From Gemmatimonadales bacterium (lineage in GTDB: Bacteria; Gemmatimonadota; Gemmatimonadetes; Gemmatimonadales; GWC2-71-9): a stretch of DNA of 64,000 nt. A model generated the notes under the pieces. The model was not told the DNA's origin. It ran no database searches and saw nothing but the letters and a program-made list of their open reading frames with translations. A program made the translations under genes and the position numbers. Shown in pieces: positions 1 to 64,000 of the stretch; the first letter of the stretch is position 1, and each line of letters opens with the position of its first letter. Location of the stretch: positions 4,003 through 68,002 of the forward strand of contig DATBJH010000125.1 in assembly GCA_036556505.1 (NCBI GenBank). The letters are read 5' to 3'.

Positions 1-624
1 CGAGCGGCCCAGTCGCTCTCGCTCGCGGACGGGAAGGGACTGGAGATCGCGGTCGGCCGGGGGGACGTGCCGATCGGCCAGGTGATCCGCGCGCTCTATC
101 CCGAGCTCCCGACCGACGAGCTGCAGGAGCCCAAGCCGACGGTCTTCGGCCGGGTGATCGACCGGATCCGGCTCGGCCGCGGCATCAAGATCCAGGGGGT
201 GGACGGACTGATGGTGCGGTACGCGCAGTGCTGCCAGCCGGTGCCCGGCGACTCGGTCGTGGGCTACGTGACCCAGGGCCGCGGCATCTCGATCCACCGC
301 TCGGACTGCCCCAACCTGCTCACCCTGTCCGCCGAGGAGCGGCGGGTGGAGATCGACTGGCAGGAGAGCCAGGGCGAGTCCTTCGCGGTGCGACTGGCGG
401 TGACCGGGGAGGACCGGCGCGGGCTCTACGCCGACATGATGGAGGCGATCAGTCAGACCGGCACCAACATCCGGGCGGCCGACATCCGCACCCGGGACGG
501 CACCGTGTTCGGCACCATCTTCGTCGAGGTGGACAACCTTCCCCACCTGGCGAAGGTGCTGAAGGCAGTGCGACGTGTCAAAGGCGTGACCGAGATCGAA
601 CGGAGGGAAGCGCCGCCCACCTGA
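1..624 (+). CDS. RelA/SpoT (p)ppGpp synthetase/hydrolase, C-terminal part (5' end outside window)
   Basis: Frame open from base 1; zinc-finger motif AQCCQPVPGD..VGYVTQGRGISIHRSDC followed by ACT domain (GEDRRGLYADM...VKGVTEIER). Confidence 0.93.
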   Translation, partial: RAAQSLSLADGKGLEIAVGRGDVPIGQVIRALYPELPTDELQEPKPTVFGRVIDRIRLGRGIKIQGVDGLMVRYAQCCQPVPGDSVVGYVTQGRGISIHRSDCPNLLTLSAEERRVEIDWQESQGESFAVRLAVTGEDRRGLYADMMEAISQTGTNIRAADIRTRDGTVFGTIFVEVDNLPHLAKVLKAVRRVKGVTEIERREAPPT

Positions 625-626
625 GC

Positions 627-641
627 TGGCATGCAACCTGC
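627..641 (+). promoter_or_regulatory. Putative sigma54 (-24/-12) promoter for the SET-domain gene
   Basis: TGGCATG-CAAC-CTGC matches TGGCAYG-N4-TTGC with correct GG/GC spacing (one mismatch at -12). Confidence 0.5.
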
Positions 642-784
642 CCCATCACCCACCGTTCACCGATCAACTTCGCTCGACAGCCGTACTTGCCTTACCCCCT
701 GGGGCCGGCCGTGCTGCGTTCTGCCAGAGCCGACCGGCGCCTTCCGGGACGTGCCAATTGTCGCACGCAGGAAGGAGCACAGTG

Positions 785-1318
785 ATGAGTGGGCCGTCGG
801 TCGTCGTGGGCCGCAGCGCCATCGGGCGCGGCGTCTTCGCCTCTCGGTACTTCGAGCCCGGCCAGCCGATGCTCACCCTCGGCGGGCCGGTCCTCGCCAC
901 GCCCGAGGTGCTCTCGCTCGGTGCCGATCGCGCGTATGCGCTGCAGATCGGGGCCGCGGAGTTCCTGGATCTGACGCCGCCTGGCCGCTACCTGAACCAT
1001 TCCTGCGATCCCAACGCCGGCATCCTGGACGATCGGGTGCTCATCGCCCTCCGCCCGATCGTCCCCGGGGAGGAGATCCGGTTCGACTACTCCACCGCCA
1101 TGCGGGAGGACCACTGGACCATGGAGTGCCGCTGCGGTGAGTACCTCTGTCGCCGGGTCGTGCTCGACTTCCACCACCTGCCGCCCATCACCCAGAACCG
1201 CTATCTCCAACTCGGCATCGTGCAGCGTTTCATCGTGAACGAAGTTCGCCGCCGCTCCCCCGCGCGACGGCACGCGGTGGCGCGGCGGCGTCCGCTCTAT
1301 CGCCAGATTATTGCCTGA
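785..1318 (+). CDS. SET domain protein (putative lysine methyltransferase) with post-SET Cys motif
   Basis: GRGVFA, YLNHSCDPNA, GEEIRFDY, CRCGEYLCR; AAGGAG RBS before GTG782/ATG785. Confidence 0.88.
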   Translation: MSGPSVVVGRSAIGRGVFASRYFEPGQPMLTLGGPVLATPEVLSLGADRAYALQIGAAEFLDLTPPGRYLNHSCDPNAGILDDRVLIALRPIVPGEEIRFDYSTAMREDHWTMECRCGEYLCRRVVLDFHHLPPITQNRYLQLGIVQRFIVNEVRRRSPARRHAVARRRPLYRQIIA

Positions 1319-2159
1319 AGGTATCACAGGCATCGGGGCGGCCGGCCTCCATGCCCCGCTGGAACCACTCCTGACGCTGGGCGGAGGTTCCGTGGGTGAA
1401 CGACTCGGGGGCGACCCGCCCCCCTCCCATCCGCTGTAGCCGGTCGTCACCCACCGCCGCGGCCGCTCCCAGTCCCTCCTCCACATCACCCGGCTCCAGC
1501 CGCTGCCGCTGCGCGGCGGCGTGCCCCCAGACACCGGCGTAGCAGTCGGCCTGCAGCTCGAGCCGGACCGAAAGCTCGTTCGCCAGGTCCGCGCGCCGGG
1601 TGCGCGCCTCGCGGACCCGTGCCTCGGTGCCGAGCAGGTTCTGGACGTGGTGGCCGATCTCGTGCGCCAGCACGTAGGCCTGCGCGAAGTCGCCGGGCGC
1701 ACCGAAGCGCTGCTGGAGCTCCTCATAGAAGCCCAGGTCGATGTACACCTTCTCGTCCGCGGGGCAGTAGAACGGACCGGTGGCCGATTCGGCGAAGCCG
1801 CAGGCCGACTGCACCGCGTCGCGGAAGAGCACCAGCTTGGCGTCGCGGTACGGGGTTCCTGTCTCCGAGGACAGCTGGCGCCAGGTGCTCTGGGCGTCAT
1901 CCAGCACGAAGGAGACGAACGAGACCAGGCGCTCCTCCTCGGGCGTCGTCTCCGCCGGCGGTGCCTCGCCGCTCTCGGCAGCCGGTGCCCCGCCGCCGGC
2001 GCCCACCAGGGAGAAAAAGTCCCGCTTGAAAATCAGGCTGAGGATCAGAAGGATGATGAGGGTGCCGGCGCCCATTCCACCGGCGCCGCGCATGAAGCCC
2101 CCACCCGCTCCCCGACGATCCTCGACGTTGGCACTTCGGTGACCCGGTGACCAGCGCAT
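1308..2159 (-). CDS. YpfJ-family neutral zinc metallopeptidase
   Basis: NVEDRRG N-terminus, GPFYCPAD, AHEIGHHVQ (HExxH), ELQADCYAG, SFTHGTSAQR. Confidence 0.92.
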   Translation of the reverse strand: MRWSPGHRSANVEDRRGAGGGFMRGAGGMGAGTLIILLILSLIFKRDFFSLVGAGGGAPAAESGEAPPAETTPEEERLVSFVSFVLDDAQSTWRQLSSETGTPYRDAKLVLFRDAVQSACGFAESATGPFYCPADEKVYIDLGFYEELQQRFGAPGDFAQAYVLAHEIGHHVQNLLGTEARVREARTRRADLANELSVRLELQADCYAGVWGHAAAQRQRLEPGDVEEGLGAAAAVGDDRLQRMGGGRVAPESFTHGTSAQRQEWFQRGMEAGRPDACDTFRQ

Positions 2160-2319
2160 GGCGAGCTCCTGGCGGAATGAAATGGCGGATTCATAATAGG
2201 GGACGGATGGCCCACCCGCGAGCGGCCGGCAAGGGGTCCCCGCGCGTGACTGTTGTCACCGCCGCCGGCCCCGGGCAGGCCTATAGTGCGGGCTTCGTAT
2301 CCCATTCCCGGAGGCCGAG

Positions 2320-2580
2320 ATGCCGAACCCGAAGGAGCCACTGCCCGATTTCTCCAGTGTCCAGAGCGGCGGATCCTCAACTGCTCCAGCCGCGCCGGCC
2401 CGTGTGCAGCAGGAGGAGACCTATACCGTCAAGAAGGGCGATAGCCTCTCCAAGATCGCCAAGCGGATCTATGGCGATGCCCAGCAATGGCGCAGGATCT
2501 ACGAGGCCAATCGGGAGATCATCGGCGACAACCCCGATCTCATCCACCCCGGCCAGGCGCTGAAGCTGCCTCCGGCCTGA
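2320..2580 (+). CDS. Small LysM-domain protein
   Basis: YTVKKGDSLSKIAKRIYGDAQQWRRIYEAN...PDLIHPGQAL; GGAGG RBS. Confidence 0.9.
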   Translation: MPNPKEPLPDFSSVQSGGSSTAPAAPARVQQEETYTVKKGDSLSKIAKRIYGDAQQWRRIYEANREIIGDNPDLIHPGQALKLPPA

Positions 2581-2610
2581 GCACATCCCCCTCACGAGGA
2601 GGACGCCAAG

Positions 2611-3075
2611 ATGACGCACGCTGCACGGGCCCTCACTGCGATGGCCCTGCTGGCCGCGGTCGCGTGCAAGGGACGGGACAGCACTCCCGCCGCCGGCGCG
2701 GAGACCGGTACCACCGCCACGGCTGCTGCCGACACCGCCCCGAAGGAGTTCAAGGTCGCGAGCGTGATGATCGGCAAGCGGATCGGCGAGAGCAAGATGG
2801 TCACCGAGCCGACCTTCCAATTCGCGCCCGGGGATACGATCTATGCCTCCATCAGCACCGAAGGCGCGCGGGACAACGCCGAGTTGAGGGCCATCTGGCG
2901 ATTCCAGACCGGGCAAACGGTGGACTCTTCGACCCAGACCATCTCCCCGCAGGGCGACGAGAACACGGAGTTCCATGTCTCCAACCCCAAGGGCTGGCCG
3001 GCGGGCACGTACAACGTCACCATCTACGCCAATGGCGATTCCGTGGACTCGAAGAACTTCGCGGTGAAGAAGTAG
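2611..3075 (+). CDS. Hypothetical lipoprotein (beta-sandwich-like)
   Basis: Signal peptide with AVAC lipobox, GAGGAGG RBS, typical codon usage. Confidence 0.75.
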   Translation: MTHAARALTAMALLAAVACKGRDSTPAAGAETGTTATAAADTAPKEFKVASVMIGKRIGESKMVTEPTFQFAPGDTIYASISTEGARDNAELRAIWRFQTGQTVDSSTQTISPQGDENTEFHVSNPKGWPAGTYNVTIYANGDSVDSKNFAVKK

Positions 3076-3093
3076 CCGCAGCGCGGGACTTCG

Positions 3094-3498
3094 ATGTCAC
3101 GCCATTGGGTGCTCAAGACCGAGCCCTCCGAGTACGGGTTCCCCGATCTGGTTCGCGAACGGCGGACCCGCTGGGAGGGCGTCCGCAATCCCGTCGCCCT
3201 CAAGCACCTTCGCTCGATGCTCGAGGGCGACGACGCGCTGATCTACCACACCGGCAACGAGAAGGCGCTGGTGGGGCTCGCCCGGGTGGTCAGCGCGCCG
3301 TACCCCGATCCCAAGGACCCCGAACTGGTCGTGGTGGACATAGCGCCGGTCAAGCCGCTGCCGCGTGCGGTGCCGCTGGCCGAGATCAAGGCGGAGCCTT
3401 CGTTCGCCGATCTGGGACTGGTGCGGGTGCCGCGGCTGTCGGTGGTGCCGGTGGAACCGGCGCAGTGGAAGCGGATGCTGGCGATGGCCGGCGGATGA
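3094..3498 (+). CDS. EVE domain protein
   Basis: WVLKTEPSEY, WEGVRN, IYHTG, RLSVVPV motifs. Confidence 0.9.
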   Translation: MSRHWVLKTEPSEYGFPDLVRERRTRWEGVRNPVALKHLRSMLEGDDALIYHTGNEKALVGLARVVSAPYPDPKDPELVVVDIAPVKPLPRAVPLAEIKAEPSFADLGLVRVPRLSVVPVEPAQWKRMLAMAGG

Positions 3499-3501
3499 CA
3501 G

Positions 3502-4881
3502 TCAGCTGGAAAACCCGATTCCCAGACGATCCAGCAGGCGCAGCAGAAGGCTGGGCGACTCGCCCGAGTCCACCCGGCGGAGCGCCCGGGTCACGCCGGC
3601 CACCGCCCACGATCGCAACGGCTCGGGCGGAAATGGAAGGGGCCGGCGCCGGACCAGCGCCAGGTCGAGGAGGTCGGTCCGCCGATCCAGCGCGAGATGA
3701 GCGAGAATGCGACCCGCGAGGCGGGTGGTGCCGAGCCCGTGGCCAGTGTACCCGAGGCCGTAGTGGACCCGGCCACCGAGCGCGCTGCCGAAGAAGGGCG
3801 TAAGCCTGGTCGTGGAGCAGATGGGCCCACCCCAGGCATAGGGAAACTCGAGCGAGGCGAGTGCCGGAAAGTGACGCCGGAAGCTCGCCCGAAGCGCCGT
3901 GTAATGCGGCTGGGAATGGTCGCACTCCACGGCCACCCGGTTGCCCGGGAAGTAGGCCGCCTCGCTGGTGCCCCAGAGAATCCGGTCGTCGCGGGTGAGG
4001 CGGTAGTAGTTGAAGAAGTTCCGGCCGTCGGTCACACCCTCCCGCCCGCGCCAGCCGATCGCCGCGCGCTGAGCGCCGGTGAGTGGCTCGCTCACCAGGA
4101 TGTAGTCGTACAGCGGGATGAAGCGGCGCAGCACGCTGGGCAGGAGACCGTGGGTGTAGGCACTGGTCGCGAGCAGCGCTCGTCGCGCGCGGACGGTACC
4201 CGCCTTGGTCTCGAGCTCCACTCCGGCGCCAGCCGACCGCAGCTTCTCGACGCCGCTCCGCTCGTACACGCGCACCCCGCGCCGCTCGGCCTCCTGGCGG
4301 AGACCGTCCACCAGCTTGACCGGATCGAGAATCCCCCCGCCGCGCACCCGCACGCCGCCGAGATAGAGCGCTGAGTCGATCCGCTCGCGGAACCGGTTTC
4401 GGTCCAGCCACTCGTGGCCCTCGAGACCGAGGCGTCGAGCGGTGGCGACCGCGCGCCGACCCTCCTCGACCTGCGCCGCGGTCAGCGCGGCGAGGAGCCG
4501 ACCGGTCGGCTCGTACTCGCAGTCGATGCCCCGGGCGTCCAGCCACCCGACCATTTCCTCCACGTTCCGCTCACCCAGCGCCGCGAGTCGCCGCGCCTCC
4601 GTTTCGCCGAAGTGCTGGATGGCGAGCCCGTGACCGTGGTCCACGGTCTCGGAGAGCATCCCGGCGTTCCGACCGCTCGCCCCGTAGGCCGCGATCTCCC
4701 GCTCGAGCACCACGACCTCCGCGCGAGGGTCCAGCTCCCTGAGGAAGAGCGCGGTCCAGAGCCCCGTCAGGCCGGCGCCGACGACTGCGACGTCGGCCTC
4801 GACCCGGGACTCCAGGGCTTGGTGATCTCTGGGTGGGCGGTGGGCGAGCCAGTAGCAGGCGCGCTCGATCGGCTCGGTCAG
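3502..4881 (-). CDS. FAD-dependent oxidoreductase (DAO/PuuB-like); probable CTG start
   Basis: Frame extends 56 codons above the listed GTG and contains CYWL and the Rossmann motif [35 protein letters not shown] ahead of CTG at 4881. Confidence 0.85.
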
Positions 4882-4922
4882 CTCTCTCCTCCGGGAGGGA
4901 CCCGAACAAACTCCGGCAGCGG

Positions 4923-4931
4923 TGCTATATT
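4923..4931 (+). promoter_or_regulatory. Extended -10 element (TGcTATATT) 9 nt before the uvrB ATG
   Basis: TG-N-TATATT; no SD between it and ATG4941. Confidence 0.55.
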
Positions 4932-4940
4932 CCAGGCACC

Positions 4941-6986
4941 ATGGCGACGACCCGATTCGAAGTCCAGGCCCCGTTCCAGCCCGCCGGCGACCAGCCCAAG
5001 GCGATCGCCCAGCTCACAGCGGGGCTCGGTCGGGGCGACCGGTACCAGACGCTGCTCGGAGTGACCGGTTCCGGCAAGACGATGACGCTGGCGCACACCA
5101 TCGCCAACCACGGAAAGCCCACCCTCGTCCTCAGCCACAACAAGACCCTCGCCGCGCAGCTCTACGGCGAGCTGCGGCAGTTCCTCCCCCGGAACGCGGT
5201 CGAGTACTTCGTCAGCTACTACGACTACTACCAGCCCGAGGCCTACGTCCCCTCGACCGACGTCTACATCGAGAAGGACGCCTCGATCAACCAGGACATC
5301 GAGAGCATGCGGCTCCGCGCCACCACCAGCCTGATGGAGCGCGAAGACGTGGTGATCGTCGCCACCGTGAGCGCGATCTACGGCCTGGGCGATCCGGCGG
5401 AGTACCGCAAGCTGATGGTGACCGTCCGGCGGGGGGAGCAGCGGGGCCGGGACGAGGTGCTCGCCGAGCTGGTGCGGATCCAGTACTCCCGCAACGACGT
5501 CGCCTTCGAGCAGGGCACGTTCCGGGTGCGGGGCGACTCGGTGGAGATCTTTCCCGCCTACGCGGAGCAGGCGATCCGGATCGAGTTCTGGGGCGACGAA
5601 GTGGAGCGGATCAGCAAGATCAACCCGCTCACCGGCGACACCATCGCCCAGGTCGACCAGTGCGCGGTCTATCCCGCGAAGCACTTCGTCACCGAGCGCC
5701 CCAAGATCGAGCGCGCGGTGCGGGAGATCCGCATCGAGCTGGCGGAGCGACTCGCCGAGCTGAAGGCGGCGGGCAAGCTGCTCGAAGCGCAGCGGCTGGA
5801 GTCGCGCACCAACTTCGACATCGAGATGCTGCTGGAGGTGGGGACCTGCGCCGGCATCGAGAACTACTCCCGCCCGCTGAGCGGACGGCGGCCAGGCGAG
5901 CGCCCCGCCTGTCTCATCGACTACTTCCCGGCGGACTTCCTGGTGGTCGTGGACGAGTCACACGTCTCGCTGCCCCAGATCGGCGGGATGTACAACGGCG
6001 ACCGCGCCCGCAAGCTGACCCTGGTCGAGTACGGCTTCCGGCTGCCGTCCGCGCTCGACAACCGCCCGCTCCAGTTCGACGAGTTCATGTCACTGGTCCC
6101 TCAGATGATTACGGTCTCGGCCACCCCGGGCGACTACGAGCTGAATCTCTCGAGCGGCGTGGTGGTGGAGCAGATCATCCGTCCCACCGGTCTGGTGGAT
6201 CCCGAGGTGGACGTGCGTCCGGTCCGGGGCCAGGTGGACGATCTCCTGAGCGAGATCCGGGTGCGGGAGGCGCGGGCCGAGCGAGTGCTGGTCACCACGC
6301 TCACCAAGCGGATGGCGGAAGATCTCACCGACTACCTGCAGCAGACCGGCGTGCGGGTGCGCTACCTGCATTCGGACATCGACGCCATCGAGCGAATGGA
6401 CATCCTGCGCGGCCTGCGGCTGGGCGACTTCGACGTGCTGGTGGGGATCAACCTGCTCCGCGAGGGTCTCGACCTGCCTGAGGTCTCCCTGGTGGCGATT
6501 CTCGACGCCGACCAGGAAGGCTTCCTCCGCTCCGACCGCAGCCTGGTGCAGACCATCGGCCGGGCCGCCCGGAACATCAACGGCAGGGCCATCCTCTATG
6601 CCGACCGGATCACCGGCTCGATGCAGCGGGCATTGGAGGAGATGGATCGGCGGCGGGAAATCCAGCGGCGGTTCAACGAGGAGCACGGGATCACTCCGCG
6701 CTCGATCGTGAAGTCCATGGAGGAGGTGCGGCTCTCCACCCATGTGGCCGATGCCCGCACCGAGCGGGCCGAGCCCAAGCTCGCGGTGCAGGAGCGGGTG
6801 GACCTGCGGGATCCCGCCAAGCGCGCGGCGGCGATACAGGTGCTGGAGAAGCAGATGCGCCAGGCCGCGGCGAACCTGGAGTTCGAGCTGGCCGCCATGC
6901 TGCGCGATCAGGTGAACGAGCTGCGCGCGCTGGGTGCGCCCGATGTTCACCGCGATGAGCCGGCCCGGGTGCGCCGCCGCGCGTGA
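4941..6986 (+). CDS. uvrB: Excinuclease ABC subunit B
   Basis: [48 protein letters not shown]-terminal UVR motif FELAAMLRD. Confidence 0.98.
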
Positions 6987-7393
6987 TCCGGAGCCTCAGC
7001 CAGGCCGAGCTGGAGGCCGAAGGATGGACGCTGGGCCGCTCGCTGCCGCCGGGTGCATTGCTGACTTTCGAGGGCGACCTCGGGGCGGGCAAGACCACCT
7101 TCATCAAGGCGATCGCGCGGGGGCTCGGGGTGGCGGGTGAGGCGAGCAGTCCCACCTATGCGCTGGTGCACCGCTACCGTTCCCGACGGGGCCCGGTGTT
7201 CCACCTGGACTGCTTCCGGCTCCGCTCGCCGGAGGAGGCGGCGGATCTGGACTGGGAGGGGCTTCTGGGAGAGGGCGACGCGATTCTGGTGGAATGGCCC
7301 GAGCGGGCGGGCGAGTGGCTGCCGACGCCGACGCGGCGCTTCCGTCTCCATCACCTCCCCGACCCGGAGCGTCGGGGCCTGGAGACACTCTGA
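6983..7393 (+). CDS. tsaE: tRNA t6A biosynthesis ATPase TsaE
   Basis: [28 protein letters not shown]. Confidence 0.95.
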
Positions 7394-8112
7394 TGTGGCT
7401 GGCCCTGGAGACCGCGACCGACCGTGCCTCCGTCGCGGTCGGACGCACCGCCGCCGACGCGGTGGAGGAGAGCCTGACCGGCGCGCGGCGCCACGCCGGG
7501 GCGCTGCTCGGTATGGTGGAGGCCACGCTGCGTCGCCGCGGGGTCGGGCTGGACGCGATCACGGGGCTGGTGGTGAGCGATGGGCCGGGGAGCTTCACTG
7601 GATTGCGGGTGGGCGCGACGGCGGCGAAGGCGCTGGCACGGGCGCGGGGCCTGCCGCTCCACGCGGCGCCGTCGCTGATGGCTCGCGCGGCCGGGGTCGC
7701 CGGCGGGCCCGATTCGCTCGTTCTCGCGGTCAGCGACGCGCTCCGGGGCGAGGTGTACGCCGGCGCCTTCCGATTCGACGCGCGCAGCGTGGCCACGGAG
7801 TTGGAGCCCGGCGTCCGGCGGCCGGAGTCACTCGCGCCCCTGGGGCTCCGTCCCGGCGTGCTGGTGGGTGAGGCGCCGGTGGCAGTGCGCGCGCTGCTCG
7901 AGCGTTCCACCGGCCTCGCGATGATCGGACCGCCGGAAGGCGCGCCCCGCGCTACCGCGCTCATCGCGCTCGCCGGTCTGGAGGGCGGCGCGCGCGAGGT
8001 GCCCGATCCCTCCGAGTGGGAGCCGTTCTACGGTCGACCGGCGGAGGCCCAGGCCAGGTGGGAGATCGCCCATGGACGCCCGCTACCGGATCCGGCCGGC
8101 GATACTCGCTGA
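7393..8112 (+). CDS. tsaB: tRNA t6A biosynthesis protein TsaB
   Basis: LALETAT, GPGSFTGLRVG, DALRGEVY; TGATG overlap with tsaE. Confidence 0.93.
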   Translation: MWLALETATDRASVAVGRTAADAVEESLTGARRHAGALLGMVEATLRRRGVGLDAITGLVVSDGPGSFTGLRVGATAAKALARARGLPLHAAPSLMARAAGVAGGPDSLVLAVSDALRGEVYAGAFRFDARSVATELEPGVRRPESLAPLGLRPGVLVGEAPVAVRALLERSTGLAMIGPPEGAPRATALIALAGLEGGAREVPDPSEWEPFYGRPAEAQARWEIAHGRPLPDPAGDTR

Positions 8113-8530
8113 CGCCCCGTCGCTGGTCGCGATCGAGCGGCGCTGCTTCAGCGACCCGTGGAGCGAGGCGGCGTTCGGCGAGGCGCTGTCCTCGGCTTGG
8201 ACCTTCACGCTGGTCGCCGACGGCGGGCGCGGTGCGGCAGGCTACCTGGTCGGCCGGGTGGCGGCGGGCAGCGGCGAGATCCTGAACCTGGCGGTGGCGC
8301 CCGAGTTCAGGCGCCGCGGGATCGGCGGAGCGCTGCTGGAGGACGGCCTGGCGTCGTTCCGCGACCGGCGCGCCAGCGAGGTGTTTCTCGAGGTGCGCGA
8401 GTCGAACCACTCGGCGCAGGCGCTCTACCTGGCGCGCGGCTTCCGTCCGGTGGGGCAGCGGGCCGCCTATTATCGGAACCCGCGCGAGGATGCCCTGGTG
8501 CTGCGCCTCGCACTGCATCAGCACGCGTGA
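8072..8530 (+). CDS. rimI: Ribosomal protein S18 alanine N-acetyltransferase
   Basis: GNAT motifs NLAVAPEFRRRGIG, FLEVRESN, YYRNPREDA; follows tsaB. Confidence 0.92.
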   Translation: MDARYRIRPAILADAPSLVAIERRCFSDPWSEAAFGEALSSAWTFTLVADGGRGAAGYLVGRVAAGSGEILNLAVAPEFRRRGIGGALLEDGLASFRDRRASEVFLEVRESNHSAQALYLARGFRPVGQRAAYYRNPREDALVLRLALHQHA

Positions 8531-8633
8531 GCAGGACACCGGCGGCGTTGCACCGGTTGGCAGGACGTCCGCCGAACCGCATCTTTACCCGGGTCCGCAG
8601 CGAGGGCCCATCGTCAGCAGCCTGGAGGTGCAT

Positions 8634-9113
8634 GTGAGCCGGAGTCTCAACAAAGTCATCCTGATCGGGAACCTGGGAGCGGACCCCGAAGTCCGCAGCA
8701 CCTCGAACGGGTCGCGGGTCGCAACCCTGTCGCTCGCCACCAGTCGCCGGTGGAAGAATCAGGCGGGCGAGCAGCAGGAAAAGACCGAGTGGCACCGCGT
8801 CATCCTGTGGAACAACAAGGGCTCCACTCTCGCGGATCTGGCCGAGCGGTACATGAAGAAGGGCGACAAGATCTACATCGAGGGCAGCATCGAGTATCGC
8901 TCCTGGCAGGACCGCGAAGGGCAGACCCGCTATACCACCGAGATCACGGCGCGTGAGGTCATTCTGCTCAGCGGCCGCGGCGACGGTGCGGAGTCCTTCA
9001 CCCCGGCCAACAAGGTGGCCGCCACCGCCGCCGCCGCGCCAAAGGGCAAGGACCAGTCGTTCGAGGATTTCCCGGAGGCGCTCGACTCCGAGGACGACGA
9101 CCTGCCGTTCTGA
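8634..9113 (+). CDS. ssb: Single-stranded DNA-binding protein
   Basis: LNKVILIGNLGADPEVR, TEWHRV, C-terminal DDDLPF; GGAGG RBS then GTG. Confidence 0.97.
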   Translation: MSRSLNKVILIGNLGADPEVRSTSNGSRVATLSLATSRRWKNQAGEQQEKTEWHRVILWNNKGSTLADLAERYMKKGDKIYIEGSIEYRSWQDREGQTRYTTEITAREVILLSGRGDGAESFTPANKVAATAAAAPKGKDQSFEDFPEALDSEDDDLPF

Positions 9114-9123
9114 GCCGAGAGGG

Positions 9124-9152
9124 GGCCGGGGGCGTCGATCCAACCCCCGGCC
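9124..9152 (+). terminator. GC-rich hairpin after ssb
   Basis: GGCCGGGGG...CCCCCGGCC inverted repeat; no U-tract. Confidence 0.4.
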
Positions 9153-9325
9153 GGCACACCGAGCCCCGCCCCGGACCGCCCAGACCGGGGCAATGGGGAC
9201 TTGCCACCAGCTCTCGCGCCGCGCGGGAGCGCCCGGTTTCCGAGGCCCTGGCACGGTCCTTATCCAGCATAGTAACTGCATTCGTTCCAAGGTCTTGGGT
9301 CCCTCGCCCCACCCCCCGCCACGGC

Positions 9326-9341
9326 TGGCGTTGGTTTTGCT
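9326..9341 (+). promoter_or_regulatory. Putative sigma54 promoter for the LysM/TsaP-like gene
   Basis: TGGC-GTTGGTT-TTGCT, GG-N10-GC spacing, about 50 nt upstream of ATG9391. Confidence 0.55.
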
Positions 9342-9390
9342 CGGGTTGGCCCTGAACCGTCAGGAAGTCCGTCCCTCTTGGGAGATCCCG

Positions 9391-10671
9391 ATGCAGCGCA
9401 AGCTCCGTTGGTCCTGGCTGGGCGCCGTGGCGCTGGCTGCCGGCCCCACCCTCGCCACCGCCCAGGATCCCAGCGCCCAGGACACTCTACCGCGGGGCAC
9501 CGCGGCGCAGGACTCGGTCGCGCCGGTCGTGGTCGCGCCGGTCGTCATTCCGATGGCGGCCCCGCGCGATACCGGCACCCAGAGCCACACCGTCCGCGAA
9601 GGCGATACGCTCTGGGACCTGGCGCGCACCTACAAGGGCGATCCGTTCCTCTGGCCCGACATCTACCGGCTGAACACCAGCGTGGTGGAGGATCCGCACT
9701 GGATCTACCCGGGTGAGGTGCTGCTGCTCTCCGGCACCGCTGCCGTGGCTGCGGTTCCGGCCGAGGATACGCCGCCGCCTCCCGCCGCCGACAGCGCGTC
9801 GATGGTAGACCAGGCCGCGGAGTCGCCCGAGGCGGGCACCGAGGCGGATCCTGAGCCGCCGGCCAGCCTCGCCTCTCTGACCGAGGCGCCTCCGGCGTCG
9901 GATCAGCCGGCGCCGCTCTTCGGGCCCACGCCCGGACAGTCGATGAAGGAAATGATGCGCGCCTACACCGAGCAGCCGTATCGGCCGCTCCGGCGCAGCG
10001 AGTTCCACTCGTCCGGATTCCTGACCGAGGGTCAGAAGCTGCCCTACGGGACGGTTCGCGGCAGCGTCACGCCCCCGCAGATCCGGGCCACGCCGAGCAA
10101 CAGCAATGCGCTGCCCTACACCCTGGTGTCGGTTTCGGCCCCGAAGGGTGCCACCTACCAGGTGGGCGACAGCCTGTTGTCCGTCGTGGTCGGGCGAGAG
10201 GTGCGCGGCTATGGCAACGTGATCCAGCCGAGCGGCATCCTCCAGGTGGTGGACACTGCCGACGGCCAGTACGTCGCCAGCGTCGTGGCAGTCTACGGCA
10301 CGATCCGCGGCGGGCAGAGCGTGCTGCCGCTGGAGCAGTTCGGCGAGCCGGGGAAAGCCCGCGCCGTGCCGGTGAGCGACGGCGTGCGCGCCACCCTGCT
10401 CGGCGGCACCGGGCGACAGGATCTCAAGGCGCCGCAGATGGTGATCTTCCTCGACAAGGGCCGTCAGGCGGGTGTTGCCCCGGGCGACCTGTTCGAGATC
10501 CGTCGCCAGCCCGAGCGGCTCGACGACGGCACCGTGCGGGTGGACGACGTCATGGCCACCTTGCAGGTGGTGCACGTCCGCGATCACACCGCCACCGCGC
10601 GGGTGCTGAACGTCATATCGCCCGACATCCCGACGGGCACCGAAGCGAGGCAGGTGGCGAAGCTGCCGTAA
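9391..10671 (+). CDS. Secreted LysM protein, TsaP-like (type IV pilus secretin-associated) architecture
   Basis: Signal peptide (ATA-Q), LysM HTVREGDTLWDLA...LWPDIY...PHWIYPGE, Pro/Ala linker, C-terminal FLDKGRQAGVAPGDLFEI domain. Confidence 0.75.
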   Translation: MQRKLRWSWLGAVALAAGPTLATAQDPSAQDTLPRGTAAQDSVAPVVVAPVVIPMAAPRDTGTQSHTVREGDTLWDLARTYKGDPFLWPDIYRLNTSVVEDPHWIYPGEVLLLSGTAAVAAVPAEDTPPPPAADSASMVDQAAESPEAGTEADPEPPASLASLTEAPPASDQPAPLFGPTPGQSMKEMMRAYTEQPYRPLRRSEFHSSGFLTEGQKLPYGTVRGSVTPPQIRATPSNSNALPYTLVSVSAPKGATYQVGDSLLSVVVGREVRGYGNVIQPSGILQVVDTADGQYVASVVAVYGTIRGGQSVLPLEQFGEPGKARAVPVSDGVRATLLGGTGRQDLKAPQMVIFLDKGRQAGVAPGDLFEIRRQPERLDDGTVRVDDVMATLQVVHVRDHTATARVLNVISPDIPTGTEARQVAKLP

Positions 10672-10690
10672 CACCGGGACGCCACTTGAT

Positions 10691-10730
10691 GTGCAGCGGG
10701 GCGGGGGCTTCGGCCTCCGCCCCGCTGCAC
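10691..10730 (+). terminator. Strong stem-loop with cUUCGg tetraloop after the LysM gene
   Basis: GTGCAGCGGGGCGGGGGC-TTCG-GCCTCCGCCCCGCTGCAC, 18-bp stem (one G-U pair); no U-tract. Confidence 0.65.
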
Positions 10731-10895
10731 GTCATGGAATAGGCGTCTGTTTCCTGGTCACCCGGGCCCACACCCTTACGCGGAACCCGAAGCCGCGCCC
10801 TACCGTCCGACCGCTACACCTCTCTACATTGCGGGCGGTTTCGCAGCCTCCCCCGAGCACATGGATTCTGGAGCGCACACGATGAGACGCAGCGA

Positions 10896-11846
10896 ATGAG
10901 CGGCCGAGTTCTGGTCACCGGCGGCGCAGGCTTCATCGGCTCCCACATCGCGGAAGCCTACCTGGCCGCCGGTTGGGAGGTCGTCGTCCTCGACGATCTC
11001 TCCCGCGGCCACCAACGCAACGTCCCGTCCGGTGCCCGGTTGGTCCGGGCCGACATCCGCTCTCCGGAGGCCCGCAAGCTGCTCGCAGAGGATGGCTTCA
11101 CGGTGCTGAATCACCACGCGGCCCAGATCGACGTCCGGGTCTCGGTGGACGAGCCGGCGCTCGACGCGTCGATCAACGTGGTCGGTCTGGCGAACCTGCT
11201 CGAGGGAGCGGGCGCCGGTGGGGTGAAGCGGGTCGTGTTCGCGAGCAGCGGCGGAGTGGTCTACGGGGATCCCGAGGTGGTTCCCACACCGGAGACGGCC
11301 CCCAAGGCCCCGATCTCTCCCTATGGCGTCAGCAAGCTCTCCGGGGAGTACTATCTCCGCGCGCTCGCGGCCCTGCGCGGCTTCGAGGCGGTGGCCATGC
11401 GCTACGCCAACGTGTTCGGTCCGCGGCAGGACCCGAAGTCCGAGGCCGGAGTGGTCTCGATCTTCGTCTCCCGGCTGCTGGAGCAGCGGCCGCTCACGGT
11501 GTTCGGCAACGGGCTCCAGACCCGGGACTACATCTTCGTGCGCGATGTCGCGCGGGCGAACGTGCTGGCCAGCACCGCTCCGGTTCCCGCGGGCACCACT
11601 ATCGACGACACCGCCTTCAACATCGCGACCGCCAAACAGACCAACGTGCTCGAGCTGGCGGAGCTGGTGGGGAAGGTGATGGGGCAGAAGCCGACGATCG
11701 AGATGGCCCCCGCGAGGCCGGGCGAGCTGTTCCGCAGCTCACTCGACATCGCCAAGGCCGGGAGGGTCCTGGGCTGGAAGCCGCAGAGCGGGTTCGACGA
11801 CGGGCTTCCCCAACTGGTGGACTGGTTCCGGAAGGAGGGACGGTGA
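10896..11846 (+). CDS. NAD-dependent nucleotide-sugar epimerase/dehydratase (UDP-glucose 4-epimerase-like)
   Basis: TGGAGFIGSH, SPYGVSK (YxxxK), RYANVFGPRQ, TRDYIFV. Confidence 0.9.
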   Translation: MSGRVLVTGGAGFIGSHIAEAYLAAGWEVVVLDDLSRGHQRNVPSGARLVRADIRSPEARKLLAEDGFTVLNHHAAQIDVRVSVDEPALDASINVVGLANLLEGAGAGGVKRVVFASSGGVVYGDPEVVPTPETAPKAPISPYGVSKLSGEYYLRALAALRGFEAVAMRYANVFGPRQDPKSEAGVVSIFVSRLLEQRPLTVFGNGLQTRDYIFVRDVARANVLASTAPVPAGTTIDDTAFNIATAKQTNVLELAELVGKVMGQKPTIEMAPARPGELFRSSLDIAKAGRVLGWKPQSGFDDGLPQLVDWFRKEGR

Positions 11847-12556
11847 TCCTTCAGGCCGGGGGCGCCGTCCCCCGCACCCCGATCGAGCTGGTGCTCACCG
11901 CCAGCCTCGAGACCAAGATCGTCCTGATCATCACGATGATCTTTTCCCTGGTCTCCTGGTTCATCATCATTCTCAAGTGGTGGCAGTTCCGCCGGCTCAA
12001 CCGCCAGGCGGACCGCTTCTTCGCCGAGATGGAGCGGACGACGCGGCTGCAGGACGCGTATCACGCGGTGATGAAGCAGCCGCCGTCGCCGTACAACCGG
12101 CTCTTCCGCGAGGCGATCACCTTCTACTCCGAGCTGCGCCCGGGCGCGCTGCGGGAGGAGCGCGGCGCCGACCGGAGCTCGCTCTCCATGACCCAGCTCG
12201 AGGCGCTCAAGATGGTGCTGGGGAAGGAGGTCGCGGCCGAGCGGGACCTGTTGGGGCACTATATCCCCTGGCTGGCGACCATCGGCTCGGTGAGCCCGCT
12301 ACTCGGCCTGCTGGGCACCACCATCGGTATCATCAACGCCTTCACCGGCATCGCCACCAAGGGGTCGGGCAACCTCGCGGCAGTCGCGCCCGGCGTCGCG
12401 GAGGCGCTGGTGGCCACCTTCGCCGGCCTGGCCGCCGCTATTCCGGCGGTGATCGCCTACAACCTGTACGTCAATCGGGTGCGACTCTTCGCCGGCGAGC
12501 TCGAGGGTTTCGCCAACGAGCTGGTGGGCACGATGGCCCGGGAAGGACTGGTCTAG
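11843..12556 (+). CDS. tolQ: TolQ (MotA/TolQ/ExbB family)
   Basis: LATIGSVSPLLGLLGT, VAPGVAEALVAT..GL..AIPAVIAYN; operon position. Confidence 0.9.
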   Translation: MILQAGGAVPRTPIELVLTASLETKIVLIITMIFSLVSWFIIILKWWQFRRLNRQADRFFAEMERTTRLQDAYHAVMKQPPSPYNRLFREAITFYSELRPGALREERGADRSSLSMTQLEALKMVLGKEVAAERDLLGHYIPWLATIGSVSPLLGLLGTTIGIINAFTGIATKGSGNLAAVAPGVAEALVATFAGLAAAIPAVIAYNLYVNRVRLFAGELEGFANELVGTMAREGLV

Positions 12557-12988
12557 ATGGCGTCGGGTCTCGGCGGCGGTCTCGGCAGTCAGCGCGGCGA
12601 GCTGCCCCTCATGGCAGACGTCAACGTCACCTCGCTGGTGGACGTGATGCTGGTGCTCCTCATCGTCTTCATGATCACGGCACCGATGATGCAGGGTGGG
12701 GTGGACGTCGAGCTTCCCAGGGCGGAAGCGCGGCCGCTGTCCCCCAAGGAAGGCATGGTGGTGTCCGTGAATCGGGACGGCCGCATCTTCGTGGATCAGA
12801 CCCCCGTGTCCTATCGCGACTTCCGGGTCACCTTCAAGTCCCTGGTCGCCACCCGGAAGCCCAGCGGCGTGTACCTCCAGGCCGACACCCGGGTACCGTA
12901 CGGCGAAGTCGTGCGGGTCCTGGCGATCATCCGGGCTGCCGGTGTGGCGAACGTGGGTCTTGTCGCGCAGGAGGAAGAGGCGTCGTGA
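12557..12988 (+). CDS. tolR: TolR (ExbD/TolR family)
   Basis: NVTSLVDVMLVLLIVFMITAP, VDVELP, AD..VPYG. Confidence 0.9.
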   Translation: MASGLGGGLGSQRGELPLMADVNVTSLVDVMLVLLIVFMITAPMMQGGVDVELPRAEARPLSPKEGMVVSVNRDGRIFVDQTPVSYRDFRVTFKSLVATRKPSGVYLQADTRVPYGEVVRVLAIIRAAGVANVGLVAQEEEAS

Positions 12989-13683
12989 AGCTGCGGGCGC
13001 CGGATCGGGGAGATCCGCGCGGCAAGCTGGCCGGCTGGATCGGCACCGTGGTGGTGCACGCGGGCGCGGCGCTGTTCCTGGTCAGCCAGGTGCGCACCTC
13101 CACCGCCACGCCGCCGGTGTACGCCGTGAACCTGGTGGCGGCGCCGGCACCCACCGAGCGGCGGCGGATCGCGCGCGAAGCGATTCCCACGCCGCCGCAG
13201 GAGAAACCGGCGCCGGTGAAGCCGAGCCCCAAGCCGCCGCCGAAGGCGCCGCCCAAGCCGGCGCCCAAGCCTCCGGCCCCGACCCCGCCGGATCGGGAGG
13301 CCCCGGCGCCGACGCAGGCCCCGGTCACTCCGGCCGAAGGGGAGACCCCCAGCACCGGCACCGATGTGGTCACCATCAAGACGCCGGGACTCGAGTTCCC
13401 CTATCCCGAGTACCTGCGGAACATCGTGAACCAGATCTACACCCGGTGGGACCGCGAAGAAGCTCGGGGCAACCGGTTCGCCGAGATCAGCTTCCTGATC
13501 CGGCGGGACGGCTCGGTGCACGACATCCGGTTCGTCACTCGCTCGGGGAGCTTCGCCTTCGACCTCAGCGCCCAGGGCGCGATCGAGGCTGCGGGCAACT
13601 CTTTCGCGTTCGGGCAGCTGCCCGACGGCTGGGACGCCGACGTGCTCCCGGTGAGCTTCTACTTCAAGCCCGCGGATCAATGA
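12985..13683 (+). CDS. tolA: TolA/TonB-like energy transducer
   Basis: N-terminal TM with His, Pro/Lys-rich linker, TonB_2-like C-terminus (FLIRRDG...SGSFAFDLSA); lies between tolR and tolB. Confidence 0.8.
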   Translation: MKLRAPDRGDPRGKLAGWIGTVVVHAGAALFLVSQVRTSTATPPVYAVNLVAAPAPTERRRIAREAIPTPPQEKPAPVKPSPKPPPKAPPKPAPKPPAPTPPDREAPAPTQAPVTPAEGETPSTGTDVVTIKTPGLEFPYPEYLRNIVNQIYTRWDREEARGNRFAEISFLIRRDGSVHDIRFVTRSGSFAFDLSAQGAIEAAGNSFAFGQLPDGWDADVLPVSFYFKPADQ

Positions 13684-15002
13684 GACGACTGCCCCTCATC
13701 CTACTGCCCGTTCTTGCCGCCGCACCGCTGGCCGCACAGGACACCACCGTCACCAAGGACCAGCCCGTCCGCATCGGTGTCGACTACGCCGTGAACCGTC
13801 CGGGTCTGGTAGTGCTCCCGGGTGCCGGACTCGACTCGGTGCGCGCCATCGTCCGGCGGGACCTGGACTACACCGACCGGTTCGAGATGCTGGGGGACTT
13901 CGCCTCCACCGACCCGGGGAGCTCGGCGAGCCCGGGCTCATCGGTGAACTACGGGATCTACAAGACGATGGGCGCCCAGCTCGGGGTCGAGCTCAACGCC
14001 GCTCCCGGTGGGGTCACCGCCCGGCTGCACGACATCAACGGCCAGAAGGTGCGGAACACCCAGTCATTCACCCTGCCGGCCGAGACCGACGCGGAGTACC
14101 GGATGGAGGTGCACCGGGTCTCGGACGAGATCGCCCGGTGGGCCAGCGGCACCGCGGGCATGGCCGCGACCCGCTTTCTCTTCGTCTCCAACGGCCGGGT
14201 GTTCCGGATCGACAGCGACGGCGAGGAGGCGGTGGCGCTCACGCCGGAGGGCATGACGGCGCTCTCGCCGGTGTGGTCGCCCGACGGACGCACCATCGCC
14301 TACACCCGGCTCGAGGGCGGGCGCGGCGGCGTGATCGTGCAGTCGCTGGCCGGCGGCGGCTCCCAGGTGGCGCCGGGAGCGCAGAGCGGGCTCAACATCA
14401 CGCCCGCCTTCTCGCCCGACGGCCGGACGCTCGCGTTCGCGCGCTCCGACGAGAGCGGCACCGACATTTTCACCGCGAACTATGTCGATCGCTGCTGCGC
14501 GCAACGCTTGACCGTGGGACGCTTCGCTGACAACTTGTCACCAACCTTTTCCCCCGACGGCCGACGCATCGCGTTCGTATCCACGCGCTCGGGCCCGCCC
14601 CAGATCTATGTGATGGCCGCGAACGGCACCGACCAGGAGTTGCTGGCGCCGTTCGATTACGGCGCGACCGGCGCCTCCAACGCGCCCGAGTGGTCGCCCG
14701 ACGGAGCGAGGGTCGTCTTCCACCGCGACGTCCGCAATGTCACGCTGGCCCCCCAGATCTTTCTGGTGGACGTCGCGGGGCGTCGCGTCACCCAGCTCAC
14801 CTCGTCGGGCCGCAACGAGGACCCGACGTGGGGCCCCGACGGCCGCCACATTGCGTTCATCTCGGATCGCACCGGACGGCGGCAGATCTGGATCATCGAC
14901 ACCGAAACCGGCCGGGTACGGCAGCTCCAGACGCCAGGAGCGGCCCGGCTTCCCGCGTGGTCCCGGCGCCTCGGCCGGGCCACGGTCGCCTCGAACCCAT
15001 GA
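13680..15002 (+). CDS. tolB: TolB beta-propeller protein
   Basis: Signal peptide, repeated PxW/FSPDG (PD40) motifs. Confidence 0.92.
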   Translation: MRRLPLILLPVLAAAPLAAQDTTVTKDQPVRIGVDYAVNRPGLVVLPGAGLDSVRAIVRRDLDYTDRFEMLGDFASTDPGSSASPGSSVNYGIYKTMGAQLGVELNAAPGGVTARLHDINGQKVRNTQSFTLPAETDAEYRMEVHRVSDEIARWASGTAGMAATRFLFVSNGRVFRIDSDGEEAVALTPEGMTALSPVWSPDGRTIAYTRLEGGRGGVIVQSLAGGGSQVAPGAQSGLNITPAFSPDGRTLAFARSDESGTDIFTANYVDRCCAQRLTVGRFADNLSPTFSPDGRRIAFVSTRSGPPQIYVMAANGTDQELLAPFDYGATGASNAPEWSPDGARVVFHRDVRNVTLAPQIFLVDVAGRRVTQLTSSGRNEDPTWGPDGRHIAFISDRTGRRQIWIIDTETGRVRQLQTPGAARLPAWSRRLGRATVASNP

Positions 15003-15012
15003 ACCCGGAGTG

Positions 15013-15585
15013 ATGATGCGCGCTTCTTCCCTGATGCTCCTGGCTTCCTTCGCGCTGGCCGCCTGCGGCGGCGGCAACCCGCCCGAAGAGCCGGCCCCCG
15101 AGCCCGCTCCCGCCCCCGCCCCGCCGCCGGCTCCCGCGCCCGTGGACGACAGCGCCGAGCGGGAGCGTCTCGAGCGCGAGCGGATGGAGCGCGAGGCGGC
15201 CGAGCGCGCCCGGGCGCTGGCCGCGGAGCTGGGCACGATGATCAACTTCGAGTTCGACAAGGCCGACATCCGCTCCGCCGATCAGGGAACCCTGGACCGC
15301 AAGGCCGCCATCCTCGCCGCCAACACCAACGTGCGGATCCGCATCGCGGGTCACGCGGACGATCGCGGATCCGACGAGTACAACCTCGCGCTCGGTAACC
15401 GGCGCGCGGCGGCGGCCAAGCGCTATCTCGAGAGCAAGGGCGTGGACGGCTCCCGGGTCGAGGTGGTGTCGTACGGGGAGGAGCGTCCGCTCAACCCCGG
15501 CTCCGACGAGGCGGCCTACGCCCAGAACCGGCGCGACGAGTTCGAGGTGACCGCCGGCGGTGACAACCTCGTCGCACCCCAGTGA
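15013..15585 (+). CDS. pal: Peptidoglycan-associated lipoprotein Pal
   Basis: LAAC lipobox, FEFDKA, GHADDRGSDEYNLALGNRRA, NRR. Confidence 0.95.
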   Translation: MMRASSLMLLASFALAACGGGNPPEEPAPEPAPAPAPPPAPAPVDDSAERERLERERMEREAAERARALAAELGTMINFEFDKADIRSADQGTLDRKAAILAANTNVRIRIAGHADDRGSDEYNLALGNRRAAAAKRYLESKGVDGSRVEVVSYGEERPLNPGSDEAAYAQNRRDEFEVTAGGDNLVAPQ

Positions 15586-16382
15586 GACCGCGTCTCGGTC
15601 GTCTGACGGGCATCCTCGCCCCCGCGCTGGTCGCGGGGGCGGGACTCGGGGGGTGTGGCGCCTCGAAGAACGACGTGCAGATGGTGCAGGGCGAAGTGGT
15701 GCTGCTGAAGGCGGAGATGGCCCGGCGCGACTCGGCCCGCGCAGCCCAGCTCGATCAGGTCATCCAGGTGCAGCGGCAGATCATGGACTCACTCAACGCG
15801 ACCCGGCGCTCGGTGGCGCAGGTCCGAGGCGACCTTTCCAGCGATCTGTACAACATCCAGCAGCAGCTGGTGCAGCTGCAGGAGCTCACCGGCCAGAGCC
15901 AGCAACGGCTGACCGAGCTCCGCACCCGGCTGGAAGCGCGCGGCGCGCAGATGGAGGCCTCGCCGGTGCCGGGGGACAGCGCGCGACCCACGGGCCAAGG
16001 CGGTGCCGCGTCGGCGGATCAGATGTACGAGGCGTCGCTGGCGCAGCTCCGGCGCGGCAGTCTCTCCACCGCCCGACTGGGGCTGCGCGAGATGCTCCGG
16101 CAGTATCCCACCAGCGAGCGGGCGCCCGACGCGCTCTACTTCATCGGCCAGAGCTTCGCGTCGGAGAACCCCGACTCGGCGGCCGCCTACTACCGCGAGG
16201 TGGTGGACAAGTATCCCACGTCGCCTCGGGCCGCGGCCGCGCTCTACAACCTCGGCCTCCTGGCCGAGCGGCGGAAGGACATGGCGGGCGCGCGAGACGC
16301 GTACCAGCGGGTAACCCAGAAGTACCCGCAGTCCGACGAGGCCGCTCTGGCCCGCGACCGACTGAAGGCGCTCGGGCGCTGA
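15582..16382 (+). CDS. cpoB: CpoB/YbgF tol-pal TPR protein (lipoprotein-like)
   Basis: Coiled coil plus TPRs (YPTSERAPDALY); directly follows pal. Confidence 0.85.
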   Translation: MRPRLGRLTGILAPALVAGAGLGGCGASKNDVQMVQGEVVLLKAEMARRDSARAAQLDQVIQVQRQIMDSLNATRRSVAQVRGDLSSDLYNIQQQLVQLQELTGQSQQRLTELRTRLEARGAQMEASPVPGDSARPTGQGGAASADQMYEASLAQLRRGSLSTARLGLREMLRQYPTSERAPDALYFIGQSFASENPDSAAAYYREVVDKYPTSPRAAAALYNLGLLAERRKDMAGARDAYQRVTQKYPQSDEAALARDRLKALGR

Positions 16383-16404
16383 GCCCGGGCGCCCGCCCAC
16401 CCCC

Positions 16405-19400
16405 ATGACCGGTTCCGCGGGGGAGATGCCGTTCCTCGATCACCTCGAGGAACTGCGCCTGCGCATCCTGCGGTCGCTGGCCGCCGTGGTGGTGGGCTTC
16501 GCCGTGGGGCTCTGGGCGGTGGAGCGGTTCCAGCTGGTCAACGTCCTCAAGGCCCCGATCGCCAAGTATCTCCCCGCCGGCAAGCTGATCGTCACCAGCC
16601 CGACCGAGCCCCTGATGATCGTGCTCAAGCTCGGGTTCGTGGTCGGGCTGGTGCTCGCCTCCCCGATCATCCTCTGGCAGCTGTGGGCCTTCCTCGCCCC
16701 CGCGCTCTACGAGCGGGAGAAGAAGGCGCTGGTACCCTCGCTCTTCATCGGGCTGTTCCTGTTCCTCACCGGCGCCACCCTGGCGTACCTGCTCGTGGTA
16801 CCGCAGGCGCTCCGGGTGCTGTTCAGCTTCCAGAGCGAGGCCATCGCGCCCTTCATCACCTACGACGCCTGGTTCGGCTTCGTGCTCCAGGTCGTGCTGG
16901 CGCTGGGGATCTCGTTCGAGCTGCCGCTGGTGATGGTGATTCTCTCCTGGCTGGGGGTGATCGGACCCGGGGAGCTGCACCGGTTCCGGCGCTACGCCAT
17001 CGTGGGCTCGTTCCTCGCCGGGGCCGTCCTTTCGCCGGGGGCCGACCTGCTCTCGATGATCATGATGACGGTGCCGCTGCTCTTCCTGTATGAGGTGGGT
17101 GTGGCCGGCTCCGCGCTGGTGCATCGGCGCCGGCGGAAGGAGGCGGCGATGGCGGCGCTGGCACTGTTCGCGCTGGGTCTGAGCGCGACGCCGGCCCCGG
17201 CCCAGGAGCCGGTCCGCCCCGGCCGGCCGACCGCGGACTCGCTCCGCGCCGCCGAGGCCGGCCTCGAGGACGAGGGCGACCTGGAGGGCCGCCCGGGTCA
17301 GTCACTCGACAGCGCCACGGCCAGACGGCTCGGACTGCCCACCTCGCCGTCCCGCAGCTTCGCCCAGCCCGACTCGGTGGTGAACGCGCTGATGAACCGG
17401 CGGGGCTACCGGCCCACGCGCTATCGCGCCGACTCGGCGACGGTGTTCGTAGAGCGGCAGGAGGTGCAGCTCCAGGGCGAGGCTCTCACCGAGCGCCAGG
17501 GCGCGCTGCTGGAGGCCGACTCGATCACCTACCGCCGCAACAGCTGCCTGCTCGCGGCCTCCGGCGACCCGCACCTGTTCGACCAGGGGCAGGTGCTGGT
17601 GGGGGAGGGGATCAGCTATGACGTCTGCCGCCGGCGCGGAATGATCCGGGACGCCCTCACCAACTTCAACGAGGGCTCCACCGTCTGGTTCCTGCGGGGG
17701 AACGTGGCGCAGGACTCCAGCTCCAGCCGGATCTACGCCGGATCGAGCGACATCACCAGCTGCGACCTGCCGTCCCCCCACTATCACTTCTCCTCCCGGC
17801 AGATGAAGTGGATCTCCCGCTCGGTGATGGTGGCGCGGCCGGTGACACTCTACGTGCGGGACGTCCCCGTGCTCTGGCTGCCCTTCATCTTCCAGGACAT
17901 GCGGCCGGGACGGCACTCCGGCATCCTGATTCCCCAGTTCGGCATCAACGACCTGGTGCGTCCCACCCCCGGCTACAACCGCCAGGTGGCGAACCTGGGC
18001 TACTACTGGGCGCCGAACGACTACCTGGATTTCACCGCCCGGCTGGACTGGTTCGCCAACCGCTACGTGCAGTACGGCGTCACCGGCCAGTACCGGTTGC
18101 TCAACCGGTTCCTGGCGGGCACCCTGGGGTTCAACGAACAGCGGGAATCCGACGGAGGATCGGGATTCGCGGTGCGGTGGGATCACCGACAGCAGTTCAA
18201 CCTCTCCACCAGCCTGAACGTCGACTTCAACTACGCCAGCAACACGAACGTGGTGCGGGACAACGCCATCGATCCGCTGCAGAACACGCAGCAGATCACC
18301 AGCTCGGTCAACTTCTCCAAGCGCTACGGCTGGGGAACGGTGACCCTGGGTGGCAACCGCCGCCAGGACATCAACGACGGCGGCGTGCAGCAGCTGTTGC
18401 CGGCGGTGACGGTCTCTCCCGCGCCGCTCGCGGTGGCCTCCGACATCACCTGGTCGCCGGGGCTGAGCTTCACCAACAACACGACCTCCAACCCGGACGC
18501 GGACTCGCTCTTTCAGGTGCTGCCCGGCGGAGTCATCGACACCATCCCGCTGGACGAGGATCAGCGGGTCACCGCGCTCAACTTCGACACCCCGCTCCGG
18601 ATCGGGTCGTTCAACTGGCAGAACTCGATCCAGGCGACCGACCAGACCAGCACGGGCCTGGAGACGGAGACGCTCCGGATCGACGACCCGGCGAGCGACG
18701 ATCCGGCCGACTCGATCACCGTGCGCCGCACGTTCTCCAGCGATTTCGAGAGCACGCTGGACTGGAACACCGGGATCAACCTGCCGATTCTCTTTCGCGG
18801 GTCGTGGAAGCTTCAGCCCTCGCTCGGCATCTCCAACACGACGAGCGGGGCGTTCATGGTGCGCAACCGGAACACCAACGGCGACTGGGTCCACCAGGGC
18901 AAGCGGTTCCGCATCGGAGTGAGCTCCGCCCCCACGCTCTTCGGGTTCTACCCCGGGATCGGGCCGCTCCAGCGGATCCGGCACAGTTTCTCTCCGGTCA
19001 TCACCTACAGCTACGAGCCTTCGGCCGACGTCCCCGAGGAGTACGCGCGCGCCATCGCCCAGCCGGGACAGATCCCTCAGCTTCGCAGCCTGGCCCGACA
19101 GGCGCTCACGGTCGGGCTCTCGCAGACGTTCGAGGGGAAGCGGAAGCCGGAGGGTCTGGACACCAGCTCGGCGAACGCTCCGAAGCTCCGGCTGCTGAGC
19201 ATCAGCACCAGCCCGATGACCTACGACTTCGAGCAGGCGAAGCAGCCGGGCCGGACCGGCTGGGCCACGCAGTCGCTGACCAATACCTTCCTCAGCGACA
19301 TGCTGCCGGGATTCAGTCTTACCCTGAGCCACGATCTCTGGCGTGGCGTGGTGGGGCAGGACAGCTCCGACTTCGATCCCTTCCTGCAGCGGGTGGACGC

Positions 19401-19911
19401 GAGCTTCTCCGTCTCCGGAAACACCTTTCGCAGCCTCGGGGCCCTCTTCGGACTGGGGAAACCGCCGGATCAGGCCGCACGGGAACGGGACCAGGAGATT
19501 CCGCGGTACGTCGCCGAGTCGGGCCGGCGCACCCGTCCCGGCTCGTTCTACAGCACCAACCAGGCCCCCATCCGCGGGGGCGGGCGCGCGTTCTCCGCCA
19601 GCTTCCAATACTCGCTCACTCGCGACCGACCGATTCCGGACCGAGTCCAGCAAGACGACCAGAACCTGAACATCACCGCCAATTTCTCGCCCACGCCGTT
19701 CTGGGGGCTGACCTGGTCCACCCAGTACAGCATCACCGAAGGCAGCTTCGAGTCGCAGGTCCTCCGCCTGGAGCGCGATCTGCATGAGTGGCGCGCGGGC
19801 TTCAACTTCGTGCGCAATCCGAACGGGACCTTCGCGATCTATTTCTCGATCTACCTGACCGATCTGCCGGACCTGAAGTTCGACTACGATCAGACGACCT
19901 TCGAGGAATAG
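16405..19911 (+). CDS. tatC: TatC-LptD fusion: TatC (aa 1 to ~245), internal signal peptide, LPS-assembly protein LptD-like
   Basis: EMPFLDHLEELR, WAFLAPALYERE, FELP, LYE TatC motifs; then RRRRK-EAAMAALALFALGLS-ATPAPA/QE; LptD-type ITSCDLPSPHYHF, PVLWLPF, SGILIP, GYYWAPNDY, RDLHEW; no stop codon between the parts. Confidence 0.88.
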   Translation: MTGSAGEMPFLDHLEELRLRILRSLAAVVVGFAVGLWAVERFQLVNVLKAPIAKYLPAGKLIVTSPTEPLMIVLKLGFVVGLVLASPIILWQLWAFLAPALYEREKKALVPSLFIGLFLFLTGATLAYLLVVPQALRVLFSFQSEAIAPFITYDAWFGFVLQVVLALGISFELPLVMVILSWLGVIGPGELHRFRRYAIVGSFLAGAVLSPGADLLSMIMMTVPLLFLYEVGVAGSALVHRRRRKEAAMAALALFALGLSATPAPAQEPVRPGRPTADSLRAAEAGLEDEGDLEGRPGQSLDSATARRLGLPTSPSRSFAQPDSVVNALMNRRGYRPTRYRADSATVFVERQEVQLQGEALTERQGALLEADSITYRRNSCLLAASGDPHLFDQGQVLVGEGISYDVCRRRGMIRDALTNFNEGSTVWFLRGNVAQDSSSSRIYAGSSDITSCDLPSPHYHFSSRQMKWISRSVMVARPVTLYVRDVPVLWLPFIFQDMRPGRHSGILIPQFGINDLVRPTPGYNRQVANLGYYWAPNDYLDFTARLDWFANRYVQYGVTGQYRLLNRFLAGTLGFNEQRESDGGSGFAVRWDHRQQFNLSTSLNVDFNYASNTNVVRDNAIDPLQNTQQITSSVNFSKRYGWGTVTLGGNRRQDINDGGVQQLLPAVTVSPAPLAVASDITWSPGLSFTNNTTSNPDADSLFQVLPGGVIDTIPLDEDQRVTALNFDTPLRIGSFNWQNSIQATDQTSTGLETETLRIDDPASDDPADSITVRRTFSSDFESTLDWNTGINLPILFRGSWKLQPSLGISNTTSGAFMVRNRNTNGDWVHQGKRFRIGVSSAPTLFGFYPGIGPLQRIRHSFSPVITYSYEPSADVPEEYARAIAQPGQIPQLRSLARQALTVGLSQTFEGKRKPEGLDTSSANAPKLRLLSISTSPMTYDFEQAKQPGRTGWATQSLTNTFLSDMLPGFSLTLSHDLWRGVVGQDSSDFDPFLQRVDASFSVSGNTFRSLGALFGLGKPPDQAARERDQEIPRYVAESGRRTRPGSFYSTNQAPIRGGGRAFSASFQYSLTRDRPIPDRVQQDDQNLNITANFSPTPFWGLTWSTQYSITEGSFESQVLRLERDLHEWRAGFNFVRNPNGTFAIYFSIYLTDLPDLKFDYDQTTFEE

Positions 19912-19931
19912 GGTGTCCTATTGGGGGGACA

Positions 19932-20055
19932 GGCGGTCGGGCGGTCAGCCGGTCAGGCGGTCGACTGCTCCTGACGCCCGAAGGCTCGCCCCAGCTTGTC
20001 TACGATCAGGTCGACTGACCACCCGACCGGCTGACCGCCCGACCGCCCGACCGCC
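19932..20055. repeat. Inverted octamer tandem arrays (GGCGGTCR)x4 ... (YGACCGCC)x5 around a 52-nt spacer
   Basis: Read directly: 19932-19963 and 20016-20055 are mutually complementary degenerate arrays. Confidence 0.9.
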
Positions 20056-20070
20056 TGGCACATCTTCTGC
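20056..20070 (+). promoter_or_regulatory. Putative sigma54 promoter for lipoprotein-hutH
   Basis: TGGCACA-TCTT-CTGC, GG-N10-GC spacing, 33 nt upstream of ATG20104. Confidence 0.55.
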
Positions 20071-20103
20071 CATCTCTCCACGCATCCCTCACGGAGCCAA
20101 GTC

Positions 20104-20970
20104 ATGCGCCATTGGTGGATCCCAGCGCTGGTCCTGCTCGCGGCCTGCGGCGACGACGATGATGGCCCCGCCGGACCCGGTATCACCCCCGAGGCGCCGG
20201 CCACCCTGTCGAGCACCTCGCTCGATGGCGCCATCGCCCTGGTCTGGTCCGACAACCCGTTTCAGAACGATCCCGATATCTTCGCCAACTACCGCGTGTA
20301 CAGCGCGTCCTTCAACATCGACACCGGAGACTGCGGGGACGACTTCGCGCTGGAGGGCACCACGGTAGCCCCCGAGTTTCTGGCTGCCGCGCTGGCCAAC
20401 GGCGTGCCCCGCTGCTTCACGGTGACGGCGATGAGCGTGGACGGGCTGGAGAGTCCCCAATCGCCCCTGCGCGGCGATACGCCGCGGTTCGATTCGCGGA
20501 ACATCGCGCTCGCGGCGGCCCCGGTGACCGCGAACAACTCCGGTTTCCGCTTCTGGGACGACCTCAACAGCAACGGCTCGGTGGAGCTCGACGAGCTGGG
20601 CCTGGTGCGCAATGCCGGCTCGCCGGACATTGATTTCTTCGTGGATCGCGACGGCAACGGCGACCTCTTCCTGACCCCGGTGCGGGAGGGGACCGGCGTC
20701 GAGTACTACGACGAAGTGGACCCGGTCCAGGACCTCACCAGCATCGACTTCGCCCCCGACTTCAGCGGCTCGGGCGGGTATCGCACCTCCGCGATTCAGG
20801 CACTGCCGGGATTCGGCTACGTGTTCGAGATGGACGGCGGTGACGGCTTCCCCCGCTACGGCGCCGTGCGGGTGCAGCACGTAGGCACTACCTTCCTGAT
20901 CCTCGACTGGGCGTACCAGCCCGATCCCGGGAATCCCGAGCTGCTCGTGAGGCCGCCATCGCCCAAATGA
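20104..20970 (+). CDS. Hypothetical acidic lipoprotein
   Basis: LAAC lipobox, Asp-rich, DxNxNG motif (DLNSNGSVELDE). Confidence 0.8.
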   Translation: MRHWWIPALVLLAACGDDDDGPAGPGITPEAPATLSSTSLDGAIALVWSDNPFQNDPDIFANYRVYSASFNIDTGDCGDDFALEGTTVAPEFLAAALANGVPRCFTVTAMSVDGLESPQSPLRGDTPRFDSRNIALAAAPVTANNSGFRFWDDLNSNGSVELDELGLVRNAGSPDIDFFVDRDGNGDLFLTPVREGTGVEYYDEVDPVQDLTSIDFAPDFSGSGGYRTSAIQALPGFGYVFEMDGGDGFPRYGAVRVQHVGTTFLILDWAYQPDPGNPELLVRPPSPK

Positions 20971-22493
20971 CGCCCGCGCCGGTCACGCTCGACGGCCGCT
21001 CACTCGCGATCGGCGAGGTGGTCCGCATCGCCCGCGAGCCGGAGGCCCGGGCCCGAATCGATCCGACGGCTCGCGACGCCCTGGTCGCGAGCCGTCGTCT
21101 CGTCGAGCAGGCCATCGCCTCGGGGCAGACGATCTACGGCATCAACACCGGATTCGGCAAGCTCGCCAACGTCCGCATTCCGCCCGACAGCCTGGACGCA
21201 CTCCAGGTCAACCTGATCCGGAGCCACGCCGCCGGGGTCGGCGGGCCGCTGCCCGCCGGTGTGGTCCGCGCGGTGATGCTGCTCCGGGCCAACGTCCTCC
21301 TGCGGCCCACCAGCGGCGTGCGGCCGGAGCTGGTCGAGGCGCTGGTGGCGATGCTCGAGACGGGGATCGTCCCGGTGGTTCCGGAGCAGGGCAGCGTGGG
21401 CGCAAGCGGGGACCTCGCGCCGCTGAGCCACATCGCGCTCGCGCTCATGGGTGAGGGCGACGTGCTCGGTCCGAGCGGCCCCGAGCCGGCGGCGGGCGCG
21501 TTGCGGCGCGCTGGCCTCCAGCCCTTCCGCTTCGCGCCCAAGGAGGGGCTGGCCTTCATCAACGGCACCCAGGCGCAGACCGCGCTGCTCGCGCTCCTGG
21601 TGCACGATGCCGAGGTGCTGTGGCGGACGGCGGTGGGGGCGGCGGCAATGAGCCTGGAGGCGCTGCGGGGCACGCCCGCTCCTCTCGACCCGAGAATCCA
21701 CGAGGCCCGGCCGCACCGCGGACAGCTCGAGGCCGCCGAGCTGATGCGCGGCCTCCTGGCCGACAGCGAGATCCGCGAGTCGCACCGGGAGAACGATCCC
21801 CGGGTGCAGGACGCCTACTCGCTCCGCTGCGCCCCCCAGGTGCTCGGCGCCGTGGCGGATGCGATCCGCTTTGCCCGGGAGACGGTGACGGTGGAGCTCA
21901 ACGCCTCGACCGACAACCCGCTGGTCTTTCCCGAGGGCGACGTGATCTCCGGCGGGAATTTCCACGGGCAGCCGGTGGCGCAGGCGCTCGACTTCCTCGC
22001 CACCGCCCTGACGACGCTTCAGGCCATCGCCGAGCGGCGGGTGGAGCGGCTGGTGAATCCCGATCTGTCCCAGGGGCTCCCCGCCTTTCTCACGGCGGAT
22101 CCCGGTCTCTCCTCCGGCTTCATGATGGTCCAGATCTCCGCCGCCTCGCTGGTGGCAGAGTCACGCGCGCTGGCGATGCCGGCCAGCATCGGCTCGATCC
22201 CCACCGACGCCAACCAGGAGGACTTCGTCCCCATGGGGATGGCGGCGGCGTGGAAGGCGCAGCGGATCCTGGCCAACGCCCAGCGGGTGGTCGCCGCGGA
22301 ACTGCTGTGCGCGGCCCAGGGGCTGGAGTTTCTCCGGCCGCTCCGACCGGGCCGTGGGGTCGACATGCTGCACCAGCGGCTCCGCGCCCTGGCGCCGCCG
22401 GTGTTGCCGCTGGAGGCCGACCGGCCGCCCGCCCCGGACCTGGAGCGCCTGGCGCTCGCGATTGTCGCGGGGGAGCTCGATCCGGGCGCCTGA
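20967..22493 (+). CDS. hutH: Histidine ammonia-lyase
   Basis: YGINTGFG, NLIRSHAAGVG, MIO motif GSVGASGDLAPL, QDAYSLRC, SGGNFHG, NQED. Confidence 0.95.
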   Translation: MTPAPVTLDGRSLAIGEVVRIAREPEARARIDPTARDALVASRRLVEQAIASGQTIYGINTGFGKLANVRIPPDSLDALQVNLIRSHAAGVGGPLPAGVVRAVMLLRANVLLRPTSGVRPELVEALVAMLETGIVPVVPEQGSVGASGDLAPLSHIALALMGEGDVLGPSGPEPAAGALRRAGLQPFRFAPKEGLAFINGTQAQTALLALLVHDAEVLWRTAVGAAAMSLEALRGTPAPLDPRIHEARPHRGQLEAAELMRGLLADSEIRESHRENDPRVQDAYSLRCAPQVLGAVADAIRFARETVTVELNASTDNPLVFPEGDVISGGNFHGQPVAQALDFLATALTTLQAIAERRVERLVNPDLSQGLPAFLTADPGLSSGFMMVQISAASLVAESRALAMPASIGSIPTDANQEDFVPMGMAAAWKAQRILANAQRVVAAELLCAAQGLEFLRPLRPGRGVDMLHQRLRALAPPVLPLEADRPPAPDLERLALAIVAGELDPGA

Positions 22494-22591
22494 CGGCCGG
22501 CGTCGGATTCTTGCCCCGCTCGCACCGGTCCCGGTATCTTTCGACCGCTAAATCCCTTATGCCCTGAGTCTCCCTCTGCCGCCCGAGTCGC

Positions 22592-24796
22592 ATGAACCTC
22601 GAAAAGCTCAAGGACACGGCGCGCAAGTTCGAGCAGAAGGAGGATTGGCGCCGGGCCATCGAGGTCTATCTCAAGGCCATCCAGCAGATCGAGTCGGGGC
22701 AGGAGACCTCCCCCGACCTTTCCCTCTATAACCGGGTCGGCGACCTCTATCTCAAGACCAACGACATCGCAGCCGCGGTGAGGTCCTACGAGCGGGCGGT
22801 CGATCTCTATGCCGACCAGGGCTTCTTCAACAACGCCATTGCGCTCTGCGGCAAGATCCTGCGGGTGAATCCCGGGCGCACTCAGACCTATCTCAAGCTG
22901 GCCCAGCTTCATGCCCGGAAGAACGTGGTCATCGAGGCCAAGCGGAACCTGATCGAGTTCCTGGAGCGAATGAACGCGCTGGGCCAGCTCGACCAGGCGT
23001 TCACCTCGGTCAAGGAGTTCGCCGACCAGTTCTCGGGCAGCCAGGAGATCAGGCTGATGCTGGTCGAGCTGCTGCGAGCGTCCTCCCGCGAGGAGGAGGC
23101 CCGCGAGCAGCTGGAGAAGCTGGCGGGCGAGATCGAGGGCCGCGGCTTGGAGCGGCCCGACCCGCGTTCGTCGCAGGACCGACCGGAGACCCACGCCGCT
23201 GACGAGCCGCCGAAGCCCGTGCGGAGGGCGTCGGCCGGCCTCGTGTTCCTCGACACCGGCTTCGAGCTGGTGACACCGCCCGTGCCGGCCGACGTCGCGC
23301 CACCCGAGGGCCTGCTGACCTCCGAGCCGATCAGCCCGGAGGAGGCGGCGGCCGTGGAGCAGCGCGCCGAGGTCGTGCCCGGGCTGGAGCAGACAGCCGA
23401 TCTGGATCTCGAGGCCTCGGGCGTGGAGCCGGATCCCGGCCTGGAGCGGGTCGAGCCCACCGACCTGGAGTTCATCGCCGACCCAACCGAGGGAATGGTC
23501 GAGGCCACCGCCGAGGCGAGCGACGACACGCTGATGGACGTGCCGGACGATCTGATCATCTCGCCGCCGGGCGAGTCCCTCGAGGTCGCAGGTGACGGGG
23601 ACGAAGTGGACCTGGGTCTCATGGAGCCGGCACTGGACGACGATGCGGCCGTCGCCGATCCATCGGCTTCGGCGGGGGAGCTCCCGCTGCTTCCGGTGGA
23701 GCCGGCCGGAGCGCCGAGCGTCGTCGAGCTGGAGAGTCTCATCCTCGAGGATCCGGACAACCCGGAGCTTCACCTCCAGCTCGCCGAACGGCTCCTGGAG
23801 GGCGGTGAGCAGACCCGTGGGCTCGAGGAGCTGGAGCTGGCGGTGGACGGCTTCGAGCGGTTGGGCGAGTGGGGTCGGGCCACCGAGACGGCGGAGCGTC
23901 TGGTGGCCCAGGCCCCGGATGCCATCCGGCACCACCAGAAGCGAGTGGAGCTGGCCTTCCGTTCCGGCGACCGCGCTCCGCTGATCGCCGCGTATCTCGC
24001 CCTGGGCGATGTTCTGGCGCGCATGGGTGCCACGGACAAGGCGATGGCGGTGTACGGGCGGGTGCGGGAACACGACCCGGAGAACGCCCATGCGATGGGC
24101 GCACTCGCCCGGCTTCAGGAAGCGCCGTCGGCGCAGGCACCGGCCACGCCGAGCGCTCCGGCCGCCCCCGCCGGACCCGCGCGGCCGGCGGCAGAGACCC
24201 GTACGGCCCCCGCGCCGGCACCGTCACCGAAGCAGGACCCTCGTGCGGCCGCGAGCGCCGGTGCCTTCGTGGATCTCGGCTCCATGATCCTCGACGAGAG
24301 CGCCGCCCGGGACACCCGCATGCGCATCGACCGCGCGGACCCGAAGGGCCAGGACGAGCAGAAGGAGTTCCAGGAGATCCTGGAGCAGTTCAAGCGGGGC
24401 ATCGAGCAGAACCTCGACTCGGAAGACTACCAGGCCCACTACGATCTCGGCATCGCGTTCAAGGAGATGGGTCTGCTCGACGAGGCCATCGCGGAGTTCC
24501 AGAAGGCGCTCCGCTCGCCGGAGGGCCGGCTTCGCACCTCCGAAGCGCTCGGCATCTGCTTCTACGACAAGGGCCAGTTCGCGATCTCGGAAACCGTGCT
24601 GCGCCGCGCCGTGGATACCGTCGAGGGCGGGGACGACGCCAAGATCGGTCTGCTGTACTGGCTGGGCCGCGCGGCCGAAGCCCAGGGCAAGGAGCCCGAG
24701 GCCATCGCCAGCTACGAGCGGGCCCTCGCGGTGGACATCCGCTTCATGGACCTGAGCGATCGCATGCACCGGCTCGCCGCGGACCGGCGCGAGTGA
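22592..24796 (+). CDS. Large TPR protein with acidic low-complexity linker
   Basis: N-terminal TPRs, Glu/Asp/Pro-rich middle, C-terminal HYDLGIAFKEMGLLDEAIAEFQKA TPRs. Confidence 0.85.
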   Translation: MNLEKLKDTARKFEQKEDWRRAIEVYLKAIQQIESGQETSPDLSLYNRVGDLYLKTNDIAAAVRSYERAVDLYADQGFFNNAIALCGKILRVNPGRTQTYLKLAQLHARKNVVIEAKRNLIEFLERMNALGQLDQAFTSVKEFADQFSGSQEIRLMLVELLRASSREEEAREQLEKLAGEIEGRGLERPDPRSSQDRPETHAADEPPKPVRRASAGLVFLDTGFELVTPPVPADVAPPEGLLTSEPISPEEAAAVEQRAEVVPGLEQTADLDLEASGVEPDPGLERVEPTDLEFIADPTEGMVEATAEASDDTLMDVPDDLIISPPGESLEVAGDGDEVDLGLMEPALDDDAAVADPSASAGELPLLPVEPAGAPSVVELESLILEDPDNPELHLQLAERLLEGGEQTRGLEELELAVDGFERLGEWGRATETAERLVAQAPDAIRHHQKRVELAFRSGDRAPLIAAYLALGDVLARMGATDKAMAVYGRVREHDPENAHAMGALARLQEAPSAQAPATPSAPAAPAGPARPAAETRTAPAPAPSPKQDPRAAASAGAFVDLGSMILDESAARDTRMRIDRADPKGQDEQKEFQEILEQFKRGIEQNLDSEDYQAHYDLGIAFKEMGLLDEAIAEFQKALRSPEGRLRTSEALGICFYDKGQFAISETVLRRAVDTVEGGDDAKIGLLYWLGRAAEAQGKEPEAIASYERALAVDIRFMDLSDRMHRLAADRRE

Positions 24797-25782
24797 CCCC
24801 CCGGACCGCTCCGGTCTCGCTGGCGGACATTCAGCGTCCGCTGCGCGCCCGTCTGGAAAGGGTGCAGCAGGAGCTGCGCCGGGTGGTGGAGGCCGACTTC
24901 GGCCTCATTACCGAGGTCAACGCCCACCTCTTCCGGATGCAGGGGAAGCTGTTCCGTCCCACCCTCCTGCTCCTCGCCGACGAGGCCACGGGTGGGCCCG
25001 ACCCGCGCGCGACCACCCTGGCGGCGGTGGTGGAGCTGATCCACCTCGCCACGCTGGTGCACGACGACTCGGTAGACCACTCGGTGCTGCGCCGGGGAAT
25101 GCCCACCATCAACGCCCTCTTCAGTCACCAGATCTCGGTGATCATGGGCGACTATCTCTATTCTCGCGCCGTGATCGAGCTGGTCGGCCTGGGCGACCTG
25201 GAGCCGCTCCGGGTGCTGAGTCGGGTCACCAACGAGATGACGGTAGGCGAGATGCGGCAGCTGCTGGCCCACGATCCGCTGCAGTACTCGGAAGAAGACT
25301 ACGACCTGCTGATCCAGTCCAAGACCGCCTCGCTGGTCTCGGGCGCGTGCGAGGTCGGCGCGCTCGGGGCGGGGCCCGAGGAGCGGCTGGCCCTGCGGAG
25401 GTTCGGCGAGGCGCTGGGGATGGCGTTCCAGATCGTGGACGACCTGCTCGACTACGTGGGCGATCCCAGTGTCACCGGGAAACCCACCGGCTCGGATCTC
25501 CGCGAGCACAAGGTCACCCTCCCGCTCATCTCGGCGCTGCCGAAGATGGGCGACGCCGACCGGCGCCGGGTGGCGGACCTCCTGCTGACGCCCGAGCCCA
25601 CGGATGGGCAGATCCACGCGGTGGTGGAGGCGGTCGCGGAGGCGGGGGGACTGGACTACGCGCGAGAGCGGGCGCTGCGGCAGGCGGAGCTGGCGGACCA
25701 GGAGCTGGACCGGCTGCCGGCCTCGCCCGCCCTCGACGCGCTACGGGCCAGCATCGCGTACGTCGTGGACCGCAGGCGCTGA
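24793..25782 (+). CDS. Polyprenyl diphosphate synthase (IspB-like)
   Basis: GKLFRP, LVHDDSVD...RRG, AFQIVDDLLD, GSDLREHKVTLP. Confidence 0.92.
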   Translation: MTPRTAPVSLADIQRPLRARLERVQQELRRVVEADFGLITEVNAHLFRMQGKLFRPTLLLLADEATGGPDPRATTLAAVVELIHLATLVHDDSVDHSVLRRGMPTINALFSHQISVIMGDYLYSRAVIELVGLGDLEPLRVLSRVTNEMTVGEMRQLLAHDPLQYSEEDYDLLIQSKTASLVSGACEVGALGAGPEERLALRRFGEALGMAFQIVDDLLDYVGDPSVTGKPTGSDLREHKVTLPLISALPKMGDADRRRVADLLLTPEPTDGQIHAVVEAVAEAGGLDYARERALRQAELADQELDRLPASPALDALRASIAYVVDRRR

Positions 25783-26054
25783 TGGCGAGCGGACCACACC
25801 GGCCCGGCTTCTATCTCGGGGTCCTCATCGCCGGCTTCATCACCGGCGGGGCATTGACCGCGCTGCTGCGCCAGACGATGCCCGAGAGCGCGGCCCGCAC
25901 TTTCTTCACCACGACCTGGGACGCCCAGTTCGGCCCTGTCTCGGCCGACCTCCTGGTGATAAGCTTCACGTTGGGCCCCATCGCCCTGCACGTGTCGCTG
26001 CTCAGCCTGATCGCCGTGGTCGTGGCCTATCTGATCGCGCGGTCGCTTTTCTAG
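25782..26054 (+). CDS. Small membrane protein (DUF4321-like)
   Basis: Two hydrophobic segments, DLLVISFTLG; TGATG coupling to the upstream gene. Confidence 0.65.
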   Translation: MASGPHRPGFYLGVLIAGFITGGALTALLRQTMPESAARTFFTTTWDAQFGPVSADLLVISFTLGPIALHVSLLSLIAVVVAYLIARSLF

Positions 26055-26063
26055 GGGGTTCCC

Positions 26064-26315
26064 GTGGGCAACCTCGGCTTCACCGAGATCCTGGTCATCG
26101 TGCTAGTGGTCCTGCTGCTGTTCGGCGCCAAGCGGCTGCCGGAGGTGGGCGCGTCGATCGGGAAGGGTATCCGTGAGTTCAAGCGGAGCCTTTCCGACAC
26201 CCAGGAGGCGATCATGGGGAACGAAGAGTCTCGTCCGCTGCCGCCCCGCCAGCCGGAAGACCCGGTCCAGGGGACCAAGTCCTCCGGCGAGCCGAAGCGG
26301 CTCTCACAGCAGTAG
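26064..26315 (+). CDS. tatA: Twin-arginine translocase TatA/TatE
   Basis: EILVIVLVVLLLFGAKRLPEVGASIGKGIREFK. Confidence 0.96.
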   Translation: MGNLGFTEILVIVLVVLLLFGAKRLPEVGASIGKGIREFKRSLSDTQEAIMGNEESRPLPPRQPEDPVQGTKSSGEPKRLSQQ

Positions 26316-26325
26316 CGCCGGTCAA

Positions 26326-26341
26326 TGACCCCGCGGGGTCA
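26326..26341. terminator. Perfect 16-bp palindrome between convergent genes
   Basis: TGACCCCGCGGGGTCA; includes the stop codon of the minus-strand gene. Confidence 0.5.
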
Positions 26342-28168
26342 GGTGACCGGCGGCTGCCGGGTCTCCGCGGCCTCCTCCTGCTGCTGGCGGAGCTTGGCCC
26401 GGTTGTCCACGATCTTGGCGGACTGCCGGAGCGCGGCCATGTAGCCGCGGACCCGCGCCTGGCGGGCGAGGTCGATCATCTTGGTGCGGTACTCGTCCAG
26501 CTCCTTCACGAACTTCGCTGAATCCGCGGGCACCTTCTCCAGCGACTCCATCACGTACAGCCCGTCGGGCGTGTCCAGCAGGCCGCTGCGCTGACCCTTC
26601 TCCAGACCGAACGCGGTGCCCACCACCATGGGATCGGTGAGCGGCGGGTTTACCCGGGTGAACGGACCGAACTCCCGGTGCGGCAGATTCATCGCCTTGG
26701 CCGCCTCGGCCATGGACTCGCCCTTCTCCAGCCGCTTCATGTACTCCTCGGCCTTGGGCTTGGCGAGCGCCTTCTTCTTGTCGCTGCGGAGCGCGTACTC
26801 CACCGCCGGGCGGACCTGGGCCAGGGGCGGCACTCCCGCCGCCTGCATGCTGTCGAGGCGGAAGATGTAGAAGGCGAACGAGGTCTCGATCACCGGGCTG
26901 GTGGCCCCCGGCTTGGAACCGCCGAAAGCCCAGGCGCCGGCGTCGGGGACCACCAGGTTGCCGACCTGCACCCGGGTCCCCTCCTGAACACCGCCGGTCC
27001 GCCCGATGGGGAGCGAAAGCGCCTTCGAGACCGTGTCCAATGCGGCGGGGTCGCCCCGCTCGGCGCCGAGACGCTCCAGCGAGTCGGCTTCGGCGTCGAG
27101 GTGGTCCCGGTGCTCGCCGGCGACCTCGATCGGGATCAGGATGTGACGGCCCTTGGCCTTGTTCCCCTTGCGGCTGGTGATCTCGATGATGTGGAACCCG
27201 AACTGGGAGAGCACCGGCTCCGACACCTTCTTGAGGGGCATGGCGAATGCGGCCGAGTCGAAGGCCGGGTCCATGCTGCCCTTGGTCCACTCGCCCAGGT
27301 CACCGCCCGCCGCGGCCGAGACGCTGTCGGAGGACTCGCGCCGCGCAACGTCGGCGAACGGCTCGCCACCCAGGACCGCGGCGCGCGCCGAATCGGCCCG
27401 GGCCTTCGCGAACGCCGTATCGGACGCGTTGGTGAGCCGGGGCAGGGCCACGAAGCTGAGGAACGCGGTTCGCGCCCGCTTGAAGTCGTCCTGGTGCGCG
27501 CGGTAGTACGCCGTGACCTCCTGGTCGGTCAGCTTGACGCTGGAGTCGGGGACGGCGTTGCGCGGGATGATGGCGGTGAGCCCGACCTTGACCTGCTCGT
27601 GCTCGTCCCGGTACTGCTCCCAGAGCGCGGCGTCGGACAGGTAGATGTCGGCCGCCACCACCCGGAGGAGCTTGGAGCGGCGCAGCTGGTCGCGGTACTG
27701 CGCTTCCAGGGCCGGCAGGTACTGCGCTCCCACGCTGGAGGTGAGCCAGCGCTGATACTTGTTGATGTCGAACTGGCTGTCGGTCTGGAACTCGGGCACG
27801 TCGCGGAAATCCGCCGGAGGTGAGTTGCGGATCGCCTGGACCACCTCGTCCGTGGTGACGGTGATGTTCCGCCGCGCGAACTCGGTCTCCAGCACCCGGT
27901 TCTCGATCAGCTGCTCCCAGACCTGGTCCTCGATCTGGTTGCGCTCCTCCAGCGTGAGAGAGGCGGGCATGTCGCGCTGGCGACTGTCGATGCTCTGCTG
28001 CACGAAGCCCTGGTAGGTTCGGGCGTCGATGCTCTCGCCATTGATCTTGCCGACGTTCGTGCTCCTGCCCAGACCGGACCAGTCCACGCTGGTCAGGACA
28101 AAGCCCAGCATGAGTAGAACGAAGACTGCGCCCGCCACCTTCGCGCTATTGCGGAATGCTTGCATCAT
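26339..28168 (-). CDS. PpiD/SurA-type periplasmic chaperone (SurA_N + parvulin)
   Basis: MMQAFRNSAK plus TM anchor, GGDLGEW, FDSAAF, PVLSQFGFHII, RHILI. Confidence 0.88.
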   Translation of the reverse strand: MMQAFRNSAKVAGAVFVLLMLGFVLTSVDWSGLGRSTNVGKINGESIDARTYQGFVQQSIDSRQRDMPASLTLEERNQIEDQVWEQLIENRVLETEFARRNITVTTDEVVQAIRNSPPADFRDVPEFQTDSQFDINKYQRWLTSSVGAQYLPALEAQYRDQLRRSKLLRVVAADIYLSDAALWEQYRDEHEQVKVGLTAIIPRNAVPDSSVKLTDQEVTAYYRAHQDDFKRARTAFLSFVALPRLTNASDTAFAKARADSARAAVLGGEPFADVARRESSDSVSAAAGGDLGEWTKGSMDPAFDSAAFAMPLKKVSEPVLSQFGFHIIEITSRKGNKAKGRHILIPIEVAGEHRDHLDAEADSLERLGAERGDPAALDTVSKALSLPIGRTGGVQEGTRVQVGNLVVPDAGAWAFGGSKPGATSPVIETSFAFYIFRLDSMQAAGVPPLAQVRPAVEYALRSDKKKALAKPKAEEYMKRLEKGESMAEAAKAMNLPHREFGPFTRVNPPLTDPMVVGTAFGLEKGQRSGLLDTPDGLYVMESLEKVPADSAKFVKELDEYRTKMIDLARQARVRGYMAALRQSAKIVDNRAKLRQQQEEAAETRQPPVT

Positions 28169-28264
28169 AGGAGGTTGCTCGTGGCTCCGGACCGGTGTGG
28201 GAACAAGGGCGTGAAGTCTAAGTCCTGGAGCACCGAACCTCAAGGCGCTACGGGGCTTACCCAG

Positions 28265-28294
28265 TTGACAGCGGGGGGGTCGGCTCGCTACTGT
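28265..28294 (+). promoter_or_regulatory. Sigma70-type promoter for the TPR-aroQ operon
   Basis: TTGACA-18 nt-TACTGT. Confidence 0.65.
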
Positions 28295-37780: not shown

Positions 37781-39253
37781 ATGATGCGACTCCGCGCGCT
37801 CGTCCTTCTCACCCTGCTTCCCACCTCTCTCGCTGCCCAGTCCGACGACGCCTCCCGCCTGGTCGCGGCCCTGCTCGGCGACACGCCGATGACGAGCGAC
37901 CTGGAGACACTCACCGATCGGATCGGCGGTCGTCCCACGGGATCGGAGGCGAACCGGCGCGCCTTCGACTGGGCGCTCGGGCGATTCAAGGACGCCGGGG
38001 TCGAGGCGCGCAAGGAGCCGTTCCAGATGCCCGGCCTCTGGCTGGAGCGCTCGGCCCGGGCCACGGTGAAGGGGAACGGGGTGAGCTTTGGCGCGCGCGT
38101 GGCGGCGCTGCCGTACTCCCCGGCGACCTCGGCGTCGGGACTCACGGCCCCGCTGGTAGACGCCGGCCGGGGCGCCGAGGCGGACTTCGCCGCCCTGGGC
38201 GCCCGCGCCCAGGGCGCCTTCGTGCTGGTCGAGACCGAGGAGCTGGTCGATCTGGACGGACTGTTCCGCGAATACAAGGAGGCCGGGCACATCGAGCGGC
38301 GCGCCATCGCCGCGGGCGCGGCGGGGCTGGTCTACATGTCCTCCCGCCCGGGGAACACGCTCGCGCGCCACAACGCCTCGCTCGGCTGGGCCAACCGGCA
38401 TCCGATGATGATGATGGAGCGGGACGCGGCGGCTCGCGCGTTGCGGTTGCTCCGCGGGGGCACCCCGCTGTCCCTCACCGCCGTCCTCGACATCCGCTCC
38501 GGGCCCGCGTACACCGCGCACAACGTCATCGGCGAGATCCGGGGCAGCACCCGACCGGACGAGATCGTCGTCATCGGCGCGCACCTCGACTCCTGGGACC
38601 TCGGCACCGGCGCGCTGGATAACGGGGCCAATTCCGCGATGGTGATCGACATCGCCCGGCAGATCGTGCGGCTGGGCCTCCGGCCGGCCCGGACGATCCG
38701 CTTCGCCCTGTGGAACGGCGAAGAGCAGAATCTCAACGGCTCGTACGGCTACACGCTGACCCACGCCGCCGAGCTGGACCGCCACGTCATGGCCTCGTCC
38801 TACGACGTCGGGACCGGGCGGATCTCCGGGTACTTCACCGGGGGCCGGGCGGACCTGGTGCCCGTGCTGGAGCGCGCGCTCGCGCCGGTGGCGGGGCTGG
38901 GCCCGTTCACTCCGATCAACATCCCGATCGTCGGGACCGACAACTACGACTTCATGATGCAGGGCGTGCCCAACCTGGTGGCGAACCAGGAGTCGGCGAA
39001 CTACGGCCCCAACTACCACGCGCGGAGCGACGAGTTCGGTCGCGTCGACCTGCGCCAGTTGCGGCTCAACGCCGCGATCGCCGCGGCCACCACGTGGGGG
39101 TTCGCGACCCTGGACCTCTCGCTGCCGCGGCAGACGGCGGCGCAGGTGGACTCGATGGTGCGGAACTCGGATCTGCCGGACCAGATGAAGTCGTTCAGCG
39201 TGTACGACGCGTGGGTGGCGGGGAAGCGGGGGCTGCGGTCCTCGTCACCCTGA
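37781..39253 (+). CDS. Secreted M28 peptidase (carboxypeptidase Q-like, PA domain)
   Basis: Signal peptide, LTDRIGGRPTGS, GAHLDSWD...GALDNG, GEEQ, YHARSD. Confidence 0.88.
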   Translation: MMRLRALVLLTLLPTSLAAQSDDASRLVAALLGDTPMTSDLETLTDRIGGRPTGSEANRRAFDWALGRFKDAGVEARKEPFQMPGLWLERSARATVKGNGVSFGARVAALPYSPATSASGLTAPLVDAGRGAEADFAALGARAQGAFVLVETEELVDLDGLFREYKEAGHIERRAIAAGAAGLVYMSSRPGNTLARHNASLGWANRHPMMMMERDAAARALRLLRGGTPLSLTAVLDIRSGPAYTAHNVIGEIRGSTRPDEIVVIGAHLDSWDLGTGALDNGANSAMVIDIARQIVRLGLRPARTIRFALWNGEEQNLNGSYGYTLTHAAELDRHVMASSYDVGTGRISGYFTGGRADLVPVLERALAPVAGLGPFTPINIPIVGTDNYDFMMQGVPNLVANQESANYGPNYHARSDEFGRVDLRQLRLNAAIAAATTWGFATLDLSLPRQTAAQVDSMVRNSDLPDQMKSFSVYDAWVAGKRGLRSSSP

Positions 39254-39307
39254 GCGCAGCGAGGCCACACCAGGTCATTAGCCAACCTTCGCTGGGCTCA
39301 GGGTGAC
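39243..39307. repeat. Inverted REP-like pair (REPIN-like) between convergent genes
   Basis: GTCACCCTGAGCGCAGCGAGG at 39244-39264 and the reverse complement of GTCACCCTGAGCCCAGCGAAGG at 39286-39307. Confidence 0.8.
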
Positions 39308-40938
39308 ATCGAGGCCAACAACGCTCTGGCAATGTCCGCGGCGCCGTCCATGCCCTGCGCTCCCAGCAGCAGCACCAGGTCCCCTTCGCCGCTCCCCTCG
39401 AGCGCCCGCCGCACCGCGGCCTCGAGATCGGGCTCGTAGCTGAAGCCTACGCCCTCCTCCCTCAGCACCGACACCGCCGCCTCCCGTTCCTCGTCCCGCA
39501 CCCGGTCGCGAGCGCCGGCCGAGTCATCGCTCGCCGTGACCACGAGCTGCACCGGGCTTTGCGCCGACCGCACCGCCCTCGCCAGCGCGGCGGCGAGACG
39601 CCGGTTGATGGCCGGTCCACGCGCGCCGCGGATGCCGAAGGCGATCCGCAGCGACCGGTGCGGAATGCTGCGGATGGTCGCGAACACCGAGTCCACCGAG
39701 CGGGGGTTGCCGACGGTATCGTCCAGGATCGTCGGCGAGGCCTGGCGCACCACCTCCATCCGCCGCCGGATCGGCGCGAGCTCCGCCACCGATTCGGTGA
39801 CCCCCGCGGGGACGCCACCGGCGAGCAGCGCGACCACGGCCGCCAGCGCGGCATTCGCCACCTGGTGCACGCCCAGCACCGGCAACACCAGCGGAATCGC
39901 AGTGGGAGCCAGCTCGGTCCCATCGGCCCGGGGCAGCGGCCGGCGGATCTCGAGCGCGAAGACCGACCCCGCGGCGTCGCAGCGGAGCCCACTCACCGCC
40001 ACCTCGGCCTCGGGATCTCCCTCGGCCGAGACCTCGATCACGGGACGGACCCGCGCGAGGCCCGCAGCCGCCACCAGGTTCCTCACGTGGGCATCATCCC
40101 GGCTCACCACCATCGGCGCGCCGGGCCCGAGCATGTCGAAGAACCGCGCCTTGGTGCGGAGGTAGTGCTCGGGTGTGCCGTGAAAGTCGAGATGCTCGTC
40201 GGGGACGAGGTTGGTCAAGGCACCGAGCGCGAAGGTGAGTCCGGCGACGCGCTTCAGGGCAATGCCGTGGGAGGTCACCTCCATGACCGCTGTCGAAACG
40301 CCGGCATCCACCATCTCACGCAACGCCCGGTGGATGGAAGGCGCGTCCGGCGTGGTCATGCCGGTGTCCGCCACCTGCCCCCGGTGCCGCACGCCCAGGG
40401 ATCCGATCACACCCACTCGGACACCGCTCGCCGCCAGCGCGGACTGCACCAGCAGCGCAGTAGAGGTCTTTCCCAAGGTGCCGGTGATGCCGACGAGGCG
40501 GAGTCGGCTGGCGGGATGTCCGTAGAGCGTCGCGGCCAGGTGCGGCACGGCGCCGCGCGGGTCGGTCGCAATGATCGTGGGGAAGTCCGGCAGCGGCGCG
40601 GCCGAGCAGGCCGCCACGGCGCCGCGGCCCCGGGCCTCGGGGACGAAGCGGAGGCCGTCGGTTTGCTCGCCGCGCTGGGCGACGAAGAGATCGCCGGGCC
40701 GCACCTGCCGGGAGTCCACGGCGATACCGGTGACGTCGACGTCGGCGCCGTGGTAGCGGTGGCCCAGCGCGGCGGCCAGCTCGGAGAGACGGATCGCGGC
40801 CTCAGGGTCGGGGTCGGAGGAGTTTAGCTCCGGCGGGATGGCCGGTGAAGCCGCGGAGTCGGAGGCGTCGAAGTTTTCGTCCGCGGCCGCGCGGATTCGG
40901 TGCCCGAGTCCCGACGTCCCGCTCCTATCCTCGGCCAT
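39298..40938 (-). CDS. Divergent MurE-like Mur ligase (start uncertain)
   Basis: DSRQVRPGDLFVA, GITGTLGKTST, TTPDA, MEVTSHG, EHLDFHGT. Confidence 0.82.
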   Translation of the reverse strand: MAEDRSGTSGLGHRIRAAADENFDASDSAASPAIPPELNSSDPDPEAAIRLSELAAALGHRYHGADVDVTGIAVDSRQVRPGDLFVAQRGEQTDGLRFVPEARGRGAVAACSAAPLPDFPTIIATDPRGAVPHLAATLYGHPASRLRLVGITGTLGKTSTALLVQSALAASGVRVGVIGSLGVRHRGQVADTGMTTPDAPSIHRALREMVDAGVSTAVMEVTSHGIALKRVAGLTFALGALTNLVPDEHLDFHGTPEHYLRTKARFFDMLGPGAPMVVSRDDAHVRNLVAAAGLARVRPVIEVSAEGDPEAEVAVSGLRCDAAGSVFALEIRRPLPRADGTELAPTAIPLVLPVLGVHQVANAALAAVVALLAGGVPAGVTESVAELAPIRRRMEVVRQASPTILDDTVGNPRSVDSVFATIRSIPHRSLRIAFGIRGARGPAINRRLAAALARAVRSAQSPVQLVVTASDDSAGARDRVRDEEREAAVSVLREEGVGFSYEPDLEAAVRRALEGSGEGDLVLLLGAQGMDGAADIARALLASMSP

Positions 40939-41353
40939 GCGATCCCACCGCAGCTTCGTCCCCGTGAGCCACTGGGCGGACCGCCGTCAGCGCCGGGGTG
41001 TGGCAGGGGAGCGCGCCGCCATCGCGTACCTCACGGCCTGCGGCTGGAACATCGAGTCGCACCGGTTCAGGCTGGGCCGACACGATCTCGACGTGGTGGC
41101 TCGGAAGGGGCGGCTGGTGGCCTTCGTCGAGGTGAAAACGCGTCGGTCGAACACCTGCGGCTCGGCGCTGGAATCCGTCAGCGCCCTCAAGCGCCAGGTC
41201 CTGGGCAAGGTGGCTATGCACTGGCGGCTGCGGCACGGTCGGACGGGAGACACCTACCGGTTCGACATCCTGGCCATCCAGGACCATGGCGGGGGCCGGT
41301 ACGAGGTGGAGCATGTGGAGGATGCGTGGCGGTCGGGGTGGAGCGCATGCTGA
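40937..41353 (+). CDS. yraN: YraN (UPF0102) family nuclease-fold protein
   Basis: GERAA..YL, LDVVA, FVEVKTR, YRFD, EDAW. Confidence 0.9.
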   Translation: MRSHRSFVPVSHWADRRQRRGVAGERAAIAYLTACGWNIESHRFRLGRHDLDVVARKGRLVAFVEVKTRRSNTCGSALESVSALKRQVLGKVAMHWRLRHGRTGDTYRFDILAIQDHGGGRYEVEHVEDAWRSGWSAC

Positions 41354-41359
41354 CATTTT

Positions 41360-41418
41360 TGTGGCTCAAAATAAGCCACAGCTGCACCCTTGCTTCGGCA
41401 AGTATTCGGTATTAGCTT
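41360..41418 (+). promoter_or_regulatory. recA promoter region with inverted repeat
   Basis: AT-rich; TGTGGCT-N7-AGCCACA (41360-41380); TTGCTT-17 nt-TAGCTT (41390-41418). Confidence 0.5.
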
Positions 41419-41472
41419 GGTGTCGCTTAGTATTGTGTAGCAAAATCAGTCACTTCATACCAGGGGAACACC

Positions 41473-42513
41473 ATGCCCGCTGACGAAACCCGGCTGGAAG
41501 CCGACCGCCGCAAGGCGCTCGGTCTGGCCATCTCCCAGATCGAGAAGCAGCTCGGCAAGGGGTCCATCATGCGCATGGGCGCCGACTCCGCCCGGGTCAA
41601 GGTGGCCGCCATCCCCACCGGCGCCATCAATCTCGACGCGGCCACCGGCATCGGCGGTGTGCCCCGGGGCCGAATCACCGAGATCTACGGCCCCGAGTCC
41701 TCGGGCAAAACCACCCTCACCCTCCACCTCGCGGCCAACGTCCAGCGGATGGGCGGCGTCGCGGCCTACGTGGACGCCGAGCACGCGCTCGACATCGAGT
41801 ACGCCAAAAAGCTCGGCGTCAACGTCGAGGATCTCCTCGTCTCCCAGCCGGACACCGGCGAGCAGGCGCTCGAGATCGTGGACATCCTGGTGCGCTCCGG
41901 CGCGGTGGACCTCGTAGTCATCGACTCGGTCGCGGCGCTGGTGCCCAAGGCCGAGATCGAAGGCGAGATGGGCGACTCGATCGTAGGCGTACAGGCCCGG
42001 CTCATGAGCCAGGCGCTCCGCAAGCTCGCCGGCGCCATCAACCGCTCCAACACCGCCGTGGTCTTCATCAACCAGCTTCGCGAGAAGATCGGCGTCATGT
42101 TCGGCAACCCGGAGACCACCACGGGCGGCAAGGCGCTCAAGTTCTACGCCTCGCTCCGGCTCGATATCCGGCGCATCGGCCCGGTCAAGGAGCGCGAGGC
42201 GGTGGTCGGCAACCACGTCCGGGTGAAGGTGGTCAAGAACAAGGTCGCTCCGCCGTTCCGGCAGGCGGAGTTCGACATCATGTTCGACGAAGGCATCAGC
42301 CACACCTCGCTGCTGGTGGATCTCGCCTCCGAGGCCAACATCATCCAGAAGTCGGGCGCCTGGTACTCCTACAACGACCAGCGCATCGGCCAGGGCCGCG
42401 AGAACGCCAAGTTGTTCCTGCGGGACAACCCGCCCCTCCTGACCGAGATCGAGGGCAAGGTGAAAGAGCTGCTCGGCGTTCGCCCGGTCGCTGCGGAAGC
42501 CACCGAGGAGTGA
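41473..42513 (+). CDS. recA: Recombinase A
   Basis: [44 protein letters not shown]. Confidence 0.99.
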
Positions 42514-43172
42514 CCGCACCCGAAGGGCAGGCCCGTCCTCGGCGAATCACCGCCCTGCTGCCCGAGCCCCAGGGCGCAGGCTGCATCCGGGTCGAGGTGG
42601 ATGGGGCACGGTTCGGCTCGCTTCCACCCGAGGTGGTGCGGGAGGAGCGGCTTCGGGTGGGCGGCGAGCTGGACGAGGTCAGGCTCGGCCGCCTGGCCGG
42701 CCTGGCCGAGATGGAGGCCACCTACCGCATCGCACTCCGAGCCGTCGAGCGACGCTCGTTCGCGCGGTCGGATCTCGGCCGCCGGCTGCGCCGCAAGGGT
42801 CACGCGCCCGAAGCGATCGAGCGGGCCCTCGGCCGTCTCGCGGAGCACGGGTTCCTCGACGACGCGGCATTCGCCGCGAGCTACGTCGAGACCCGCGCCG
42901 CGAGAGGCCGGGGCCCGCTGCGGCTCGCCCGAGACCTGGCAGCGATGGGCGTCGAGCGGGGTGTGATCGACCGCGCCCTCGCGGCCCACGCCGGCGGCGC
43001 CGACCCGGCCGGCGATGTCCCTCGCACCCTGGCCGCGAAGCGCGCCGCGCAACTGGGGGATCTACCCCGACACGTGCGTCGGCGCCGAGTGCTCGCCTAC
43101 CTCGCCCGGCGCGGATTCTCCGGGCGGGAGGTGACGGAGATGGTGGGCAAGCTGATCACCGATAGCGGATAG
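42510..43172 (+). CDS. recX: Regulatory protein RecX
   Basis: Follows rec[24 protein letters not shown]. Confidence 0.9.
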
Positions 43173-43214
43173 GATAGCGGATAGCGGATGGCTGATAGCT
43201 GATCGCTGATAGCT
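43154..43214 (+). repeat. Heptamer tandem array (GATAGCK)n containing the recX stop
   Basis: gatcacc gatagcg gatag gatagcg gatagcg gatggct gatagct gatcgct gatagct. Confidence 0.9.
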
Positions 43215-43232
43215 CCCTTATATTCTCTCCCC

Positions 43233-45887
43233 ATGCAGTCGGCACGCATCCGCCGTCTCTTCCTCGACTTCTTCGTCGCCAAGGGGCACCGCGAGGTGCC
43301 TTCTTCGTCGTTGGTACCTGCGGACGATCCCACCCTCCTGTTCACCAACGCGGGGATGGTGCAGTTCAAGCGCACCTTCCTCGGTCAGGAGCACCGGGAC
43401 TACCTCCGGGCCACGACCTGCCAGAAGTGTGTCCGCGCCGGGGGCAAGCACAACGACCTCGAACAGGTAGGTCACACCAAGCGGCACCACACCTTCTTCG
43501 AGATGTTGGGCAATTTCTCCTTCGGCGACTACTTCAAGCGCGAGGCGATCGCCTACGCCTGGGAGTTCGTCACCAGCCCGCAGTGGCTCGGCATCCCCGC
43601 GGAGCGGCTCCGGGTCACCGTCCACCACACGGACCACGAGGCCCGCCGGTACTGGGGGGAGACGTCCGGCCTGCCCGATCACCGGATTTACGGACTGGGC
43701 GACAAGGACAACTTCTGGCAGATGGGCGACACGGGGCCGTGCGGGCCTTGTACCGAGATCTACGTGGATCTCGAGTGGGCGGACGGGGCGACGGCCGACG
43801 TCATCCCCCAGGCGGAGTTCGAGCGGCTCGCCGAAGAGGGACGGTTCCTGGAGATCTGGAACCTCGTCTTCATGCAGTTCGATCGCTCGGTGGACGGCAC
43901 GCTCACCCCGCTGCCCAAGCCCTCGGTGGACACGGGGGCCGGGCTGGAGCGGATCGCGGCGGTGATGCAGGGTGAGGACGACAACTTTCACACCGATCTC
44001 TTCCAGCCGCTGATCGATCGGGTCGGTGAGCTGGTGGGCGTGCCCTACGACCGGAACGCGGAGAGCCGGGCGTCGTATCGGGTGCTGGCCGATCACGCGC
44101 GGGCGGTCAGCTTCCTGCTGGCCGACGGGGTCTATCCGAGTAACGAAGGCCGCGGCTACGTGCTGCGACGGATCCTGCGCCGCGCGGTGCGGCACGCCTG
44201 GCTGCTCGGGCGCCGGGAGCCCACCCTCGCGGCGCTTTCCGACGTCGTGGTCCGCCAGCTGGGCGAGGTCTATCCCGAGCTGACCGCCAAGGCCGGCTTC
44301 ATTCACGAGGTGACCGAGACGGAAGAGCGCCGGTTCCTCGAGACCATCGAGGGCGGGCTCGCTCGGCTGGAGGAGATCTTCGGGTCCGGCGCGACGACGA
44401 TCTCCGGCGAGGACGCGTTCAAGCTCTACGACACCTACGGGTTCCCCATCGACCTTACCCAGATCATCGCCGGGGAACGCGGTGTCGGCGTGGAGCTGGC
44501 GGGCTTCGAGCGCGCGCTGGAGCAGCAGCGCGAGCGCTCGCGCGCGGCGCGGGCAGGGTCCCGCGGGGAAGGGAAGGCCGGAGCTCCGGCGGTCCGCACC
44601 GGCAAGCGCGACAAGTGGCGCTCGGTGAAGCGCGGCAAGCAGCGGTTCGTCGGCTACGACACCACCGAGGCGGACACCGAGGTCCTCGCCTTCCGGCAGG
44701 AGGGCCCCCGGGTCGAGCTGGTGCTGAAGGAGAATCCCTTCTACGCCGAGTCGGGTGGCCAGGTGAGCGACATCGGCGGCGTGAGTGGTGAAGGCTGGTC
44801 GCTCAGCGTCGACTCGGTGCGCAAGGACCCGAAGGGAACCGTGGTCGGCGGCGAGTTCGCGGAGACGTTCGAGCCCACCGGGCTCCGCGCCGCGGTGGAC
44901 AGGCCCCGCCGCCGGGATATCGAGCGCAATCACAGCGCGACGCACCTGGTGCACTACGTGCTGCGCAAGCATCTCGGCAGCCACGTGCGGCAGCAGGGCT
45001 CGCTGGTTCAGCCCGAGCGACTGCGCTTCGACTTCTCCCACCATGGCCCCATCGAGCCGGCCGCGCTCCGTGCCATCGAGGACGAGGTCAACGACCTGGT
45101 CCTCGCCAACGACGTGGTCACCACTCGCGAGATGCCCTACGCCGAGGCGCTGGCGCTCGGGGCCATGGCGTTCTTCTCCGAGAAGTACGGCGACGTGGTC
45201 CGGGTGGTGCGGATGGGATCGTCCGTCGAGCTGTGCGGGGGCACCCACGTGCGCACCACCGGGCAGGTCGGGCCGTTCCGCTTCACGGGGCAGACCGGCG
45301 TCGCCGCCGGTGTGCGCCGGATCGAAGCGGTCACCGGCAGCGGGGCCCTTCGGGCGCTCCGGGAGCAGGAACAGCGGCTCACCCGCGTGGCGGAAACGCT
45401 CAAGTCACAGCCCGAGCACGTGCTGCGCCGGCTGGAGCAGCTGCTGGAGGAGCGGCAGCGGCTGGAGGCCCGGCTGCAGGAGGCGCTTCGCAGCGGGAGC
45501 GGGTCCGCGATGACCGGAGACCGGACCACGGTGGACGGGGTGGACTTGACCATCGCCGAGACCGCCAGCGACGACCGCGCGGAGGTCGGCCGGATCTCGG
45601 ACCAGTTTCGCGAGGGCAAGCGCAACGGCGTCCTGGTGCTCTTCAGCACCGGCGGCCGGGGCGGCATCCACGTCGCCCTCACCGACGACCTGGTGCGCGC
45701 CGGCCGCAACGCCGGCGACCTGGTGAACCGCATCGCCGCGCTCAGCGGCGGCCGGGGCGGCGGACGCCCCCACTTCGCCTCCGCCGGCGCGGGCGACGCC
45801 ACCAAGCTTCCCCAGGCGCGGGCCGCGACTCGCGACCTCGTCTCCGCGTGGCTCGGTGGCGCCCGCGTCGAAGGAAACGGCGCCTGA
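43233..45887 (+). CDS. alaS: Alanine--tRNA ligase
   Basis: LLFTNAGMVQFK, HHTFFEMLGNFSFGDYFK, NHSATHL, ELCGGTHV, GGRGGG. Confidence 0.99.
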   Translation: MQSARIRRLFLDFFVAKGHREVPSSSLVPADDPTLLFTNAGMVQFKRTFLGQEHRDYLRATTCQKCVRAGGKHNDLEQVGHTKRHHTFFEMLGNFSFGDYFKREAIAYAWEFVTSPQWLGIPAERLRVTVHHTDHEARRYWGETSGLPDHRIYGLGDKDNFWQMGDTGPCGPCTEIYVDLEWADGATADVIPQAEFERLAEEGRFLEIWNLVFMQFDRSVDGTLTPLPKPSVDTGAGLERIAAVMQGEDDNFHTDLFQPLIDRVGELVGVPYDRNAESRASYRVLADHARAVSFLLADGVYPSNEGRGYVLRRILRRAVRHAWLLGRREPTLAALSDVVVRQLGEVYPELTAKAGFIHEVTETEERRFLETIEGGLARLEEIFGSGATTISGEDAFKLYDTYGFPIDLTQIIAGERGVGVELAGFERALEQQRERSRAARAGSRGEGKAGAPAVRTGKRDKWRSVKRGKQRFVGYDTTEADTEVLAFRQEGPRVELVLKENPFYAESGGQVSDIGGVSGEGWSLSVDSVRKDPKGTVVGGEFAETFEPTGLRAAVDRPRRRDIERNHSATHLVHYVLRKHLGSHVRQQGSLVQPERLRFDFSHHGPIEPAALRAIEDEVNDLVLANDVVTTREMPYAEALALGAMAFFSEKYGDVVRVVRMGSSVELCGGTHVRTTGQVGPFRFTGQTGVAAGVRRIEAVTGSGALRALREQEQRLTRVAETLKSQPEHVLRRLEQLLEERQRLEARLQEALRSGSGSAMTGDRTTVDGVDLTIAETASDDRAEVGRISDQFREGKRNGVLVLFSTGGRGGIHVALTDDLVRAGRNAGDLVNRIAALSGGRGGGRPHFASAGAGDATKLPQARAATRDLVSAWLGGARVEGNGA

Positions 45888-46174
45888 CGTCCCGCTGGCT
45901 GGAGCGGGAGACGGCAGGAGCGCCGGAGGCCCTGCGCGAGCGCGTGCGGTCGCATGCCGGCTCCGGCGCCACATCGCCCGACGGCCTGGCGGCCTCCGGC
46001 CGGCGCGCGCTCGACCGGGTGCTCGCCCGCCAGGGCGATCGCTCGGTGGCGCTCGATCTCCTCGCCGCGGATGCTCTGGTGACCCTCGCCCTCCTGGCCC
46101 AGGCCCGCCGGACGCCCGAGCGGCTCGACGCCTTCGCCGCTGCCCTGCTCCGCGACGGGTCCCCCGCCGCGTGA
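45884..46174 (+). CDS. Small helical hypothetical protein; probable CTG start
   Basis: Fills the gap between alaS and the phosphatase gene with 4-nt overlaps at both ends (CTGA, GTGA); AAGGA RBS; protein-like ALDLLAADALVTLA. Confidence 0.65.
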   Translation: MTSRWLERETAGAPEALRERVRSHAGSGATSPDGLAASGRRALDRVLARQGDRSVALDLLAADALVTLALLAQARRTPERLDAFAAALLRDGSPAA

Positions 46175-46932
46175 TCGATCTCCATTCCCATCTGCTGCCC
46201 GCGGTGGACGACGGGTCGCGCTCCGTGGCCCAGTCGGTCAAGGTCATGAAAGAGCAGGTGGCGCGCGGCGTCACCGACATCTGCCTGACGCCCCACGTCC
46301 GCGCGGGAGACCTCGGCAAGGCGCCGCCCACGGCTCACGAGACCGCGTACGCCACGCTCGAGGCCGCTGCGCTCCCGCTGCCCCGGCTGCATCGGGGCGC
46401 CGAAGTGATGCTCGACCGCCCGCTCCCGCCGGACTCACCCCACGCGCGACGCTATACCATCGGCGGCACGCGCTATCTCCTGGTGGAGTTTCCCCGGATG
46501 GTGGCGTTCGACACCGTCTGCACCGCCCTGCATCGGGTGGTCGAGGCGGGACTGCTGCCGCTGCTGGCCCACCCCGAGCGCTACACCTGCTGCAGCCCCG
46601 AGGCCGTCGCCCGCTGGCGGGAGATCGGCGCGAGCATGCAGGTGGACGCGACGACGCTCCTCACGCCCCAGTCTCGCGGGCAGCGGGCGCGGGCTCTGGT
46701 GGGCGCGGGCCTGGCCGACATTCTCGCGGCGGACAACCACGGCGACGACCGCAGCATCGGAACCGGGCGCCAGTTCCTGGAGGCCCAGGACGGCGCCGAG
46801 CAGGCGGACCTGCTCACCAGGGTGAATCCGCGGGCGATTCTGGACGACGCCCCGCTGGTGCCGGTGCCGCCGGTGGAGCTGCGCCGAAGCTGGGTCCAGA
46901 AGATCCGCCAGCTTCTGGAGGGCGGCGAGTGA
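46171..46932 (+). CDS. CpsB/CapC-family PHP protein-tyrosine phosphatase
   Basis: IDLHSHLLPAVDDGS, TPH, GAE, LAHPERY, DNH. Confidence 0.9.
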   Translation: MIDLHSHLLPAVDDGSRSVAQSVKVMKEQVARGVTDICLTPHVRAGDLGKAPPTAHETAYATLEAAALPLPRLHRGAEVMLDRPLPPDSPHARRYTIGGTRYLLVEFPRMVAFDTVCTALHRVVEAGLLPLLAHPERYTCCSPEAVARWREIGASMQVDATTLLTPQSRGQRARALVGAGLADILAADNHGDDRSIGTGRQFLEAQDGAEQADLLTRVNPRAILDDAPLVPVPPVELRRSWVQKIRQLLEGGE

Positions 46933-47504
46933 CCGCGGCGGCGGTTCGCGCGGGTCTCGAAGCGCTGGCGCGCTCGGCGCTCGACTGTGCGGCGCTCGCC
47001 GAGCAGGTGGCGTCGGCGGCGCGCCGCTACGCCGACACCCTGCTGTCGGGCAGGACCCTGTTCTTCTGCGGTAACGGCGGAAGCGCGGCCGACGCGCAGC
47101 ACCTCGCCACCGAGTACGTGGTGCGTTACGCGGCCACGCGCCGTCCGCTCTCCGCGGTGGCGCTGACGACCGACTCCTCGCTTCTCACCGCCGCGGCGAA
47201 CGATCTCGGCTTCGAGCGGGTGTTCGCGCGCCAGGTGGAAGCGCTCTGCCGGCCGGGCGATCTGCTGGTCCTCCACAGCACCAGCGGCGAGAGCCCGAAC
47301 CTGCTCGCCGCCGCGCGCGCGGCGCGCGAGCGGTCGGTGGCTACGGTCGCCTTCCTGGGCCGAGGAGGCGGCGCGCTCGCGGCCCTGGTGGACGAGGCCA
47401 TCGTGGTACCCTCCCAGGATGCGGGCCGGATCCAGGTGATCCACCTCGCGCTGGAGCATCTGATCGTGGAGCAGGTGGAAGCCGAGCTGACCCGCGGCGC
47501 ATGA
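46929..47504 (+). CDS. gmhA: Phosphoheptose isomerase (SIS domain)
   Basis: CGNGGSAADAQH, ANDLGFERVFARQV, STSGESPN. Confidence 0.9.
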   Translation: MTAAAVRAGLEALARSALDCAALAEQVASAARRYADTLLSGRTLFFCGNGGSAADAQHLATEYVVRYAATRRPLSAVALTTDSSLLTAAANDLGFERVFARQVEALCRPGDLLVLHSTSGESPNLLAAARAARERSVATVAFLGRGGGALAALVDEAIVVPSQDAGRIQVIHLALEHLIVEQVEAELTRGA

Positions 47505-48253
47505 TCGCCCTGCACGGGAAGACGGCGCTGGTCACCGGCGGCGGCCGCGGCATCGGTCGCGCGGTCGTCGCGATGCTGGCGCGCGCCGGCGCCGACGTGG
47601 CGATCGGCTACCGGAGCCGGTCCGCCGAGGCGGACGCGGCCGCCTCCGAGGTGAAGTCGCTGGGGCGGCGCGCGATCGCGGTCGGCGGCGACCTCGCCGA
47701 CCCCGGTGTCTCGGCCCGCCTGGTCGCCCGAGTGGCCGAGACGTTCAACCGCCTCGACATCTTCGTCGCCAACGCCGGTGTCTGGCCGCCCGAGGATGTG
47801 CCGCTCGCGAAGCTTCCCGCCGAGCGCTGGCGCGAGACGGTGGCGGCCAACCTCGACGCCGTCTACCACTCCACCCGAGCCGCGCTGGGATTGATGGGAC
47901 CGGGCGGCCGGGTCGTGCTCGTCTCCAGCACCGCCGGGCAGCGGGGCGAAGCGGGCCATGCCGACTACGCCGCGACCAAGGGCGCGCTGATCGCGCTCAC
48001 CAAGTCGCTGGCGGTCGAGTGCGCGCCCGACATCCTGGTCAACTGCGTGGCCCCCGGATGGGTGGACACCGAGATGTCCGCACCCGCCTTCGGCGGCGAG
48101 GCCAAGGCGCGGATCGCCGCCACCATCCCGCTGCGCCGCATCCCCACCGCCGAGCAGATCGCGGGGCCGATCGTGTTCCTGTGCAGCGATCTCGCCAGCC
48201 ACATCACGGGGGAGATCCTCAACGTGAACGGCGGCAGCGTCCTGTGCGGGTGA
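47501..48253 (+). CDS. SDR-family oxidoreductase (FabG-like)
   Basis: TGGGRGIG, YAATK, NCVAPGWVDT. Confidence 0.92.
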   Translation: MIALHGKTALVTGGGRGIGRAVVAMLARAGADVAIGYRSRSAEADAAASEVKSLGRRAIAVGGDLADPGVSARLVARVAETFNRLDIFVANAGVWPPEDVPLAKLPAERWRETVAANLDAVYHSTRAALGLMGPGGRVVLVSSTAGQRGEAGHADYAATKGALIALTKSLAVECAPDILVNCVAPGWVDTEMSAPAFGGEAKARIAATIPLRRIPTAEQIAGPIVFLCSDLASHITGEILNVNGGSVLCG

Positions 48254-48258
48254 GGCCG

Positions 48259-49209
48259 ATGATCCACATCCTCTTCACCGGCGGCACCATCTCGATGCAG
48301 CGCGACGCCACGGCCGGAGGGAACGTGCCGGCCCATTCGGGCGAAGCTCTGGTGCGGCTGGCCCCGGGCGTCGAGCGGGTCGCGCCGCTGCGGATCGAGG
48401 ACTGGGCGCGGATGCCTGCCTGCCACTTCGACCAGGCCCGGCTGTGGGCGCTGCGCGAGCGGGTGCGGGAGCTGGAGGACTCGGGCGAGGTGAGCGGGAT
48501 CGTGATCACCCACGGCACCGATATCCTGGAGGAGACGGCGTATCTCCTCGACCGGACGCTCGACCGCCGGATCCCGGTGGCGATCACCGGCGCCATGCGC
48601 ACCTCGAGCGATCAGGGGTGGGACGGCCCGCGCAATCTCCGCGACGCGGTGACGGTCGCGGCCAGCGCGTCGAGCGCGGGCCGCGGAACGATGGTGGTCT
48701 TCGCGGGCAAGGTGTTCGCCGGTCGTACGGCGACGAAGACGCACGCGACGGATCCCGACGCGTTCTCCGCGCCCCACGGCGGGCCGGTCGGGCAGGTGGC
48801 GGACGGCGCGGTGAGGTACGCTTCCGAGCCCGGCCGGGCCGGTGGACCACTGCAGCCGGCCTCGCTGCGTGCCCGGGTCGCCCACGTGCCCACCGTGGTG
48901 GGCGACCAGGGGACGCTGCTCGACCTCGCCCGCGCCGATCACGACGGCGTCGTGGTCGAAGCCTACGGCAGCGGCAACATGCCGCCCGGCGCGGTGCCCG
49001 CCCTGCAGCGGTGGATCGATGACGGCAAGCCGGTAGTCCTGGCCAGCCGCTGCTGGTGGGGGCAGGTGACGCCGGTCTACGCCTTCGAGGGCGGCGGCGC
49101 GCGCACCACCGCGATGGGGGCGATCCCCGCCGGGCCCCGAACACCGTCGCAGGCGCGGATGGAGCTGGCGATCGCGCTCTCGGCCGGCGTGCCGTACGGC
49201 TCGCCATGA
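48259..49209 (+). CDS. L-asparaginase
   Basis: TGGTISM, ITHGTD..EETA, TGAMR, DGPRNL, GSGN. Confidence 0.9.
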   Translation: MIHILFTGGTISMQRDATAGGNVPAHSGEALVRLAPGVERVAPLRIEDWARMPACHFDQARLWALRERVRELEDSGEVSGIVITHGTDILEETAYLLDRTLDRRIPVAITGAMRTSSDQGWDGPRNLRDAVTVAASASSAGRGTMVVFAGKVFAGRTATKTHATDPDAFSAPHGGPVGQVADGAVRYASEPGRAGGPLQPASLRARVAHVPTVVGDQGTLLDLARADHDGVVVEAYGSGNMPPGAVPALQRWIDDGKPVVLASRCWWGQVTPVYAFEGGGARTTAMGAIPAGPRTPSQARMELAIALSAGVPYGSP

Positions 49210-50390
49210 GCTTCCCCTCATCCGTTTCGATCCCCGAGGAGATCCTGGAGATCGCCCGTGAGCTGGAGCGCGCCGGCCACGAGGCATGGTGCGTCGGTGG
49301 AGCGCTCCGGGACACGCTGCTGGGCAATCCTCACTCCGACTTCGACCTGGCCACCTCGGCCCGGCCGCAGGAGGTGATACGGCTCTTCCGGCGCACCGCG
49401 CCGATCGGGGTGGAGCACGGCACCGTCGGGGTGATCGACCGGAAGCACGTCATGCACGAGGTCACCACCTTCCGGCGGGACGTGCGCACGGATGGCCGAC
49501 ACGCGGTGGTCGAGTACGGCGCGTCCCTCGACGAGGACCTGGCTCGCCGCGACTTCACCATCAATGCCATCGCCTACCACCCGCTACGCCAGGAATGGCG
49601 CGACCCCCACGGGGGCGGGCGCGATCTCGAGGCCGGCGTGGTCCGCGCCGTGGGCGATCCGGCCGCGCGTTTCCGGGAGGACTACCTCCGCATCCTGCGT
49701 GCGATCCGGTTCGCGGCCCGCTTCGGGTTCGCCATCGATCAGGCGACGTGGAAGGCGGCGAAGGATGCCGCCGGAGGGCTCGGCCGGCTGTCGGCGGAGC
49801 GGGTGCGTGACGAGTGGTTCAAGGGGCTTCGTACAGCCAAGGATCCCGGCATGCTGGTGCGGCTCTGGCACGAGTCCGGAGCCGCGGCCGCGTGGCTCCC
49901 CGAGCTGGGCGCCGCGGGCGGGTTCGTCCCGTCACCCGAGCAGTCGCCGGCCCCACGCGATCCCGTGCTCCTCACCGCACTGCTCGCGAAGGATCCGGTG
50001 GGGCTGCTCCGGCGGCTGCGCGGCTCCAACGCGGAGGTCGCGCGGGCGGAGTCCATGGTCAAAGGGCCGGCGCAGCCCGAGGGTCTCGACGCGGTCGCCG
50101 TGCGCCGCTGGCTCGCAGCGGTCGGCGGCGCTGCCGATGATCTGGTGGCCCTCTACCGCCTGCAGCGCGGCACGGGCGCCCCCTGGCTCGGCACCATGCA
50201 CGCGATCCGCCAGCGCCATGATCCGCTCACCCGGGGAGACCTCGCGGTGGGCGGCCGCGACCTCGAGTCGCTCGGCATCCGCGGGCGTGCGGTCGGCGAG
50301 ACACTGGCGGCACTGCTCGACCGCGTGCTGGAGGATCCCGCGGCCAATACCCGTGAGCGGCTGCTCGAGCTGGCGCGGGAGCGGCGGTGA
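49206..50390 (+). CDS. cca: Class II tRNA nucleotidyltransferase (CCA-adding family)
   Basis: VGGALRD..DFDLAT, EVTTFR, RRDFTINA, EDYLRILRA. Confidence 0.88.
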   Translation: MSFPSSVSIPEEILEIARELERAGHEAWCVGGALRDTLLGNPHSDFDLATSARPQEVIRLFRRTAPIGVEHGTVGVIDRKHVMHEVTTFRRDVRTDGRHAVVEYGASLDEDLARRDFTINAIAYHPLRQEWRDPHGGGRDLEAGVVRAVGDPAARFREDYLRILRAIRFAARFGFAIDQATWKAAKDAAGGLGRLSAERVRDEWFKGLRTAKDPGMLVRLWHESGAAAAWLPELGAAGGFVPSPEQSPAPRDPVLLTALLAKDPVGLLRRLRGSNAEVARAESMVKGPAQPEGLDAVAVRRWLAAVGGAADDLVALYRLQRGTGAPWLGTMHAIRQRHDPLTRGDLAVGGRDLESLGIRGRAVGETLAALLDRVLEDPAANTRERLLELARERR

Positions 50391-51103
50391 GCACGCTCTG
50401 GTTCGCGTTCGCCGCGGCGCTGGGCAACATCGCAGGTGCGCTGGCGGTGGTGCGGAGCCTCCGGCGCGAGCTCCGGGTGATCGACGCCTGCCTCGCCTTC
50501 GGGGCAGGGTTCATGCTCGCGGTGGCCGTGCTCGGCGTGCTGCCGGTGGTGCTGCGCGAAGGCCAGGAGGGGGCGCTCTACGTGCTCGGGGGGTACCTCG
50601 CCGTCCACCTGGCGCAGCACGTGTTCACGCCACACTTCCATTTCGGCGAGGAGACCCACCGTGTCAGCCGCACGGCGGGCGTCTCCGCGCTGCTCGGCCT
50701 CACCCTGCACACCTTCTTCGACGGCGTCGCCATCGCGAGTGGGTTCCTGGTATCGAGCGAGCTGGGGGTGCTGCTCTTCCTGGCGGTGCTGCTGCACAAG
50801 CTGCCGGAAGGGGTGACGATCGCCAGCGTGATGGTCGCCGGCGGGGAGAGCCGGGGTCGGGCGCTGGGCGCCGCCGCGGTGCTGGGGCTGGCGACGATCC
50901 TGGGCGTCGTCCTCACCGAGCTGGTCCAGCCGCTCGCGAGGCACGGCCTGGCGATCTCCGCAGGGGTCACGATCTATGTCGCGGCGTCGAACCTGGTGCC
51001 CGAGTTCCAGGCCAAGCGGGGCTGGCTCAGCGCTCTGGCGTTCTTCGGGGGCGCGGTGGGATTCTTCCTGACGGAGCGGCTGCTCGACCTGTGGGTGCGG
51101 TAG
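50387..51103 (+). CDS. ZIP-family metal transporter
   Basis: GAGFMLA, HFHFGEETH, LHTFFDG, LHKLPEG. Confidence 0.9.
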   Translation: MSTLWFAFAAALGNIAGALAVVRSLRRELRVIDACLAFGAGFMLAVAVLGVLPVVLREGQEGALYVLGGYLAVHLAQHVFTPHFHFGEETHRVSRTAGVSALLGLTLHTFFDGVAIASGFLVSSELGVLLFLAVLLHKLPEGVTIASVMVAGGESRGRALGAAAVLGLATILGVVLTELVQPLARHGLAISAGVTIYVAASNLVPEFQAKRGWLSALAFFGGAVGFFLTERLLDLWVR

Positions 51104-51120
51104 GCCGCCGGGGAGGAATC

Positions 51121-52458
51121 ATGGCGAGGAAGCGTGCCGAGCAGGGCGAGTCGCTCTTCAGCGTGACGCGGGAAGGCCAGCCGCTGGCCGCCCGCATGCG
51201 GCCGAGGACGCTGGACGAGTTCGTGGGGCAGGAGCACCTGCTGGCGCCCGGCAAACCGCTGCGCGAGGCGATCGAGCGCGGAGTTCCGGGGTCCATGATC
51301 TTCTGGGGTCCGCCGGGCAGCGGAAAGACCACGCTCGCCCATCTGGTCGCCAGCTCGACCGCGCGGGTGTTCGTCCCCTTCAGCGCGGTGTCCGAGGGTG
51401 TGCCCCGGATCCGGGAGATCGTGGGCCAGGCGCGCGCCCGGCTCGACTCGGGCGGAGCCCAGACCATCCTCTTCGTGGATGAGATCCACCGTCTCAACAA
51501 GGCGCAGCAGGACAGCCTGCTGCCGCCGTCCGAGGACGGCACCATCACCCTGATCGGCGCGACGACGGAGAATCCGAGCTTCGAGATCAACGGCGCGCTC
51601 CTGTCGCGTACCCGGGTGTTCGTACTGCAGCCGCTCGCCGCCCCGGACGTGGCCCAGCTGCTCCGGCGGGCGCTGGAGGACGGGGAGCGGGGCCTCGGCC
51701 CGCTGGGGCTCGTGGTCGAGCCCGAAGCGATGGAGTCGATCGCGGTCGAGGCGGACGGCGATGCCCGGCGGGCGCTCACGGTGCTGGAGGCCGCTGCCGC
51801 CCACGTGGGCCAGGGTGGAGTAATCACCACGGAGGTGGCGCGCGAGGCGATGCAGAAGCGCTTCGCCCGGTACGACAAGGCCGGCGAAGAGCACTTCAAC
51901 CTGCTCTCCGCCTATCACAAGTCGCTCCGGGGCAGCGACCCGCAGGGCGCGCTGTACTGGATGGCGCGGATGATCGACGGGGGCGAGGACCCCATGACCC
52001 TCTTCCGGCGCGCGATCGCGATGGCCGCGGAGGACATCGGCCTTGCGGACCCCAACGCCCTGGTGATGGCGGTGGCGGCGCGGGACGCCTTTCACATGCT
52101 GGGCCCGCCGGAGGGCTACCTGCCCCTGGCCGAGATGACGATCTACCTCGCGACCGCGCCCAAGTCGAACAGCGCGAAGGTCGCGCTGGGTGAGGCCATG
52201 GCGGCCGCGCAGGACACGCCGGCCGCACCGGTGCCGATGCACATCCGCAACGCGCCGACCGGGCTCATGAAGGAGCTTGGTTACGGCCGGGGCTACCGGT
52301 ACGCGCACGATTCCCCCGATGCGTACCTGCCGCAGGAGTATCTGCCGGACGAGCTGAGGGGAAGGGCGTTCTATACGCCGGGTGGGTTCGGGTACGAGAA
52401 GCGGGTGGCGGAGCGGATGGCGTGGTGGGAGCGGAAGAAGGGGGAGACGGGCGATTAG
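51121..52458 (+). CDS. rarA: Replication-associated recombination protein A (RarA/MgsA)
   Basis: PLAARMRP, WGPPGSGKTT, DEIHR, KSLRGSDP, EDIGLADP, HIRNAPT. Confidence 0.96.
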   Translation: MARKRAEQGESLFSVTREGQPLAARMRPRTLDEFVGQEHLLAPGKPLREAIERGVPGSMIFWGPPGSGKTTLAHLVASSTARVFVPFSAVSEGVPRIREIVGQARARLDSGGAQTILFVDEIHRLNKAQQDSLLPPSEDGTITLIGATTENPSFEINGALLSRTRVFVLQPLAAPDVAQLLRRALEDGERGLGPLGLVVEPEAMESIAVEADGDARRALTVLEAAAAHVGQGGVITTEVAREAMQKRFARYDKAGEEHFNLLSAYHKSLRGSDPQGALYWMARMIDGGEDPMTLFRRAIAMAAEDIGLADPNALVMAVAARDAFHMLGPPEGYLPLAEMTIYLATAPKSNSAKVALGEAMAAAQDTPAAPVPMHIRNAPTGLMKELGYGRGYRYAHDSPDAYLPQEYLPDELRGRAFYTPGGFGYEKRVAERMAWWERKKGETGD

Positions 52459-52547
52459 CTATCAGCGATCAGCGATCAGCTGTCAGAGCTGTCGGCGCCG
52501 TTCCGAATCGCCTGGCCGGCGCGGCCGATAGCCGATAGCCGATAGCT
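52457..52547. repeat. Inverted heptamer arrays (AGCKATC)n ... (GCCGATA)3
   Basis: agctatc agcgatc agcgatc agctgtc at 52457-52484 and gccgata x3 at 52524-52544. Confidence 0.85.
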
Positions 52548-52619
52548 GCTCGGGACGCCGGGGTGCCGGCACTCGTTCGGCCCCGAAGCAGTATCTTTCC
52601 CTTCGTCCTGGAGGCGCGG

Positions 52620-53108
52620 ATGAGGCTTGGAGGCGCTGCGGGACCCCTGATGCTTGCGGCCGCGCTGTCCGCCTGTGCGGCCGTGAGCAGCGCGCTTCAG
52701 GACCCGGACGTCAAGCTCGAGCGGGTGCTGGTGCGCGAGGTCGACGTCCGGGGCGGCCAACTCGAGCTCCAGCTGGGACTGGAGAATCCCAACCCGTTCG
52801 ATCTGCGCGGCACCGAGATTGCACTGGGCTTCGACGTCGAGGGGTCGCACGTGGGGGACGTGCGCTATGCCGACGATTTCAACCTCCAGCAGGGCGGCCG
52901 TACCACACTGTCGTTGCCGCTCCGCTTCGAGTGGGCCGGGGTCGGCACCGCCCTGAAGACCGCACTGAGCTCGGGCGACATCCCCTACGATATGAAGGGA
53001 CAGCTGACGATCCAGACACCGTGGGGCGCCCAGAGCGTCCCGTTCACCAGGGAAGGCCGCGTGCCGCTCAGCCGAGTGGGCGCGCAGCCGTCCGCCACCG
53101 GCCGCTGA
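52620..53108 (+). CDS. LEA_2/WHy-domain lipoprotein
   Basis: LSAC lipobox, ENPNPFDL motif; GGAGG RBS. Confidence 0.85.
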   Translation: MRLGGAAGPLMLAAALSACAAVSSALQDPDVKLERVLVREVDVRGGQLELQLGLENPNPFDLRGTEIALGFDVEGSHVGDVRYADDFNLQQGGRTTLSLPLRFEWAGVGTALKTALSSGDIPYDMKGQLTIQTPWGAQSVPFTREGRVPLSRVGAQPSATGR

Positions 53109-53127
53109 GCGGCGAGGATCCGGAACC

Positions 53128-54453
53128 ATCAGCAGAACACCCATCGAAGTCCGCGACCCGATCGAGCGTGCCGTTCTGGTCGCCGCCCCGCGCAAGGGGT
53201 CGGGAGACGCCAGGCACGTGACCGATCACCTCGAAGAGCTCACCCGCCTCGTGGACACCGCCGGCGCCGAAGTCGTGGGCCGGATCTCCCAGCAGATCAC
53301 CGCTCCCAATCCCGCGACCCTGATCGGCGAAGGCAAGGTCGAGGAAGTGGCCCGAGCCGTCGCGGACTCGGGGGCCTCGCTGGTCATCTTCGATGAAGAG
53401 CTGAGCCCGGTGCAAGGGGTAAACCTGGAGCGCGCGCTCGAGGTCCGGGTGATGGACCGACCCGAGGTCATCCTCGACATCTTTTCCACCCGGGCCCGGA
53501 GCCACGAGGCCAAGCTGCAGGTGGAGCTGGCGCAGCTGGAGTACCTGCTGCCGCGGCTCACCCGGATGTGGACCCACCTGTCCCGTATCCGCGGCGGCAT
53601 CGGCCTCCGGGGGCCGGGTGAGACCCAGCTGGAAACCGACCGCCGGATCATCCGCCGCCGGATCCAGGGATTGAAGGCCAAGCTCAAGGGCGTCGAGCGG
53701 CACCGCGAGAATCTCCGCTCCGGCCGCGACCCCATGCTCGGCGTGGCGCTGGTGGGCTACACCAACGCCGGCAAGTCGAGCATCCTCCGCGCGCTCTCGG
53801 GCCAGCATGAGATCTTCGTGGAGGACCGGCTCTTCGCCACGCTCGACACGCTCACCCGAGAGGTGGACCTGGGCGAAGGGCAGCGCGCCCGGGTCACCGA
53901 CACGGTCGGCTTCATCCGCAAGCTGCCGCACCACCTGGTGGCGAGCTTCCGGGCCACACTCGAGGAGGCCCGGAATGCCGACCTCCTGCTCCACATCGTG
54001 GACGCGAGTCACCACGACTGGGAGGGCCAGATGCGGGTGGTCGAGCGGGTCCTCGCCGACCTGGAGCTGACCGACCGGCCACTGATCCCCGTCTTCAACA
54101 AGATGGATCTGGTGGCGGACCCGGAGGGCTTCGCCCAACGGGTGGGTGAGCTCCATCCCGGGGCCCTGACGGTGAGTACGATGCGCACCAGCGGCCTCGC
54201 CCCGCTCAAAGCCGTGCTGCGGGAGAAGGACCGGGCCGGCCGGCAGACGGTCCGTGTTCGACTCCCCGTCTCGGACGGCGCCCGACTCGCGGCGCTCTAT
54301 CGCGATGGCGAGGTGCTCTCCCGGCAGGAGAACGGAGCGGCACTCGACGTCACGGTTCGTCTGGACCGTTGGCAGGTGGAGCGACTGCGGGGCGAGGGCG
54401 TGGAGGTGACGGACACGGTCATGAGCGGTGAGGTGGGGCGAAGGGCGGGGTAG
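53128..54453 (+). CDS. hflX: Ribosome-splitting GTPase HflX; probable non-canonical (ATC) start
   Basis: ERAVLV upstream of the first GTG; GPGETQLETDRR, GYTNAGKSS, LFATLD, DTVGFI, NKMD. Confidence 0.93.
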   Translation: MSRTPIEVRDPIERAVLVAAPRKGSGDARHVTDHLEELTRLVDTAGAEVVGRISQQITAPNPATLIGEGKVEEVARAVADSGASLVIFDEELSPVQGVNLERALEVRVMDRPEVILDIFSTRARSHEAKLQVELAQLEYLLPRLTRMWTHLSRIRGGIGLRGPGETQLETDRRIIRRRIQGLKAKLKGVERHRENLRSGRDPMLGVALVGYTNAGKSSILRALSGQHEIFVEDRLFATLDTLTREVDLGEGQRARVTDTVGFIRKLPHHLVASFRATLEEARNADLLLHIVDASHHDWEGQMRVVERVLADLELTDRPLIPVFNKMDLVADPEGFAQRVGELHPGALTVSTMRTSGLAPLKAVLREKDRAGRQTVRVRLPVSDGARLAALYRDGEVLSRQENGAALDVTVRLDRWQVERLRGEGVEVTDTVMSGEVGRRAG

Positions 54454-54648
54454 GCGGTACGGCGGTACGGCGGTACGGCGGTACGCAAGGGGCACCTCGT
54501 CTCGAGGAGCGAAAACGACGAGGGGCCTTCTCACCCGGCCTGGATGACCGTGTAGAGGGTCCCTCGCTTCGCTCGAGATGAGGTACTAGCCTCGGCTCGC
54601 CGTACCGCCGTACCGCCGTACCGCCGTACCGCCGTACCGCCGTACCGC
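54453..54648. repeat. Composite element: (GGCGGTAC)x4, inner inverted REP-like pair, (GTACCGCC)x~6
   Basis: Perfect octamers at 54453-54484 and 54602-54648; inner ACCTCGTCTCGAGGAGCGAAAACGACGAGGGGCC (from 54494) faces the reverse complement of ACCTCATCTCGAGCGAAGCGAGGGACC (ending 54584). Confidence 0.92.
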
Positions 54649-55779
54649 TCACTTCCCGCTCAGCACCTGCTCCAGCACCAGCCACCGATTCATCCCGGCG
54701 AACTTCTGGTGCATCTTGGTGATCGGGGGCTGCTCCTGGGCATCCTCCTCGATCTGGAGATCCGCCAGCGCGTCCAGACCACTCACCAGGAATTTCCGCA
54801 GCCCCTTCTCCAGCGCCATGCCGGCCGTCCGGAAGTTGAAGAGGGTGGAGAACTGGAGGATGAAGCCGAGGTCGGCGAGCTGCTGGTTGGTGATCAGCGT
54901 GCCGGCCTTCTTGGCCTTACCGAAGTAGAGCGAAGGCGACAGGTTGAAGCCCAGCATCTGGTTGGGGTAGTACTTCCGAACCCCCTCGCCGAACTCCTGC
55001 GGCTGCTCTAGGTCCACGTTGTTGAACTCGGGCCAGATCACGTCCACACCCAGCTCGGCGGCCTCCAGCGCGTCGTCGATCGCCATCTTCACGCCGCCGG
55101 GCTCCTGGTCCGGCAGAGCGCCGTCGATCGAGTCGGTGCGGGCGATGATCACGACGTCCACTCCGGTCGCTTCGGCGGCGCCCTTGATGGCCTTCAGCTT
55201 GGCGAGCCAGTCCTTCCTGGGCACCAGCACCTTGTTCCGCTTCTGCTTGCCGACGTTCACGATGTGGCCGCAGGTTCGGTTGGATGGATCCTGATTCTCG
55301 AGGTGCACGCCCGCCGCGCCGACCCGGATCAGCTCGGTCGCGAGGGTGAAGGTCTGGGTGGGACCGCCGAACCCGGCCTCCATGTCCACGAACGCCGGCG
55401 GGGCCGGGAGCAGCTCCTTGCCCTCGCTGTCGTACCAGGCCGTGTTCCGGGCGCCCTCGATCCCCTTCTTCATCTCGAGGACCAGCTCCACCATCTGGTG
55501 CGACTGGTAGATCCCGATGTCCGGGTACATGCTCTTGGTGGCCGCCAGCTGCCAACCACTCCCATAGAGGGCCTTGAACCCGAGCCGGGTCATGATGGCC
55601 GAGGTAAAGGCGTCGTAGGCGCCGGCGGTGTGGAGGAAGGTGCCCTTGTCGCGAGCCTCATGGAGCAGGCGCCGCAGCTTGAGGGCCGGAACCTCGGCCT
55701 CCGGCGGGGCGAACAGCCGGCCCACGGCCTCGGCGGGATACGCCGCATCGGGGGACACCGGTCGAGTCGCAGTCGCCAT
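54649..55779 (-). CDS. Isocitrate lyase family protein (AceA-like, divergent active-site loop)
   Basis: YGSGWQLAA, MYPD, DMEAGFGG, HLENQ, RTCGH, ARTD, FNLSPS, HQ. Confidence 0.85.
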   Translation of the reverse strand: MATATRPVSPDAAYPAEAVGRLFAPPEAEVPALKLRRLLHEARDKGTFLHTAGAYDAFTSAIMTRLGFKALYGSGWQLAATKSMYPDIGIYQSHQMVELVLEMKKGIEGARNTAWYDSEGKELLPAPPAFVDMEAGFGGPTQTFTLATELIRVGAAGVHLENQDPSNRTCGHIVNVGKQKRNKVLVPRKDWLAKLKAIKGAAEATGVDVVIIARTDSIDGALPDQEPGGVKMAIDDALEAAELGVDVIWPEFNNVDLEQPQEFGEGVRKYYPNQMLGFNLSPSLYFGKAKKAGTLITNQQLADLGFILQFSTLFNFRTAGMALEKGLRKFLVSGLDALADLQIEEDAQEQPPITKMHQKFAGMNRWLVLEQVLSGK

Positions 55780-55795
55780 GGGTGCTCTCCTAAGA

Positions 55796-55813
55796 TTGTG
55801 AAACTATTCACAA
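55796..55813. promoter_or_regulatory. Rex operator (ROP)
   Basis: TTGTGAA-ACTA-TTCACAA, exact match to Rex consensus TTGTGAANNNNTTCACAA, 16 nt from the ICL-like start codon. Confidence 0.85.
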
Positions 55814-55914
55814 GATAGTAAGAACGTCCGGACCGCGCCAGAGACAGGGTTGCAGCGCCGGCCGAGTCGGGCACCATACCCCCAACTCATAGCCAGATGT
55901 ACCTTTAGCGTCCC

Positions 55915-56976
55915 ATGTTCATCACCAAACCGTTCATTCGAGACCGCAGGATCCGGTTCGCCCTCGCCGGCTGCGGGCGCATCTCGGCCAATCACTTCGA
56001 CGCCCTGGAGAAGCACACCGAGCGGGCGGAGCTGGTCGGGGTATGCGACGTGGACCCCGAGGCGCTGGCCCGGGCGGTCGAGCGGACCGGCGCCAAGGGG
56101 TTCAAGGCCCTGGACGCCATGCTGGCCGGGACCGACGCCGACATCGTGATCCTCTCGACGCCTTCCGGCATCCATGCTGAGCAGGCCGTCCAGGTGGCCG
56201 CGGCCGACCGGCACGTCATGACCGAAAAGCCCATGGCCACCACCTGGCAGGACGGCAAGCGGATGGTGCACGCCTGCGACGTCGCCGGGGTGCACCTGTT
56301 CGTGGTCAAGCAGAACCGCCGGAACGCCACCCTCCAGCTGGTCCGCCGCGCGATCGAGAAGCGCCGCTTCGGCCGGATCTACATGGTGAACATCAACGTG
56401 TTCTGGACCCGGCCGCAGTCCTACTACGACAGCGCGCCGTGGCGGGGCACCTGGGAGTTCGACGGCGGCGCGTTCATGAACCAGGCCAGCCACTACGTGG
56501 ACCTGCTGGACTGGCTGATCGGGCCGGTGGAGAGTGTGCAGGCCTACACCGCGACGCTGGCACGGAACATTCAGGTGGAGGACACCGGCGTCGTGAGCAT
56601 CCGCTGGCGCACCGGGGCGCTGGGCTCCATGAACGTGACGATGCTGACCTACCCCAAGAACTACGAGGGCTCGATCACCATCATCGGGGAGAAGGGCACC
56701 GTCCGCATCGGCGGGGTGGCAGTGAACAGGATCGAGCACTGGGAGTTCGCCGAGCGGGATCCGGACGACGAGAAGGTGGAGCAGGCGAGCTACGAGACCA
56801 CCTCGGTGTACGGCTTCGGGCACCCGCTCTACTACGACAACGTCATCAAGTCGCTGCGGGGCGATGCCACTCCCGACACCGACGGGCGCGAAGGGCTCCA
56901 TTCGCTGGAGATCCTGATCGCGACCTACCTCTCCGCTCGGGACGGACGCCGCGTGGCCCTGCCCCTGGAGTACTGA
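55915..56976 (+). CDS. Gfo/Idh/MocA oxidoreductase, WbpB/WlbA-like sugar-nucleotide 3-dehydrogenase
   Basis: GCGRIS, TPSGIH, EKPMA, VVKQNR, DGGAFMNQASHYVD, VYGFGH. Confidence 0.88.
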   Translation: MFITKPFIRDRRIRFALAGCGRISANHFDALEKHTERAELVGVCDVDPEALARAVERTGAKGFKALDAMLAGTDADIVILSTPSGIHAEQAVQVAAADRHVMTEKPMATTWQDGKRMVHACDVAGVHLFVVKQNRRNATLQLVRRAIEKRRFGRIYMVNINVFWTRPQSYYDSAPWRGTWEFDGGAFMNQASHYVDLLDWLIGPVESVQAYTATLARNIQVEDTGVVSIRWRTGALGSMNVTMLTYPKNYEGSITIIGEKGTVRIGGVAVNRIEHWEFAERDPDDEKVEQASYETTSVYGFGHPLYYDNVIKSLRGDATPDTDGREGLHSLEILIATYLSARDGRRVALPLEY

Positions 56977-57974
56977 TGGCGATGAGCTGGTCCGGACGCA
57001 GGGTGCTGGTGACGGGAGCCGACGGGTTCATCGGCAGCCATCTCACCGAGGATCTGCTGCGGGCCGGCGCCGAGGTGCGGGCCTTCTGCTACTACAACTC
57101 CGGCGGATCGCGCGGGTGGCTCGACGATCCGGATCCCGATCTGCCGCGGCTCCCCGAGATCTTCTTCGGCGACATCCGCGACGGACGCCTGGTCGAGACC
57201 GCCTGCGAGGATGTGGACGTCGTCTTCCATCTCGCGGCACTGGTGAGCATCCCGTACAGCTACGTGGCACCGGAGTCGTTCGTGGAGACCAACGTCCGCG
57301 GGACGCTCAACGTGCTGGAGGCCGCGCGGCGTCGCGGCTGCGCTCGGCTGGTGCACACCTCCACCAGCGAGGTGTACGGAACTCCGGACTCGCTCCCCAT
57401 TACGGAGGCCCACCCGCTCAAGGGCCAGTCGCCCTACAGCGCCAGCAAGATCGCCGCGGACAAGCTGTGCGAGGCCTATGCCAGCAGCTTCGAACTTCCC
57501 GTCGTGGTGCTCCGGCCCTTCAACACCTACGGTCCGCGCCAGTCGGCTCGCGCGGTGATCCCGACGATCCTGGCCCAGCTCCTGAGCGGAAGGGCCTCGA
57601 TCCGGCTGGGCAGTCTGCTTCCGCGGCGCGATCTCACCTTCATGAGCGACACGGTGGCCGGGTTTCTCGCCGCGGGTCTTTGCCCGGGACTCGAGGGCGA
57701 GACGATCCACCTGGGCACCGGCCGCTCCGAATCCATCGGCGAAGTGTTCCAGGCGGCCTGCGCGGTGTGCGGAGTCCAGGCGACCGTGGAGGAGGATGCC
57801 GCCCGCGTGCGTCCTCCCCAGAGCGAAGTCATGGCGCTCCAGTCCGATCCCGCCCGCGCCCGCACGCGGCTTGGCTGGGAAGCCAAGGTGTCCCTCGAGG
57901 AAGGCCTCGAGCGGACGGCGCGGTGGATTCGCGACCACCTCGACCGCTACCGGCCGGATGCGTACGCGGTCTGA
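56976..57974 (+). CDS. legB: NDP-GlcNAc 4,6-dehydratase (LegB-like)
   Basis: TGADGFIGSH, YNS...GWLD, IPYSYVAP, QSPYSASK, RPFNTYGPRQSARAVIP. Confidence 0.8.
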   Translation: MAMSWSGRRVLVTGADGFIGSHLTEDLLRAGAEVRAFCYYNSGGSRGWLDDPDPDLPRLPEIFFGDIRDGRLVETACEDVDVVFHLAALVSIPYSYVAPESFVETNVRGTLNVLEAARRRGCARLVHTSTSEVYGTPDSLPITEAHPLKGQSPYSASKIAADKLCEAYASSFELPVVVLRPFNTYGPRQSARAVIPTILAQLLSGRASIRLGSLLPRRDLTFMSDTVAGFLAAGLCPGLEGETIHLGTGRSESIGEVFQAACAVCGVQATVEEDAARVRPPQSEVMALQSDPARARTRLGWEAKVSLEEGLERTARWIRDHLDRYRPDAYAV

Positions 57975-57982
57975 GCGGGACC

Positions 57983-59176
57983 ATGACGGGTGAGCAGCTC
58001 GCCGGGCGGGTGATCGAGGCCGTGCGGGCCGCGGCGGCCGTGCCCGACGCGCCGCAGCCGCTGCACGAGCCGGTGTTCGAGGGGCGCGAGATCGCCTACC
58101 TGAGCGAGTGCATCGAGACGGGGTGGGTCTCCTCGGTCGGGAAGTTCGTGGATCGCTTCGAGCAGGAGCTCGCCGGCTTCACCGGGACCAGGCGAGCGGT
58201 GGCCGTGGCCAACGGGACCGTCGCCCTCCACGCCTGTCTCCGTCTCGCGGGCGTGGAGCCGGGTGACGAGGTGCTGGTGCCCACCCTCACGTTCGTCGGC
58301 ACCGTCAATCCCATCGCGTACGCCGGCGCCATCCCGCATTTCGTGGACAGCGAGGAGCCCACCCTGGGCGTCGATCCGGATAAGCTCGCCCCGTACCTCG
58401 AGGCGGTGCTGGACGGGCCTCGCAACCGGAACACGGGCCGTCGGGTGCGCGCGCTGATCGTCATGCACACCTACGGGCACCCGGCACGACTGCACCAGCT
58501 CGCCGAGGTGTGCGACCGGTTCGGTCTGGTGCTGATCGAGGACGCCGCCGAATCGCTGGGCTCCTACTATCGCGGCACTCACACGGGGAACACCGGCCGC
58601 CTCGCGGCGCTCAGCTTCAACGGCAACAAGACGGTGACCACCGGCGGCGGCGGCGCCATCCTCACCAACGACGAGGCGTTGGGCGCGCTGGCGAAGCATC
58701 TCACCACCACCGCGAAGCAGCCCCACCGCTGGGCGTTCAACCACGACATGGTCGGGTACAACTACCGCATGCCCAACATCAACGCCGCGCTCGGCTGCGC
58801 CCAGCTGGAGCAGCTGCCGGGCTTCCTGGAGGCGAAACGGGCACTGGCGATGCGATACGTGGAGACGTTTCGGGACGTGCGAGGCGTGCGGGTGTTCACC
58901 GAGCCGCCGGAGTGCCGGAGCAACTACTGGCTCAACGTGCTCCTGCTCGACCCGTCACACGAGTCGCGGCGCGACGCGGTGCTCGAGGCCACCAACGCCG
59001 CCGGGATCACGACCCGGCCGGCCTGGACCCTGATGCACCGCCTCCCCATGTTCGCCTCCGCCCCTCGCATGGACCTCTGCACCGCGGAGAGCATCGAGCG
59101 GCGCCTCATCAACCTCCCCAGCGGCGTCGGCACGGCCCGAGGTCAGCGCCGGCCGGCGTCGAGTCCAGGACGATGA
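57983..59176 (+). CDS. legC: LegC-family aminotransferase
   Basis: PLHEPVF, WVSSVGKFVDRFE, EDAAESLGS, SFNGNKTVTTGGGG, GYNYRMPNINAALG. Confidence 0.88.
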   Translation: MTGEQLAGRVIEAVRAAAAVPDAPQPLHEPVFEGREIAYLSECIETGWVSSVGKFVDRFEQELAGFTGTRRAVAVANGTVALHACLRLAGVEPGDEVLVPTLTFVGTVNPIAYAGAIPHFVDSEEPTLGVDPDKLAPYLEAVLDGPRNRNTGRRVRALIVMHTYGHPARLHQLAEVCDRFGLVLIEDAAESLGSYYRGTHTGNTGRLAALSFNGNKTVTTGGGGAILTNDEALGALAKHLTTTAKQPHRWAFNHDMVGYNYRMPNINAALGCAQLEQLPGFLEAKRALAMRYVETFRDVRGVRVFTEPPECRSNYWLNVLLLDPSHESRRDAVLEATNAAGITTRPAWTLMHRLPMFASAPRMDLCTAESIERRLINLPSGVGTARGQRRPASSPGR

Positions 59177-60927
59177 GCGCGCCGATCTGCCTCATCCCCG
59201 CGCGCGGCGGATCGACGGGCCTTCGCGACAAGAATCTGCGGACGGTTGGAGGTCTCACGCTGGTGGCCCGGGCCGTGCTCGCTGCGCGAGAGCTGCGACG
59301 GCTTGCCGGACTGCGCGACCTGGCGATCGTGGTGGACACCGACTCCGAGGCCATCGCCGAGGAGGGGCGTCGCTGGGGAGCGGAAGTCCCGTTTCTTCGT
59401 CCGGCCGAGCTCGCAGGGGACCACGTGCCGACGGCCGTCAACACGCTGGCCGCCCTGGAGCGCCTGAAGGGTGGCGGACGGGCGGTGGAGGACGTCATCC
59501 TGCTACAGCCCACGTCCCCCCTTCGAGCCGGGGCGGATGTGCTGGCCTGCTGGCGGGAGTACGACCGGTCCGCGGCGCCATCGGTGATCTCGCTGGTGGA
59601 CGAGACGCATTCGCCCGACCTCGCCCTCCGGCTCGAGGCCGGCGGGACGGTCCACTGGCGCTCGGGCGCGGAGCCCCCGAAGAGGCGGCAGGACACCGCG
59701 GCGGCTTACCGTCCGTCGGGCGCGGTGTACGTGATCTCCCACGAGCTGCTGCGGCGCGAGCGCCGCTTCATCGTGCCCGGTCTGACGCGCGGAGTCATCC
59801 TCCCGGCGTCGCGGGCGGTGGACGTGGACACCGCCGACGACCTCGCCGAGGCCGAGGCGCGGCTTGCCGCGGTCCCCACGCGATCCTTCGCACTCGGCGG
59901 GCGGACGATCGGCGAAGGATACTCCTGCTTCGTGGTCGCCGAGGCAGGCGTCAACCACAATGGCGACGTGGAACAGGCGCACCGGCTGGTGGATGTCGCG
60001 GCCGAGGCCGCTGCCGACGCGGTGAAGTTCCAGACCTTCGACCCCGAGCGACTGGTTTCCCCTCAGGCAGGGAAGGCGGCCTATCAGACCGCCAACACCG
60101 GCTCGGCGGGGAGCCAGCTGGAGATGCTGCGCGGGCTGGCGCTGCCGCGGGAAGCCCTCGCGCCGCTGGCGGCGCACGCGCAGGAGCGCGGGCTCCTGTT
60201 TCTCTCCACGCCGTTCGACGAGGAAAGCGCCGATCTCCTCGACCGCCTGGGCATGCCCGCGTTCAAGGTGCCCTCGGGCGAGCTGACCAACCATCCGTTC
60301 GTCGCCCACGTGGCGTCGAGGGGCAAGCCGGTCCTGATGTCCACCGGTATGAGCACGCTGGCGGAGGTCGCCGCGGCGGTGCAGGTGGTCCGCGAGAACG
60401 GCGATCCGCCGCTCGCGCTGTTGCACTGCGTCACCAGCTACCCCGCCGCGCCGGCGGACTGCAACCTGCGCGCGATGGCGTCCATGCGGGCGGCGTTCGG
60501 GGTCCCGGTCGGATGGAGCGATCACACCGAGGGAATCGAGGTCAGCGTCGCCGCCGTGGCGGCCGGCGCGGCGGTGCTGGAGAAGCACTTTACCCTGGAC
60601 CGGACCCTGCCCGGTCCCGACCACCGGGCTTCGCTGGAGCCGGGTGAGCTGTCCGCGATGGTTCGCACGATTCGCGAGATCGAGGCGGCGATGGGCGACG
60701 GGGTCAAGCGGCCCGCCGCGGCGGAGCTGGCGAACACCGCCGCGGCCCGACGCAGTCTGCACGTCAGCCGCGCTCTGCCGCAGGGCCATGTGCTCGACCA
60801 GAACGACCTGATCGCACTCCGTCCCGGAACCGGACTGTCGCCGGCGCTCCGGGACCGGCTGGTTGGACGGAAGCTCCGGGTGGCTCTGCAGCGAGGCGAG
60901 ATGCTCGCCGAGGGACACCTTGACTGA
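59173..60927 (+). CDS. Fused CMP-nonulosonate synthetase (NeuA/LegF) + nonulosonate synthase (NeuB/LegI) with SAF domain
   Basis: IPARGGS..LRDKN, LLQPTSPLR, DVDT..D; then VAEAGVNHNG, VKFQT, STPFD, LHCVTSYP, SDHT, EKHFTLD. Confidence 0.9.
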   Translation: MSAPICLIPARGGSTGLRDKNLRTVGGLTLVARAVLAARELRRLAGLRDLAIVVDTDSEAIAEEGRRWGAEVPFLRPAELAGDHVPTAVNTLAALERLKGGGRAVEDVILLQPTSPLRAGADVLACWREYDRSAAPSVISLVDETHSPDLALRLEAGGTVHWRSGAEPPKRRQDTAAAYRPSGAVYVISHELLRRERRFIVPGLTRGVILPASRAVDVDTADDLAEAEARLAAVPTRSFALGGRTIGEGYSCFVVAEAGVNHNGDVEQAHRLVDVAAEAAADAVKFQTFDPERLVSPQAGKAAYQTANTGSAGSQLEMLRGLALPREALAPLAAHAQERGLLFLSTPFDEESADLLDRLGMPAFKVPSGELTNHPFVAHVASRGKPVLMSTGMSTLAEVAAAVQVVRENGDPPLALLHCVTSYPAAPADCNLRAMASMRAAFGVPVGWSDHTEGIEVSVAAVAAGAAVLEKHFTLDRTLPGPDHRASLEPGELSAMVRTIREIEAAMGDGVKRPAAAELANTAAARRSLHVSRALPQGHVLDQNDLIALRPGTGLSPALRDRLVGRKLRVALQRGEMLAEGHLD

Positions 60928-62056
60928 TCGCAGGCTGGCGCTGCTCACGACCGGACGGCAGGACTACGGGATCCTGCGGAGCACCATCCTGCTGCTCCGG
61001 CGCTCGCCCGGTTTCGAGGTTGCCGTATGGGCCGGGGGAATGCACCTGCAGCCGCGCTTCGGCGAGCCGCTGGCGGCTTTGCGCCGCGACGGCGTGTCGG
61101 CGGCCCGGGAGCTGTCCTTTCTGGCCGAGCCGCCGGAGCCGGCTGCCGATGCCTCCGCGGCGCTGGCACAAATAGGCGCGGCGCTGGCGGAGGACCGTCC
61201 CGACGCCCTGGTGCTGGTGGGCGACCGCGCCGAAGTGCTCGCGGCGGGCGTCGCGGCGACGATCGCGCGGGTGCCGATCGTACACCTGCACGGTGGAGAG
61301 GAATCGGAGGGTGCGATCGACAACGCCTGCCGCCACGCGCTCACCAAGCTCAGCCACCTCCATCTGGTCAGCCACCGCGTCCACGCCGATCGGGTGATCG
61401 GCATGGGCGAGGACCCGTCCTGCGTCGTGGTCGTCGGCGCGCCCGCGCTGGACCACGCGTTTCGTGACGACCTGCCGGGTCGGGACGAGCTCGGCGCCGA
61501 GTTGGGGCTCGCGCTGAAGCGGCCGGTCGTGCTGGTCACCGTGCATCCGGCCACGCTCGGTGCCGCGGGGCGCGAGGAAGTGGCGGCGGTCGCAGGGGCG
61601 ATGGCGCGGGTGCCAGCGACCTACGTCGTGACCGCGCCGAACGCGGACGAGGGCGGAGCGGAGATCGCGGACTATTGGCGGGGCTGGGCCGCCAATCGGA
61701 GCGGGGTGGCGGTCGTCGAGGCGCTGGGCGACCGGCGCTACTGGGCGATGCTGCGGCTGGCCGACGCGGTGCTCGGAAACTCATCGAGCGGTATCATCGA
61801 GGCACCCGCGCTGGGCGCGCCGGTGGTGAACGTGGGCGACCGCCAGCGGGGCAGGCTGCGCTTCGGTCCCGTGACCGACGTGCCATCCGACGAACCGGCG
61901 ATCGCTGCCGCCCTGCAAGGCGCGATCGCCAGCGGACGGCGCCAGCCGAGTGATGGCGGCTATCCTCCGCCTCCGGTCGCGCCCCGGATCGTGGACGCGC
62001 TCCGCAGCTGGCAGATCCCCCGGCCGCCGCGCAAGCGGTTTTGCCCCCCCGCATGA
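60920..62056 (+). CDS. neuC: Hydrolysing NDP-sugar 2-epimerase (NeuC/LegG)
   Basis: TTG start; GDRAE, HLHGGE..EGAID, RHALTKLSHLH, GNSSSGIIEAP, RQRGR. Confidence 0.9.
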   Translation: MTDRRLALLTTGRQDYGILRSTILLLRRSPGFEVAVWAGGMHLQPRFGEPLAALRRDGVSAARELSFLAEPPEPAADASAALAQIGAALAEDRPDALVLVGDRAEVLAAGVAATIARVPIVHLHGGEESEGAIDNACRHALTKLSHLHLVSHRVHADRVIGMGEDPSCVVVVGAPALDHAFRDDLPGRDELGAELGLALKRPVVLVTVHPATLGAAGREEVAAVAGAMARVPATYVVTAPNADEGGAEIADYWRGWAANRSGVAVVEALGDRRYWAMLRLADAVLGNSSSGIIEAPALGAPVVNVGDRQRGRLRFGPVTDVPSDEPAIAAALQGAIASGRRQPSDGGYPPPPVAPRIVDALRSWQIPRPPRKRFCPPA

Positions 62057-62679
62057 GGGCCCGCATCGTGCTGATCGGCGGCGGGGAGCACGCGCGGGTG
62101 CTGATCGAGGCGGTCCGCTCGACCTCGGGCGCGCAGGAAGTGATCGGCTTCGTGGACCCGGAGCCGTGCGAAGAGACCACTCGCCGGCTTCGCGTGCCGA
62201 GGCTGGGCGGCGAGGACATCCTGGTGGAGCATCCCGGCGCGGTCGGTGTGCTCGGGTTCTCCGCGCTGGACGCGCGGGAGCGGCGCCAGGAGACGGTGCG
62301 CCGCCTGTCGCCGCTGTTGAGCGGCTGGGCCACGGTGATCCACACCGCCGCCTGGGTCTCGCCGACCGCGACGATTGGAGAGGGAGCCGTAATCATGGCC
62401 GGTGCGGTGGTGCAGAGCGGCGCCGTGATCGGCGCGCACGGCATCGTGAACAGCGGCGCCGTGGTGGAGCACGACGTAGTGCTGGGCGAGCACGTGCACG
62501 TCGCACCCGGTGTGACCCTCGGCGGCGCCGTACGGGTGGGTCCCATGGCACACATCGGCCTCGGCGCGGCGGTGCGGGATCACATCAGCGTCGGCCCAGG
62601 TGCCACGGTCGGCATGGGAGCGGTGGTCGTCCGGGATGTGCCGGCCGGCGCGACCGTGGTGGGAGTGCCCGCGCGGTGA
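62053..62679 (+). CDS. NeuD/PglD-family hexapeptide acetyltransferase
   Basis: GGGEHARV, hexapeptide repeats, VVEHD, VGVPAR. Confidence 0.9.
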   Translation: MRARIVLIGGGEHARVLIEAVRSTSGAQEVIGFVDPEPCEETTRRLRVPRLGGEDILVEHPGAVGVLGFSALDARERRQETVRRLSPLLSGWATVIHTAAWVSPTATIGEGAVIMAGAVVQSGAVIGAHGIVNSGAVVEHDVVLGEHVHVAPGVTLGGAVRVGPMAHIGLGAAVRDHISVGPGATVGMGAVVVRDVPAGATVVGVPAR

Positions 62680-63728
62680 CGGCGAAGGTGCGGAAGCCCG
62701 ACATCACCCGGCTCACGGTGCCGGCGGGCGCCACGATTCTGGAGGCGCTGCGGGCCATCGACGCCGGCGGGGAGGCGATCAGCTTCGTGGTGGACGGCGG
62801 CGATCGGGTAATCGGCACGCTCACCGACGGCGACGTCCGCCGTGCGATCCTGCGGGGCGCCTCGCTCGAGGACCGTGTGCTCCCCCAGGTCATGCGGCGG
62901 GACTTCACCGCGGTCACGCCGCAGGACGGCCGCGCCGAGGTGCTCGACCTGATGCGGGCCCGGCAGATCGAGCGGATCCCGGTGCTGGGACCCGACGGGT
63001 GCCTGGTGGCGCTCCACACCATGCGGCAGATGGTGTCCCGGGCGGAGCGCCCCAACCGGACGGTGATCCTCGCGGGCGGGAAGGGTACCCGGCTGCACCC
63101 GATCACCGAGCAGGTCCCCAAGCCGATGGTGACCGTGGCCGGGCGCCCGATCCTCGAGCGACTGATCCTCCATCTGGTGAGCTGCGGCCTCACCCGGTTC
63201 AGCATCTCGATCAACTATCTCGGTCACCTGATCGAACAGCACTTCGGCGACGGGTCGCGCCTCGGATGCGAGATCGCCTACCTCCGCGAGACGGTGCCAC
63301 TCGGCACCGGCGGACCGCTCTCGCTGCTCCCTCCGCCGGCATTGCCCGTGCTGGTGCTGAACGGCGATCTCATCACCCAGGCCGACGTCGGCGACCTGCT
63401 CGATTTCCACGAGCGCGGCGGCTACGCCGCCACCCTCGGCGTTCGTCCGTATCTGGTCGAGGTGCCGTTCGGCGTCGCGGAAGTCGAAGGCGACCGTCTC
63501 CTGTCCATTCGCGAGAAACCCACCGAGCGCTCGCTGATCAATGCCGGCATGTACGTGCTTTCGCCCGAGGCGGTGGCCGTCGTGCCGTCGGGGAAGGAGT
63601 ATCCGATCACGGCGCTGTTCGAGGCCCTTCTCGCCGAGGGGAAGCCGGTGGGGGCGCACCTGCTCGAAGCCGAGTGGCTGGACGTGGGCAGGCACGACGA
63701 GCTGCGGCGCGCGCGCGGGGTGCTGTAG
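62676..63728 (+). CDS. CBS + nucleotidyltransferase (PtmE/LegX-like)
   Basis: GTLTDGDVRRAIL, ILAGGKGTRLHPIT..VPKPM, PLGTGG, WLDVG. Confidence 0.88.
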   Translation: MTAKVRKPDITRLTVPAGATILEALRAIDAGGEAISFVVDGGDRVIGTLTDGDVRRAILRGASLEDRVLPQVMRRDFTAVTPQDGRAEVLDLMRARQIERIPVLGPDGCLVALHTMRQMVSRAERPNRTVILAGGKGTRLHPITEQVPKPMVTVAGRPILERLILHLVSCGLTRFSISINYLGHLIEQHFGDGSRLGCEIAYLRETVPLGTGGPLSLLPPPALPVLVLNGDLITQADVGDLLDFHERGGYAATLGVRPYLVEVPFGVAEVEGDRLLSIREKPTERSLINAGMYVLSPEAVAVVPSGKEYPITALFEALLAEGKPVGAHLLEAEWLDVGRHDELRRARGVL

Positions 63729-63731
63729 CCG

Positions 63732-64000
63732 GTGGCCCTCACCGGTGTCCGCAGCGCGCTCCGAAAGCTGGTCGGCGCCTCCGCCGTCTACGGGCTCGGC
63801 AGCGTGCTGGTGCGGGGCCTGGCCTTTCTCCTGCTGCCGCTCTACACCCGCTATCTCAACCCATCCGAATACGGCATCGTCGCCCTCGCGGTGACCTGCA
63901 CGGTGGTGCTCGGCCTCATCTACCCACTCGGACTGCGGGGCGCAGTCTCGCGGACCTGGTACGAGGAGGGGACGCCGCAGGAGCGGCGAGAGCGTGTCGG
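63732..64000 (+). CDS. Wzx-type polysaccharide flippase, 5' part (runs off window)
   Basis: MALTGVRSALRKLVGASAVYGLGSVLVRGLAFLLLPLYTRYLNPSEYG. Confidence 0.82.
   Translation, partial: MALTGVRSALRKLVGASAVYGLGSVLVRGLAFLLLPLYTRYLNPSEYGIVALAVTCTVVLGLIYPLGLRGAVSRTWYEEGTPQERRERV

Follow-up and report, generated by a model that had tools for sequence, protein, structure and literature searches.

TatC has six transmembrane segments (TMs) and a cytoplasmic C-terminus. LptD is an outer-membrane β-barrel folded by BAM; it must arrive at BAM unfolded, and its N-terminal domain faces the periplasm. Among systems in which one gene supplies a polytopic membrane protein and an exported one, FbcH of Bradyrhizobium japonicum reportedly contains the inner-membrane cytochrome b and an internal signal, cleavage at which frees cytochrome c1. 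The tatC-lptD gene described here would be of this type, with one frame, two proteins that are separate elsewhere and a signal-like joint. FbcH, however, joins subunits of one inner-membrane complex, whereas TatC and LptD belong to unrelated machines in two membranes, and their fusion recurs and reverts. Viral polyproteins, as far as the available accounts describe them, are also similar in that a signal inside the chain, downstream of a membrane segment, is cut by ER signal peptidase and the protein behind it is freed; those systems are eukaryotic or viral, whereas tatC-lptD is a bacterial chromosomal housekeeping gene. Dual Sec-Tat proteins (actinobacterial Rieske, Sco3746), as presented in the available text of PMC5449189, share an even segment number, a basic motif, an extra segment and an exported domain with TatC-LptD, which differs from them in that it lacks an RR-x-F-L-type motif, its extra segment is strongly hydrophobic and followed by a predicted cleavage site, and its passenger is a β-barrel instead of a cofactor domain. 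Our search of openly available literature found no prior description of a TatC-LptD fusion.

We analyzed a window of 64,000 nucleotides from a Gemmatimonadales bacterium (GenBank assembly GCA_036556505.1, contig DATBJH010000125.1), the features of which are collected in Table 1. The initial annotation had described a single uninterrupted frame of 1168 codons encoding TatC and then an LptD-like protein, joined by a basic n-region, a hydrophobic h-region and a signal peptidase I (SPase I) site, with tol-pal-type genes directly upstream and tatA and a SurA/PpiD-type gene nearby. The stop-free frame, both domain matches, the letters of the junction (A-P-A↓Q) and all of these neighbors were confirmed. 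An X7 contig spanning 17123–17385 showed 0 differences; it bridges the predicted cut site and stops short of the end of TM6. The linker in a second X7 contig has 3 extra bases with the frame intact, and base 17201 is missing in one X2 contig with a depth of 3.9, possibly an error. RNA reads from two of six runs labeled as RNA or guessed to be RNA, small shares in every case, covered scattered parts of the gene, leaving the junction uncovered. A scan of 10500–21000 for promoters and terminators returned 0 promoters and 2 terminators, each count being as expected by chance. An assembly error was ruled out because the fusion recurs: of the 150 TatC matches listed for the family, 127 lie in frames of at least 1000 aa.

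Table 1. Features of the fused locus and its neighborhood (window positions; ↓, predicted cut)
Feature	Position	Strand	Remarks
TPR protein, last gene of tol-pal-type cluster	15582..16382	+	22 bases before fused gene
tatC-lptD fused gene	16405..19911	+	ORF and profile matches
TatC part, aa 1–239	16405..17121	+	PF00902 aa 12–224; DHLEEL, F96, E105, D214 kept
HRRRRK (H240–K245), TatC basic cytoplasmic tail; predicted n-region	17122..17139	+	
h-region, aa 247–259, predicted seventh membrane segment	17143..17181	+	corresponds to LptD N-terminal signal of unfused relatives
c-region and predicted SPase I site A264-P-A266↓Q267	17182..17205	+	cut between 17202/17203
Predicted mature LptD N-terminal stretch, aa 267–300	17203..17304	+	variable, low-confidence
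LptD N-terminal β domain, aa 338–498	17416..17898	+	jellyroll-type by likeness to LptD/LptA
LptD β-barrel, aa 527–1165	17983..19899	+	profile match, AF2 model, Foldseek
tatA, sole tatA/B-family gene found in source genome	26064..26315	+	
SurA/PpiD-type gene	26339..28345	-	

Profile searches assigned both halves above cut-off. The TatC part matched PF00902 (E 1.6e-61, 208 bits; cut-off 25.1) and TIGR00945 (203 bits; cut-off 132.7), and Foldseek recovered the TatC fold (4b4a/4hts, TMt 0.79). In an alignment of 95 sequences, F96 and E105 are invariant and D214 is at least 90% conserved; we take these residues as the equivalents of the E. coli signal-binding residues. The C-terminal part matched LptD_2 (PF19838; E 5.3e-35, 121 bits; cut-off 22.5), while the proteobacterial NCBIfam LptD models matched weakly, far below cut-off; further profile matches were to 7omm, 8h1r and LptA. 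In the AlphaFold2 (AF2) model (mean pLDDT 80), this part has an N-terminal β-rich domain and a β-barrel. LptD-type chains made up the top 16 Foldseek matches (two with uninformative titles), the best being 8h1s (E 5.7e-27 over ~950 columns; rmsd ~10–12 Å, TMt 0.5–0.6), in line with the assignment of this half to LptD in the initial annotation.

The source genome, 87.6% complete, contained no second match to tatC or LptD_2, and a search of it for the classic LptD (PF04453) gave one match below cut-off (E 0.095). It encodes lptE, lptF/G, lpxC and one lepB. The TPR protein upstream of the fused gene is presumably CpoB-like, given its position. Among 3254 predicted genes, 18 have Tat-type N-termini by a heuristic, several of them convincing, and the predicted role of a seven-helix TatC would be the transport of such Tat substrates. 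The seventh helix as a substitute for TatB was considered and found unsupported: genomes with and without the fusion alike commonly have a single tatA/B-family gene, in a comparison of 64 hand-chosen genomes with copy numbers of 1 to 6.

The predicted cleavage site is conserved across the fused proteins. By heuristic signal rules, a small-x-small↓Q pattern no more than 18 residues from the h-region was found in 87/87 fused loci, against a mean of 15.5 and a maximum of 27 in 1000 shuffles, a control that overstates the independence of these mutually related loci. The -1 residue is A in 80 loci, G in 5 and S in 2; at -3, A (39) and L (33) predominate over V (8) and others (7), so that the strict A-x-A form holds for only part of the loci. 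In the alignment of 95 sequences, conservation of at least 90% is seen at A266 and Q267 but in none of columns 268–301. Fused proteins of other orders have the site in 33/33 (null mean 4.7, maximum 11), with one of 35 having no anchor and P0371, which resembles family f1, excluded. Separate LptDs display the same h-region and site at the N-terminus, 18/21 by the same rule. In the source genome, Q occupies +1 in 61 of 168 N-terminal signal peptides called by heuristic rules (36%, vs 2.9% background). Rhomboid, RseP-type or periplasmic proteases might cut the precursor instead, as such enzymes are generally known to cleave membrane segments; however, the small residues at -3 and -1 and the Q at +1 fit the genome's own N-terminal signals, and we regard this alternative as extremely improbable. 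The Q preference recalls the Q-rule of Bacteroidetes, in which Gln is enriched directly after SPase I sites (PMC5837995), although our frequency comes from a crude rule and the available text of that paper makes no mention of Gemmatimonadota. No match to the glutaminyl cyclase profile PF05096 exceeded cut-off in the source genome (best E 7e-4). Two heuristic scans of its 3254 predicted genes for further internal-signal fusions each returned the fused gene and two others, the latter unconvincing by eye.

An RR pair precedes the h-region in 79/87 fused linkers, and this might indicate a tethered twin-arginine signal, which would mediate a Sec-to-Tat handover of the seventh segment or occupy and regulate the signal-binding site of TatC until cut. 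However, RR-x-hydrophobic-hydrophobic occurs in 0/87, in agreement with the initial annotation, which had denied the Arg run the status of a Tat motif, and RR is also present in the TatC tails of 19/22 separate loci. LptD, moreover, has to reach BAM in an unfolded state. Membrane proteins of the dual Sec-Tat kind that have RR ahead of their final segment are known, but the available text of PMC5449189 states that they require segments of low hydrophobicity that are basic at the C-terminal side, and at least ~8 residues before RR; the fused linkers are strongly hydrophobic (median 9-residue KD 3.0) with 0 or 1 K/R in the c-region, and the basic run adjoins TM6. A twin-arginine function is thus extremely unlikely, and from comparison with unfused relatives the Arg run is the ancestral cytoplasmic tail of TatC, putatively recruited as an n-region.

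The initial annotation held that TatC and LptD cannot work as one intact chain. This was too strong, as ~50 low-confidence residues (247–300) could form a tether: if uncut or partly cut, LptD in the outer membrane would be linked across the envelope by a flexible N-terminus to the seventh helix of TatC. The ~50 residues past TM6 have pLDDT <50, AF2 gives the seventh helix no confident placement, and the geometry permits a link to the periplasmic N-terminal domain. The evidence nevertheless opposes a tether, in that positions -3, -1 and +1 are conserved and lineages return to separate genes. A longer tether in the fused proteins was rejected, with the spacing between Q and the first LptD motif that is conserved being no greater in these (median 40, range 7–57; 83/87) than in separate LptDs (median 38; 11/21). 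Persistence as one chain is therefore very unlikely.

The two proteins might also be separated at translation, either by an internal in-frame start for LptD or by a programmed frameshift that frees TatC. In the source genome, an in-frame ATG at 17149 follows AGGAGG, and initiation at a GTG immediately ahead of HRRRRK (17119) would give a 28-residue signal. However, the ATG reads Ile in a 96%-identical relative, 22/87 fused loci have no ATG, GTG or TTG in the interval, and only 10/87 have a start behind a Shine–Dalgarno match of at least 4 bases. The GTG share of Val codons before the basic run (60/106) equals that in the TatC body (1076/1867). TatC has no stop and hence would still be made fused, and the first off-frame stops are spread from 1 to >1000 codons. 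Both an internal start and a programmed frameshift were rejected, as no conserved signal was found over the 87 fused loci, and separation at translation is highly improbable.

Of the seventh-TM signal anchor with an SPase I site proposed in the initial annotation, both the internal Sec-type signal and the site have gained comparative support, while cleavage itself is likely, as we infer from the conservation of the site and from established Sec biology. A conserved site might persist for some time as a relic; the fused proteins, yet, have diverged to about 45–50% identity. We consider it highly probable that Sec inserts the chain and that SPase I cuts after A266 and releases LptD. During translation, the six helices of TatC would enter the membrane and leave its C-end on the cytoplasmic side, the Arg run would keep the seventh segment N-in/C-out, and the 902 downstream residues would cross SecYEG unfolded. 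LepB would then cut on the periplasmic side, yielding a 266-aa TatC with an extra helix and mature LptD starting at Q267. The former would partner the single TatA, and the latter would be folded by chaperones and BAM, together with LptE. There is an engineered precedent in E. coli: an SPase I site introduced downstream of membrane segment three in a polytopic protein served to release a periplasmic reporter, in a Tat-exported construct (PMC5449189, available text).

Other Gemmatimonadota have separate adjacent tatC and lptD in the same order, and their LptD starts with the same h-region and A↓Q site (loci L025–L030, L033–L039, L126–L140, L150 and L153); their tatC stop and lptD start are both gone in the fusion, where the Arg tail takes the place of the n-region. 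Outside the family, 30 of the 32 junctions read have this arrangement, and further fusions occur in other orders of the phylum. The initial annotation had asked whether close relatives all have separate genes; within the family, most members carry the fusion. The separate genes often overlap as (A/G)TGA, the lptD start overlapping the tatC stop in 15/22 loci, and such an overlap is the usual mark of translational coupling. As the genes are adjacent and often overlapping across the phylum, an indel close to the stop codon of tatC that restores the frame would join them, and the join would be tolerated since the LptD signal still gets cut. A tree of 104 rows has 8 state changes, with split rows nested among fused rows. 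The trees suggest that the fusion arose at least four times and reverted about six times, counts that are approximate because they were built with FastTree only and gave long-branch warnings, and the larger one gives no firm placement of the two halves of family f1 and of family f3; the split genomes, moreover, were a deliberate, non-random selection. Same-genus fused and split sisters (G178 vs G050/G125/G220; G053 vs G127) are natural test cases for gene fusion and fission.

A fixed 1:1 synthesis of TatC and LptD, put forward initially as the gain from fusion, is unsupported, because the ancestral separate genes already look translationally coupled and six re-splits are apparent. It is doubtful that the fusion was selected rather than merely tolerated, through an SRP-dependent co-translational route for LptD that spares it a second initiation at a weak, overlapping start codon; such an advantage would account for the four or more origins. 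If so, the rate of the SPase cut would determine how much active Tat core and how much LPS insertase are supplied.

Public databases label such fused proteins only 'TatC', which conceals LptD in a large lineage of soil bacteria, and inferring interactions from fused domains would give a false prediction of a functional partnership between TatC and LptD. If cleavage is confirmed, this would show that TatC tolerates an extra helix beside TM6, next to which TatA has been proposed to lie in the resting complex (bioRxiv 10.1101/2025.09.16.676506, available text). It would also mean that cutting by SPase I after a seventh membrane helix is routine and that a polytopic protein can carry a β-barrel as its exported tail, and the gene would encode a natural chromosomal polyprotein from which two unrelated envelope machines, in different membranes, obtain core components.

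In the source genome, tatC and lptD occupy a single frame of 1168 codons without a stop, as the initial annotation had described, and profile searches of each half identified TatC (Pfam E 1.6e-61; TIGR00945 above cut-off) and, in the remainder, LptD_2 (E 5.3e-35); proteobacterial LptD models matched the C-terminal part weakly. Using 95 fused sequences, AlphaFold2 gave a model with a mean pLDDT of 80 and a pTM of 0.62. With this model, Foldseek ranked LptD chains first (8h1s, E 5.7e-27, rmsd ~11 Å) and TatC next; given this rmsd, the resemblance to LptD is at the level of fold and not of detail.

Features of the fused gene, its product and flanking DNA
Feature	Position	Basis
Fused tatC-lptD gene	window 16405-19911 (+)	open frame
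TatC match	aa 12-224	Pfam, TIGR00945
Helical TatC	N-terminal part	AlphaFold2
Low-confidence stretch	aa 247-300	AlphaFold2
Beta domain	aa 338-498	AlphaFold2
Barrel	aa 527-1165	AlphaFold2
Intergenic inverted repeat, immediately 3' of fused gene	window 19926-20060	
tatA/B-family gene	window 26064-26315	

Neither a second tatC nor a second LptD_2 gene was found in this genome (87.6% complete). The initial annotation had correctly placed the tol-pal-type cluster, tatA and the SurA/PpiD-type gene. The genome also encodes lptE, lptF/G, lpxC, one signal peptidase I, one tatA/B-family protein and several Tat-type N-termini. A single tatA/B-family gene is found in most Gemmatimonadales genomes searched, which suggests a diderm whose Tat system has two components (TatAC); across the compared genomes, the extra TatC helix did not correlate with loss of a tatB-like gene. 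The inverted repeat is a REP-like element, the arms of which have 246 short BLAST matches genome-wide (E up to 1e-3), some in tandem, as on contig C74.

The fusion is real: an assembly artefact was rejected as its source, since it recurs in database hits and family genomes. Both Pfam domains are present in 119 of the 120 best database matches, whose NCBI names indicate Gemmatimonadales. We surveyed 200 drawn genomes of the source genome's family (f1), including the unpublished G227, G238, G108, G174 and G054, together with the source genome. Frames of at least 1000 aa hold 127 of the 150 TatC matches listed out of 196 (hand count), and all 60 long-frame loci examined were fused. Among 16 of the 23 short-frame loci, nine had tatC and lptD as adjacent separate genes, four were fused but incomplete (three at a contig end, one by a stop within lptD), one was a stand-alone second tatC and two ran off the contig end. 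That stop (L056, G223) and an indel close to the start of lptD in L030 (G032) are probably assembly errors. Continuity over the junction is upheld by one independent contig that spans the predicted cut site without differences; a low-depth contig lacks a single base there.

The frame, the domains, and the anatomy and conservation of the linker are direct observations. The linker was compared across 87 fused loci, from which two duplicates and the unpublished L009 were excluded. Its basic run leads into a hydrophobic core with a median 9-residue Kyte-Doolittle value of 3.0, after which comes a small-x-small|Q site. The site occurs in 87/87 loci, against 15.5 on average and 27 at most in shuffles; these counts come from related loci and are not to be taken as probabilities. 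Residue -1 is always A, G or S, and -3 is A (39), L (33), V (8) or other (7); conservation reaches at least 90% at A266 and Q267, and flanking length and sequence vary freely. Fused proteins of other orders have the same pattern (33/33; null mean 4.7). The internal site resembles the genome's ordinary signals, as Q follows A-x-A in 61 of its 168 heuristic N-terminal signals (background 2.9%). This is reminiscent of the Bacteroidetes Q-rule, reported in a paper whose accessible portion does not mention Gemmatimonadota (PMC5837995). Most outgroup LptDs likewise begin with Gln, and a Q-rule-like bias may extend across Gemmatimonadota; glutaminyl cyclase PF05096 had no match above cut-off in the source genome.

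It is very likely that the product is a Sec-inserted precursor from which signal peptidase I, cutting after A266, releases LptD. The six TatC helices would be inserted co-translationally by Sec and the seventh segment kept N-in by the Arg run; the LptD part would then be translocated, cut off and assembled by BAM, leaving TatC with one additional helix. In E. coli, a polytopic protein was given an engineered signal peptidase I site behind its third segment, and this was used to release a reporter (PMC5449189). Cleavage by another protease is extremely improbable, as is a tethered Tat signal, the motif of which occurs in 0/87 fused linkers. An uncut chain tethering LptD to TatC is very unlikely, as the linker is not longer in fused proteins. 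Separate translation of the two proteins could use an ATG at 17149 behind AGGAGG or a GTG at 17119 in the source genome; neither is conserved, however, Val codon use shows no bias and stops in the other frames are scattered, which makes this explanation highly unlikely.

Outside f1, 30 of the 32 syntenic junctions read keep tatC and lptD as separate genes and two (G035, G339) are fused. In a first set of 22 separate loci (13 outside and nine inside f1), an ATG or GTG in the LptD frame overlaps the tatC TGA in 15, and a start lies between -8 and +4 of the stop in 21; in a second set of 15, A or G precedes TGA in eight. Because of this overlap, the ancestral genes appear to have been translationally coupled. 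At the N-terminus of separate LptDs stands an ordinary signal, and the fused-linker site rule holds for 18 of 21 (L030 excluded for its indel). Of the 22 tails of separate TatCs, 19 contain RR, indicating that the Arg run predates fusion.

On a FastTree tree of TatC and LptD minus the linker (104 rows), fused and split states require eight changes. The simplest history has a single fusion at the base of f1, six splits within that family and one fusion in G035, the congener of which (G031) is split. The old TatC tail persists before the old LptD signal in the linkers of G178, G035, G339, P0355 and P0361, as expected under read-through. With more outgroups, database proteins P0198 and P0202 are placed with other orders, P0198 leading to ~30 more fused clusters, three named Longimicrobiales. 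In another family, f4, G339 is fused, and four other genomes match from the LptD part onward only (G257, read directly, is split). The simplest reading of these trees would be at least four origins, although they carry long-branch warnings, the larger-outgroup tree leaves f1 versus a further family (f3) unsettled, an additional small tree is also compatible with an older fusion and losses, and split loci were picked deliberately, all of which makes counts and directions approximate.

Several loci depart from the common arrangement. G035 (L031, L032) and G208 (L052) have a second stand-alone tatC beside the fusion, that of G035 adjoining a tatA-family match, and G066 (L045) has two fused copies. 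In split G127 (L054), TatC tail and new LptD N-terminus both resemble, by eye, the fused linker of congeners (L089, L099), as if duplication of the linker had produced the split. P0371 (1567 aa, cluster of four) is a TatC-LptD whose frame continues for ~400 more residues that include a lipoprotein-like signal, owing either to a triple fusion or to the loss of a stop. Database proteins that join TatC to CoaE or to a PNKP ligase domain (P0124, P0195) are likely chimeras, as P0124 is a singleton and comes from a contig of 1.8 kb.

No description of a TatC-LptD fusion was found in the literature searched (listings and abstract openings). TatC-LptD would work like the Bradyrhizobium FbcH precursor; in contrast to FbcH, it unites unrelated machines of two membranes. 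The benefit initially proposed, 1:1 synthesis, is weakened because the ancestral genes look already coupled and splits recur, which also suggests that the two states are nearly equivalent. Pure neutrality is argued against by the persistence of the fusion across f1, which has diverged to ~45-50% identity, its recurrence in other orders and its being the sole convincing internal-signal fusion of this kind in the source genome. A benefit from co-translational export of the large barrel is conceivable, if rather doubtful.
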